A stretch of 64,000 bases of DNA, taken from Octopus vulgaris (taxonomy: Eukaryota). Where the stretch lies: the NCBI GenBank assembly GCA_951406725.2, contig OX597824.1, positions 97,526,001 to 97,590,000 of the forward strand, in the 5' to 3' direction. The position numbers and the translations under genes were made by a program. The notes under the pieces were generated by a model. The model did not search any database, was not told the DNA's origin, and saw only the letters and a program-made list of their open reading frames with translations. How positions within the stretch are numbered: the first letter of the stretch is position 1; every line of letters begins with the position of its first letter. This document shows, in pieces, positions 1-64,000 of this stretch.

Positions 1-1389
1 TGTTTACATTAGTTACCGGCTCCCCTCGTAACTCAGTCAAACACCCAAAGCACAAAGAAACCAGGGATGGTCAGCGTCAGTAATAATCTGTGAACTGGGA
101 GACTTCTTAGAAGCGTTTAGTAATTCCAATTGCTATAAGGGGTGAGAAAACCTAACGTTTTCAATCTTTGCATCTCATCTACAACTAAGACTTCCAGCAT
201 GTATAAAGTGCATCCGTTAGTTTTACTTTTGTAACTTCTGATAGCTTTATCAGGTAAAAAAGTACCACACCCTTTTCAATGCCACCAGCCTTACTGACAG
301 GTCGAGAATTTGGCCCCAATTTTTTTTACAATTCAGAACTCTACCAAAGTTTTCGTAGGATCAACTGCGTACGATGGATTGAGACTACCGTCACGGATTA
401 GTGGATTATATAGGCTTAAATAATACGTAACAACCGAGAGTATTAAGCATTCTTTCGCTCAAAGATTGTTCATACTTTGTTGACCTGGACATCGTCATCT
501 CAAGATCCAATTATTTTAAATATCACACTAGCCTTAACTACAAGCAAATCATAACCTTATGCAAACGCAACTAAAGATATAGTTAAAATAAATTAAAACT
601 CTTACCATCCAACGTCAATTGTGCATCAAGCTAGCAAATAACACCAGAAAGGCAATAATGGATCTAGATTCAATACAGACATATTCAGTAACAATATACT
701 CCACTTCAATAAGTTATTGAGGATGAAAATAAAATAAGAATATGCGGAACGACCCTTATACATTATCCGTTGGGACAGATATGGCTAGAACGCTTTTGAT
801 TACAGGTCATCAGGATCAGGACTGACCTGGGGCTAAACAACAACAATTCAAGCTAAAGGTATCGACTGAGAGACGGACATCTTCAGCCAATTCCAAACAC
901 CAAACTGCAATGAAATAATTGAATAGAAACTACCATTAATGAAGAATTATCTTCAGTAATCAAAGACACTATTGTTCCATTAATGGCCATTCCATTTATA
1001 CCAGTTTTAACTTCAATGATGTTGTTAATAGAGTCAATAGCCGATGGCGGTAAGTAAACCTCGATATATTGGAGCGCATTTCCTCAAAGCAATTCACTTT
1101 TACGGTCAACCAGTAAATACGAAGATAAAGAGGTCAATCGCTACTCATACAAATAATCGAAGACCAATCGCTTCACTGCGTCATAACACCGTTTTATATA
1201 AGCCTGAAATACACAAAGTCAACGCAATGTGGTTGAGACGCTTGCTTCGCAACCATGATGTTTTGGGTTCTATCCCACTTCACGTCACTTTGGCCAAGTG
1301 TTTTTTTTTTACTGTGGTATCGAATAGATCTGGTAATAGAAACGCAGAAGAAGAGAGAAATAAGATGGAATATAAATAGCCAAATATCT

Positions 1390-1472
<83 letters not shown>

Positions 1473-1552
1473 TAAATAGATAGATAGATACACTTATATA
1501 CATAGATATATATATATATTTATATATAAATATATATTTCGTTTTTGGATTT

Positions 1553-2292
1553 TTATCCAAGCACCCAAAGGACCCAACCCTCAGACAAGTACAGGGTTTG
1601 TCCTCATAAATTAAACATCTCCACTACTAAATAACAAATACACGTAGTAGGTAATTATACCACATACCCACAGTTTATATTTATATACAGGTAGAATAGT
1701 TAGTGGGCCGTTATACAGATGTGTGTGTGTATAAGTATATATACATGTATGTTAGTGAATGGATATGAATATAAACAGATAGACATAGAGACGGATAGGT
1801 ACATCGGTAATATGAACAGACAAACACACATACATACACATAACCAAATGAAGACTGAAACACATGATCATATACACACACACTTCACTTCACACAAGGA
1901 CACATATACGGACACACAACCATACATACAGACACTGTACATAGTCACAAAAACCCATACACACATACAGACATGCACACTCAGCAGTGGTACACCCACA
2001 CACACACAAGTGAAAACGCACAAACACATGAATATGCAGAATACATACATACAAACACATATATACAAACGCGCATACTTACATACATACATATGTGCAC
2101 ACACATTGACCCACACACATGCGCACAAACAAAAAGAACGCAGCTCGGGTAACGGACAGAGACAACAACTATTGAAGACGTTGCAAGATGCAACAAACAT
2201 TTTAGAAAAATAAATGAGTTTAAATTTTACTGGTAAATGTCTTAAATAATAAGGCACTAAAAGAGAGTGACTCTCCTCAGACACAACAGAAT
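1553..2292. repeat. Unclassified ~740-bp dispersed repeat, copy 1 (copy 2 at 30245-31370)
   Basis: Colinear similarity to 30245-31370 in non-microsatellite blocks, e.g. TTATCCAAGCACCCAAARGACCCAAC, CAAATGAAGACTGAAACACATGA, CACATGAATATGCAG and TGACTCTCCYCAGACACA. Confidence 0.85.
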
Positions 2293-2605
2293 ATATATAT
2301 ATATATATATTGAGAAAGAGAGAGAGAGGGGGAGAAAAAAACTAAAGTTAATGTTGCAACGAGTTATAATTCCGTGCTAAATACCTGTTAATGAAAGAAG
2401 TTCTGTTTTCAAAGCTCCTAAACAACCATACACAATTCTAAGAATTATTTCACAATAATCTCGGGAATTTTTTCTAATTCCATGGTTGTTGCAATTGAAT
2501 AATTCCTTTGTTCTTAAATCTTTTAATATGAAGTAACACAGAAAGGGTTCTGCAGATAAAGGAATAATGACATAGATGAGAATCGAACTTGCGTCCCATG
2601 TTCTG

Positions 2606-3250
2606 TTATTTACCACTGTAGGGCTGATTATAATAATTGCATAGCACGGCATTATCGAAATAAGAGAGACTGTTTCTGCATTTCAACTGAGAATCTCGAC
2701 TGCGCAATAACAATACTCCGTCAAGGCAAGCTTTGTCCGCAAACATCGACATGGTTTCGATTCCTAACAAAGGTTTTCCTTTGTGCTTCAATTGTCCTTT
2801 GAATGGCTTAACTGATCAGCTCATATTTTGTTCTTCTGTCTCTTGTCCTATATAAACCATTTTGCCAAAAGTGATTTCTCTTAACTAAACACACTGCCTC
2901 GCATCTTCTAACAAGACGGAATGGGACATTTTGTCGATTATATATTCTGGAAAACAATAGCATTAATAATTGGTAGGATCGATAGAGCACTTTTGCAAAA
3001 TGGCACAGACTGGTTGGAATTTAAAAGAAGGAAACTATTGTGAATCCCATAGAATGAACTCTACTGATGCTTCCTTGCTTGACAAACTTAATGTGAAATG
3101 CGGTTTGAATTCACCACGTAGCCCTTGATTGCTTCAGGCAAAAGTCCATTCTCTGACAAGAATTCGAATGTGGCATTCCCTTCCTTCACTCCTGCCGGTC
3201 TTGAATACCCTCAAAACGGCCATGGGCGCTCCTCTTCTTCCACTTTGCAA
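2606..3250 (-). mobile_element. Decayed gag-like ORF1 relic of a non-LTR retrotransposon (L1/Tx1-like?)
   Basis: The minus frame gives CRNSLSYFDNAVLC at 2639-2680. This has CX2CX4HX4C spacing, and S(AGT) and D(GAT) are each one base from C(TGT) and H(CAT). The upstream frame is interrupted by stops and frameshifts. Confidence 0.4.
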
Positions 3251-3709
3251 AAGGAACTTATAAATTTGTCTATTTTTTCTTTTTATGTTTTATTTATTTA
3301 TATATTTATTTTCTTTTTCAATTTTTAATTTTAATTTTTATGCCAAGGGCATTTATTTTCCAGTTTCTTTTCCGGACCAGATATTTATCGAAACGCACAA
3401 AGTGTGATTGACCACAAGCCCAATGCCTAATAATACGATTCTGGCAACAACCTGACAAGGTAATAAATCACCGACTTTCCGCTGATAAGTCCGTCCTCTG
3501 ATTGCTGTCGTTGGTCGTCGATTCTAATTTATTTTAACCGAGCCACATCACAACCGGAAAACTTAAAGGAGGAGATAAGAAGAAGTGACTTTAAGCAGAG
3601 AGATACGGCGAGGTGATCTTATCGGGGAAGGATGCTGGCGAGGGGGATGGAGTCAGTCACAGACTCACCAATTGGTCTAGTTTATAAGAGATTTGATGAG
3701 AGGACAAAC

Positions 3710-4365
<656 letters not shown>

Positions 4366-4734
4366 GCGCTACTAAGATGAAAGATACATAAACTATTTAT
4401 AGCTTATTCTATGGGCTGCAGTTCCAAAAATTTCATTTATCAGCTTATGTATGTATGTACCTAAGTTCACTCTCTCTCTCTCTCTCTCTCTCTATCTGAA
4501 TTCATTTGTCCTTTCGTTTAGCTACACACACACACATTGTTGTTCGTTTATAACATAATGTGGCGCGTTTATTCTGTCAAAGCTGTCTGCTACATTTAGC
4601 TTTCGCGTTTACATTTTGGAAGAGAACATCACTCCATCACACTCCGTCAAACTGCTGTCTGAACGAGCAGCGTGTAAAAGTGAAACTTTAGCAACAGCAC
4701 ACCACTTAACCCCAGTCAGCAAACAGTTACATGC

Positions 4735-4785
<51 letters not shown>

Positions 4786-5041
4786 CAAGTATGTGTGTGT
4801 GTATATGATTGTGCATGTGTGTGTGTAATCAGAGGAAAAGTTAAAGTGAGAGTTGTGTGGAAAATGAAAATGCGACAAAGTTGGAAATGTAGTTTCTGAC
4901 TGACTAAAAAAAAACACTACACACGTATGTATATGTATGTGTGTATATATATATATATAAATGGAGGGGAGTGTATCATTAGGGAAGTGACGTAGAAGTA
5001 GTTATTATGTATAAGAGACAGAAGTAAGAATACCAAGAGCG

Positions 5042-5074
<33 letters not shown>

Positions 5075-5434
5075 TGTGTGTCTTAAGACGGATAGCTTGA
5101 ATTAATGGAATACCTACTTAACGTCAGACTATCGTCATACAAGTAGAAACTTTATCAGCGTGATTAATATACGAGTGGTGAAGTAAAAATATCTTCACTT
5201 CAGTTCAAATCAAAGTGCTAATACGGACAATATGTGCGCACACACACACACACACGCACGTTCGCACACACATTTAATGAGTTTATGCGTATATATATAT
5301 ATGCATATATATACCCATAAGTGCTTCTAAATGATTAGGGAATTAAGTATCAGATATTTAACCCCATGCAATCAATCAGTCGCCAGGTCAAAAGCAAAGC
5401 TTCTTCTGTTTGGTTATTTTTCGATTGTTTTCTG

Positions 5435-6000
5435 TTGCCACATGATATTGCAGCTCAAATTATCATAAAGTCATCTCCTTGCTTCTTAGTTGAGGCCAAA
5501 CTTGAGGCTTCTTTAGTTGCCTCCAGGGATAAACTCACTCTTAACTGTGAAATGATGATTTATCAGAGAAGATGGCCTAATTCCATTGGAGCGTGACTAC
5601 TTCTTATTGTCTAAACATCATTTCTCCGCTTATTAATGTTGATAGGAGACTTCAAAGGTTTAACAATTGCAGCCTCTCGTGATATCAAGCTTTACGGAGT
5701 TCCTGACGAACGGTTTTTGTTTGACACAGCATTAACAATGTGGTGGTTTAACCCTTCTGTCACTTTTGCTGCCGTGGTTCAATGGTTTTTAGACGCAATC
5801 CGTTTCACTCTTCTGCCGTTCCTGTCTGTGAGTTTTCTGTACCATTCAGAATCATGCATATCTGAGATAATTTTACCTTCGTTTTGGAATCCAGCATGGT
5901 CTTAGAGAATATACCTCTCGAAATATTGAATAATTCAGGAGTTTTAGTGACCAATACTCCAGCCAACTTATTCAAATATGGATATCTTCAAAAACTAGTA
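5435..6000 (-). mobile_element. Tc1-family transposase relic (pseudogenised)
   Basis: The minus strand, allowing frameshifts and stops, reads LAGVLVTKTPELFNISRG..RKLTDRNGRRVKRIASKNH*TTAAKVTEGLN..KTVRQELRKA..AAIVKPL..QWN*AIFSDKSSF..VYPWRQ..*AAISC. This matches the Tc1 HTH region and the WxxVIFSDES motif. Confidence 0.85.
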
Positions 6001-8261
6001 AAGCAGAGATTTATATCATGGAATACAAGGCAGATGAGCGCATATATACAGACTAAAACAGTTAAACAAAAAATGGTGTTTGCATTATTTTGCCTATCCT
6101 CTGTATGCTTCATATATTTGAGACACGTGACGCGGGCCACAATCTCCCCATTGGCGCATCTTTTCTATGCACCATAAATAACAAACAATGTTGGGAATTT
6201 TCACTGTCGACATATGTCCAACTTGAACAGCAAAAAGCTATAAAAAGAACTTGCGAAGTCACACATATATAGAAATGAATTAGCGTTAGGTCACGCCATC
6301 AGCAGATTCCAAGGATCTTAGCAGTAACAACAGTAATAGGGGCAGCGACACTCTGTAATTGGGTTAGCTTATGGTCCAAGAATTACGTCATCACGTGTTC
6401 ATTTAATCACGTGAAGGAAATTACGTTTTCCATAATTTAAGTTTAACTCAAGTCTACTAAGACGAACACCTAATTAAAACGAACGGAACTTTTATCATAG
6501 AATGGCGACGCGAGAAGAAGTCAACAGTTTAATGAATGCAAATTTTGAAAACTTGATATTTAAGCAAAGCTGGAAATTCTTAGAACAAATTGTGACTAAC
6601 TTGAATTAAATAATCTTATTTCACTTGTTTCAGTCATCAGGCTGCGGCCATGATGGAGCATACATATTTATATATAAATACATTCATGTTTGTCTTTATG
6701 CTAAGTTATATACAAAAAAGAAAACAGTTTAGTAACAAACTGCAGGATTAGTTAAGAGGAGCGATAGTGACTTCGAAATTTGATATATATGTGGGGAATG
6801 CATGTGCGCGTATATATGTGTATACGTGTGTGTGTATGTGTGTGTGTATGTGTGTGTGTGTGTGTGTGTGTGAGTGCAAATATAAAGTCAGGAGGTATGA
6901 GAGGTATATATATTTCTTCAACCACGTGACTTCTTTAGGATGCTTCATGTAGCATTAATATCATTGTACATGTTTACATGTTTGCATTAATGTGCAAACA
7001 TGAATAAACATACATTCACCTATCATAGATCCTGACTTTATGATTTTACATAATCCACACAAAATAATTCTATCGCTGGTATCTTCTAGATTGTCAGTTG
7101 CGAGGACACTTTATATTACATTGTAATTGATTTTTATGTGGACTGATAGCCGAGTCCTTAAGAAGAGCTTGCTGTGACACGATTCTCTGAATCCACATTC
7201 TATTCATTTACATATGTGTGTGTGTGCGTGTGTGAGTGTAAAGAGATAGAGAGAGAATCTTATAAGAATGTGGTCTTTGGAGGATTGTATAGAATATCTT
7301 GCAGCACTTGTTCATTGTCACTGCGTTCCGAGTTCAAATAGCAATCCAGGATGGTGGATTGTAAAATTTGTGGTATCTTACGGCGATGTTTGCGCTCTGA
7401 GTACAAATGTCACCCTAAGCTACATAAGATCTAATCCACCACCCGGTTTAACCTAGTGGAACCATAGATGCGTCTAATAGAAACCACTCTATACCAGAAA
7501 CTGGGGTCAGGTCCCCAGTTTGAGGATCCCTTCAACTTTCCTACCTCAAGTTTCGAACTATGAGTACTACCGTCATCCTCACTCTCGATTAAAATATTTA
7601 AAAAAAAACATCTTTAACAGCTGAAAACACCACAAACTTTTCTTACAGTAAAGAGAAAGATATTAAACGATTTAGTTTGACCACAAATCCGGTACTGCTT
7701 TTCTGTACTCCGAGAGTACAGGAGCTTATACATTCTATTTAGAATATACACAAGCTGTATAGATTATATACCAGCTATTTAGAGTGTGTACTAGATATGC
7801 AAAGTAAACGCACAGTATGTAGAGAATACGCAAGCTATTTAATCGCTGCTAACCGAGAGATCGTCTGGTGTCAGGAATACACACAACAGGAGTTTTATAG
7901 AAACCGATGTTTCTAAGCTCTCCTGAAATTTCTATTCAGATTATGTGTACTGCTTCTCTTAATTAACTAATCAATTAATTATATCCGTATTTGTCAATGA
8001 ATGTGCATAAAAATGTATGCATATCATATGTATATATATATATATTATTATGATTATTATTATTGTTATTATTATTATTATAAAAAGCGACAACAAAAGA
8101 ATGAGACCTCAATATTAGGTAAATAGAGGACCATTTGTATATGTACAATTTAGGACAAACACTTAGTTATCATTATAGTACTCTGAGTTCGAATGTCGGT
8201 GCGAAGAGCTACGATGCATTCTCGTCGGCTATTAATGGCAATAGATGCTACATATATATAT

Positions 8262-8309
<48 letters not shown>

Positions 8310-8460
8310 GGGAGTAAATCCAAATTTACAGGGAAATTTAAATAATTCAAATTTTAAATTTTATATATTTCGTATATTATATTAATTATACATATTTTTA
8401 TGTATTGGTTTATGTTTTTCACTGTTTGATTTGCCTAATAGTGGTTTTATCTCTAATATA

Positions 8461-8551
<91 letters not shown>

Positions 8552-8673
8552 CTTGCGGAGGCGGAGGGCAAGTGTGTATAAATACGTGTCTGGAGAGTGA
8601 CCATATACACACAAGATTCTTTGATATCTAAAAGAACTAAAAAAACAAGCAATTTAATATTGATATAGATATG

Positions 8674-8728
<55 letters not shown>

Positions 8729-9213
8729 CCACTGGTATTTCCAGTAAACATTTGTGCTTTGTTGTACCACTACTATATATATATATGTTACTTATCTTCT
8801 ATAGAGGGAACGTTTCCTAAAACCTTTTTCACTTATATTTTCAAATAACCGTTAGTTGCCTTAGTTTTCGTTTATACCTAACCAGACTCACATTTCTTCT
8901 TTCTTTCTCATAAGCAAAAATGTGAATATCCGAAATCATTCTCTGCTATTTCCTTTATCAAGTCCTTTATAATATTTTTCTGTTTATACTTCTTGCACTG
9001 TGGAGAACATTGATATAAAATTAAATTAAATTAAACTAAATTAATTACTTCCATTCAACCATGAATTTGCATGATTTTAATATCGCTGTTCGGAATGATC
9101 GTCTGCATGAATAAAAATTCTCTTAAACTTTAAATACTTTCTCTTCTCCATTTATAACAAATTTGTTGAGGTTTATGGGATTCCTTTCCCTAAATTCACA
9201 TCACACACACACA

Positions 9214-9260
<47 letters not shown>

Positions 9261-10109
9261 ATATGCACACATATACACACGTAGATGTAGAATTTGTTCA
9301 TATGTACTATATACATGTGTGTGTGTAATAAATATAAATTCTACATTTACACGTGTATATATATGTGAATATATATCCTTTATATATGTATATATATATA
9401 TATATATCATACATGTATGCGTATACACAATCGACTACTTCTATTCATACACTCGGAATCCATAGCGATACACAATTAATAAAATATTCTCAAGACTAAG
9501 CGAATTTTAAAAGTAGCAATGCAATCTGTTACTATTAAAATAAATATTTATGGGACACAATGGTATTTCTGCAAACTTATTGCATTATTTAAGACACAAA
9601 TGAGATCGGCGTCAGCCAGAACATAAATATGAGAAATTCAAATTTACCCAATTACATACTTAGCTTATATACACTCGCGATAATAAACTATTAAGTTACA
9701 AGAGGTAATACAATATTGATGCTTCACGCAATTTAAATGTCTTCTGTGTTGAATAAGTTCTGTCACAGCAGTAAATATCATCAATATTTCATGAAATATA
9801 TAAGAGAACATCGTGACATAGGACACAGAATACTGCGTTATTTCCCTTAAAAGAATATCTCCGTTGTGCATAAAAGCACACGTATTTATATCGTTGACAA
9901 ACGAGAATCTCGCTGCTGGGCAAGTGTCACTGTGCATCCCACAGCTAGGTGAAATGATGTGATCAGGCAGTCGGAACGGCCGTAGTAAATTCTCGTCTGT
10001 CAGCCATATAATTACGTATGTCTTTTATTGCACCACGAGTCCTTATGAGAGATTTTCTAAAGGTAAATAGCGTAATATTCTGGATTCTAACACAAGCTCC
10101 ATGTTGAAT

Positions 10110-10327
10110 TTATTTTTAAGAAACAATTTGACCCCCTGCTATCCAAGGTCCCACATTAATCTATATCACGGGAGGAGACTCAAACGAGGGCAGCTGCTTC
10201 GAACTCCCTCCTTCAACAAAAGCCAATCACATAAGATTGGCCATTGAAAATGTGTACACACTGACGATGCTACAGCTGCACAGCATGGCTGCAGCCTTCA
10301 GGCAGAAACGGATAAGAGAATAAAATA

Positions 10328-10328
<1 letters not shown>
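10110..10328 (+). mobile_element. 3' end of a CR1-group LINE (old copy)
   Basis: Translates as DPLLSKVPH*SISREETQTRAAASNSLLQQ, homologous to DIFLSRVPDEPTSRQ..NSILHQ in the 59-61 kb LINEs. It ends in the tail CAGCATGGCTGCAG..GAAAC..GAATAAAA. Confidence 0.65.
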
Positions 10329-10380
<52 letters not shown>

Positions 10381-10611
10381 CACATACACATATGTAAAAT
10401 AATTGTAAATGTATAAAATCGATTTTAATTTCCTCTTTCCTCTAATTAAAAATTCATGTTCACTCTCAACAATAAATGATTCCCATGTTGTGATCATCGG
10501 AGAGATTTCTCAGGAATAATAGATAAGTTGTCAATGAAAATTTTATGAATCAAAATTGCTCAACTTCGAAATTGGTATATAAAAATATAGATGTATGTGT
10601 GTGTGTGTGTG

Positions 10612-10760
10612 ACGGGTTTTGTAGTTATTAATTATTTACTCACAAGGAATTGATAAAGTCGCGGTTATATTTGAAAGCACCAGCCCAAGGCGCCGCGCTA
10701 TGGCACTGACTCCAAAACCACGTGCTTACGAAGCAACTTGTCAAACACACAGTCTTCCCT
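10612..10760 (-). mobile_element. SINE family A, degenerate 5' half
   Basis: The reverse complement resembles the head of the 33808 and 48936 copies (CTGTGTG..AAG..GCTT..GTGGTT..CAGT..CCTTGGGC). Confidence 0.6.
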
Positions 10761-11402
10761 ATATCGGTATTTACTTATAGCCTACAACTAAATCAATATT
10801 GTATAATTACAGCCATCGATCACAAAACAGGGTTATTTCCGATATGCAATGATTTACTGAGATTGGTGTTTCTTCAAACGAAGGAACATTGAGGTTTCAC
10901 TTGCCATTTGTTCGTCTTGGAGTATCTAAACATGGTTCTTACTGGACCAAGTGAAGGTGTCCTGCCCATGGCACTTCAACCGGTTGTAAACCTTAATTAA
11001 ATCTCAAATAGCGCCACTTTCCGTCCTGAGAAAATGAAATAGAATTTTATATTCTCGTGTTCTAGATGGATCTTTTTGTTTTCTAAATAAGGATGGAGCG
11101 GTCATTACTGAAGCAAGTTGTTGATCTTATACGGGATTAATCAGGATTAACCAGGGTTAAGCAATAACAACAACGGTATTTGTAAGATTATTCTGACGGG
11201 CATTTAAGTAGAGTCTGACATTGTTAGACAAATAGGCGCAGGAGTGGCTGTGGAGCCAGAACTTTGCGTCCAAACCCGTGGTATTTTTGGCAAGTTACTT
11301 CTACTATGGCCAGGAGCAAACCAAAGCCTTTTGAGTGGATCTGATAGACAGAAACTGAAAGAAGCCCATTGTATGTATGTATGTATGTATGTATGTATGT
11401 AT

Positions 11403-11865
11403 ATATCGGTACTTCGTTGTACCATTTATTTACTTTTATATGTATAATTTTACCCTTACGGGCTATCTTTTACTGGAAAGCAATACTTTCGTATTGCATT
11501 ACTATTTTCATTGAAACTTCTTCACTGTTCTCGTTCTGTTAACGTCTTGGCGTTCAGACGAGTGTACTGGCATAGATGTGGCAACATTTGAAATTTTGTC
11601 TAGGTATATGCAGCTGATGAAGACAAATCAAATCTACGTTGTCAAACGTATTTGAAAAGTCTGAAACCGGTCCTGCATTATCCGTTTCTAGGTTTTTCAT
11701 TTTTCAGATGTTCTTCCTAGAGGTAAGACAAATTTTTTTCATGTTTGTTGCACACACACGTCTTTGCTAGTATATACGCAGTGAAGCTATACAATAGCGT
11801 CGTATTTATTACGATCGCTATTTTCCAGTAAATATCGGTACTTCGTTGTACCATTTATTTACTTT

Positions 11866-11872
<7 letters not shown>
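11403..11872 (+). mobile_element. Non-coding HHR-bearing element (retrozyme / Penelope pseudo-LTR-like): 429-bp unit with 41-bp terminal direct repeat
   Basis: ATATCGGTACTTCGTTGTACCATTTATTTACTTTTATATGT is identical at 11403-11443 and 11832-11872. A central hammerhead motif is present, there is no ORF, and the flanks are (TATG)n and (TA)n. Confidence 0.75.
11608..11678 (+). ncRNA. Type I hammerhead ribozyme (minimal stem III)
   Basis: Stem I is ATGCAG(11608-13)/CTGCAT(11673-78). The core is CTGATGA (11614-20). Stem II is AGAC/GTCT, with an inner hairpin TCAAA..TACGTT-GTCA-AACGTA-TTTGA. GAAA is at 11663-66, stem III is the palindrome ACCGGT, and the cleavage triplet is GTC (cut after 11672). 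Confidence 0.85.
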
Positions 11873-11918
<46 letters not shown>

Positions 11919-12614
11919 TATATATACGATATATATAATATATATGATAGTCGCTCCCGTTGATTTCAACGTATGTTTGAAAGAGACAATTTTAAAAAGA
12001 AAGAAGAAGACCAAAGAAGCTGCATGTTTTTGTGATGGAAGCATGAATGTAGGTCGTAACGGGAACAATGATGATTTTTCTATTGTCTGGGATTGTGTCT
12101 GTTGATTGCAGGATATAATTCTTGTGTGTGTTGGTGTGTGTGTGTGTCTGTTTGTTGCCCACCATTGTTTGAAAACCGTTGCTCGTGTATCAATGTCCCC
12201 GTAAGCTAGCAGCTCGTCAAAAGAGACCGGTGAATTAAGTCCCAGGGACGTGCTATGACGATGTAGATACGCAGCTTCGGGCCTCTAGATATTGGTGGCA
12301 CCGTCAGTAAATATGCGAAGGATTTAGTTAGCTTACAATAATCCCAATATCATGAATATGAGAACTTGCTGACGTCATGTCTTCACGTAAGACATGCCGT
12401 ACATTTTACGTTTAGCATTTATTGCTTTCACGTGAGTTTCAGTGTAGGCATGCAGCTGCGCATGTCTCTATGACAAAGCACACGCACACACACGTATGTA
12501 TCTATGCATGTAATATGCACCCTGATGCAATTCAGTCAGGTCTACAGATATATTTTCAACGAAAATGCTCAAACAGATATTAAGACATCCACACACGTAT
12601 ACACACGCACACTC

Positions 12615-12661
<47 letters not shown>

Positions 12662-12789
12662 GGGGGTTATGTGTATGGAAGTGGTAGATGAAATTAAAAA
12701 CGTAAAACATACCGAACATCAAATAACATATACGCTCATGTGTGTGCGTAGAGATAGATGGGTAGATACATAGATAAACATATATACGT

Positions 12790-12820
<31 letters not shown>

Positions 12821-13154
12821 TGTATATATATATGTATGTATGTGTGTGTGTGTGTGTGTGCGTGCGTGTTGCACTATGTATGTATGTGTCTATTGAAACG
12901 CGCAAATGCTGTACGGAAAAAAAATTATGTTTCCGTTTCGCTTTACGTATTTCGCCGCCGCCTTTTCGACCCGTTCGGCACTTGTTGTGATACAAGAATA
13001 AACAGGAATAATTTCATCCTTATCACCGTTATAGGAATCTAGAAGGATTAGAAAAGCTTCGACAGAAAAATATTTTTTAAAGAAACTGCTTGAAGTTGCT
13101 CAATTAAGAAATGTCATACGTAGAAGTTATGAAAACCGTATGCGTTTATATATC

Positions 13155-13189
<35 letters not shown>

Positions 13190-13212
13190 GTACATAAATA
13201 TATATATGTATA

Positions 13213-13258
<46 letters not shown>

Positions 13259-13419
13259 CGTATGTAGATATGTGTATATATAATATATATATAGATATGT
13301 ACAAACATGCTTGTGTGTGTGTATGTTAAAAGGAATGTGTATGCAATGTGTCCAATTATGATTCTATATATATCTATCTACCTATCTCTCTATAGATGTG
13401 TGTATGTCTATTTTCATAC

Positions 13420-13486
<67 letters not shown>

Positions 13487-14149
13487 CACGTGCATATACT
13501 CACATATAGAGAAATAGCACACACAGACAAGTCAGGTGTGTGTCTGTATGTGTGCGTGTGTGTGTCACAATTTTTGTCCATATGTGTACAAGTTAGCCTT
13601 CAGCTATTGGTTGGTTTGAAATCCCGCAGAGAAGATCTTTCTACCTTTACATAATAAGTGGCATTAAACAACGTTTTTATTTACGTTTGGCTTTAATGGA
13701 AGACACACACAGAATGGCACATACTTTTATGTTGTACATACATACGTAGACAGTACATACTCTTATTCATATACATGTATGCGTGTTTCTTTGTATGCAT
13801 TTGTGTGTGTCTTTACAAACAAATGCGCTCAGCCCTGTTTTATGTCCAACACTAAACCAATGCTATCAAGCTATGTTTGTACATCCCAGTTTAGTAATAT
13901 TTCCGCTATTGAAATGATTTAACAACGTACGTTTCCTCCAGCCAAGAATTATCGTATAATTAATTGTTATTCCAGCTAATGTGAGAGCCACTACATATCT
14001 CTGAATGCTACTAATACCAGAAATCCCCTCTCGAACAACACCGAAAGCACTAAAAATGTAATGGCAAGTCGTTTAACGTTGTCCAAGATATATGTTTAGA
14101 AGCAAAGACATAATAGTCCCAGCAAAAACGCTTTATGGTCGTTATTATT

Positions 14150-14420
14150 CTTCGCCCTCTTGTACGGTGCTGGGATATTTCCTTGTAAACGCATGGTCAA
14201 ACGGCGGGAGAGTGTTGTATACGTATGCCCAGTATAGCAGTTTCTTTCGTGAACTTTATAAGTTTCATGTTTGAATTGCAATTTCTATATTACATTCACA
14301 GCTAGAAGTTCGTTAGCTTTCTGTTCTCTCGTTTTGCGAATCATTTTCTTTCTGGCACTTCTGTATCCTAACGGCGAGTTTCTGTTTAAGTGCAATACAT
14401 ATTGTGTTTTACTTTATTAA
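14150..14420 (-). mobile_element. Penelope-like GIY-YIG endonuclease relic
   Basis: The minus ORF contains CYTGHTYTTLSRRLTMRLQGNI, matching the YIGxTxxxLxxRLxxH motif of PLE GIY-YIG domains. Neighbouring frames are disrupted. Confidence 0.7.
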
Positions 14421-14620
14421 CTTTTTTAAAATTAATTGTTTGTGCTGTCCGATAACTTGGTGCAGCAAGTTCTTGTCGTATAAGATAGATTATGCCTTGT
14501 ATGAGCATTTCTGATGGGGGTTGTGTCTGCTCAATCAATATGAATGGATTTGTTTTATATATAGGCTTTTGGTATAATCTACTAATGTAAATACAGAGGT
14601 AGATAGTTAAGTGAATAGAT

Positions 14621-14678
<58 letters not shown>

Positions 14679-14717
14679 ATAGATAGACACAGACTCAAAC
14701 AAGCACACGAACACAGT

Positions 14718-14775
<58 letters not shown>

Positions 14776-15127
14776 CTGTACTGTATCAAAGAATTATGGT
14801 TTTCATTTCTCTGAAAGTCACTGTTTGTTGTTAGTTCAATGCCACCATTAATCTCCTTCATAGCAGCTGTAAATAAACACGATTCCTTTTCTTTGTGAAT
14901 TCTTTTGACAACTAATAAAGCCAGAAAATATTTCGCTCATCCAATCGTTTTTTACGAATTTATTGTCAGTAATATTCTTCTGCCGTTCTTTTATCACTGT
15001 GTTAATCCTTTTCTGTCAATCTGTCATTTTTACATTCTGTCGTTCTGGTCATTCGATTTCTTTAAACAACTGCATGATACCTGATTTCTCTCCTTCACCG
15101 AATCATTTTTTGTTCTTCATATTTCAT

Positions 15128-15129
<2 letters not shown>

Positions 15130-15184
<55 letters not shown>

Positions 15185-15185
15185 A
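15130..15185. repeat. (TAC)n microsatellite
   Basis: Directly visible. Confidence 0.95.
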
Positions 15186-16433
15186 GCCGCTGTCGCAGCT
15201 CTGCTTACCGCCGCAGCTCTGCGTACCGCCACTGCGTCATTTACATGATGGGAGGGTCTTGTTTGAGAGAGATATGGCTGCTATTTCTAGCAGTTTGAAC
15301 GACCATATAGGGGCCCCATCGTTTACTCGTCATTCTCGTTGGTGTTGTTGTGTATTTATTGTAACACCTTTTGTTCAGGACTGTTTTTCTTCAACTTCGT
15401 TGTCATCGGCGTCGTTTAACGCCTAATCACTCTGATCCAGCTGTCCGAAGGCGTTCCTCTCGTCAACATTCGCCGTTTTATTCCGACATATACATCATTC
15501 AGTGTGTTGCTATTTCCACAGAGATGCAAAAATGCCAGTGTTTCTCTTTGGGTGGATGGAATACTTCTCCCCTGACGGGATTGAAAAGGCAGCAGGCGTA
15601 TTGTCGTGTCTTTTACACTGGAAATGGCCGAAGGAAGAATTATATGAACACAAAAGATTGTGTTGTCTTTCCCTTAATAAAAATGTGGAGTCTTAAACGT
15701 TTACAAATATTTTAAAGGTGGAACTGGTATTTACAAAGTCAACTCAGAAAGGATGCATTGGGGTGTCATTTTAAAAGGTTTTGCTGTTATTTCTAGCAGT
15801 TTTAACGACTGCTTAGAGGCATACATTGACCATTGCTGTTGATGTTGTTATTATGATGGTTATTGTTGATGTGACAAAACTGTTGATGTTTAACTCCAGG
15901 TGGTGCCAGACCCAGGAGACCCTGGACAATTGACACTCCAGCTCTGACTATCCAGTTTTATTCTTTAGATAGGTCTGTTCGTCTAAAAATCTTTACGTGA
16001 CTCTCTTAAGACAAATAACAACCAATCTCTTTTATCTAACCTACATCTGTCTTACTAAATGGAATGACTCACTGCATAATACAGTCCTAGATGTAGCATG
16101 TCTTACAGAAAGGGCGGAGTGGTCACGGTTCGAAAGACTTTCATCGTGGCCCTGTATGAACTGGAGCCCAAAATCAAGCAATATATAATTTATTCTATCA
16201 ATAATAAATAAAGAAAAGAGTAGGGCCAATCTCCAAAACTGGGAGGAGAGAAAAAAGATATCCTCACTCTGTACGAACGCTTAAAAAGACCAGACACCTC
16301 AAAGTCACCCTAGAACCAGCGGTGCGTCGAACAACAAATTAACCAAGAAACAAACAGCAACAATGATCTTTCCTACGAGTTTGCATATATACAATGTTAC
16401 ATATAGACAATGTTTATATATTATTTAGCATTT

Positions 16434-16612
16434 TGGTGTGTTTACGTCCCCATAACGTAGCGGTTCGGGAAAAATCCACCGATAGAATAAATACCAAGGC
16501 TTAATAAAAGAAATGGTAGGTCCTGGAGTGGATTCATTCGACTAAAAATACTTCAAGGCGGTGCCCCAGCATGGCCGCAGTCTAATGACTTAAACAAGTA
16601 AAAGATAAAAGA
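16434..16612 (+). mobile_element. SINE family A, 3' half
   Basis: GGTGTGTTTACGTCCCC..GCGGTTCGG..CCGATAGAATAA..TTCAAGGCGGTGCCCCAGCATGGCCGCAGTCTAATGACT..AAGTAAAAGATAAAAG. Confidence 0.85.
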
Positions 16613-17159
16613 TATATGACTTCTGTCAACACAATGTCACAAATAAGGCCTTGTTCAAAACAAAACTACGTTAGAAGACCTTTCCCCAATGTGCCATACA
16701 AAGAAACGAACCTGCGACCACATTATTCCCAAAAGAATTTCTTCAACACATAACTATAACTGCTCTACCTACGCCCACGTTTTTACCATTATAATCGCGT
16801 AATTCATAAACTAAAAGCCTCACTCCAGAACCTTTTGATTCTCAGAATAAAATTGCGGTCATGAAAACCTTTTGTTGAAGACACGGATCCACAAATCTTT
16901 AATCTAAATTCTAATTGTTAATGAAAGCCACAAATCACTTTTATTAATGAAATCTGACACTGGCGATATGTCGACTTAAATTAAGCTTTTTAAATTGTCA
17001 TATTAAATGGATTTGCAAACTAACTGAATATAATTAAATTCGATTGAAAACAAAGGTTTACAGGGATAAAGTGAGCTCCAGTGAACGTAAATATAATATG
17101 TGAAAGCAATGAAGAGATTCACAGGAGTACGCCAGTTATGAACTCTTTTGTTTTATCGT

Positions 17160-17645
17160 CTGTGTTGTTTATTCCAAGGTTAGCACTAACCCAGATGAAC
17201 TATGAACAACAGAGTTCATACCATGACCCTCTCGCCTTATTTTCAAACTGTATCTAGAAAAATTAAGTCATAAAACCCATTTTCTTGGACTCTATCTAAT
17301 CTGTCCTTCCTGTTTTAGACGGTAGGACGCTGTTTGGGTAATTTTTGGCTGCCATTTCTAATAGGTCGAATGACGGTTTAGAGAATCTGTACAATTCATT
17401 CTCATGTTCCAATCAGCCGGATTTGATTTCAGAGAGATTTAGCTGCTATTTCTACCAAGACAAAGGATAACGTACCAAAACCTTAGTCTGTCGTTCATGT
17501 CTCAGTCGGCTGGATTGGATTTGAGAGAGATTTTGCTGTCATTTCTAGCATATCGAGGATATTTCCAATCTGTCCTTCATCGTTCAATAGATCGGATTTG
17601 ATTTCAGGGAGATTTGCCTGCTATTTCTAGCAGGTCTAGGGAAAG
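17160..17645 (-). mobile_element. Old interspersed repeat (family E; AAC-rich tail) plus ~4 degenerate tandem copies of its GATTTG..GAGATTT.GCTGCTATTTCTA module
   Basis: The same motifs recur at ~780-847(+), 11090-11175(+), 15260-15320, 15770-15960, 18090-18300(+), 20970-21500 and 43195-43230. Confidence 0.6.
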
Positions 17646-18477
17646 CTCAGAAGAATTTTTTTCCGATATGCTCTTCCCGATTATTACAGAAGAATATGAT
17701 TTGGCTTAGCAGTCATGAGATCCCACGAAAGGTTCTGCTATAAGAGTCTTTGGACATTGACTTGGTTAGTTCCAAACTTTGCGAGTTAAATTGGAAACTG
17801 GGAAACTGGAAAGTCCATCAAAGAGACTATAGCTTAAATGCAAGTGTCCACCATCCTCGAGGCGCACTGTACCACGGTGATTCCAATTAAGAATTACATT
17901 ATATGTCTGTGGAATATTCAACCATTCAGTCATGAATTCAACAAGTAAAGAGTTTGTTGTTCAAACATCTGAGTGCTCATCATCGAGAGGTGACGAAGGA
18001 CCCAGCAACCAAACTTGACTTTTTTTCATTTAGTTTTCTTTATTTCTTGTTCTGGTTCTTTTTGCTTCATGGTGAGTTTTTATCAAACCAACGAAGGAGT
18101 CTCTATGCAAGAGTCGCTTGCCACGCTGAAAATAACAGCCACTACTCTTTGAATTACACTTCTTCCGACCTGGGAAAGAGACAGCCACATTAGATACTGT
18201 ATACCTACATGTGTAATGGAGAGAAAATGGGCGGGATGGCCATCATTGGAACTCATTTGAGTACAGGTTTGTTCACTTAGTCGCTAAATAAAATAATAAC
18301 TACAACAATGATAGCAACAACAAAGTAAAAAGAAAGGATGTTATCTTCCAGCAGCACGTGACTGGGAAATAAGGTTTAATCCGCAGTTTTAAACATTTAA
18401 GATAAACCGAATATCTTCCAAATAACTGGATGAACGACACAACATCAATGACCCGCCCTCAACTCACATAACTAGTA

Positions 18478-18776
18478 TGGTGTGTATCTTAATGTTTAGG
18501 GTATTCGGCTCACGGTCGTGAGGCCGTGAGTTCGATTCCTAGCGGCGCAAGACACTTTATTTTTCACTTTGCTCTACTTCACCCAGCTGGCAAGACTGAG
18601 TTGCACCCCTAATTCGAATGGTTTGTCTTGTCACATTCAGTATCACGCTGGATTTCCCTTATGGCTATGCATGTCAGTGGAGTACTCGGCCACTTGCACG
18701 TTAATTTCACGGGCAGGCTGTTCCGTTGATCGGATCAACCGGAAAACTCGTCGTCGTAACCGACGGAGTGCCAACT
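18478..18776 (+). mobile_element. tRNA-derived SINE family B (tail type 2)
   Basis: B box GAGTTCGATTCC and central GCAAGACACTTTATTTTTCAC. The tail GTGGAGTACTC.GCCACTTGCACGTTAATTTCACG..CGTAACCGACGGAGTGC is shared with 49930-50256. Confidence 0.8.
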
Positions 18777-20238
18777 GCGTTAATCAATAAGATATATAAT
18801 CTGAAGATGGCTGTGAATGGTCGAGTCGTTCGCTTTAATCTATTTCACTAGTCACGTGTTCAATAATTATTTTTCGTGCGTCTTTTAAATATTTAATAAA
18901 ACACACACAAACGATAACGTTGTCTAGACTCACCTTCTAACACACACACACACAGACGCACACATACGCACGGAGATAATCACACACACACATACATCCT
19001 CACATCTCATTCACTCACAATCGCAAACACTGAAACATACACAGGAAAAGAACGCAAATACTCGCCTATGTGGACACACAAACAGCGAAATGCATACACA
19101 CACACACACACACGCACAGAGGAAGACGTACACACATGGAAACACACACACACATACACGCACGATGTTATATTCATATCTGTGCATACGGTTGCATGCG
19201 CACGCGTGTATGTATATGTGCATATGCGGAATTGTGTGAGGACGTATGTTTGCGTGTCAGTATTTGCTGGCGTGGGAGTTCTCAATTCCCACTAAAAACA
19301 ATATCCATTTTCATGTTATCTCCGTCGGCCATATTGTTTTAATATTTATCTTGCCGCCATTTTAGCTGACTTACAATATTTATATTTTCATATAACTGCA
19401 TCGATGCCAAACCGTCGCTTGATATGTTTATCAACATAAATCACTTCCATATCTAAATATACTTATTTAAAATTCACCTCGTTCATATTATTGCTGTGGT
19501 TGTTCATATTAATTTTGCCGTTGTTTCAGTCGGTGGCGGTGGCGGAGGCGGGGATGGGTTTGGCTGTGATCGAAGATCCGTAAGATCAAACGCTTCCCAG
19601 GCGTCAAAGACCTGCATTTCTTTTCTTTTTGTTTTTCTTTTTCAGACGTAAACGCCAGAACAGATGTGTGGTTTAGATGATTGTCGTACAGCCATGAGGT
19701 TCTGGGTTCGATCGCACCGTGTTGTAAGAATCTTCAGCGGTGAAATGGAGCTGACCAATGACGTCAGATTGGAATTTTCAGGACAGAGACTCTGTAGAAG
19801 TCTGCCAAGTGCATGTGTTCATACACACGTGTGTCTGAGCTAATTAAACTCTATTAAAGCCAGATTTTTCACCTTTTTTTTTCTGCTGTTGCATTTTCAC
19901 AAGTACGTTCTTGTTTCACAAAACTTCAGGAAAATGTTTCCATAGCAACAGAAACTATAACTAGGAGACATTGATACATACTAAAAGACTTTTGGTAACA
20001 CTTTTTTAAAATTTTGAACAAAATCTGTGAATACTTTTGAAGAACTCGGCACCTTTTTTACAGTTTACATCAGACCCTGATATTTACAAAAATGTAGAGC
20101 ACTGCATAATTATCAATTATCAGCATAATTGTAAATAAAAATAAAACTAACATCACCTAAATTATAAAGACACTGACAAACATTAGGACTAACATGAAGA
20201 GCATTGTATATATATCCATGAGTTTATGTTTACCGGTG

Positions 20239-20580
20239 AAGGCGCGTGGCTCAGTGGTTAGAGCGTCGAGCTTACGATCGTGAGGTTGTGAGCTCGAATC
20301 CCGGACCGGGCTGCGTGTTGTGTTCTTGAGCAAGACACTTTATTTCACGTTGCTCCAGTTCACTCAAGCTGTAGAAATGAGTTGCGACGTCACAGGTGCC
20401 AAGCTGTATCGGCCCTTGCCTTTCCCTTGGACAACATCGGTGACGTGGAGAGGGGAGACCGGTATGCATGGGCGACTGCTGGTCTTCCATGAAACAACCT
20501 TGCCCAGACTTGTGCCTCAGAGAGTAACCCTCTAGGTGCAAACCCATGGTCAGTGTCTGACCGAAGGGGGTCACTATCAC
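20239..20580 (+). mobile_element. Full-length tRNA-derived SINE family B (tail type 1) with perfect TSD
   Basis: A box TGGCTCAGTGGTTAGAGC, B box GAGCTCGAATCC and CORE-like GTGTTCTTGAGCAAGACACTT. The TSD TATGTTTACCGGTG is at 20225-20238 and 20581-20594. Confidence 0.92.
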
Positions 20581-21774
20581 TATGTTTACCGGTGTAATCT
20601 GGCAGGCATGGTGCTGCTTCTCACAAAAGCTTAAAATTTCGCTCAGCAGTTTTCGATAAAATAAATATCAAACTGAAATGAGTAGCGGAGTGGAAGAGAT
20701 TGACTAATGTTTTAGGTGTGCTCTAGCTTGGCCGCTGTCCAATGGGTGATAAATATAAAGAATAGGTTATCTTTGACTGCTTTACCAAATGTGTTGTTTT
20801 CTAACACAGTAAGTCAATGATTTGCGGTAAGCGGGATTTAGTCATTATTTCTGTCAAAATGAATGACGTGCATACTCCGTCAGAAGATTGCTTCTTAATA
20901 CTATTAAAGTTGTCGCATATCTTTTCGTTGTTGTATTTTTCTAACTGTTGTTGTTACCGTTGTTATAGCTGTTAAGCTCTATTTAAATCCTGATGCAACA
21001 GGCATATTATCAAATGTGTTCCAACCATGCCTACACCACTTAGTTGTCGAATGGCTACATAGGTGTATCTTTATTGGTCCGGTTGTTTTTGTCGAAGGTT
21101 TTGTTGCTATCATTAGACAACAGGTCATATTTGATCAAACAGACCTGCGATCCAAAGCGTTCCCTCGATGACCATCCAACTTTTTAAAATTCTTCAGTAT
21201 GCTTAGCACTACATTCTCCAGTTTGTCTTTCCTCTTTTTATTAGAAGCTAAAGTGTGACTTCTGAATGATTTGGCTTCTATTTCTAGCAAATTGAATATG
21301 TGGATCCTTACAACTGTTGTTGCTTACTCTCAAGTAAGCACTAATCGATCAGACTTACAATCAACAGCGCTCCAGTCCTGAATCTCCCGCCTTTCTCTCA
21401 TTCCTTGCGCATTATCCAATACACCCTGTCGCTTTCAGGAAGCTTAGAGGTAGTTTAAGGAAGATTTTACTACCTTTACTTGCAAGTTTAGCCGCCATAT
21501 AGGTGGGGGGGGGGGCTGTCCCTTTGGGTCATTATTGTTAATGCTTCTCCTTTATTTAAGCAGAAGATTCATTTTAGTCATTAATATTGATTTCATTTCA
21601 ATAATAATTGAAAGCAGAAGTTGTTTATGTTATTGCTGCTGTTTCATTTTCGGAAGAGGATCGCTGGTTACTGCTGAAAGCCCTCCAGCTTTCTAAAAAG
21701 CATTTATATCATACAAAAATGTAAATCTCTCTTAAGACCCTCATTAGCGCAAAAGCTAAGCGAAAATAGGAAGA

Positions 21775-21960
<186 letters not shown>

Positions 21961-22339
21961 GAAAATGAATGAGAACTTCACATACATACATACAAAAACA
22001 TACGCATGTATACCGAAATACATATACACACACACACACAGATACGATTGTTTACTGAGAGGAAAACTTAACATTATCGGAGATCGTGATTTCTGAAGCA
22101 GGAGGGAGAATAAGTGGAGAATGAGACGCAGTGAAGCGCGACAATATAATGTTAAGCTGGGGGAGGAGACACAGCGAAGCGCGACAACCTAATGTTAAGT
22201 GATGACGTCACGTTCCGCATGATCGGAGAACAGAACGTCTAAGTTGAGAGCTTAAGCAACAAGCCAGGGTGACGACGATGACACGACCACAACAACGATG
22301 AGAACGATAAAGATGCAGGTGGCGATGCTTGTGTCATGT

Positions 22340-22800
22340 TTGCTGATGGAGGTGGTGGTGGTGGCGGCGGTGGTAATGGAGGTGGAGATGTCAGTGGTGG
22401 CGACAGTGTTACTGCTGCTGGTCGGATAATTTTGGAGGTGGTGGTGATGCTGGTGCTAGTAATGGTTTTCTTTTTGGTGATGCTGTTGTGGCGAGGATTG
22501 TGGTGCTGATGGTGATAGTTGGGGCGATTGCGAGGGAGGGGTGTTGGTGGTGGCGGTGGCGGTGTCGGGGCGCTGATGCTGATGAAGGTTTCATTTTGGG
22601 GGATGGTGCTGTGGTGATGGTAGCAGTGGTAGTATGGAGTAATTTATGGTATAGTATGTAGTGTGAATGTATTAGTGTAGATAGCATTTTGCTTTGGTGG
22701 TGGTAGCAGTAGTTGTAGTAGTGGTAGAAATAGTAGAGGATGAAGAAATAGTAGCGCAGTAATGGTGTTGTTGTTGTCGGTGGTGGTGGTGTTATTGGGT
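22340..22800. repeat. Degenerate (GGT/GAT/AGT)n low-complexity tract
   Basis: Imperfect trinucleotide repeats. Confidence 0.8.
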
Positions 22801-24004
22801 TTAGTATGTTTGAGTGTGCTAAAACTAAGTTGTCCAGCGTGTCCTTCTTTCTGTTAGGGAGTTAAAAAGTGATTCCAGAAAGATTTAATATCCCTTTCTA
22901 GCGGAGGTAAATTGTAGCTTATTACTATTTTGAAGTTATTAATTTTGTTGTTTTTACTATTTAGTTTAGCTTTAGATTCGTCAGTTCACAGCGAGCAAAC
23001 CTTAATCAAAATTATTCCATCCGTGACAGTCCCGTCCGTCTTGCATTATATTGTTGGTGCTTACATTCGTTAAGAAAACCAATATGAATAAATTCCGGTT
23101 GACTTTAGCTTCCTGTCCCTCTTTTATTTACATCCATTAATCCAAAATAGATATTCAGCTGAAATATTTTCAGTTACTTGACATTTTGCGCACGAGTCCT
23201 TTATCGAGGAAGTGAAAAGATATTTCTATATTTTGTTAAGCGGGAAGCACGGAAGTAATGGGAGTAGAACTTAGGCAGGTATGTGGTTTGAGGATAGGGG
23301 AGAGACGGAAGAAGTGATGTAGAGATGTCGAACATGTGCAAAAAAAAATAGTAAATAAGCAGCAGAGTCCATGTGTGTACAAATGTGTTTCTTAGCACGC
23401 GTGATCTTATGTGATGCGTGCGTCCGAGTTGCTAGAGTCAGGCGCATAAATTTCATTTATCCTTCTTATAGTAACAATGTTCTGTATGTACAGATATGTA
23501 CGTACAGAAATTTAGACTCAAGACATGGAAACGCGTACAGAGCTACACAGAATATTTAGATAACATCAACACATACCTTCGGATATAACAGAAAATAACA
23601 CAAATAATCGGTGAACAAAAGCAGAAACTTTTGCACTGATTTGAAGTACAAACTCTAAAATAATTTTCTCTGCTTTTATCAGTGCAAGAATCATGCACAT
23701 AATACTAACGAGCGATATTTTTTGTCTTTGTTTTAAAAACATGATTTACGATGTTCGTGCAATTTATTTCCACTGTATTTTTAAAAATAATTTAAGTTCA
23801 ATCCATCTCTCTTGCATTTGTCAGTTTGAAAATTTGCTACAGTCGGAAAATAATTAGTATGACACGGTACACAATATTATAGATAACTATCAATATCAAG
23901 ATGAATAAAGATACATAAATATCTATTTACGCATATGCGTGTGTGTGTGTGTAAATATTTAAACAAAAATGCACACACACGTGTATGTATATACATATAT
24001 ATAT

Positions 24005-24150
24005 ATAAGTTAAAATAACAAAATAAGAACAGCAATAAACGAGTGAAGAAAAATATATACAGTGCGCGTGTTTATTTGGCAAGAAATTACCATCTCGAAA
24101 TACAATTATATCTGTTGCAACACACGATTTCACATCAGACATCTTGGAAA
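24005..24150. mobile_element. Penelope-type terminal-repeat fragment (homologous to 54027-54335)
   Basis: AAAATAAGAACAG..TAAACGAGTGAAGAAAA..AGTGCG.GTGTTTATTTG is the reverse complement of ~54070-54130, and CGAAA.ACAA..ATATCTGTT.CAA..ACGATT..CACATCAG matches 54266-54309. Confidence 0.55.
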
Positions 24151-24161
24151 ATGAGTTTATA

Positions 24162-24210
<49 letters not shown>

Positions 24211-24496
24211 GCATTACTATACATAAATGCCTCACGCTAGGAGGGACTCAAAGTCAAACTATCATATTAAACACATTGTACCAAAAGCGAGGGAATGCAA
24301 TATGTTTAAAGAGAATAATTAATAAATGTTTCCCTTGTGAGGTTTTTCACGCCAACTACTTGATAAATTCTTATAAAGATTTTATCCTATTTTAGAATTA
24401 TATATATATATATATATTAAATGGCAGTGTCTATGACGTTTTCAGGCATTTTCAGTCCCGCAAGTCTGATGCTGCTATTAATCATCAAATATTGAT

Positions 24497-24700
24497 ATTG
24501 GTTTCGAATTGCGACGCAAGGCCAGCAGGTCTCGGGGGCGAGAGAGTAAGTTGGCTACATCGACCGCCAACGATCAACCAGTGCTTAATCTTATCGATCA
24601 CGAAACGAATGAAAGGCAAAGTCGACCTGGGCGGAATTCGAACTCAAAACACAAAGACATATGAAATGCTGCAGAGCATCTTACCCTGCAGTCCCCGCCG
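24497..24700 (-). mobile_element. SINE family C (central GTCGACTTTGCCTTTCAT domain, MetaSINE-like from recall)
   Basis: The reverse complement reads GAGTTCGAATTCCGCCCAGGTCGACTTTGCCTTTCATTC..GATAAG..GCTGGCCTTG..TTCGAAACCAATAT. Confidence 0.75.
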
Positions 24701-24892
24701 AAATGATTCCAGAGCGGATGAATTCGAAAATGTATAATTTTCAAAGTGACACACACCACTGACCTAATAAATAGAAACATTATTTCTAAATCTCTCAAAG
24801 ACAATTTGCCAAATGGACGAGACGATTGTTGTTGCTGGCTCTACGACACAATCTCTGGGTCCTTTTACACACTCACGAATCTATATATAATA

Positions 24893-25038
24893 ACGAGCCT
24901 CTTTCAATACCTGTCTACCAAATCCACTCAGAAGTCGGCCCGAGGCTATAGTAGAAGACACTTGCTCAAGGTCCCACGCTGCGGCACTGGTCCTGGAACC
25001 ATGTGGTTTGGAAGCGAACTTCTTCGCCTAACGGCCAC
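24893..25038 (-). mobile_element. SINE family A, 5' half
   Basis: CTGTCTACCAAATCCACTCA..GGCCCGAGGCTATAGTAGAAGACACTTGCTCAAGG..GGAACCATGTGG matches 50630-50735. Confidence 0.8.
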
Positions 25039-26053
25039 TTAGTCATGTTTAAATTAGATCATAATATAAGCTATTGATGGACTATCTGTACGCATGCTTA
25101 ACTTAGTCAATAAAGCAGGCAAATCCTTATGCGATGATTTCCCTGCTGTCTACAAACACATTAAAATCAGACGAGCCTCAGAGGTCAACGGGAAGAGATT
25201 TCCTGTAATGGTTCGGTCTCGATAACAATTCTTGAACAATACGTTTTCAAAACAACGTCACCAATTACTGATTTAAAGCGCAATCAGTCGGAAAATGATC
25301 GGCTTGATAGCTTCAACAAGAAAACGATTGTGTGTCTTCAAGAACTCGTTCGAAACTACTTTAGAATATGGTATGGAACATTCCTTGCTCCAATGGGAAA
25401 CATCTGAATGAGCAATCTATGAGATTATCCATCAATTGTAAGTGAATAAAAATGTCATTGTGCGAACTCGATTCACATTAACAATAATTCCTTGTTGTGT
25501 TATACATTTTCAACCGATCGGAAAACATAAAAGTTGCACGCCTGCGCGAACAGAGCGAGAGGAGGGGGCGCATGTGTGTGTGTGTGTTCGCGCGCGTTGG
25601 TGTGGGTTTGTGTGAGTCGCCGTCCGTTGATGTCTTTGTGTGTTGGTTTAAGTCTTTTTTTTTTGGTATGTGGTTGTGTATACGCTGGTGTTTTTGTGTG
25701 CGCTGGTGTATGTTGGTGTATGTGTATGTTTTTGTGTGCGCGTGTGTGTGTTTGTCTGTGTTGGTGTGTGTATGTTTCAGCGCGTTGGTAGGTATGTTTG
25801 TGTACGTATGTATGACAATACATGTGTACTTGTGTGCGTGTGCTTGTATTTATGTGTGTACTTGTGTGTGTGTGTGCTTGTATTTGTGTGTGTGCTTGTA
25901 TTTATGTGTGTGCTTGTGTGTGTGTTAGTGTACGAATGTATGTATTTTTGATGCTTTCTCTGTGTGTTTGTAATACACAAAGGGATCAAGAAAAATAATA
26001 ACGAGAAGCAAACAAAAACGCTAACTGGTGGAACAATAGAAGCATACTTGAAA

Positions 26054-26089
<36 letters not shown>

Positions 26090-27557
26090 CGGCGGCGGCA
26101 GCGTTGGTGGTGATTTTAATAGTAATGAATATTGATATTTTCTCAGATGGTTTTAAATTTTAGGATTAGGAAACATTCGATTTAAACGCATGAAACGTTA
26201 TTTTATCGACCCTGAAAGGATGAAAACAAAAGTCCACTTGGGCAGGAGTTGAACTTAAGAGACAGGGAGCCTGAGAAAAGACCGCACAGCATATTGTTTC
26301 ACGCTCTAATGTTTGAAATTTTCTATGATAGAAAAATTCTCAAAGAACAAATTGAGTTAACAGGCTCCACTCAGATGAGATTCCACCCCCCCACTCCACA
26401 ACTCTCCCAGAGTAGGTCATTTCGGAATTTACCATTACTGTGCCCAGCAGTAAATCGTTGCACTAAAAACTGGTACGGTCAAATTGACTCATAAGAATCT
26501 TCGAAGTCGTTTGGACCTAAAAAAGTTAGACATATTCTGTGGAAAAATCCTCTGTAGAACATTTCCTAGTCTTTGTCAAAATTCTGTCCTACAGGTCAGT
26601 GCAGTGGACATTGATCATTCATCTAACACCCCAACAGTGTGTCAGTTGTTTCTTATCATCCTTGACGACATTAAGTATTCTATGTTTTTCTCTTTTTTTA
26701 TCCCTGTAGATCTGAGTTGCCTCATAAAGGCAAGCAACTTTTCCAGTATCCTACATGTCTTCCGTATTTGCTCATTCTTCCTTCTTTGCATGCCTTTTCT
26801 TTTCTTATATTCCACTCTGCAGCAATGACAGGCTATTTGTTTTTCACCATTTCAAGAGGATGTGGTGACATTTCCGAAATATAGTGAAACCTTCACCTTC
26901 AACAGCTTCTGGGACGGAGGCTGAGGCGATCTTTAACGTTTCCAGACTAGCTGTTGGTGTTAAGTCAATTAAATTCAAAACGTCTCTCTCCACCCCCTCT
27001 CTCTCTCTCTCTCTCTCTCTCTCCTTCACAAACTTTTCCCCAAATGTGACAGCGGCTCTTTTTCTACTTGCTCCATCAATCTCACTGCTTTAGTTCAGGC
27101 ATCTATGATGAGGAACAACTCTGGAATTGGGCATCGAATAACTTCAAGTATGTTCTGAAGATGTCCTTCAGCGCCTGTTTTAATCATCATCATCAGTTGT
27201 CTTTTATAGCCTCCGCCCCACCTCCGACTGCCAGCCCTTCAGATAAACTATTCTCCTGCCAAGGTTCTGCTTCGGGAAGCCATGTAGTGACTGACCTTGC
27301 GGATAAAAGGCGGTGGTGAATGAAACAAAGAGAAGCAACATTGAAATCTGAACGGTCTTTTCTTTTGTCGCTGCTGCAACTGCGTTTCTATGTCCTCTAT
27401 CGATCTTGTCAGCCAGCAGCGAGAATGAAGTACGCGTGCAACATCATCTCACCTCTACGTCGCGCTCCTTGCACACTGGCTTACTCAGCCACGAATGAAA
27501 TAGGCTTCCTCACCTCCTGAATCTTCACTGACTAAACCAAACAACCAAAGCATGATG

Positions 27558-27588
<31 letters not shown>

Positions 27589-27798
27589 ATTTTAAGATGG
27601 CGCCCCAGCATGGCCACAGTCAAATGACTGAAACAAGTAAAAGAGTAAAAGAATATATATTATATATGCGTGTATATATATATAAAATTTACAAAATAAG
27701 GTAAAAAGAAAAATTCTAATGCCAAATATGCCGAAGAATAGACAAAAATTGTCAATAACCATTATAAAATAAGGCCAAAAGAAAAAAAAGGCCAAAAG

Positions 27799-27831
<33 letters not shown>

Positions 27832-28437
27832 GGACCCATAGAGAGATATAGTTATATATTATGGCGCTCATTAATTTCATACGTATTTTGAACACAGACT
27901 CAGCCAAAACTAACTTTTCGGTACAGTTCCGGCATCCGTTTAGAGAAAAAAACAATACCAGACTAATACCTCACCACCTCTCAGACACTGATGGCAGTAA
28001 TGAGGTTTAATGGCTGCCAGCATCCAATGTAAGCTACAAATCTGTGATCAAAGCAATGTTCCTGAAGCCATCATTAAATTTGACACAAAGAATATAGAAG
28101 TTAATGAGGAAAAACCTTACAAGTTAGATCGAATTACTAGAAACAGCAGCCAAATGTTACTCTGTTGTCTGAAAAATGAGGAATCAGTTGGATGATGGAT
28201 ATCCTGATACATGCTATTCTAGATTCAAAACTTCTATAAACTCTGTAGTCCATCGCTGAAGGTGCATGCGCGAAGTGCATGCGCAAAGTTGTAGACTCAA
28301 TAACTTTGTGCATTCGAATCATACCGGACTTATCGAACATAATCTACTTTACGTAAATACAGTTGCACTTTCAACACACACACACACATATGTATGGTTG
28401 TATGTGTGTGTGGACAGACAGACAGACAAACAGACAT

Positions 28438-28517
<80 letters not shown>

Positions 28518-28602
28518 AATTATTGAAGTAATCAAACATATTTCCTAACGCAAAGCCGTATGTGAATATGTAAACAAAGCTAAGCTTCATTATATATATA
28601 TG

Positions 28603-28644
<42 letters not shown>

Positions 28645-28670
28645 TTTGTGTGTGTGTGTGTATGCATATG

Positions 28671-28705
<35 letters not shown>

Positions 28706-28780
28706 ATGCATATGTATGTATGTATGTATATATATATATATGTGTGTGTGTGTATGTGTGTGTATGCATATGCATGTATG

Positions 28781-28817
<37 letters not shown>

Positions 28818-29192
28818 ATGCATATGTATGTATGTATATATATGTAAATACTACAGCTTCCAATGCGTGAAAATGAGTTATTGACGAAGTGCTCAATCAT
28901 GTTATTTGCCCGTGTTAAAACGACCGTCGCGAAAACGATTTGGTGCCGAATGGTCGCCGTCAAAATGGCTGCAGTGTAACATTTCGATTAATTTATAGCT
29001 ATATATTGTGTGTACACACTCCGACCATGCTTAACTGTTCAGTCTAATTTATCGTGCATGCGCTGATGATGGCGCTAACCATTTAACCGTGTTAAATCTT
29101 ACACGAAGTTTACGTTATATATATATAAAGCCTGTATATATATATATATATATATAACATTATTTCTCTCTCTATATATACATATATAACTT

Positions 29193-29241
<49 letters not shown>

Positions 29242-29277
29242 TAACTATATTATATATTTATTTTATATATATACACC

Positions 29278-29475
29278 CGAGTAAGAACGAAAATGTGAAA
29301 CAAGGTGGAAAAAAGAGTATTCAAATACCAGAGGTAGAGTGATATGCTTTATTCAAAATAAGAAATATCACAAAAACTGTTACTCAGAATTTCACATTCC
29401 CGTTCGTCGGCCGGGAACGTGAAACTCTGAGTAACGGCTTTCGTGATATTTCTGCTGCTTTTAAATAAAGTATAT
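29278..29475. mobile_element. Penelope-type terminal fragment folded back on itself (42-bp inverted arms 29361-29402 / 29412-29453)
   Basis: The arms pair at 37/42 positions with a 9-nt spacer. They contain the HHR-like CCGACGA-ACG-GGAA-YGT-GAAA-YTCTGAG-TA. Confidence 0.65.
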
Positions 29476-29496
29476 ATGTGTGTATGTGTGTGTGAC

Positions 29497-30112
29497 CATA
29501 ATAAACAATTTAATTTAGATTGGTTGATTCTCTCTATTTCATTCCCATATGATAAAGGCAAAGAATTCTGCCAACTCTGTAATACTGAACTATTTTCTAT
29601 TCTTTTTCTAAGAATCCCCTTGTAAACACGGTTATAGAACGTGCTTATCGATGTAAACATTGGCAGAAACACACCTTTAGTCCATAAATGATATCTACCA
29701 TTCTATATAATTTGAACATTGATTTTCTTCTTACATTTCACTTCCACTAGATATATCTATTTCCAAGCCTTTAAGCTTTTATTTTAATTCACATATCCCT
29801 CTATATTTCCCCTTTATAAGTTTTCTGCTTATTTCTTTCCTTTACCCCTCCTCGTTCTATAGGCTACCTTTGGCGTTATATCTTCTTACGGGTTTTTAAA
29901 AAAGCTTAATAGCGTTCCGTTCATCATTATATACATCCATCACATTCTGTTAAAATGTCTTGTTGATGAGTTTCGTTTCTTTCTTTCTTTCCCTGATGAG
30001 AAGATTACATTGTTGTACACCATTTTATTTCCTTTGGAATAATGCCAATGTTGTCTTGGAAAAATGTGTCGAAAGTAAAGAATTTGAATAACACCTGCGT
30101 TTAACTTCATTT
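29497..30112 (+). mobile_element. Penelope-like element 3' fragment (GIY-YIG C-terminus plus 3' region)
   Basis: HNKQFNLDWLILSISFPYDKGKEFCQLCNTELFSIL, then after one frameshift NPLVNTVIERAYRCKHWQKHTF*. This matches the PLE W..I....PY..G...C.LC..E...I....LN...E....C.H..K pattern. A decayed CTGATGA..GAAA motif lies at 29993-30082. Confidence 0.75.
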
Positions 30113-30244
30113 ATATATATATATGTTATATAAAATTTATAATTTAGGTATTTTCTGTAAATAAAAGGTCTGAAATAATTATTGATTAATACTAAATATG
30201 TTTTCTAATAAGGATAATTAACGGTTAACTTGACATCCGCATCT

Positions 30245-30706
30245 TATCCAAGCACCCAAAAGACCCAACACTCAGACAAATACGGGAGTACGTCCTTATA
30301 AATGAAACCTCCCCAATACTAAATAGGAAATATACATAGTAGATATCATACCTCCATACCCACAATTTACACAGGTAGAGTAGAATAGTTAGTGGACTGT
30401 TATGTAGATAAATGTATGTATGCAGATGTTTTTTTTATTCTGTAAGCATATGGATATGAAAATAAACAAATCAACATACGGACGGATAGGTACATAGGTT
30501 ATAAGTACAGACGAGCATACATGCACAAATGAAGACTGAAACACATGACCATACACACACACACACTTTACTCCACACAAGGACACATGGGGAGACAGAT
30601 CCACTCATACAGAGATACACATCCATACATACAAACATGGTACATAGTTGCAAAACACACACACACAGACATGCATACACAAGGAGACAGAGGTACATAC
30701 ATATAG

Positions 30707-30745
<39 letters not shown>

Positions 30746-31370
30746 TAAAAGATACACAAACTCGGACATACAAGCACATGAATATGCAGGATACATACAG
30801 ATGCACGCACATACATATATACATATGCATACACACGCATATATACATACATACAAAGGCGGCGAGCTGGCAGAAACGTTAGCGCGCAGGGCGAAATGCT
30901 TAGCGGTATTTCGTCTGTCGTTACGTTATGAGTTCGAATTCCGCCGAGGTTGACTTTGTCTTTCATCCTTTCGGGGTCGATAAATAAAGTACCAGTTTCG
31001 CACTGGGGTCGATGTAATCGACTTAATCCCTTTGTCTGTCCTTGTTTGTCCCCTCTATGTTTAGCCCCTTGTGGGTAGTAAAGAAATATATATACATACA
31101 TACACATGCATACATACATACATACACACATACATACGTACATGCATGCATATAGGCACACACACACTGACCCACACACATATGCACAAACAAACAAAAA
31201 GGAACGCAGTGTAAATAACGGACAAAGTCAAGACTATTGAAAAAGTTGCAAGACGCAACGAAAATTTTAGGAAAATAAAAAAATAAGAAATAAGTAGAAA
31301 TTTCACCGGTGAGTGTGTTATATTATAAGGCACAAAAAGAAAATGACTCTCCCCAGACACATCAGAATAA
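30245..31370. repeat. Unclassified dispersed repeat, copy 2 (interrupted by a SINE at 30858-31088)
   Basis: Colinear with 1553-2292 on both sides of the SINE. Confidence 0.85.
30858..31088 (+). mobile_element. Full-length SINE family C
   Basis: GGCGGCGAGCTGGCAGAAACGTTAGC..GAGTTCGAATTCCGCCGAGG..TTTCATCCTTTCGGGGTCGATAAATAAAGTACCAG..TAGCCCCTTGTGGGTAGTAAAGAAATA. It is absent from the paralogous site in 1553-2292. Confidence 0.9.
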
Positions 31371-32177
31371 AACAAAACTTAGTTTTTCTATTTCAAAATC
31401 CTTTCACTTCTTTATTGGGATTACTCGTCGTAAACACAAATACAGCCTGACCAGTTATTTTACGGAGTTTAAATAGACGTACATACAGAAATTCATATTT
31501 TAATGTTATTATATATATTATCACCGAATATATATATTTTTTAGTCTTGTTTAAAATAGACATGACTCCAAGAACAAACCCTTTACAACATGATTACTAA
31601 CAGAAAGTCGATGTACTTCTAACGGCTTTTTTTAGTGTTTATCCAAGCTACCGACGAGTACAAATTTGACAATTCCGAATTTCTATTATGAATATCTCAG
31701 TCCTTTTATATGAAACAAATTGGCAACACGAGTAATGAAAACAATCAACCATTTTAACATCTAATCTCCTCCATTTACATAAAGAGGAATTTGTTGAACT
31801 GTGTTTAATAAGTTAAATCATATACTGAGTATATATATATTTTTTTTTTTTCATAGGCGCGAAATTTTAATCATTTTTGGGCGATAACTGGTGAGAGATG
31901 AGCATTTGCATGTCTCGTGTGTGAGTTTCCCGTTTGTGCATTTGTCATTCTTCTGTGCGATCTTTGAACATTATTTGTACATACATACGCACACACACAC
32001 TCACATATGTATACATGCATATATGTATATATACATATATAAACATATAGGTATATATATATGTATCTGTATGTATTAGTAAATGTGTGTGTATATATAT
32101 ATATATATATATAAACATATAGGTATATATAATGTATTTGTATGTATGTGCATATAGGTATATATATGTATTTGTAT

Positions 32178-32231
<54 letters not shown>

Positions 32232-33576
32232 TATATATAATGTATTTATATGCTCACATACATTTGTACTAAAATTTGCGCTGGCGTGTGTATCACGTTA
32301 CCAAAAAGTTATATTTGGTGACGATGCTGAGGAAATATGCCATTATTATATTGGACAATAGTGATGATTGGCTTACGTAATAATGACAATCGGGGTATGG
32401 AAACACGTGTAGGTTTTATAGAGCTTAAAAATATCAATAACATTTTTTCTGAGACTATTCTCACACGCATACAAACAGGTGCACGCCCATATGAACGCAC
32501 TCACATATACTCTTCCTTCCTCTCTCTCTCTCTTCCTTTCTAAAATAGATCACCGCATATCAACAAGTATATAGACTCAGGACTGACTCACAGACATTTG
32601 AAACGTACCTGGAAGAGAGAGGACATGTTATTGATGAGGTAGAGAATGGTGACAAAAGGACTGTGACAAACTGACCGATTGTTTTACTAACTAATTAAAC
32701 AAGTGACCTATTAGTAAGTTGGTGAGGCAAGTAGCCAACTGATTAACAATAAAGAAGTGAATTTGGACCAATGCGTGTGTTTATTATTGACGCAATGACC
32801 TTCCCAATTTACAGCAAAATATAGAAATATAGTAGAACAAATAAATAAATTTATTTTGCTGTGAAAAGAAATTTAGTTCGGTGCTTTACTGGACTTATTG
32901 ACTATTAAATTATCTTGGCCGGTGCTATGTTTACGATGTTTACACAGTTGGTCAATAATCAATAGTCTTCGAGTTTATACAATGTGTGAATATGTGTGTG
33001 TGTGTGTGTTTGTATAGGTTAATGCATAAATTCAAGTGTATGTGTGTGTGTATATATACGTGTGTGTGTGCGTGTGTATATTTATGTGTGTATAATCAAT
33101 AAACGTTATATGTACAAACAACGTGTATTAGAGAATCTCCAATAAGCCTTATGTTGTTTAGTTACGGATCACAGCGACTTCCCTGTGGAAAGTTAACATT
33201 TTGTTAATCTCTTCGTGGGATGTATTAAAAGGATGCATTAATTAAAAGGGTGGATTCCCATCTGCTTCATTTCCATAGAGAAGGCGTTTATAAACGGTAA
33301 TCGAACTACGCTAAACACACACACACACACGCACACGCACATTAGATAGATAGACATAACACAGACAGACAGATCGACAGATAGATTGATAGATAGAAAG
33401 AGAGAGATAAAGATAGAGAGAGAGGTAGAGAGAGAGAGAGACAAATAGATAGATAGAGAGATAGATAAAGATGTAGAGAGATATAAAGATAGAGAGAGAG
33501 GTAGAGAGAGAGAGAGAGACAAATAGATAGATAGAGAGATAGATAAAGATGTAGAGAGAGAGAGAGAGTTAGATAG

Positions 33577-33625
<49 letters not shown>

Positions 33626-33702
33626 TCGACAAATAGACCGATCGATAGACAGATCGACAGAAAGATAGATAGATAGATAGATAGAGAGAGAGCGAGAGAA
33701 AT

Positions 33703-33787
<85 letters not shown>

Positions 33788-33807
33788 GAGAGATATATAT
33801 AGATAGA

Positions 33808-34203
33808 GGTGCAGGCGTGGCAGTGTGGTAAGAAGGTTGCTTCCCAATCACACATGGTTCCGGGTTCAGTCCCACTGCGTGGTGACTTGTGCAAGCATCT
33901 TCTACTGACCAAAGCCTTATGAGTGGATTTGATAGACGGAAACTGAAAAAAGCCCGTCTGGTGTGTGTGTGTGCGTCTGTATTTGTCCTCCCCATCACGG
34001 CTTAACAACCGGTGTTGTTGGTGTGTTTACGCCCCGTGACATAGTGGTTCGGCCAGAGAGAGAGAGAGAGAGAGAGAGAGCGATAGAATAAGTACTAGGT
34101 TTTAAAATTAAGTCCAGGTGTCGATTTGCTCGACTAAAATCCTTCAAGGCCGTACTCCAGTATGGCCGCAGTCAAATGACAAACAAATAAATAAAAGAAT
34201 AAA
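33808..34203 (+). mobile_element. Full-length SINE family A (internal microsatellite, CR1-like tail)
   Basis: GCAGGCGTGGCAGTGTGGTAAGAAG..GGTTCAGTCCCACTGCG..GGAAACTGAA..(TG)n..CGATAGAATAAGTACTAGG..ATGGCCGCAGTCAAATGAC. Confidence 0.88.
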
Positions 34204-34227
34204 GGAATATATATGTATATATTTATG

Positions 34228-34452
34228 TCTGTATTTGACCCCTCTTCCCACCCCCACAATTGCTTGACAACCGAAGCTGGTGTGTTTACGTCCTTAGCAT
34301 TAACTTAGTGGTTCGGCACAAAAGACCGATAGGATAAATACTAGACTTACAAAGAATAAGTCCTGGGGTTGATTTCTTCAACTAAAAACCCTTTAAGGCG
34401 ATGCACCAGCACGGCCGCAGTTAAATGAGTGAAACAAGTAAAAGAGTAAAAG
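34228..34452 (+). mobile_element. SINE family A, 3' half, in tandem with the preceding copy
   Basis: GCTTGACAACCG..GGTGTGTTTACGTCC..GACCGATAG..GGCCGCAGTTAAATGAGTGAAACAAGTAAAAGAG. Confidence 0.85.
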
Positions 34453-35460
34453 AGCTTATAAAGCTTGTTATCCTTGGTGGTGGTCATATTTTGTGCAGAA
34501 CCACTCACAAAGTGGAAGCTGCTCGTTATGAGCATTGAGCATTTTGAAAAGAGGCTCTTCGATAATGACAACCGGTTATAGTTTCAAAATACATCAGGTG
34601 GATGCTCTGGAATACATCACCTGCGTTGTTCCTGGGAACTTAGGGGTTTCGGGTCTTTCAACATCAAACCCACTCGCCCAATTGGCCATCCGGGGTTGAT
34701 CAGGTTCTAACTTGCATTCCGGTAGCAACAAACCACCGGTCAACCCTTTGTAGGTATGTGTGTGTGTGTGTGAGAAAGAGAGAGAGAGAGAGAGAGAGTG
34801 TGTGTGTGTGTGTGTGTGTATGTGTGTGTGTGTGCACGCGTGAAGGCGTGCGTGTGCGTTAGCGTGCTTGCATGAGTGTATGTGTGTAGGTTTGTATCAG
34901 TCTGTACAGACAATACCTCGTTTAAGATCTAAGAATATTGGAACAAGATGAGTCTCAAACGCGTGACGCCCTCATTAAATTGTATTTTCAAAGATGTGGA
35001 TTATTTTATAGTTATTGGATTTTAGACGGTTATCATTTTATTGAAATCATCACTTAGAAATTTTGTTGTTTTCAGACATTACACAGACTAGAGGGAGTTT
35101 TTTGCTTTTGAGATGAAAAGTGGAAAATAAAACAATGTAGATAGGAGATATTATTATTGTTTTTTTTTAAAACTGATTGAAGAAAATAATGTTTATGTTG
35201 CGGTTATTTTATATTACCTTTACATTAGAGCATAAAATGTCCCTTTAAAATAGTTGAAAATTATTGCCTTCTAATTGCAAGAATCTCAAATGATTATAGT
35301 TTTCCACAGATAATAAGACGCGTATGAAGCGTTTCTGTACAAAGGCTCACACATGTGTACTTACCCACACACACACACACATACATACATAAATGTTGAA
35401 CGATGAAAATGAGTGCTCAATACCGCATTGGTGGATATAATTTCTTTATTTGTAAATTAA

Positions 35461-35527
35461 GGCTACCATTGGTTTCATGTTAAGAAAAGTAGGAAGATAT
35501 CCGAGTGTCTTAACAATTTTTGAAGCC
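35461..35527 (-). ncRNA. Decayed hammerhead-like motif (U3-A8 type with G5C)
   Basis: The minus strand reads GGC-TTCAAAA-AT-TGTTAAGA..TCTTAACA-T-GAAA-CC-AAT-GG-TA-GCC. All three stems pair, and the core is one base from TTGAAAA. Confidence 0.45.
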
Positions 35528-35593
35528 GATCACAAGGAGAACGGTGTTCGCCTCCATTTTGGAAAGCATCCCGGCTTATATAAATAAATATAT

Positions 35594-35680
35594 ACACGAG
35601 GTGGTTCTGAAAAGTTCCTGGCTTTCAGGGTGTCGCGAAAGGCGTGTGTATAGACCCAAACTTCCGAGTTTCTCAAAGTT
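35594..35680. mobile_element. Mariner-like TIR fragment
   Basis: TACACGAGGTGGTTCTGAAAAGTTCCTGGC resembles mariner TIR starts (TA-CGAGG..GAAAAGT); no partner TIR was found. Confidence 0.4.
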
Positions 35681-36813
35681 TTGATACGTCTAGATTTAAA
35701 ACACCGTAGAAGGAAGGTTTGTCTTCTAACTGCAAAATTTATGCTATTTCAAATCTTACATATCAAACACTGGCGGCACTCCTGCCTGACCCCAGCCTTA
35801 GGGCTGAAACATGTAAAGAGTAAAATAATTTCAAATGCATACTCCCCTATTGTTGATACACACATATAACCAGACGCTACGTATGTCTGAGTGAGTGAGT
35901 GTGTGCTACAGTTTGTAAAGAATAGAAGTGAGAACTCAGCAGACCTCGTAAAATATATCTTTTATTTAAACTAAACGATCTTTCTTGCAACTTCAGAGCG
36001 ATGTATATTTATATGTTAGATAGAGCCAAGAATAAAGTACACACCCTTCGCCTCCTGTCAACTACCAACCCTAATGATTTGGGCACCTCTCGGCAGTATT
36101 GCTCCCCCGGGCAGCGCCAAACGGCATTGGTACTTCCAAGGAATATTCAGGTTTATTATTTGCTCAGACCATAGCACTTTTATTTTATTCCTTTCATCCA
36201 TATCGCCATCTTACAAAACCGAGTGCAGCAGCTGCGATAAACAAACTTCTTTTCTAATTCAATATCTTCTGAAATTTTATTCTTCCTTCTCAGCTTCGGA
36301 TTTCTTTTCGGTTAAAAAGTAATTTTTAAAAATCATTAATTCTGACGCCTGTCTAAGGCACACATGAAACAGCCATCTAAAGCTGTTTTATAAACAGAAA
36401 AAAACACCATAGAAGTAAGTATCCCGGAGAAGGTAATGTCATCGTAAAATAAACATATTTCCAATATCACATGACATATTTCCTGTATCACATGACTTGT
36501 ACACTTTGTATTAGAACTGTTTTATTTTACAATAAATGTAAAGATTATTCTGTTTCTCGATGAAAATTCCGCATTTTCTCAAATGTTTTTCCGTGTTTCT
36601 GATATGCATTGCATATTAATTTCTTCGTGCAATGAAATTTATCAAATGTATTGATATGTAAAACGGCTTTCGTCTTTTCTTGTCTGTCTCTATATACACG
36701 TACGTATGTATGTGCGCATGCATGGAAGTATGCATGTATGTATTTATTATGTATGTATGTCCGTATGAATGCATGTATGTAAATATGTATGTAGTGCAAG
36801 TATCTATGTTGAA

Positions 36814-37100
36814 CATGTTTGTTCCTTCTCGAACCATGCCTGGCTCATAAGGGCCGGTTTTCCGGTTTCCTTGGCGTATAGGTTCCCCGTCTGGACGGGA
36901 CGCCGGTCCGTCGCAGGTGAGCGGTAAGACGCAGGAGGAAAGAGTGAGAGTCAGCAGAAGTTCGCCATTACCTTCTGCCGGAGCCTCGTGGAGCTTAGGT
37001 ATTTCACTCATAAAGACACACACCGCCCAGTCTGAGATTCGAACCCGCGATCCCTCGACTGTGAGTCCGCTGCTCTAACCACACTAGGCCATGTGCCTCC
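36814..37100 (-). mobile_element. Full-length tRNA-derived SINE family D (V-SINE-like 3' domain from recall) with TSD
   Basis: Minus strand: A box TGGCCTAGTGTGGTTAGAGC, B box GGTTCGAATCTC and CCTGCGACGGACCGGCGTCCCGTCCAG..GAAACCGG..TATGAGCC. The TSD is ATCTATRTTGAA at 36802-36813 and 37101-37112. Confidence 0.88.
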
Positions 37101-37939
37101 ATCTATATTGAATGTATGTATAAATGTATGTATGTGTGTATGCATGTATGAATTCATATATGTATGTATACATGTGTGTATGTATGTGTATATATGTATC
37201 AACTAAGTCTAGTACGTATCACATCATTAACAAGGAAAGCCTATTTTACTCTGTTGGTATGCTATAGATGACCGAACAACACATGTCACGCACGGATACT
37301 TTTATCTCGGTTGAGGACTACAAAAGTAACATTTTTAGCTTATTGCAATGCGAATTTACCAAGCAAACAAATAAACACTGCTATTTACATGCAATTATTG
37401 CTAAAATTAATGAGTAAACAGTGCTGTCCAATTAGTTAAATCATTTCGCAAAAATAGTTGCAAATATACCCAATTTGATAGCGTTCAGGTTTACTCCTGT
37501 ATTTCAAAGAAGCTTCTTCTTCCATTTCTGGCTTAGAGTTCTGTGAGAACTTCATCGTTGTTAATGGCATTGAAGCTGATAGCATCATGAAATGCCAGAA
37601 GGTCTCTTGTGTAATTGTGGAGAGCTGTTTGAAGATGCTGAGATCTTCTACGATTGGGCTTAGATCTGTGGACTTGTTTGATGATGATGATGATGATGTG
37701 TGTGTGTGTGTGATCGATTCCCTGATGAGAAAGATCAATGTCACAGACTTTATTGAGATGACGGCCTGTCAATTTCACGCCATATGAGCAGTGACCAAAC
37801 TTAGAAAACCATTATTAATGCATTTAAATGATTTAGTTGAAGAATTACGGTTACCGTAAATCTAAAAGTACATATTTTTACGCTATGTTAGACTTAAGTA
37901 CAGGAAAATATTACACATATCGGAGGCCCAGGGAATCAT

Positions 37940-38140
37940 AAAGCTATCCATCAACAGTCTTGAAGAACTTAGTATACAACATCAGTTGACAAATTTTTAG
38001 TACGTCGTCACATAAAGAAATGTTCAGCCTGTTGTGAGATTTAAGAACAGCGCATTAAATGAGAGCTGTTTGCTCGAAAAACATATTCTACGTATCACTT
38101 AGTGATAAGTGACAGCTGCAAAATGTATCGCAATCGTAAT
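37940..38140 (-). mobile_element. Possible hAT transposase C-terminal dimerisation-domain relic
   Basis: The minus frame EYVFEQTALI*CAVLKSHNRLNISLCDDVLKI loosely fits TY.CEQ.FS....KS..R.RL.....D.L.I. Confidence 0.25.
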
Positions 38141-38903
38141 ATCTGGGTCAACAACAGACTTTTATTTTAAAGAAGTTTACAAGGTCAGTGAACTCTTTGA
38201 AGTGGGAGAAGCTTAAACCAGATAATATTCGGAAGGAATACTTAGTTTTTGCTACTGCGAGTTTAGAACCTGCCTAAACTTCCCCTGGGGTACTTCTCTA
38301 TTGGTTACAGGTATATCAAAGATTTTAACAGGAACTCATTAAAAGTTAGTTACTGCTGGTTAAAAATTACGTTTACCATGTCAATAAAAGAAATTATGGA
38401 AACTATTACAAGAACAAGGTTATCTTTGCTTTATATTTCCGATGCAATTGCATTGCCATCAATTTGTACTTTCTCAGTAGAATGCCTTAATTTAGGGTTA
38501 GTATATTGTTGGAAAGTAAAATTAGCAACCCCAGGTGAATGAGCCTACTTAGGTTTAACCTAACGAAGATTTAAAAGCGGATATACATAAAATACACATT
38601 GTTTTAGATATTAAGAAAGAAGAAAAAGCACCTGCCTTTCACGGTACGTTCGGCAAGTAAATAACAAGAATATAATCAATATTAAAAGGGTTTTAATTAG
38701 TTGTAGAATTCACCAAACCATATTTCTGAGGTGCGTGTCAATTTTCTATATCAGCAGAAAGTTTTTCATTTTGACATTTCTTAATTTGTTATTTACTTTG
38801 AGAAATTTGTTTTACAGACACGCTTATTATACACTAACTGACATTGGTCGCTATCTTTTGAGTCTAAAACTTACAGAGAACTTAGGAAACCTAATCAAAC
38901 ACG

Positions 38904-39010
<107 letters not shown>

Positions 39011-39309
39011 ATGTGTGTGTGTGTCAAACTTATATGTATATATACACCTATCCATCGGACATTTTTATTAATTTGATTATACATATATAGGTAACACATT
39101 TAGTCGCGGTAACAAAACGGATGTGGGTTAGAGTCCCACGCGGATAAGTAAGCCTTCTTTTTTCTGTCAAGAGCTTATATGACCCGTTATTAGACTATTT
39201 TCCTTAATCATTGCACGGTCATCGCTTTAAGCTTATATAAAAATACCATTATTATTATTTATAGGATTGTAAAATACGGCACTGTATAACAAAACCATTC
39301 GCACCGAAA

Positions 39310-39359
<50 letters not shown>

Positions 39360-39361
<2 letters not shown>

Positions 39362-39495
39362 AAAAAAAGTCAAGGTAGAAAATGCTAAAATAATTTCATA
39401 AAAAACATTTCAGTACCGGTTTCAGTCACTAAGACTTTTTCAACTGCAAGTATGGAAAACAATAAAATTTTGGAAAAATTAAAAGAAAAGTTATA
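39360..39495 (-). mobile_element. Small HHR-bearing repeat, copy 1 (copy 2 at 48556-48790)
   Basis: AAGTCAAGGTAGAAAATGCTAAAATAATTT..AAAACATTTCAGT..AGACTTTTT.AACTG..GAAAACAAT.AAATTT.GGAAAAATTAAA is shared with 48556-48670. It sits between (TA)n and (TG)n. Confidence 0.75.
39411..39446 (-). ncRNA. Minimal type I hammerhead ribozyme, U3-A8 core variant
   Basis: The minus strand reads CAG-TTGAAAA-AGTC-TTAGT-GACT-GAAA-CCG-GTA-CTG. Stem I is CAG/CTG, stem II is AGTC/GACT, stem III is the palindrome ACCGGT, and the triplet is GTA. Confidence 0.7.
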
Positions 39496-40306
39496 AATCT
39501 GTGTGTGTGTGTGTGTGTGTGTGTGTTTATTTATACATAAATATGTGTGTGTTTGTATATATATATGTATGTATGTATTTATATACAAAAAGTGTTTTAT
39601 GGCGTCTACACATGAAACTGCTGGATTCTGCTCTACTGTTGCCCCCATCGTTGTTTATATTTACGCCAATCCAATCGAAATGGTGTACTTCTGTCCCCTT
39701 TTATCCTATTTACATTCCTTGTTCAACCCGATTGGATTATTCTTGTAGTTCATTTCGCATTAAACATTCTCCAATTTATATTTTTTTCTCTCGTCCGTTC
39801 GCCATTTCAATTTTATTTCAACACGCACTTCTTCACCTCCATATTTATTGCCCATTTATCCTCGCCTCATTACGTTTATTCTTATTCATTATTATTTATT
39901 CAATTATCAATCGATCAATATTCTTATATATTTTTGTTCTTTTCTCTCGCGAATCCCATTTGTTTTTTTTTTTTCAAATCCAAGTTATTTGTTTCCCATT
40001 TTTCACGAATTTATCTATTTATTAATCAAGGGAGGTTTTACTAGAGTTTTCCTCCAGCCCCTGACCTGACATCATTTAATTACCCACCCACTTCGTACGT
40101 CTTTCTGTCTCTACTTCACTTTCTCTTTCCTCTTCATAAACCATCACTCACGCATCCTCTTCTTTATAACCCCTGCTCACCCCCCTCTCTCTTAAATCAT
40201 TGTTTCTCCACCACCACTCCTCTCCTCTCATTTCTAATCACTTTCATAGTCTTTCTCTCCCTTCCCCACCCGACATACATCGATTCATCCACCACTCTCT
40301 TTCCCC

Positions 40307-40500
40307 CTCTCTCCCCATACCTCTCCTTAACCATCTCTCTCGGCCTTTATCTTTCTCTCTCTCCCGCTCTCTCGCCATACCTCTCTCTATCCATCTCTCT
40401 CCCCATACCTCTCCTTAACCATCTCTCTCGGCCTTTATCTTTCTCTCTCTCCCGCTCTCTCGCCATACTTCTCTCTATCCATCTCTCTCCCCCCATACTT
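40307..40500. repeat. 88-bp tandem duplication within a polypyrimidine tract
   Basis: CTCTCCTTAACCATCTCTCTCGGCCTTTATC.. begins at both 40321 and 40409. Confidence 0.9.
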
Positions 40501-41099
40501 CTCCCAATCAATCTCTCTTATCCTTTCGCTTTCTCTCTCTCTCTCTCCCTCCCTTCCCATATCAATAAATACTTCATTCAAACGAGACCCTTTAATACAA
40601 TTGAATTTTATCCACTTCACGCCATGTCCTTCTTTATCTTTTATTTTTTTCCAAAATTCGTTTCCTTTCCTTCCTTTCTCTCTCTCTCTCTCTTAAACCC
40701 CAACACAATCCGCCATTTCTCTGACGACTAATGCTTTTGTCTTGTTTCATCTCTGTCCGTTTATTTAAATGTTAAAAATATAAATTTTGTAAGTCTCACT
40801 TTCGTCAAATATTTAACGAGAGAAACAAATGAGGAGTGGAATGTAGGGGACGAGAAAGCAACAACGATGCCGAGCTCACAGTAAACACCTTTTGAGGAAC
40901 CTCTCGCTCGTTCAATGCTGTTACTATTGTAATTAGCTCTGTGTGTTGAGCAGCATTTCCTGTCGTTTCTATCAAGAAGGTAACGTATATATATGCGTGT
41001 GTGTATTTATATGTATGTTTAGATGTAAATATTAACATGTATGTACGTATAAGCATGCATATACATATGAGGAATATAAGTAGATAAACATACCTACAT

Positions 41100-41220
41100 A
41101 GACACATGTATATATATATATATGTATGTATATATATATATATATATATATGTACATATATATATGTATATATAGACACATGTAAATATATATCAGCAGA
41201 CATACATATATGCACATTTA

Positions 41221-41270
<50 letters not shown>

Positions 41271-41365
41271 CATATATGTATATAAATGCATATATGTGTG
41301 CATATATGTATATATATGCACATATATATATATATCAGCAGACATACATATATGCACATTTATGT

Positions 41366-41396
<31 letters not shown>

Positions 41397-41458
41397 CATA
41401 TATGTATATAAATGCATATATGTGTGCATATATGTATATATATGCACATATATATATG

Positions 41459-41500
<42 letters not shown>

Positions 41501-41618
41501 TATATATATATATGCACATATATATATATGCACATATATATGCACATTTATATATATGCACATATATATATATATACATATGTGTGCATATATGTATATA
41601 TATGCATATATATATATG

Positions 41619-41655
<37 letters not shown>

Positions 41656-41660
41656 GTGTG
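41100..41660. repeat. TA/TGCA-rich compound microsatellite with a ~142-bp higher-order duplication
   Basis: CAGCAGACATACATATATGCACATTTATGTGT occurs at 41194 and 41336. Confidence 0.85.
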
Positions 41661-42350
41661 TATTTATATTCAGAGATACATACATTATACACGCATCTGT
41701 ATTATGTACGTATGTACTCACAGAAATATATGTACTTGCATGTGTGTATATGTATATATATATATCTGTGTGTGTGTGTGCTTACATGTATATATATATA
41801 TCTAAACACACGCACACACATCTATATATATATATATATATATACATACACACACACATAAGCGCACTAACACACACACACACACAGCATACAAACACAA
41901 ATTCTCGTATACATCATACACACACACACACACACACACACCCACAGTCACAGTCACATCCTCCTGTCTAACACGGTCTACCCATAATTGCTGAGTCTAT
42001 ATTTCTCTTCCATACAATTATTGCAAAATTATTTCCTGATTTTTATTTCTATTTTATTTCGTCCCGTTTCTTAATTTAGTTTACTCCACGCCGCCTCTCA
42101 AAAGGAATCTCGTCTCTAATCGAATATATTCATTGGTGATTAATACGACATTATTTGCTACGGTCTGCTGCAGAAACTGCCTCTTTTCACCATTCTACAT
42201 TTGATTTGCAATTTTAAGGAAATTATACAAATATATGTGTGTATGTGTGTGTTGGTATGTGTGTATGTGAGTGCATGTGTGTATATGTGTTTGTACCTGT
42301 GCGTGTATATATGCGTGTGTGTGTGTATATATGTGCATGTGCATGTGTGT

Positions 42351-42800
42351 GTGCAGGTATGGCTGTATGATTAAGAAGCTCGCTTTGCAACCTCGTGGTT
42401 TTTGGTTCCGTTCCAATGCGCGTCACCTTGAGCAAGTCTCTTTTACTATAGCCCCGAGTCGAGCAATGCCCTGTGACTGAATTCTGTAAGCGGAAACTGT
42501 AAGTGGAAGCCCATCGTATCACACAAACATACATATATGTATGTGTGTGTGTGTACGTGTGTGTGTGTACGTGTGTGTGTGTGTGTGTCATTGTGTTTGT
42601 GTTCGTTCCACACTAACTCCGCCGGATCCGGGGTATCTTTACGTCTCCCGTAACCTAGCGGTTCAGCAAAACAGTCTAATAGCCCATGTACCGGGTTTTA
42701 AAATAAACACGGGAATGGATCTATTCGACAAAAACACTCCAAAGCAGTGCCCCAGTCTGGCCGTATTTCAGTAACTGAAACAAGTTAAGTAGAAAAGAAA
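42351..42800 (+). mobile_element. SINE family A, full-length, diverged
   Basis: The head (GCAGGTATGGCTGTATG..CCTTGAGCAAG..CTATAGCCCCG), internal (TG)n and tail (GTGCCCCAG..GGCCG..ACTGAAACAAG) are all in order. Confidence 0.8.
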
Positions 42801-44024
42801 TACAACCGAATACAAGTTAATAAAGGACCAATAGCAATGTGACACGTCACACATACCTCGGCTTATTAAGAAACATATGTGAGGACTGCTTTGTTATTGC
42901 TCGGACCCCTAGAAATAGTAATTAATCTCCCTCATAATGCTGTCCTAAGAGAAAAAACTTATACACTAACGCTCGCACACAAACAAATCTATACACATAT
43001 ATTCATGCAAATATACATACACTCACATATACACAAACATATGCATATATAGGCCTATATTATATAGATGTTGGTAATGTTATTCAGCTACGGATCATCA
43101 TTGATGAATCCGGTTTATCATCAAAACCAATTTGTAATTATCGCCTTTCTCGATATATCTACAATTTTACGTTCTGACGTGCCTTCTTTTTAGAACCTGA
43201 TTTTGATAATTTGGCTGCTATTTCAAACAGTTCGTGCGATAGTTTTGAGGAACCCACAGTTTAGCAGCTGCTATTGTTCAGAGGTTACCATAGTTTCTGA
43301 TGAAGTTAGACTTCTCCCACAATTCCCTTTGCTCTTAACTTTGTCTCCTCAATCACTGCCTTTTTACTTTCCCATTTCGTATACATCCCAGCTTTGTTCT
43401 GATTCCTCATTTTTCGGTCAACTCTTGCCTGCTTTTCTTGCCATCGTCTTAACACAAAATGGAGTAATCCTATTTTCTACTTAGCTTCTTTATTTAGCTT
43501 TTAAACAGTTTCTGTTGCTGTTTTTTTCCCGAGTTACTCCCAGCTGTCACTTACTTCAACCTGCCTTTTTATATTTGTTGATGTCCTTCAAGACAAAAAT
43601 TTACCTTTTCTCTTGTTCGTGTTTTGTACTTATTTGCATTAGTTACCTTTTATTCTTTGCAAGATATATATATTTTCTATTTTTTCAGCCCTTCTTTTAT
43701 AATAGATTTGTATTTGTAAAAGCCATATACTTTGCATTCCTGGCATATATAAACCTTTCTCTGACAGCTTCCTATATATATATACAAAGCTGCTTTAAAT
43801 ATCACATGCTTTAATGCACCAAAATCTTTTTTCGTGAACTCGCTTTGCTCAAATTGAGGAACGCCTAATATACCAATGCGTCTTTTATGCCATCAAATAT
43901 AGTATAACCATAACTTATTGAAACGGCTACAGTATTACTTAACGTGTATTACATTATTTTATGAATTAAGTATTAATCTAATAAATGTTAATCTAATATG
44001 CGATATTAATCCAATAAGAAAAAT

Positions 44025-44242
44025 GGCGGCCGGCAAGTAGAATTATTAGTGCGCTGAGCAAAATGCTAAGCGTCGTTTCGTCAATTTTTACGTTCTCAGT
44101 TCAAATTCTACCGAAGTCGAATTTGCTTTTCATCCTTCATGAGTCGATAAAATAAGTACCAGTAAAGCAATAGGGTCGATCTAATTGGCTTAGCTCCTCC
44201 CCCGAAATCGCTGGCCTCATGCCAAAAATTTGAAACCAATAT
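44025..44242 (+). mobile_element. SINE family C, diverged
   Basis: TTACGTTCTCAGTTCAAATTCTACCGAAGTCGAATTTGCTTTTCATCCTTCATGAGTCGATAAAATAAGTACCAG..TTTGAAACCAAT. Confidence 0.8.
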
Positions 44243-45071
44243 TAATCTAATGTGTCTATAGGTAACTTTTTAACATTTTACTTCATTTGAATGTGAAGTT
44301 GAGCTTTGATTAATCCCCAAATTATTAAGATATTACAAGCTATACTGAGTCTAAAGGCGGTGCTCCAGCATGGCCGCAGTCAAAATGACTGAAACAAGTA
44401 AAAAAAAAAGAGAGAGTCTTATTATACTGTCTCCTCTTCTCTAATATATTCGCGGGTTTTATTCTTTGTCATTTTTGTCCTGGCGTTTATGGCATTTTCC
44501 AAACCAAAATGTATGTCACTCCTGCTTTTCACTCCGTGTACTATACGCAGCAGTATTTCTACTACTGTTTATAAAAGGGTACTTTAAGTAACAATGTATT
44601 ATATGAATAAATACTGTACAGTTTTTTTCCATTTGAAAGAGTTCGCCTTCTCCCATCAAAGCTAGTGATCTCGCACAGAGATTGCTCAGTTAGTACCCTT
44701 GAATAATTTAAGAACTTCCCAAATTTATCCCCGTTTTTGCCAGGCACCGAACGGCCCGGCCTTCTCCGGTGGCAGGAAAAGCAGTGGTTTGCACTCACAA
44801 TGCAAGGAGTGAAAGTGGAGGCTACCAAGCCATTAGTCTCTCTCTCTCTCACTCTCTCTCTCTCTCTCTCTCCAGTCTTATTTTGTAAATTCATTCAGAC
44901 TCGAAAGGATAAAGGGCAAAATTGATCTAGTTTGATTTGAACGTAAAATGCAAAGATCTGAACAAATACTGTGAATCAATTCTACACTAACGACTCTGCG
45001 AATCTGAGGTCATTTGCATACACGTACACCCACCCACATATGCATATATTTTAAATAGACGAACAGACGGA

Positions 45072-45167
<96 letters not shown>

Positions 45168-46449
45168 TAAAAACTACACTTAAAACATGTGAAATATGTA
45201 ATAAAAGATATATATTTGTTTAACTCATGCTATTACACATGGTGTGTATTCAATGTAAGAACAATGATAAACCATTAAATTCTTCAAAGATCGAACTATG
45301 CAACGAAATAATGATATTTAGAATAATTTTCGTTTCTTACATTTAACATTGATTAGAAAGCAATGGAAAAATTTAAAACAAAGCCAGAAATGTGTATTTA
45401 TTTCTCTCGAGCATTGCCATATCTCTGAAACCTCAAACAACCAATCAAGCATGGACAGGATGTGGATGACGAATTACAAGCTATTGTCTAAAACGCATCA
45501 AGAAGAACATATGAGATTTGAGCTGTTTAAAGCGACCGTTTTAATGAAAATATTCTAAATATAAATTCTGAAGCCTTGAAAATTGATAGGAAAAGGAATT
45601 TGAATAACTCATTTCGACATTTCAGTGTTCTGTTGAGGGATTACATATTTCTCTCGATAATCTTTGAATTAAAAGATGACTAGAAAACAAAATAATATGA
45701 CATAAATTTTAGGTAAATAAGATACCTGCGGCTGAAGACACAAAAGAAAATATTTTCTTATCATCTCTTAGGAATTTCGAACGCAAGAAATTCACGGAAC
45801 TAAAGAAGCAAAAGAGTGTCAAATTGATAGAAGCGAAATGGCCGAGTTTTATCATCGGAGTTTTTGCTTCTCCCTCCCTTTCACACACACATCTTCTCTT
45901 CCTCATTCACTTTCTTTTTCTTTATCATTCCTTTCGTATCCTTCTCCCCATGTTGGTCCTCCATCTTGTTTTGCCTTCTCTTTCAAATTCTATATGTATA
46001 CAAACAAGGCGGTGAGCTGGCAGAATCGTTCACATACCGGACAAAAAGACTTTGTCAAGTACATCTGCCAACATTATGAAGTAACTCCGAACTCCCAGTA
46101 ACAGCCGTCGGATTCGGAACACCAGACACCCCGCCCCCATTTTAATTATCCGTGTCTTTGTACTTTTCGTAAGTTTGCTCTCTTAATGTATGAACATTGA
46201 TGGATTAATACTTGAATATTTGCTTTCTCTCCATTTACATGAATATATACGTATCTACATTTCGAATATGCTAACCCAAGCTGTTTTTTGTTTGCTTATG
46301 TGCATCATTTCCTCAATATCTGCTCACCTGGATTCCTCTTAAAACCACTCTTTAGCCTGTCGACTTAGTCCTCCGTAAACATTTCGAGCGCTACAAAGTG
46401 TTTTCTATATTGAGTATCCCTGGATCTCATCTGTTAATTCTATCACTCC

Positions 46450-46519
<70 letters not shown>

Positions 46520-46523
<4 letters not shown>

Positions 46524-46637
46524 CCTGCTCGCTTAGCCAGCGGGGTGGCGTCATTCGAAGGCTAAAACAATGCGAACACATTGTGACCAGGGATGTGTAA
46601 CAACATCTGATGGTCTGGTCGGTCACGTGATCACGTG

Positions 46638-46640
<3 letters not shown>
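46520..46640 (+). repeat. Unclassified ~120-bp GC-richer insert ending in TCACGTGATCACGTGA, embedded in (TA)n
   Basis: Sharp boundaries with (TA)n on both sides and a tandem 8-bp palindromic tail; probably a 5'-truncated retroposon end. Confidence 0.5.
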
Positions 46641-46678
<38 letters not shown>

Positions 46679-46680
46679 TG

Positions 46681-46738
<58 letters not shown>

Positions 46739-47286
46739 CATATATGTATGTGTGTAGATCTGCGTGCGTGTAATATATCTATATGTATATATATATTAAA
46801 TCGGGGTGTCGAAAAAAAGACCTTATAGAATTTCTTAACTAAGCCATGCTTTTTTTTTTCTTTTACTAGAAAGGAGACTGTGCCTCCATTTCGAAGTCGA
46901 TAAAACAAGAATCAAATTTGGAGGGGAGAACTTTTGACAAAATAATTCACACACACACACACACACACATACACACGCGAACGCACACACACATACACAC
47001 ACACACAGAGCATAAGAAGAATTTCGTCGTTTTAAAAAAATAAGTGGAATATAAAATATACAATTTGAACGCCTAACCAGAATCGATCCGTGTGAACTTG
47101 TAGATGTAAGTAGAACTATAAATCTATATGATTACGAGCCAACATTCACAGAGAAATTGTTACCGGTGTATATAAAATTATATTTAGCTGACTCTGTAAG
47201 TTTTCTAGACCACAACAGCTATATATATATATATTTATGTACATATGTGTGTGTGTGTGTGTATTCATTATATAATTTCTTGTTTC

Positions 47287-47336
<50 letters not shown>

Positions 47337-47927
47337 ACGAGTGTGCACTCACATTAGTATTAATAACAACACATAACTATATCATATATATGTATGTGTA
47401 TATAAATGTAGATATATATGTATATATACATACATATATGTACATGGTTATGTATATATAAATGTATGTATATGTTATGTATGTGTGTATGCATGTATGC
47501 ATGTACGCATATATGTACTAATGTATGTACAGAATGCCTGTTATTTCAACTGAGACAGTATAACAGTTTACCTTTGCTTAGAACTCTATGCAAATCTACA
47601 TTTGCCCAACTTCCAATCAGATATTAAACATAATTTGTCGTCAGATCTTCGTTTTGCATTATATATATTTGAAGAGATCATAGAGTGTGTATAGAAGAGC
47701 TGACTAAAGCTAAAGAATTTGGTTACAACATTTTTTTACCCTGACATGATATATTACATAAACTTAACATGTATTTCATTTCAGAACATAGTATGCTCTG
47801 CGGTAATTGTTACGTAGACGGTCATATAATCACCTCATATCATCAGAAGAGAAACGTAATTCAATTCATTGTTGGTTACTAATGTCAGCTGCAGAAGAAG
47901 AATTTGAGACTAACCTGTTTTATTTTG

Positions 47928-47928
<1 letters not shown>

Positions 47929-48010
<82 letters not shown>

Positions 48011-48037
48011 TGTGTGTGTGTGTGTATGTGTGTGTGT

Positions 48038-48104
<67 letters not shown>
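47929..48104. repeat. Long (TG)n microsatellite (~175 bp)
   Basis: Directly visible. Confidence 0.97.
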
Positions 48105-48106
<2 letters not shown>

Positions 48107-48408
48107 GGTGTGTATGAAAGTTAATATGTACACATGCGGGTATGTATGTATTAACCCTTTCAGAATGGAAAAGTTGAGAGTGAATTCGAAGTTTCGCAGT
48201 GCTCGCTTTCACCTGACTGCCCGATAACGAAGTTCAAGCCTAAGTTTCGAAGTCACTGTCAACGTTCTCTTTGTAAAATTTAAATAAATGCAGAATCTCT
48301 TAAAAAGTATTGAGTGTTCCTTGAGGTAACTTGTTTTATAAATAGCAAACATTAATATATACACACATATACATGCAAACAATTATATAGATAGATAGAT
48401 AGATTGAT

Positions 48409-48552
48409 AAGTTTCTTTATTGGCCACACAGGGCTGCACACAGATGGGACAAGTTACAAGGTAGAGCTTTTCTTTTGGGGGATGAAAAAAAAAAAGAATA
48501 AAAAAAAAAGGTAGGCGTAGGTTTTCGATCAAAAGGGATCGTAAAAGGAAGG
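48409..48552 (-). mobile_element. 3' end of a retroelement sharing its tail with SINE family C
   Basis: Minus strand CCTTGTAACTTGTCCCATCTGTGTGCAGCCCTGTGTGGCCAATAAAGAAA versus the family C tail CCTTGTTTGTCCCCTCTATGTTTAGCCCCTTGTGGGTAGTAAAGAAA. Confidence 0.6.
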
Positions 48553-48555
48553 AAA

Positions 48556-48790
48556 GAAGTCAAGGTAGAAAATGCTAAAATAATTTTAAAAAAACATTTC
48601 AGTCATTGAGACTTTTTAAACTGATAGTATTGAAAACAATTAAATTTGGGAAAAATTAAATGAAATGTTTTTTATAAGAATATTTGCATAGTATTCAAAT
48701 ATAAGGGGCATTTTCCTTGTTTCTGCCTGTCTCTGTTTCTCTTGTTTACTCTTGTGGGTTCAAGGTCGTTGTGAATTCTTGGAGGAGGAG
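48556..48790 (-). mobile_element. Small HHR-bearing repeat, copy 2, with the ribozyme partly deleted
   Basis: Homologous to 39360-39495 but lacks the 12 nt ACCGGTTTCAGT between two TTTCAGT direct repeats. The right boundary is approximate. Confidence 0.7.
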
Positions 48791-48935
48791 AAGAAGAAGG
48801 AGGAGGAGAAGAAGAATGTGGGAGTGCTATGATAATAGTAGGATCTTAAATACATATATGTGTGTATGTATGTACACACACAATTATATATATGTATAGG
48901 TGCGTGTCTGTGTGTGTGTGTGTAGTGTTTTAATT

Positions 48936-49318
48936 GGCGTAGGTGTGGCTGTGTGGTAAGAAGTTTGCTTCCTAACCCCATGGTTCCAGTTTCAGTCCCA
49001 CTACGTGGTATCTTGGACAGTTGTCTTCTACTACAGGTCTCGGCCAACTTGTGACTGGATGTGGTAGACGGAAACTGATAGAAGCCTAACGTATACATTT
49101 GTATATGGGCGGGAGATGTCTTTGTGTACCCTTCCACCGTTTGACAACCGATGTTGAGATATTCACGTCCCCCGTAATATTAGCGACTCGGCATTACAAG
49201 ACCGATAGAATTAGTACCAGACTTTCAAAAAGCAAACTAGTATTGGGATCAATTCATTCGACTAAATTTTTTTCAACGCGGTGCCCTAGCATGGCCGCAT
49301 TCTGATGACTGAGACAAG

Positions 49319-49319
<1 letters not shown>
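48936..49319 (+). mobile_element. Full-length SINE family A
   Basis: GGCGTAGGTGTGGCTGTGTGGTAAGAAGTTTGCTTCC..TTCAGTCCCAC..GGAAACTGA..GACCGATAGAAT..GCGGTGCCCTAGCATGGCCGCA. Confidence 0.88.
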
Positions 49320-49350
<31 letters not shown>

Positions 49351-49355
<5 letters not shown>

Positions 49356-49847
49356 ATCACTCGCCATATCGCGGTTTACCTATCGCGCCCTCACCACATC
49401 GCGAATTTTTCTGGCTAATATATGTAAATTTATATCGCGGATTCCTCAGCATATCGCAGGTTTCTGCGGCTGATAGGTATTTAGACTTTTTTAGATTTTA
49501 ATTATTTCTGTGGTAGAATAATCATTTTCGCACCTAAAAATTAATAAATTAATAAATAAAAATAGAGTACAGTACTGCACTGTATAACGCATTAATTAAA
49601 ATATATTAAAAGAAAATACCGAGTATACCGTAGACGAGTAAACAAAGAATCGCACGTACCGTATGGGAAACGAAACTCAGGGGACGAGTGTGTGGTGCGT
49701 TGTTTTTTGCATTTATAATAAAATAAATATATACAAATTATAAAAATGATTTTAAAAATACAGTACCGTTCCGTTTCTACATCGTGGATTTTTACCCATT
49801 GCGGGAGGTTTTGGGACGTAACACCCGCGATAGTCGAGGGTTTACTA
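49351..49847. mobile_element. Tigger/pogo-like MITE
   Basis: Imperfect TIRs TAGTAATCACTCGCCATATCGCGG and CCGCGATAGTCGAGGGTTTACTA, TA on both flanks, subterminal ATCGCG repeats and no ORF. Confidence 0.7.
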
Positions 49848-49929
49848 TAAATATATTACGGGTGCATACCCGTGTATGATTATGCATATGCTCTATGCAG
49901 ATATAACCGATATACTATGAACATTAAAA

Positions 49930-50256
49930 GGAGCACTCCGTCGGTTACGGCGATGAGGATCCCAGTTGATCCGAATCAACGGAACAGTCTGCTCGTGAAA
50001 TTAACGTGCAAGTGGCTGAGTACTCCACAGACATGTGTACCCTTAATGTAGTTCTCGGGGAGATTCAGCGTGAGACAGAGTATGACAAGGCTGGCCCCTT
50101 TGAAATACAGGTACTACTCATTTTTTGCCAGCTGAGTGGACTCGAGCAACGTGAAAATAAAGTGTCTTCCTCAAGGACACAGCACCCCACCGGGAATTGA
50201 ACTCCCCACCTTACGATCATGAGCCGAATGTCCTAACCATTAAGCCACGCGCTTTC
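49930..50256 (-). mobile_element. Full-length SINE family B (tail type 2) with degenerate TSD
   Basis: Minus strand GAAAGCGCGTGGCTTAATGGTTAGG..GAGTTCAATTCC..GTGTCCTTGAGGAAGACACTTTATTTTCACG. The TSD is CTATGAACATTAA (49915-27) / CTATGACCACTAA (50258-70). Confidence 0.88.
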
Positions 50257-50345
50257 GCTATGACCACTAAGACTTTCTATCTGCTTTGGAAAATAAAGCT
50301 CCAGTATTTTGAGTGTTACCATGAAATATTTCTTCGTTTAGTTAT

Positions 50346-50767
50346 ACTCTCTTTACTCTTTTCTCTTTTACTCTTTTACTTGTTTCAGTCATTTGACTGC
50401 GGCCATGCTGGAGCACCGCCTTTAGTCGAGCAAATCAACCCCGGGACTTATTTCTTGGAAGCCCACTACTTATTCTATCGGTCTCTTTTGCCGAACCGCT
50501 AAGTGACGGGGACGTAAACACACCAGCATCGGTTGTCAAGCAATGCTAGGGGGACAAACACAGACACACAAACACACACACGCATACATATCTATATATA
50601 CATATATACGACAGGCTTCTTTCAGTTTCTGTCTACCAAATCCACTCACAAGGCATTGGTCGGCCCGGGGCTATAGCAGAAGACACTTGCCCAAGATGCC
50701 ACGCAGTGGGACTGAACCCGGAACCATGTGGTTGGTTAGCAAGCTACTTACCACACAGCCACTCCTA
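50346..50767 (-). mobile_element. Full-length SINE family A (well preserved)
   Basis: Minus strand AGGAGTGGCTGTGTGGTAAGTAGCTTGC..GGTTCAGTCCCACTGCG..CTTGGGCAAGTGTCTTC..GGCGGTGCTCCAGCATGGCCGCAGTCAAATGACTGAAACAAGTAAAAGAG. Confidence 0.92.
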
Positions 50768-51059
50768 TGCACGTGTCTGTGTGTCTGTGTGTTTCTGTTT
50801 CTGAGTTGCTTCGTGTTATTTTTGTTGTTTTTTTTCATTTTGTTTTTTTAAGTAAAAAAAATTAGTTTTCCTTAAAAAAAAAGTGTAATGCAGTGTTATT
50901 TATTTATTATAGATTGATAAAATAAATACCTGAAATATATTCTGGAGTTTTTATAAATGAGCGACTGAAACGTTTCAAAGCGGTGCCTCCCCCTGGTCAC
51001 AGTTGAATAGTTGAACCCGATAAAAGAATTGATAAACAACACCCGAAAACTGAATATAT

Positions 51060-51422
51060 GCAGGGGTGGCTGTGTGGTAAGACGTTTGCATGGCAACCTC
51101 ATGGTTCTGAGTTCAGTCCCACTGCATGGTACCTTGGGTAAGTATTTTCTAATATAGCCGTGGGCCGACCAAAGCCTTGTGAACGAAGTTGGTAGACAGA
51201 AAGAAGCCAGTCATGTATATGTGTATGTGTCACCATCACTTCACAATGGTGAGTTTCCGTCCCCGTAACCTAGCGGTTCGCCAAATAAGACCGACAGAAT
51301 AAATACCAGGCTTTGCACAAAAGTACTCAGATCGATTCGTTCGACTAAAATTCTGCCGTGTGGTGCCCCAGCAGGGCCGCAGTCTAATGAGTGAATCAAA
51401 TGAAGTATAAAAGACAAAAGAT
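51060..51422 (+). mobile_element. Full-length SINE family A
   Basis: GCAGGGGTGGCTGTGTGGTAAGA..GTTCAGTCCCACTGC..CCAAAGCCTTGTG..GTGCCCCAGCAGGGCCGCAGTCTAATGA. Confidence 0.88.
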
Positions 51423-52830
51423 GCTTGTCCGTACGAACGTAGTACCGGTCAAAAATGAGGGGGTTTCAATGAATTATGTAAACGTAAATTCTAGTATTAA
51501 AATACTGAATGTAATAAAATTTCTGATCATAGAAGAGATGATAAATCTCTAACATAGATTATGTTCCTCCCTTTCTCTCTATCGATCATTTTCTCCTCAG
51601 CTGCCCCTTTCGTTCTCTTTTTAGGGGAGAAGTGCTTCATCTCCACGCCCTCTTTTAATCTCTTTTTGTAGTTGCCCCCTGCAGTCTTTTATTCTCTGTT
51701 TTCGATATTTCGCTCTCCCCACTTCCACAAGCCTTTCTGTTTGTGTTCTGATGCTGTCGTAACAGCTGTTGCTATGACACTAAGGATACAGACAGAAGAA
51801 AGGCGAATCACAAGGTTGCCAATTTTTACATTTGGAAATTTTTAATTGCGTTTAGCTTTTCTCTGGATTTCTCTTTCTTGTCCTCCTTGCCTGGGCCTCG
51901 TTGCTTGCGTTAATTCTAATCCCCTTTCATCCCAACCTTCCATCTGCATTCAGAATTGTCTCTATGTATTCCCAACATCTGCTTCAATGATTGGTTAAGT
52001 TTCAAACATGCTAGCATTGATCTTCAAACTTTTTTGCTTTCTTACATATTATTAAAATTTTTATTTTCATAACGGAAACATGTTCGAAAGTATGTCTCTC
52101 TTACGCATGCGTATATGCGTAGAATAAAACTTAAATCTGATCATAGTGTTTTTTTCAAGTTGTGTCTAAATAAATACTATTTTAACATACACACTCATAA
52201 ACACACACACACACACACACACACATGGACGCACGCACACATGCGCGCGCACGTATTTAAAACATGATATTAGGAAGAGTCCGGAATGTGGAAATTTCAT
52301 AACAGATCATTTGTAGAGAGTTACTCTCCTGGATGAGATTCCCAGAGAGTCAAGTGCCGCCGAGGCATCGTTTGGTGAGGAGTCCAATGGTGTCACAAAT
52401 GAAAAATCTGGAAATTGATAGAAAAGAATCGACAGAGAATACTTTGCGTCTGTTTTCAGAAGGCGATTGATGCAGTTGTCTGCATGTTGTCTGAAGAGCT
52501 TCTATCACCAGAAAAATAATGGTTAGAGTGGCAGTGGAGAACTAACCTCTAAATAAAGGAGCAAATATATTAAGGGTTTATAAATCTAAAGAGGACAACT
52601 ATATAGCTGAACGTACTGAGTGCTCATATAGATTGAGGTGAAATGTATTGGGGTACGTTTTGGGAGAAGGGAAAAAGGGAGAGGTGTAATGGTGAAGTGG
52701 GGGAAGATTAGAGATTTTGATGAGCCTTACTATGAGGAAGTAGTGAGGGTTGATGGATAGTCTAAAGGAGTTGGGGAAGAAAGATAACAAGGGACTACAC
52801 ATCTCTGATAAAGGTTTGCTGAGTGGTTTC

Positions 52831-53049
52831 CAGTGGTTCCCAACCATTTCTTACCTATGGGCCTCTTTGATTGTTTTTCTTTACGGAGAGACCTTCATAG
52901 CCATTCAATGTTTTAAAAATCCTTAGGAACTGTATAAAAAGAATTGTTAAAATTTTTGATGCATTACTGAAGTAAATGCAATTTATTGTGCGTAAATTTG
53001 AACACAGTAACCTTATGTGGACCCTCAAAGGTCATATGGAGAACCCCTG
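52831..53049. mobile_element. Possible hAT (Charlie-like) MITE
   Basis: The termini CAGTGGTTCCCAA.. and ..TGGAGAACCCCTG are imperfect TIRs; no convincing 8-bp TSD was found. Confidence 0.4.
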
Positions 53050-53599
53050 GTCAAGACGAATGGTCAATATGCGATGGGTAAACAAGGATGCTGCTAAGCG
53101 TAGAAGAAACGATATAGAGAACAATAGGAAGAGTACCGAGATAGAGAAAGTTTAGGAATTGTATTTTCCCCAATAATTTTCTTCCTAACATTGTGTTCAT
53201 AGCTATGTAGTGTAAAGACATCTGGAATTTGTCAAATAAATGATGAAGATTGTAGGCTTAAACGGATACTAATAAAACACCATAAAGCAAGGACACTCAG
53301 GTAGAACTGGGAGATTTGCTTTAATTCATTGTAGAATATGCTATAATAAATGTAAGTATATAGTAAATGGAAACACTTAATATTGATATAGTTAATGAAA
53401 ATATCGGAAAAGGTAAGTTAGAATATAATTATTATGTATGATCGAATATAAGAATTTAGAAGAAGTTGTGTGGTAAGTTAGTGAATTAAGGAACCTTCAA
53501 AATAAGGTGGATGTGAGATGCGTAGACCTAGGCGTAGCGTGACATCATATATAAAGTAAAAGCGGTAAGTTTTGAAGAATCGATGATCGCTGATGATAA

Positions 53600-53975
53600 T
53601 AGTATCACCTGGCAGTTGAACAGGTAACATGTGATTTCTTTTAAGATCTCGATCAGTGATTTAAAACATAAATCCCAAGGAATTCAATTATCCTGATACG
53701 ACTTTCCAGTATTAATGATAGACCAAGAAATACTACACGAGGTGTTATGACTATCGGGAGTTGCGGTGCAGTATGTGGTTAGCTAAGAACGTAGACTTAT
53801 GGCATTTAACTCAGGTAAACGAACTAAGGTGAGCGAAAAACCGACGTTTAGCGTTAAGTGAGGTTCATTATTTATTTTTGCAGAGTTCTGTGGTTTGTTA
53901 AGGAGCGTGTATTTATACACTATATTAATTCTATAGCAATGGCCATGCAAAGGACAATTATCAGATATCCTCCAG
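53600..53975 (-). mobile_element. Penelope-like GIY-YIG endonuclease relic
   Basis: With frameshifts, the minus strand reads NCPLHGHCYRINIVYK..AHLSSF..STFLANHI..SISWSIINTGKSYQDN*IPWDLCFKSLIEILK. This matches the PLE CPLxGxC..NIVYK..H..SF..ST.L..HI..ISW.I....Y......LC pattern. Confidence 0.78.
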
Positions 53976-54026
53976 TCGAATATTTCCGCATACACACACA
54001 CACATATGTACATATATGTATGTACA

Positions 54027-54335
54027 TATATTGCTGTATTTCGGGATGGTCATTTTTGGGGGGTTGCGGGACAAATAAACACACGCACTATATATTCTTT
54101 TCTTCACTCGTTTATGACTGTTCTTATTTTATTATTTTCACTCATGTCCATTGTCCGGAAATCATACGTCACACACCTGTAACCTCTTCAGCGACACTTC
54201 TCGGTTTCGTGTGTGTGTTCTTGCTCCACTTACTCCATTCAGGAAAAAATGAAATATGACAATCCCGAAACACAACAATATCTGTTTCAAGAAACGATTA
54301 TCACATCAGTAATTTTGCAAAACAAATTGAGAAAC
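54027..54335. mobile_element. Penelope-type terminal fragment with internal inverted repeat
   Basis: ATATTGCTGTATTTCGGGATGGTCATTTTT (~54028-57) is inverted at ~54252-81 (AAATATGACAATCCCGAAACACAACAATAT). Both parts match 24005-24150. Confidence 0.55.
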
Positions 54336-54403
<68 letters not shown>

Positions 54404-54635
54404 ACATATAGAGATATGCATAAATACACATATATACATACATAGATATGCATAAATACACATATATATACATACATAAATACATATATACATACATATA
54501 AATACATATACACATACATATAAATACATATACGCATACATATAAATACATATACGCATACATATATATACATACACACACACATATATATATACACACA
54601 CACATATATATATACACATATATATATATATACAC

Positions 54636-54666
<31 letters not shown>

Positions 54667-54669
54667 CAC

Positions 54670-54708
<39 letters not shown>

Positions 54709-54850
54709 CATATATATATACATATATATACATATACACATATATATACATACACTCACACATATAGTTGAAATTTGCAGAAAAAAAACGAAGACAGGTG
54801 TACAAATAACAAGCAGGTGTATTAGTTTGACACTCGGGAAGGTGATAAAG

Positions 54851-54889
54851 TCTTTTACGTTTCGAGCCTACGCTCTTCAACAGAAAAGA
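54851..54889 (-). ncRNA. Minimal hammerhead-like motif with non-canonical core (A6U) in a Penelope-type terminal fragment (~54770-54950)
   Basis: The minus strand reads CTTTT-CTGTTGA-A-GAGC-GTAG-GCTC-GAAA-CG-TA-AAAG. Confidence 0.5.
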
Positions 54890-54964
54890 ATTTGAGGAAA
54901 TAAACAAAGAGAGATTAAAGAAACTTGTGAATTTAGTGATCAATCATGGCGACTGGTCATATAT

Positions 54965-55240
54965 CATGGCCTCTCCCAACGTTTGATGGTTCAGCAATTT
55001 CTTACCGAACAACCGCACAGGTGGTTTGTTTATAGTGATCAAATGTTTGTGGAGACATAAACTCATTGCCTCCATCAAATTGTCATCACCTGTACAGGTT
55101 CCCCATGTGCCACATGTCAGATGATGGAATTATCGCAGAGCAAGGTGAAGTTCTTTGCTGAAGAACACAACGCAACGCCCAGGCTGGGAATTGAACCTGC
55201 GATCTCGCAATCGTGAATGCAACGCCCCAAGCACTAAGCA
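54965..55240 (-). mobile_element. SINE family B head with a third tail type
   Basis: Minus strand GCTTAGTGCTTGGGG..CACGATTG..GGTTCAATTCCCAG..GCGTTGTGTTCTTCAGCAAAG..CACCTTGCTC, followed by sequence unrelated to tails 1 and 2. Confidence 0.65.
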
Positions 55241-55254
55241 ATATATATATATAA

Positions 55255-55428
55255 GGCCGTGAGCTGGCAGAAACGTTAGCTCGTCGGGCGAATGCGTAGC
55301 CGTATTTCGTCTGCCGTTACGTTCTGAGTTCAAATTCCGCCGAGGTCGACTTTGCTTTTCATCCTTTCGGGGTCGATAAATTAAGTACCACTTAAATTTC
55401 GGGTATTGTACCTAGAGTAGAAAAGATT
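55255..55428 (+). mobile_element. SINE family C (internally shortened)
   Basis: GAGCTGGCAGAAACGTTAGC..GTTCAAATTCCGCCGAGGTCGACTTTGCTTTTCATCCTTTCGGGGTCGATAAATTAAGTACCA. Confidence 0.9.
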
Positions 55429-56336
55429 CTCGGTTACGTATTTTATTGTCAGTTAGTAACCCGTTAAAAACTAGTTCGTAAGAGAAACAGGTCAGTAGTG
55501 TTTAGGTTTCGATTTCTCCTAACACATACATACAAATGTGTGGGCATGCGAATGTGTTTGTTATTTGTGTGTGTAAGTGGGTGGGTGTGCATGCGCGTAG
55601 GTTCATGTGTATAGATAAAACGGAAATTATGAGGAGAATAAGAAACAAAGAGATAAACAAATAAAACGAGTAAAGCATTTGGTGGAAAAGCATAGAAAAC
55701 TGAAACGTTTCAATAGCAATCGGAGAATGTGTTCAATGAATATAATGCGCCGTTGATGGACACCCACTTGTACTTTTATAACGAATTGGCTGACACCTTT
55801 TATAAAGGTTGATAGGAAAAATAAGAGACATCAGATGAAAAGAAATGGATATGATATTGAATTTCTTACTTCTGTTTACATTGCAGGTTTAGAGCAAAAA
55901 GGGAATTGAAGAGTAGGATATTAGAACACGAAGTGGAGACACGGTAAATGTCATAAGAAGAGAGTGAAAGCGGAAGAGTGTGAAGAGATTAGGTGAACAA
56001 GAATTGGTGTGAGAGAAAGAAAGCGAGAAAGAGTGTGAAGGAGAGAATAGGAAAGGGGAAGAACGGGAAAGGAAAGATGATGGAAAGTGAGAGGGGAGGA
56101 GGGGAGCTTGAAATATTGGTTTCTATGTGAGCGTGAGAGTGTGTGCAAACAGAGCAAAGAGTAGTGAAATGTGCAATGTTCTTATTTATGCTGATGCAAC
56201 ATGGCGTCTGACTAATTTGTGTCATGGAAAGATGAAGTTTTTGGATCTGACTGCAACAGCCATTATTGCATTTATAATAAGCCAGCTAAGCATGTGTGTA
56301 TGTGTGTGTGTGTAGGTAGGTAGATAGATAGGTAAT

Positions 56337-56370
<34 letters not shown>

Positions 56371-56387
56371 GGCAGGCAGGCAGGCAG

Positions 56388-56418
<31 letters not shown>

Positions 56419-56848
56419 GACAGGTAGATAGATAGATAGGTAGGTAGGTAGCGAGCTAGATAGATAGATATATGATAGATAGGTATATAAATACATTCAA
56501 ACATTTATCTGTATCCATTTATGCATATATGTCTTCATAATTATGTAAATATGTGTGTATGTATGTATATATATATGTGTGTGTGTGTATATATGTATGT
56601 ATTTATTTATGTATGTATGTATGTATGTATATGCATAGTTGTGTGGTTCAGACACTCGCTTCGCAACTATATTGAAATTCGCTCGGTTCCACAGACTGAC
56701 ACCTTTGCCAACTATCATCTCGCATAGTCGCAAAATGAAAGAACCCTTCTACATAAAAATTCAAAATAATTATTGAAATTCAATAACAGAAGCTGTGCGA
56801 GAACAGTGTGTGTATGGGCGCGCGCACGTGTGTGTGTATGTATGCATT

Positions 56849-56888
<40 letters not shown>

Positions 56889-57553
56889 GCATATATAAAT
56901 CCGTGTGTGGATATATGCATATGTATGAGCATAAATATAAAGATATCAATTTAATAGACAACCGACAGAGCCACTAACAGTTTCATGCTTTTGTGATACT
57001 TGATCAGGAATATTAATGAAATGCGCCATACATCTACCAAACAATCTTCCAGGCTCTGTTTATGCGTTATATATATTTTAAAAGGCAAAAGACGATAGTC
57101 AGTGAGAAAATAAGAAACGTGGTTAAAACGTGAAGAAGGTTGATGCAAAAATATGGAACGAGAAGAAAGAAACGAAATCATGAAATCTAAGATCCTTGTC
57201 CTCCCTGATTGCAAAAAGCTCATTAAATACAACTCTTAGAACAAAATAACAGAATATATGTCAAATCCTGCGATACAGCTCAATCTGGAGTGAATGGTGT
57301 TGTCCAATTCAATAACAGAAACCTTTCCATGTATTTACACTTGCTAAACTATTCAGATCTCGAATTAAGCAGTGTGTTGGAATTGTTGGATCTAAGAAGA
57401 ATATGAGATTTTTCTGCTATGCATAAGCTGCCTTTCTTAGATCCTTTTACATATGGCTTGGATTTTTCTAATATTTTCCTCTTAACCGTATATGGTGTGG
57501 ATCTGCTCTTCAAATTACATACATCGCTAGCTAACTTAGTTGCATTACTTTTA

Positions 57554-58796
57554 TACGTGGAATCAAAAATAATTATACTCTCTCTTTATTCTGTGGTTTA
57601 TTACGAGAAAAGCAGGGATTAAACAATTACATCATTTCCCGACAGTCTTCTTGTTTTTCGATTAACTTCTTCCAGCGATTCCCAAGCTTGATTATCGAAG
57701 ACGTCTGCTGCTCGCGCCATTTATGCATCGCTTCCGGCGGTTTTTCGTCCGTAGCAAACCGACGACCTCGTAAAGGGTGTTTGAACAGTATAAAGAGGTG
57801 AAAGTGGGAAGGTATGAGATGCGAGCAACATACAAAGTATCAAAATGACTCAAAACTCAGTTTTTCAATGGTTTCAACGGTGGGGGCGGTGGTCGTATGT
57901 CAGCGTGAATTGTTTTACAACAATAGCGTTTGTTTTGACAACAGACCTCGACGTTCAGTGCAAATTGCTGGTTTCACTTTCTTGGCGAGTATTTCACTGT
58001 AGTCTGCACTGGTCACTGTGAAATACCCTGGTTCACGTATAGGTTCTCAAAACGTTGGTCAGCACTTCATTATCTACAAAAGGTGGAGTCTAGAATTATA
58101 ATTTTTTTTTTTTGTTAGTGATTCCGAGTGTTTCCACTCTATACCCTGCCTTTGGATTCTAGTTCAAAGTGACGGGTCCAGACCTCATCTCCTGCGACTA
58201 TTCTCTCCAGAAAACCTTCACCTACATTATCGTAGAGGTTGAGTAAGCGTTGACAGAGCTCCTCACGATTGCGCTTATATTCTTCGGTAAAGTCTCTTGG
58301 CATCCATCTCGGAAGCGAACTGCTTGTGAGTGATTTCGCACACAGAACCATCTCCAATTTGCCGAGAACATGTCAACGCATCGATGCTCGCTTATCGGTT
58401 CGTCTCGAATTTGTTGAATATTCGCGTCCATTATGGAAACTGACATACGTCTTCCTCCCTCTACCTGTTACGCGGTTGTTGGGCCATTTCAAAACTTTTC
58501 CATCCGCTCATATACACACTTCTACGCATCAGAGTATTTCCCCCCGTATTGAACTAAATGCCTGCTCTGAATTTCAGCCCTTGACTCATTTTCAAACCAC
58601 ATGCACACTGACAGCGGAGCTGTAAGGTAAGAAAGAAAACTGAAACGAGAAAAACCAAATCTTGGTTTCACATTGCTCACTCCAGTTTTCTCAAAGATAA
58701 CCACAAGAGCCGCACCTTCTAGTATGCAAGCGCTCAAGTCGGTGGCGGTCAGTCTAATATTTTGGCGAAAGTATGAATAAACTTTGATTTCCCGTA
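57554..58796 (-). mobile_element. Near full-length decayed mariner transposon (~1.24 kb)
   Basis: The minus strand gives RWMPRDFTEEYKRNREELCQRLLNLYDNVGEGFLERIVAGDEVW..ESKGRVEWKH and the C-terminal PSHFHLF..LRGRRFATDE..IKLGNRWKK. Degenerate TIRs are TACGTGGAATCAAA (57554) and TTTGATTTCCCGTA (58796). Confidence 0.85.
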
Positions 58797-58803
58797 GTAC
58801 ATA

Positions 58804-58835
<32 letters not shown>

Positions 58836-58849
58836 TGAGTGAAAGAACA

Positions 58850-60297
58850 GCCTTAGTACACTACAAGATAGGACCCCTCCTCCAAAAGGATGGCTTCCTC
58901 ACAGACAGTACAACTAATATCAGTGAGATACTGAATGACCAGTTCAAAAGTGTCTTTGCCACCCCGTTGGAACACAGACAAGTGAACGAACCAGTGGACT
59001 TCTTTGCCGCCTCACCTATAACCAGCGAGGCTGTTACAATGGAATTCATTGACATTAGCGAAAAAGATATATTTTAGCTATAGATGAAGTGGATACAAAC
59101 ACAACTGCTGGTCCTAATGGTTTCCCAGGTGGATCATGGTATGATATGCCACAAACTGCGTGACCTTGGCATAGCTGGAAAACTTGGAGAGTGGTTACAT
59201 GATTTCCTGAAAGATAGGAGTCAGGCAGTAGTGGCTAATGGAGCCACCTCTATGAACACTCAAATAGTGAGTGGTGTTCCACAGGGCACTGTCTTGGGAC
59301 CACTGCTTTTTATAGTGGCCCTCTCAGATATGCCCTCAAATGCCCGGATAGCCACCCTTGCAAGCTATGCAGATGATACGAAAGTCTCGCAGAAAATACA
59401 GAACCTCAGTGATGTTGCACACCTGCAGCAGGAGTTGGATTCAATTTACAGATGGGCTGAGATAATAATATGCAGTTTAATGCTGAAAAATTCCAAGCCC
59501 TGTACTGCCAGCATCCAAAACTGAATATGAAACTTACAGGGTACCCCGGTCCAAAGGAAATTTCAATCCCAGACCCTAATTCTGTGAGGGACCTGGGTAT
59601 CGACATGAGTGATGATACCTCTTTCCAAGTGCACATTACCAGGATGACGACAAAGTGCAGACGACTGGCTGGATGGATCCTAAGAACATTCAGAACTAGA
59701 GATAAGGAAACTATGACGGTCCTCTGGCGGACATTCGTCCTCAGCCGCCTGGATTACTGCTCACAGCTATGGTCACCCACCAGTGTAAAATTAACAGCAG
59801 ACCTTGAAGCAATCCAGAGAAGATTCACAAAGATCGTCTTTTTGCAACAGCTCAGCTACTGTGAAAGGTTGAAACTGCTAAGACTCTACTTCCTGGAGAG
59901 AAGACGGGAGAGGTATGCAGTAATATATATTTGGAAGATCCTGGAAGGAATTATGCCAAATTTTGGCATTGAAATCTACACCAATGCCAGAACGGGACAA
60001 CACTGCATAGTGTCAAAGGTCCCAGCAATGCCATCACGCTTCAGGACCAGTTACTTCAACAGCCTGGGTTTCAAGGGATCACAGCTTTTTAATATTCTCC
60101 CAAAGAGTCTGAGGAACTTGCACAAAGTAGATGTAGCGGTTTTTAAATCAAAGCTGGACATCTTCCTGTTGAGAGTCCCAGATGAACCTACCTCACGGCA
60201 AGTGCCACATATTAGAGGAGGCTCTTACTAATAACAGTGTAGCAAAACGGCAGTGCTTCAGCATGGCCGCAGCTCTGAGATGTAACTAGAGAGAAAA

Positions 60298-60300
<3 letters not shown>
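58850..60300 (+). mobile_element. 5'-truncated, internally deleted CR1-group LINE (RT pseudogene plus 3' UTR)
   Basis: IGPLL..SEILNDQFKSVF..AGPNGFP is joined directly to VDHG (~59128; early RT subdomains deleted). It continues SGVPQGTVLGPLLF, YADD (59366-77), RDLG, LDYCSQLWSP, LERRRERY and VPDEP, with frameshifts and a stop. Confidence 0.95.
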
Positions 60301-60353
<53 letters not shown>

Positions 60354-60578
60354 ATGTATATTATATATATCTATATATCCATATTTATATATTTTATATA
60401 TATATATATATATCTTAAATATATTTATATATATATATATTTATATCTTATATATCTACATGTATATATATATTTATATCTTATATATCTACATATATAT
60501 ATATTTATATCTTATATATCTACTTATATATATATTTATATCTTATATATATATATATATATTTATACCTTATATATC

Positions 60579-60626
<48 letters not shown>

Positions 60627-60700
60627 TATTTATTGCTTATATATCTACATATATATATATATCTTATATATACATATATATATATTATATATATATATAT

Positions 60701-61481
60701 CTTATTTTTAATTCTAGTTTCAGCTCAGAGTTGGCCATGCTAATGCACTGCCGTTTTGTGCTACACTGTTATTGCGAAGAACCTCGTCTAATATGTGGCA
60801 CTTGGTGAAGAATGGAGTTTGCCGTGAGGTAGGTTCATCTGGGACTCTCGACAGGAAGATGTCCAGCTTTGATTTAAAAACAGCTACATCTACTTTGTGC
60901 AAGTTCCTCAGACTCTTTGGGAGAATATTAAAAAGCTGTGGGCCCTTGAAACCCAGGCTGTTGCAGAAGCTGGTCCTGAAGTGTGATGGCATTGCTTGGA
61001 TCTTTAGCACTATGCAGTGTCGTCCCGTTCTAGCATTGGTGTAGCTTACAATGTCAAAATTAGGCACAATTCCTTCCAGGATCTTCCAGACAAATATTAC
61101 TGCATACCTCTCCCGTCTTCTCTCCAGGGAGTAGAGTTTTAGCTGTTTCAACATTTCCCAGTAGCTGAGCTGTTGCAAAGAGACGATCTTCTTTGTGAAT
61201 CTTCTCTGGATTGCTTCAAGGTCCGCTGTTAATTTTACACTGGTGGGCGACCATAGCTGTGAGCAGTAATCCAGGCGGCTGAGGACGAATGTCCGCCAGA
61301 GGACCATCATGGTTTCCTTACCTCTGGTTCTGAATGTTCTTAGGATCCACCCAGCCAGTTGTCTGCACTTTGTCGCCATCCTGGTAATGTGCACTTGGAA
61401 AGAGGTATCATCACTCATGTCGATACCCAGGTCCCTCACAGACTTAGACTCTGGGATTGAAATTCCCTGTGGACCGGTGTA
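60701..61481 (-). mobile_element. Second CR1-group LINE 3' fragment of the same family, in inverted orientation
   Basis: The ORF at 60720-61439 (RDLGIDMSDDTSFQVHITRM..LDYCSQLWSP..VPDEPTSRQ) is nearly identical to 59470-60231 and has the same 3' UTR. Confidence 0.95.
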
Positions 61482-61530
61482 TATATCTTATATCTTATAT
61501 ATATTATATATATATATATATATACCTTAT

Positions 61531-61575
<45 letters not shown>

Positions 61576-61579
61576 TTAT

Positions 61580-61621
<42 letters not shown>

Positions 61622-61631
61622 ATATACATCT

Positions 61632-61663
<32 letters not shown>

Positions 61664-61789
61664 TACATCTTATATATATATTATATATATATAACATATA
61701 AATATATATCATATATATATATACATCTTATGTAAATATACAACTGATATATATATATATATTATATATATATATATTATATGTCTAAC

Positions 61790-61990
61790 TTAATAGCACC
61801 ACCTGATAGGATTATCTGAATCCTGTTTAAGTCAAGTTTTGTTTATGGTCCATTCAAGTAGTGAGTTTTTGTTGGGTGGGTTCTATCCAATTATGGGTGG
61901 CTTATCTGGTATTCCTTAAAAGAATCTATCCAAACTCCGTTTAAAGTTGATGGAATCCTTTTCCTCTTTGATCTCTTTCAGTACAATGTA
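61790..61990 (-). mobile_element. 3' end of a different CR1-group LINE subfamily
   Basis: The minus strand reads LKEIKEEKDSINFKRSLDRFF*GIPDKPPIIG*NPPNKNSLLEW, matching the FKxxLDxFLxxIPDxP..NSL C-terminus. Confidence 0.7.
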
Positions 61991-62030
61991 TATATATATA
62001 TATATATATACATCCTATATATATATACAA

Positions 62031-62067
<37 letters not shown>

Positions 62068-62521
62068 TATATATATATACAACTGATATATATATATATA
62101 TTATATATATATATATACATCCTATATATATATACAACTGATATATATATATATATATATATCCTATATATATATACAACTGATATATATATTATATATA
62201 TATATATACATCCTATATATATCTTATCTATATATGTATATCTTATATATATATTTTTTTAATATATATATATGTTATATATGTATCTTATATATATATA
62301 CATATATCTTATATATACCTATCTTTTATATATATATTTATATATATATATATATCATTCATATATTTATATATATATATATGTTATATATATATATCTT
62401 TTATCCCTATATATATATATATATAGATAGATAGATAATAGATAGATAGATAGATAGATAGATATATATATAGATAGATAGATAGATATATATATAGATA
62501 GATAGATATATATATATATAT

Positions 62522-62572
<51 letters not shown>

Positions 62573-62590
62573 TATATATATATACCTTAT
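61990..62590. repeat. AT-rich minisatellite (ATCCTATATATATATACAACTGATATA.. units) grading into (TA)n and (TAGA)n
   Basis: TACAACTGATATA recurs at ~62026, 62077, 62132 and 62175 (also 61739). Confidence 0.85.
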
Positions 62591-62599
62591 ATATATATG

Positions 62600-62765
62600 A
62601 CTGACTCCCACTTGGTTTCCGTCTAGCAAATCCACTGACAATGCATTAACCGGCTCCTTGGAGCTCTAGTAGAAGTCATCTGCCGAACATAACGCCCAGT
62701 GGAACTGAATCCGGAACCACGTGATGGCAAAGCGTGTTTCTCAACCATACATCCATGCCTGCGTC
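62600..62765 (-). mobile_element. SINE family A, 5' half
   Basis: TTTCCGTCTAGCAAATCCACT..CTAGTAGAAG..CAGTGGAACTGAATCCGGAACCACGTG..CCATGCCTGCG. Confidence 0.75.
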
Positions 62766-62772
62766 TATATAT

Positions 62773-62812
<40 letters not shown>

Positions 62813-63057
62813 TCATATTCGCCAGAACCCACATATTTTTATGAGGACATTTTTTCTGCCTGTCGCAGCGCCTGAAGTGAACAATACTTTTCGCTTCACA
62901 GTTGTCTGGAGCTAAACAAAGAGACAAAAATATAATACAAGATCTTACGTAAGTGAAGAACCTTTCCTTGGAAAACTGTACTTCTGTGTGAAAGTAGATC
63001 TACTTTTGGGCGCGAATGGGAGGAAGCTCATATTTAATTTATAATATATCTTAGGGA

Positions 63058-63470
63058 AGGAGGCGAGGAACTGGCAGAAACGTTAGCAAGCCGTTACGTT
63101 CTGAGTTCAAATTCCACCGGGGTCGACTTTGCTTTTCATCCTTTCGGGATCGACTTTGCCTTTCATCCTTTCGGGGTCGACTTTGCCTTTCATCCTTTCG
63201 GGGTCGATTAAATAGGTATCAGTTACGCACTGGGGTCAATGTAATCGACTTAATCCGTTTGTCTGTCCTTGTTGTCCCCTCTGTGTTTAGCCCCTTCTTT
63301 GTAGAGAAAAGAAATAGCTATTTCCTCTGTCTTTACGTTCTGAGTTCAAATTCCGCCGAGGTCGACTTTGCCTTTCATCCTTTCGGAGTCGATTAATTAA
63401 GTACCAGTTGCGTACTGGGGTCGACCTGATCCCCAAAATTGCGGGCCTTGTGCCTAGATTCGAAAAGAAT
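63058..63470 (+). mobile_element. SINE family C dimer with a triplicated 27-bp core unit
   Basis: The first copy (63058-~63317) has 3 x RTCGACTTTGCYTTTCATCCTTTCGGG at 63122-63202. A second, headless copy (~63318-63470) has a different tail. Confidence 0.9.
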
Positions 63471-64000
63471 ACAATATCATCGTCTGAATGCCAAACAATA
63501 TATCGGCCCGCCTCAGACACTGGTCCGCGCACTCTTAGGGTGATCAGTCACATTTAAAGAAAGACCTCAACTTCTGATTTAATAGCAAAACCTCCTCAGA
63601 TAAAACTTTCTCCAGGAGAGTGCGTTCTCTCTGGTCTTGGCGAATCGAGATGGACATAACTCGTAGAAAAAAATAACAAAAATCATCAACGTCAGACCAA
63701 ACGAATTAAAGCGTATAATGAGAAAGGCTGAATCGCGGAAGAGGGCGACATCGGATGGTATGGCTATGAAGGCGCAGCTCAAGATGTATCTGGCTTTACG
63801 GCAGTTCCTTGCAATTTCAGTCATATTTCAGATGTGCTACAGAGGTTGTCTTCCAAACCACAATACGTGGATTACTTCCTCGCTTCTCGGGGTCCACCCT
63901 AGTCAAAACCACGCATTTCTCATCTATCTATCTACCTAGCTCTCTCCTACCTCTCTTTCTCTATTTATCTATCTATCTATCTCATGTATGTATATATATA

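Follow-up and report, generated by a model that had tools for sequence, protein, structure and literature searches.

Metazoan non-LTR retrozymes, as described in the accessible portions of two studies (PMC7229834; bioRxiv 10.64898/2026.07.22.740005), are non-coding units of 150-450 bp with a GC content under 50% and one type I hammerhead ribozyme each, which occur as head-to-tail copies, are predicted to form a strongly self-paired circle, and coexist with Penelope elements (PLEs). The literature presents them as proposed non-autonomous PLE dependants: mobilization by PLEs was proposed in 2020 (PMC7229834) and argued in 2026 from co-occurrence and phylogeny (bioRxiv 10.64898/2026.07.22.740005), and insertion-end mapping appears in neither source within those portions. 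PLEs themselves show partial tandems, an inverted 5' arm, a tail at one end and microsatellite targets, marks that are absent from LINE-type TPRT according to the accessible text of Craig et al. 2021 (bioRxiv 10.1101/2021.04.23.441226). The tail is reported to be common and unique to PLEs, and in vitro it is the stretch between two internal start sites of reverse transcription (PMC11167929, available part). What the hammerhead contributes to PLE-type transposition is described as unclear in the available parts of this literature.

The octopus repeat family described here shares the retrozyme traits listed above, and by its sequence it is a new family within this known class. The nearest case in the portions of those sources available is a mussel family with a 350-390 bp unit. 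The octopus family differs from the metazoan retrozymes described there in being mostly dispersed, with no long arrays found, and in having a helix II far longer than 4 bp. The words octopus and cephalopod do not occur in PMC7229834, and the 2026 retrozyme sample holds no mollusc in the accessible part of the preprint (bioRxiv 10.64898/2026.07.22.740005). Our searches of the open literature found no description of such a family in octopus.

The copy first noticed lies on the forward strand of a 64,000-nucleotide stretch of Octopus vulgaris DNA (the window, whose numbering we use unless a locus is named). As first annotated, the 41-mer at 11403-11443 recurs unchanged at 11832-11872 (41/41, the exact length of the identity), giving a repeat period of 429; extension to 11446/11875 gives 43 of 44 matching bases. 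The full 429-nt non-coding unit, the retrozyme monomer, occupies 11403-11831 (unit position 1 = 11403), and copies elsewhere in the family pass from 429 to 1 unbroken. The segment 11832-11875, also on the forward strand, begins the next unit, holds the second 41-mer, and runs to the main fixed 3' end of the family (unit position 44, the exact end of 122/217 aligned arms), so that the copy at 11403-11875 represents 1.1 turns of the unit. Between the two fixed 3' sites lies a 65-nt tail segment (unit 45-109; 11447-11511, forward strand), internal in the 11403-11872 copy and terminal in others, with a predicted hairpin at about 11479-11496. The unit has a GC content of 35% and a fold z-score of -9.65, with none of 100 shuffles equally stable. 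Seven ATG ORFs of 45-78 aa overlap the repeat region and only those of 48 and 45 aa are fully internal; no meaningful ORF is present, in keeping with the first-pass annotation. The copy is flanked by a (TATG)n/(TA)n run at 11371-11402, which is the end of a common dispersed repeat with very high depth in DNA contigs, and by a (TA)n run at 11876-11913; neither run is assigned a strand. Nothing at this locus hints at a host function; as a locus it is an ordinary insertion. Rfam miRNA and snoRNA matches fall on microsatellites and were discarded. Elsewhere in the window, two facing open frames of ~255 aa at 59461-61487 resemble, by eye, the ends of LINE reverse transcriptases.

The unit carries a type I hammerhead at 11608-11678 (forward strand) with a 2-bp palindromic helix III, and its stems, core, long base-paired stem II and predicted cut site are those of the first-pass annotation. 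Stem I pairs ATGCAG (11608-11613) with CTGCAT (11673-11678) over 6 bp, the core comprises CTGATGA (11614-11620) and GAAA (11663-11666), and helix II has 11621-11624 paired to 11659-11662 at its base, with a paired extension beyond. Helix III contains the palindrome ACCGGT, and an extra base precedes the G10.1-C11.1 pair. PLE hammerheads share the extra base and the palindromic helix III in the accessible parts of the sources, PMC4209133 among them; the 6-bp helix I sets the octopus ribozyme apart from PLEs, being that of canonical and not of minimal hammerheads. Self-cleavage is predicted between 11672 and 11673, after C11672 (unit position 270), and across the family an excess of 5' ends falls on the counterpart of base 11673 (unit 271). 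The cleavage base, base 17, is C in 133, A in 40, T in 3 and G in none of 177 arms, and the NUH rule permits C, A or T at this base.

In Rfam, the best hit is Hammerhead_HH9 at 11600-11692 (27.2 bits, E = 0.0012), below the gathering score of 52; the Hammerhead_1 model put forward earlier is absent from the output of this search, which keeps the best clan member only. The bare core pattern occurs six times in the window against 3.55 expected, not above chance; the hammerhead call rests on the stems and on family-wide conservation. In 37 arms chosen by a pattern outside the ribozyme, variation in the core and stem I was 1.9% (16/833), compared with 6.0% elsewhere (563/9375, p = 5e-8). Two hammerheads cofold with a 6-bp intermolecular helix III at -43.5 kcal/mol, versus 2 x -20.2 kcal/mol for the separate molecules, which supports the dimer-type helix III proposed at first reading; a double-hammerhead form has been described for this ribozyme class. 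At least three more diverged hammerhead families share an ACCGGTC helix III, grouping as L031, L032, L036, L038, L043, L044, L049, L051, L059 and L060; L035, L047 and L050; and L045. In L035, a 335-bp repeat runs through the ribozyme.

Exact matches to three short patterns numbered 93, 268 (a single 20-mer) and 233, with no matches to reversed controls, and BLAST with the unit returned 2070 first-look candidates, of which the best 40 were scored. The family therefore has at least several hundred dispersed copies, bearing out the annotation of a multi-copy, ORF-less hammerhead unit and disposing of a single-copy locus, one of the outcomes that it had named as contrary. Related sequence is present in contigs of runs labelled as four organisms. 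We mapped 197 loci, comprising the 30 best BLAST matches, 60 of the 93 ribozyme-pattern matches, 66 and 35 new loci from the first 100 matches listed in each of two exact-pattern searches, and 6 hand-picked loci. After removal of the duplicates L160, L259 and L260 and of repeated L085 arms, the census of ends covers 261 arms at 194 loci. No contig bridging an empty insertion site was found among the contigs examined.

The copies are mostly dispersed insertions of 0.3-1.9 units with variable 5' ends and two fixed 3' sites 65 nt apart. Among the 261 arms, 171 have short 3' ends (unit 32-52, mostly 44), 60 have tail ends (85-113, mostly 109) and 30 have others; a TA repeat adjoins 198 of the 231 standard ends. 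Sixty-eight arms are longer than one unit, overshooting by 1-412 bases, and none of 272 arms reaches two full units. Copies beyond one unit exist, as anticipated from a circular intermediate; long tandem arrays, also anticipated, were not found. Free circular permutation is rejected because the 3' ends are fixed and only the 5' ends vary. The overshoot varies by copy, and what is truly fixed in the family is the pair of 3' sites; the 41-bp terminal redundancy highlighted in the first-pass annotation is an arbitrary overshoot. It is not a designed terminus, the fixed 3' end lying instead at 11875, and since the overlap is element sequence of variable length, it is neither an LTR nor a target-site duplication. 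We likewise rejected a plant LTR retrozyme, which would carry a type III hammerhead within a pair of LTRs together with a PBS, a PPT and a 4-bp TSD, since the fold is type I and the family has no fixed LTR. Nor does the perfect 41-mer say much about a recent insertion, as had been suggested, because mismatch within insertions is only 4% per site family-wide.

The arms also form 54 head-to-head pairs, 38 of them with two standard ends, and in 36 of these 38 one short arm is joined to one tailed arm (19 expected, p = 3e-9). We identify this short-plus-tail signature as the Penelope tail mark; the family thereby combines a one-end tail, inverted 5' arms and a microsatellite target. The first annotation, whose reading of the unit as retrozyme-like is supported, had missed this tail and inversion signature. 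LINE insertions commonly show a fixed 3' end, a truncated 5' end and microsatellites at their ends, and LINE ORFs are frequent in the flanks of the copies, as they might be if the unit were SINE-like and a LINE, RTE or similar, moved it by priming on its AT-rich end. We regard such an origin as very improbable: the literature gives the short-plus-tail rule for PLEs but does not give it for LINE TPRT, copies exceed one unit, and no tRNA-like head is evident by eye.

The genome contains an intact young PLE family encoding a 781-aa protein (RVT_1 plus GIY-YIG), with 64 scored matches, most of them 94-99% identical. A CxxxCxxC motif precedes the nuclease, which points to the Neptune/Nematis type; PLEs of this type resemble the octopus retrozyme family in partial tandems, inverted 5' arm, one-end tail and microsatellite targets, as far as the available sources go. 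Copies of the 781-aa family have 22 short and 8 tail ends, and all three of its inverted loci are mixed. Because the end pattern of the retrozyme matches that of this autonomous family, PLE enzymes likely mobilize the 429-nt unit. The unit differs from PLEs in having no ORF and a tail of 65 nt, compared with 30-40 nt in the accessible part of the Craig et al. preprint (bioRxiv 10.1101/2021.04.23.441226). In the young PLE family, at L127:143-1582 (G000:C6 near 112994300), a 479-codon open frame directly follows the tail and overlaps, in a different frame, the first part of the RT-nuclease ORF; this endonuclease-bearing PLE would thus have an ORF1, possibly with a frameshift. At L124:1233-4362, a 1.2-kb inverted repeat of 99% identity lies beside a retrozyme copy, and its long ORFs are weakly PLE-like (E = 4e-4) with putatively Naiad-like motifs.

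Copies might instead be the fixed ends of a Penelope ORF, as the first-pass annotation had itself cautioned. None of the arms at the 197 loci continues into an ORF; long arms always continue into the previous unit, and among 145 free 5' flanks a single pair shares junction sequence, which is a common repeat. Alignments of the unit to nine PLE 3' regions were no better than shuffles. Of 30 full-length PLE loci, 29 lack the unit and the remaining one carries it as a separate inverted insertion, and a partner search by a short-helix-II hammerhead pattern found only the shared ribozyme core. Since copies never enter an ORF and the nine PLE 3' regions lack homology, an ordinary pLTR is unlikely. 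A related proposal takes the unit for the pseudo-LTR of an unsampled autonomous Penelope, or for something derived from it by deletion, and its copies for 5'-truncated stumps. It draws on several pLTR traits of the unit (the tail, the inversions, the targeting of TA and the additional base ahead of helix II), on one PLE family here whose helix II is similar at its base and whose helix III is likewise ACCGGT, and on genome searches that score the best candidates only. Li et al. also find retrozymes related to pLTRs in the available portion of their preprint, where Xenopus retrozymes are often pLTR-like (bioRxiv 10.64898/2026.07.22.740005), unlike the octopus unit, for which we found no pLTR homology. 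Against this proposal, long arms enter the previous unit and have no shared 5' flank, any PLE ORF near a copy lies on the opposite strand or has a hammerhead and TA run of its own at its end, and the core pair is C3-G8 where adjacent PLE families have U3-A8. We judge it improbable; the unit may nonetheless descend from a now-diverged pLTR or from an unsampled or extinct parent. The pLTR hammerheads of several PLE families read TTGA-N-AA, with U3-A8 for C3-G8 (L121:5575-5610, L019, L111, L113 and L122). Chlamys elements such as MRC1 (Craig et al. 2021, accessible part) are similarly non-autonomous, pLTR-forming, head-to-tail and PLE-moved; they generally resemble autonomous 3' ends and mostly lack a hammerhead, whereas the octopus unit has one and resembles no sampled PLE.

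How copies longer than one unit arise bears on the form of the RNA template. Of 625 subfamily-diagnostic cells compared between the two rounds of an insertion, 45 disagree where 260 would be expected, and the redundancy is therefore copied from a template of one sublineage. Mismatch is 4.1% between rounds within an insertion, 4.3% between opposite arms, and 8.3% (median) between loci; the nearest-neighbor median is 2.1%, itself a minimum over many noisy pairs. The agreement of rounds at diagnostic sites implies that the redundancy is reset each generation or that each subfamily has a homogeneous master. Subfamily-matched rounds fit a circular or monomer template, and given that no long arrays were found, redundancy would come most simply from a circle, or from a cut monomer copied by an end-to-end jump; a religated circle and tandem DNA are identical in sequence. 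Circle folds of eight copies gave z-scores of -5.9 to -11.6 (12 shuffles each). At 21 predicted pairs with polymorphic sites, about 10 stay paired, mostly by G-U exchange, and 11 are broken, so that covariation lends the rod little support.

The same element and enzyme could also work with no circle, through SINE-like linear read-through of multi-unit loci with some transcripts cut once. Two complete hammerheads occur in five arms (the 11403-11872 locus has one), PAc accepts uncut RNA in vitro (PMC11167929, available part), and the 631-632-nt arms L018, L085 and L088 stop at the second-turn cut, as would a linear RNA cut at its first hammerhead. On the second turn, 3 of 10 arms stop at this cut, all three carrying C there, and the raised stop rate is better explained by linear cut multimers than by a closed circle. 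Yet linear copying only shortens, and arms beyond one unit are common with none reaching two; rounds agree at diagnostic sites across subfamilies; and most of the commonest recurrent mismatches affect CpG sites, with position 5 changed in both directions. We therefore hold an exclusively linear route to be unlikely, and both kinds of template, circle or jump and linear multimer, may be in use.

If the ribozyme cuts the template in vivo, some insertions may begin at the cut. In two samples that had not been chosen for covering the ribozyme, 5 of 64 5' ends map precisely to the base that follows the predicted cut (unit 271), compared with 0.28 expected under a uniform null (p = 1e-5), and they are uneven between samples (4/28 and 1/36, the latter with p = 0.15). 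In a genome-wide scan of TA-flanked junctions, 6 of 12 fall at the base after the cut, and none falls in the 20 bases upstream of unit 271 except one at 268. Ends also gather elsewhere: position 103 has four and 101-104 six, and in TA-flanked scans TA-like sites hold 6/13 at 277 and, with one unrelated match left out of the counts, 6/15 at 194-196. The A variant at the cut (23%) yields a 2-base TA microhomology. On balance, in vivo cleavage is the probable cause of the excess at the cut. Hypermutation at a ligation junction is not claimed: position 270 has the most changes (15, in a tree of 134 arms), but other polymorphisms reach 13-14 and the tree is poorly resolved. Two individual loci bear description. 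The L085 insertion is locally triplicated, and one of its arms is joined at unit 221 to an inner copy that begins at 272, just past the cut. In L226 (G000:C1:14003005-14003056), a copy starting at the cut is preceded, inside the TA run, by a 7-base duplicate of its first bases, resembling an aborted first priming.

In the accessible text of Frangieh et al. (PMC11167929), no reads start or end at the PLE hammerhead cut and cleavage is dispensable in vitro, in contrast to the enrichment of octopus genomic 5' ends there; the available part of the 2026 preprint reports that 8 of 9 predicted Xenopus retrozymes lack cleavage in vitro (bioRxiv 10.64898/2026.07.22.740005). R2 elements with HDV-like ribozymes (PMC3774820, available part) likewise have a ribozyme cut at the 5' junction of inserted copies, but R2 is autonomous and rDNA-specific, uses another ribozyme, and has the cut as its full-length end, whereas in octopus the cut marks a minority of ends. 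Our searches of the open literature found no report of insertion ends at hammerhead cuts.

Our preferred reading, to which we assign a probability of about 0.7, is that this is a non-LTR retrozyme family whose RNA is predicted to cut itself, is likely circularized, and is likely copied in trans by PLE enzymes into (TA)n. The hammerhead RNA would cut itself and then likely close into a circle, a PLE reverse transcriptase-endonuclease would nick (TA)n, and reverse transcription would start inside the RNA at unit 44 for one target end or 109 for the other. Copying would run backwards and stop at a variable point, in a minority of cases at the ribozyme cut. It would often cross the ribozyme site and the unit boundary, and because it passes both, the template should be continuous there, as a circle, an end-to-end jump or an uncut multimer. 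Two-hammerhead loci would be a source of new monomers. A more specific version is tentative, and we put it at somewhat under even odds: that these insertions are a genomic fossil record of a cut and religated 429-nt circle, without kinship to its helper, captured by a PLE enzyme that primes off either end of a nick in TA at two fixed internal sites, and with the cut kept as a stop in germ-line insertions.

The family-wide statistics of insertion ends make the proposed mechanism directly testable, with three exact test points on a short RNA (priming at each of unit positions 44 and 109, and cleavage following 270), and the intact young PLE in the same genome permits a direct in vitro test like that of Frangieh et al. 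If the more specific version is true, the ends at the cut would be direct evidence for in vivo cleavage by animal hammerheads of this class within a transposition template, and PLE enzymes would move viroid-like circles by structure and not by shared sequence.
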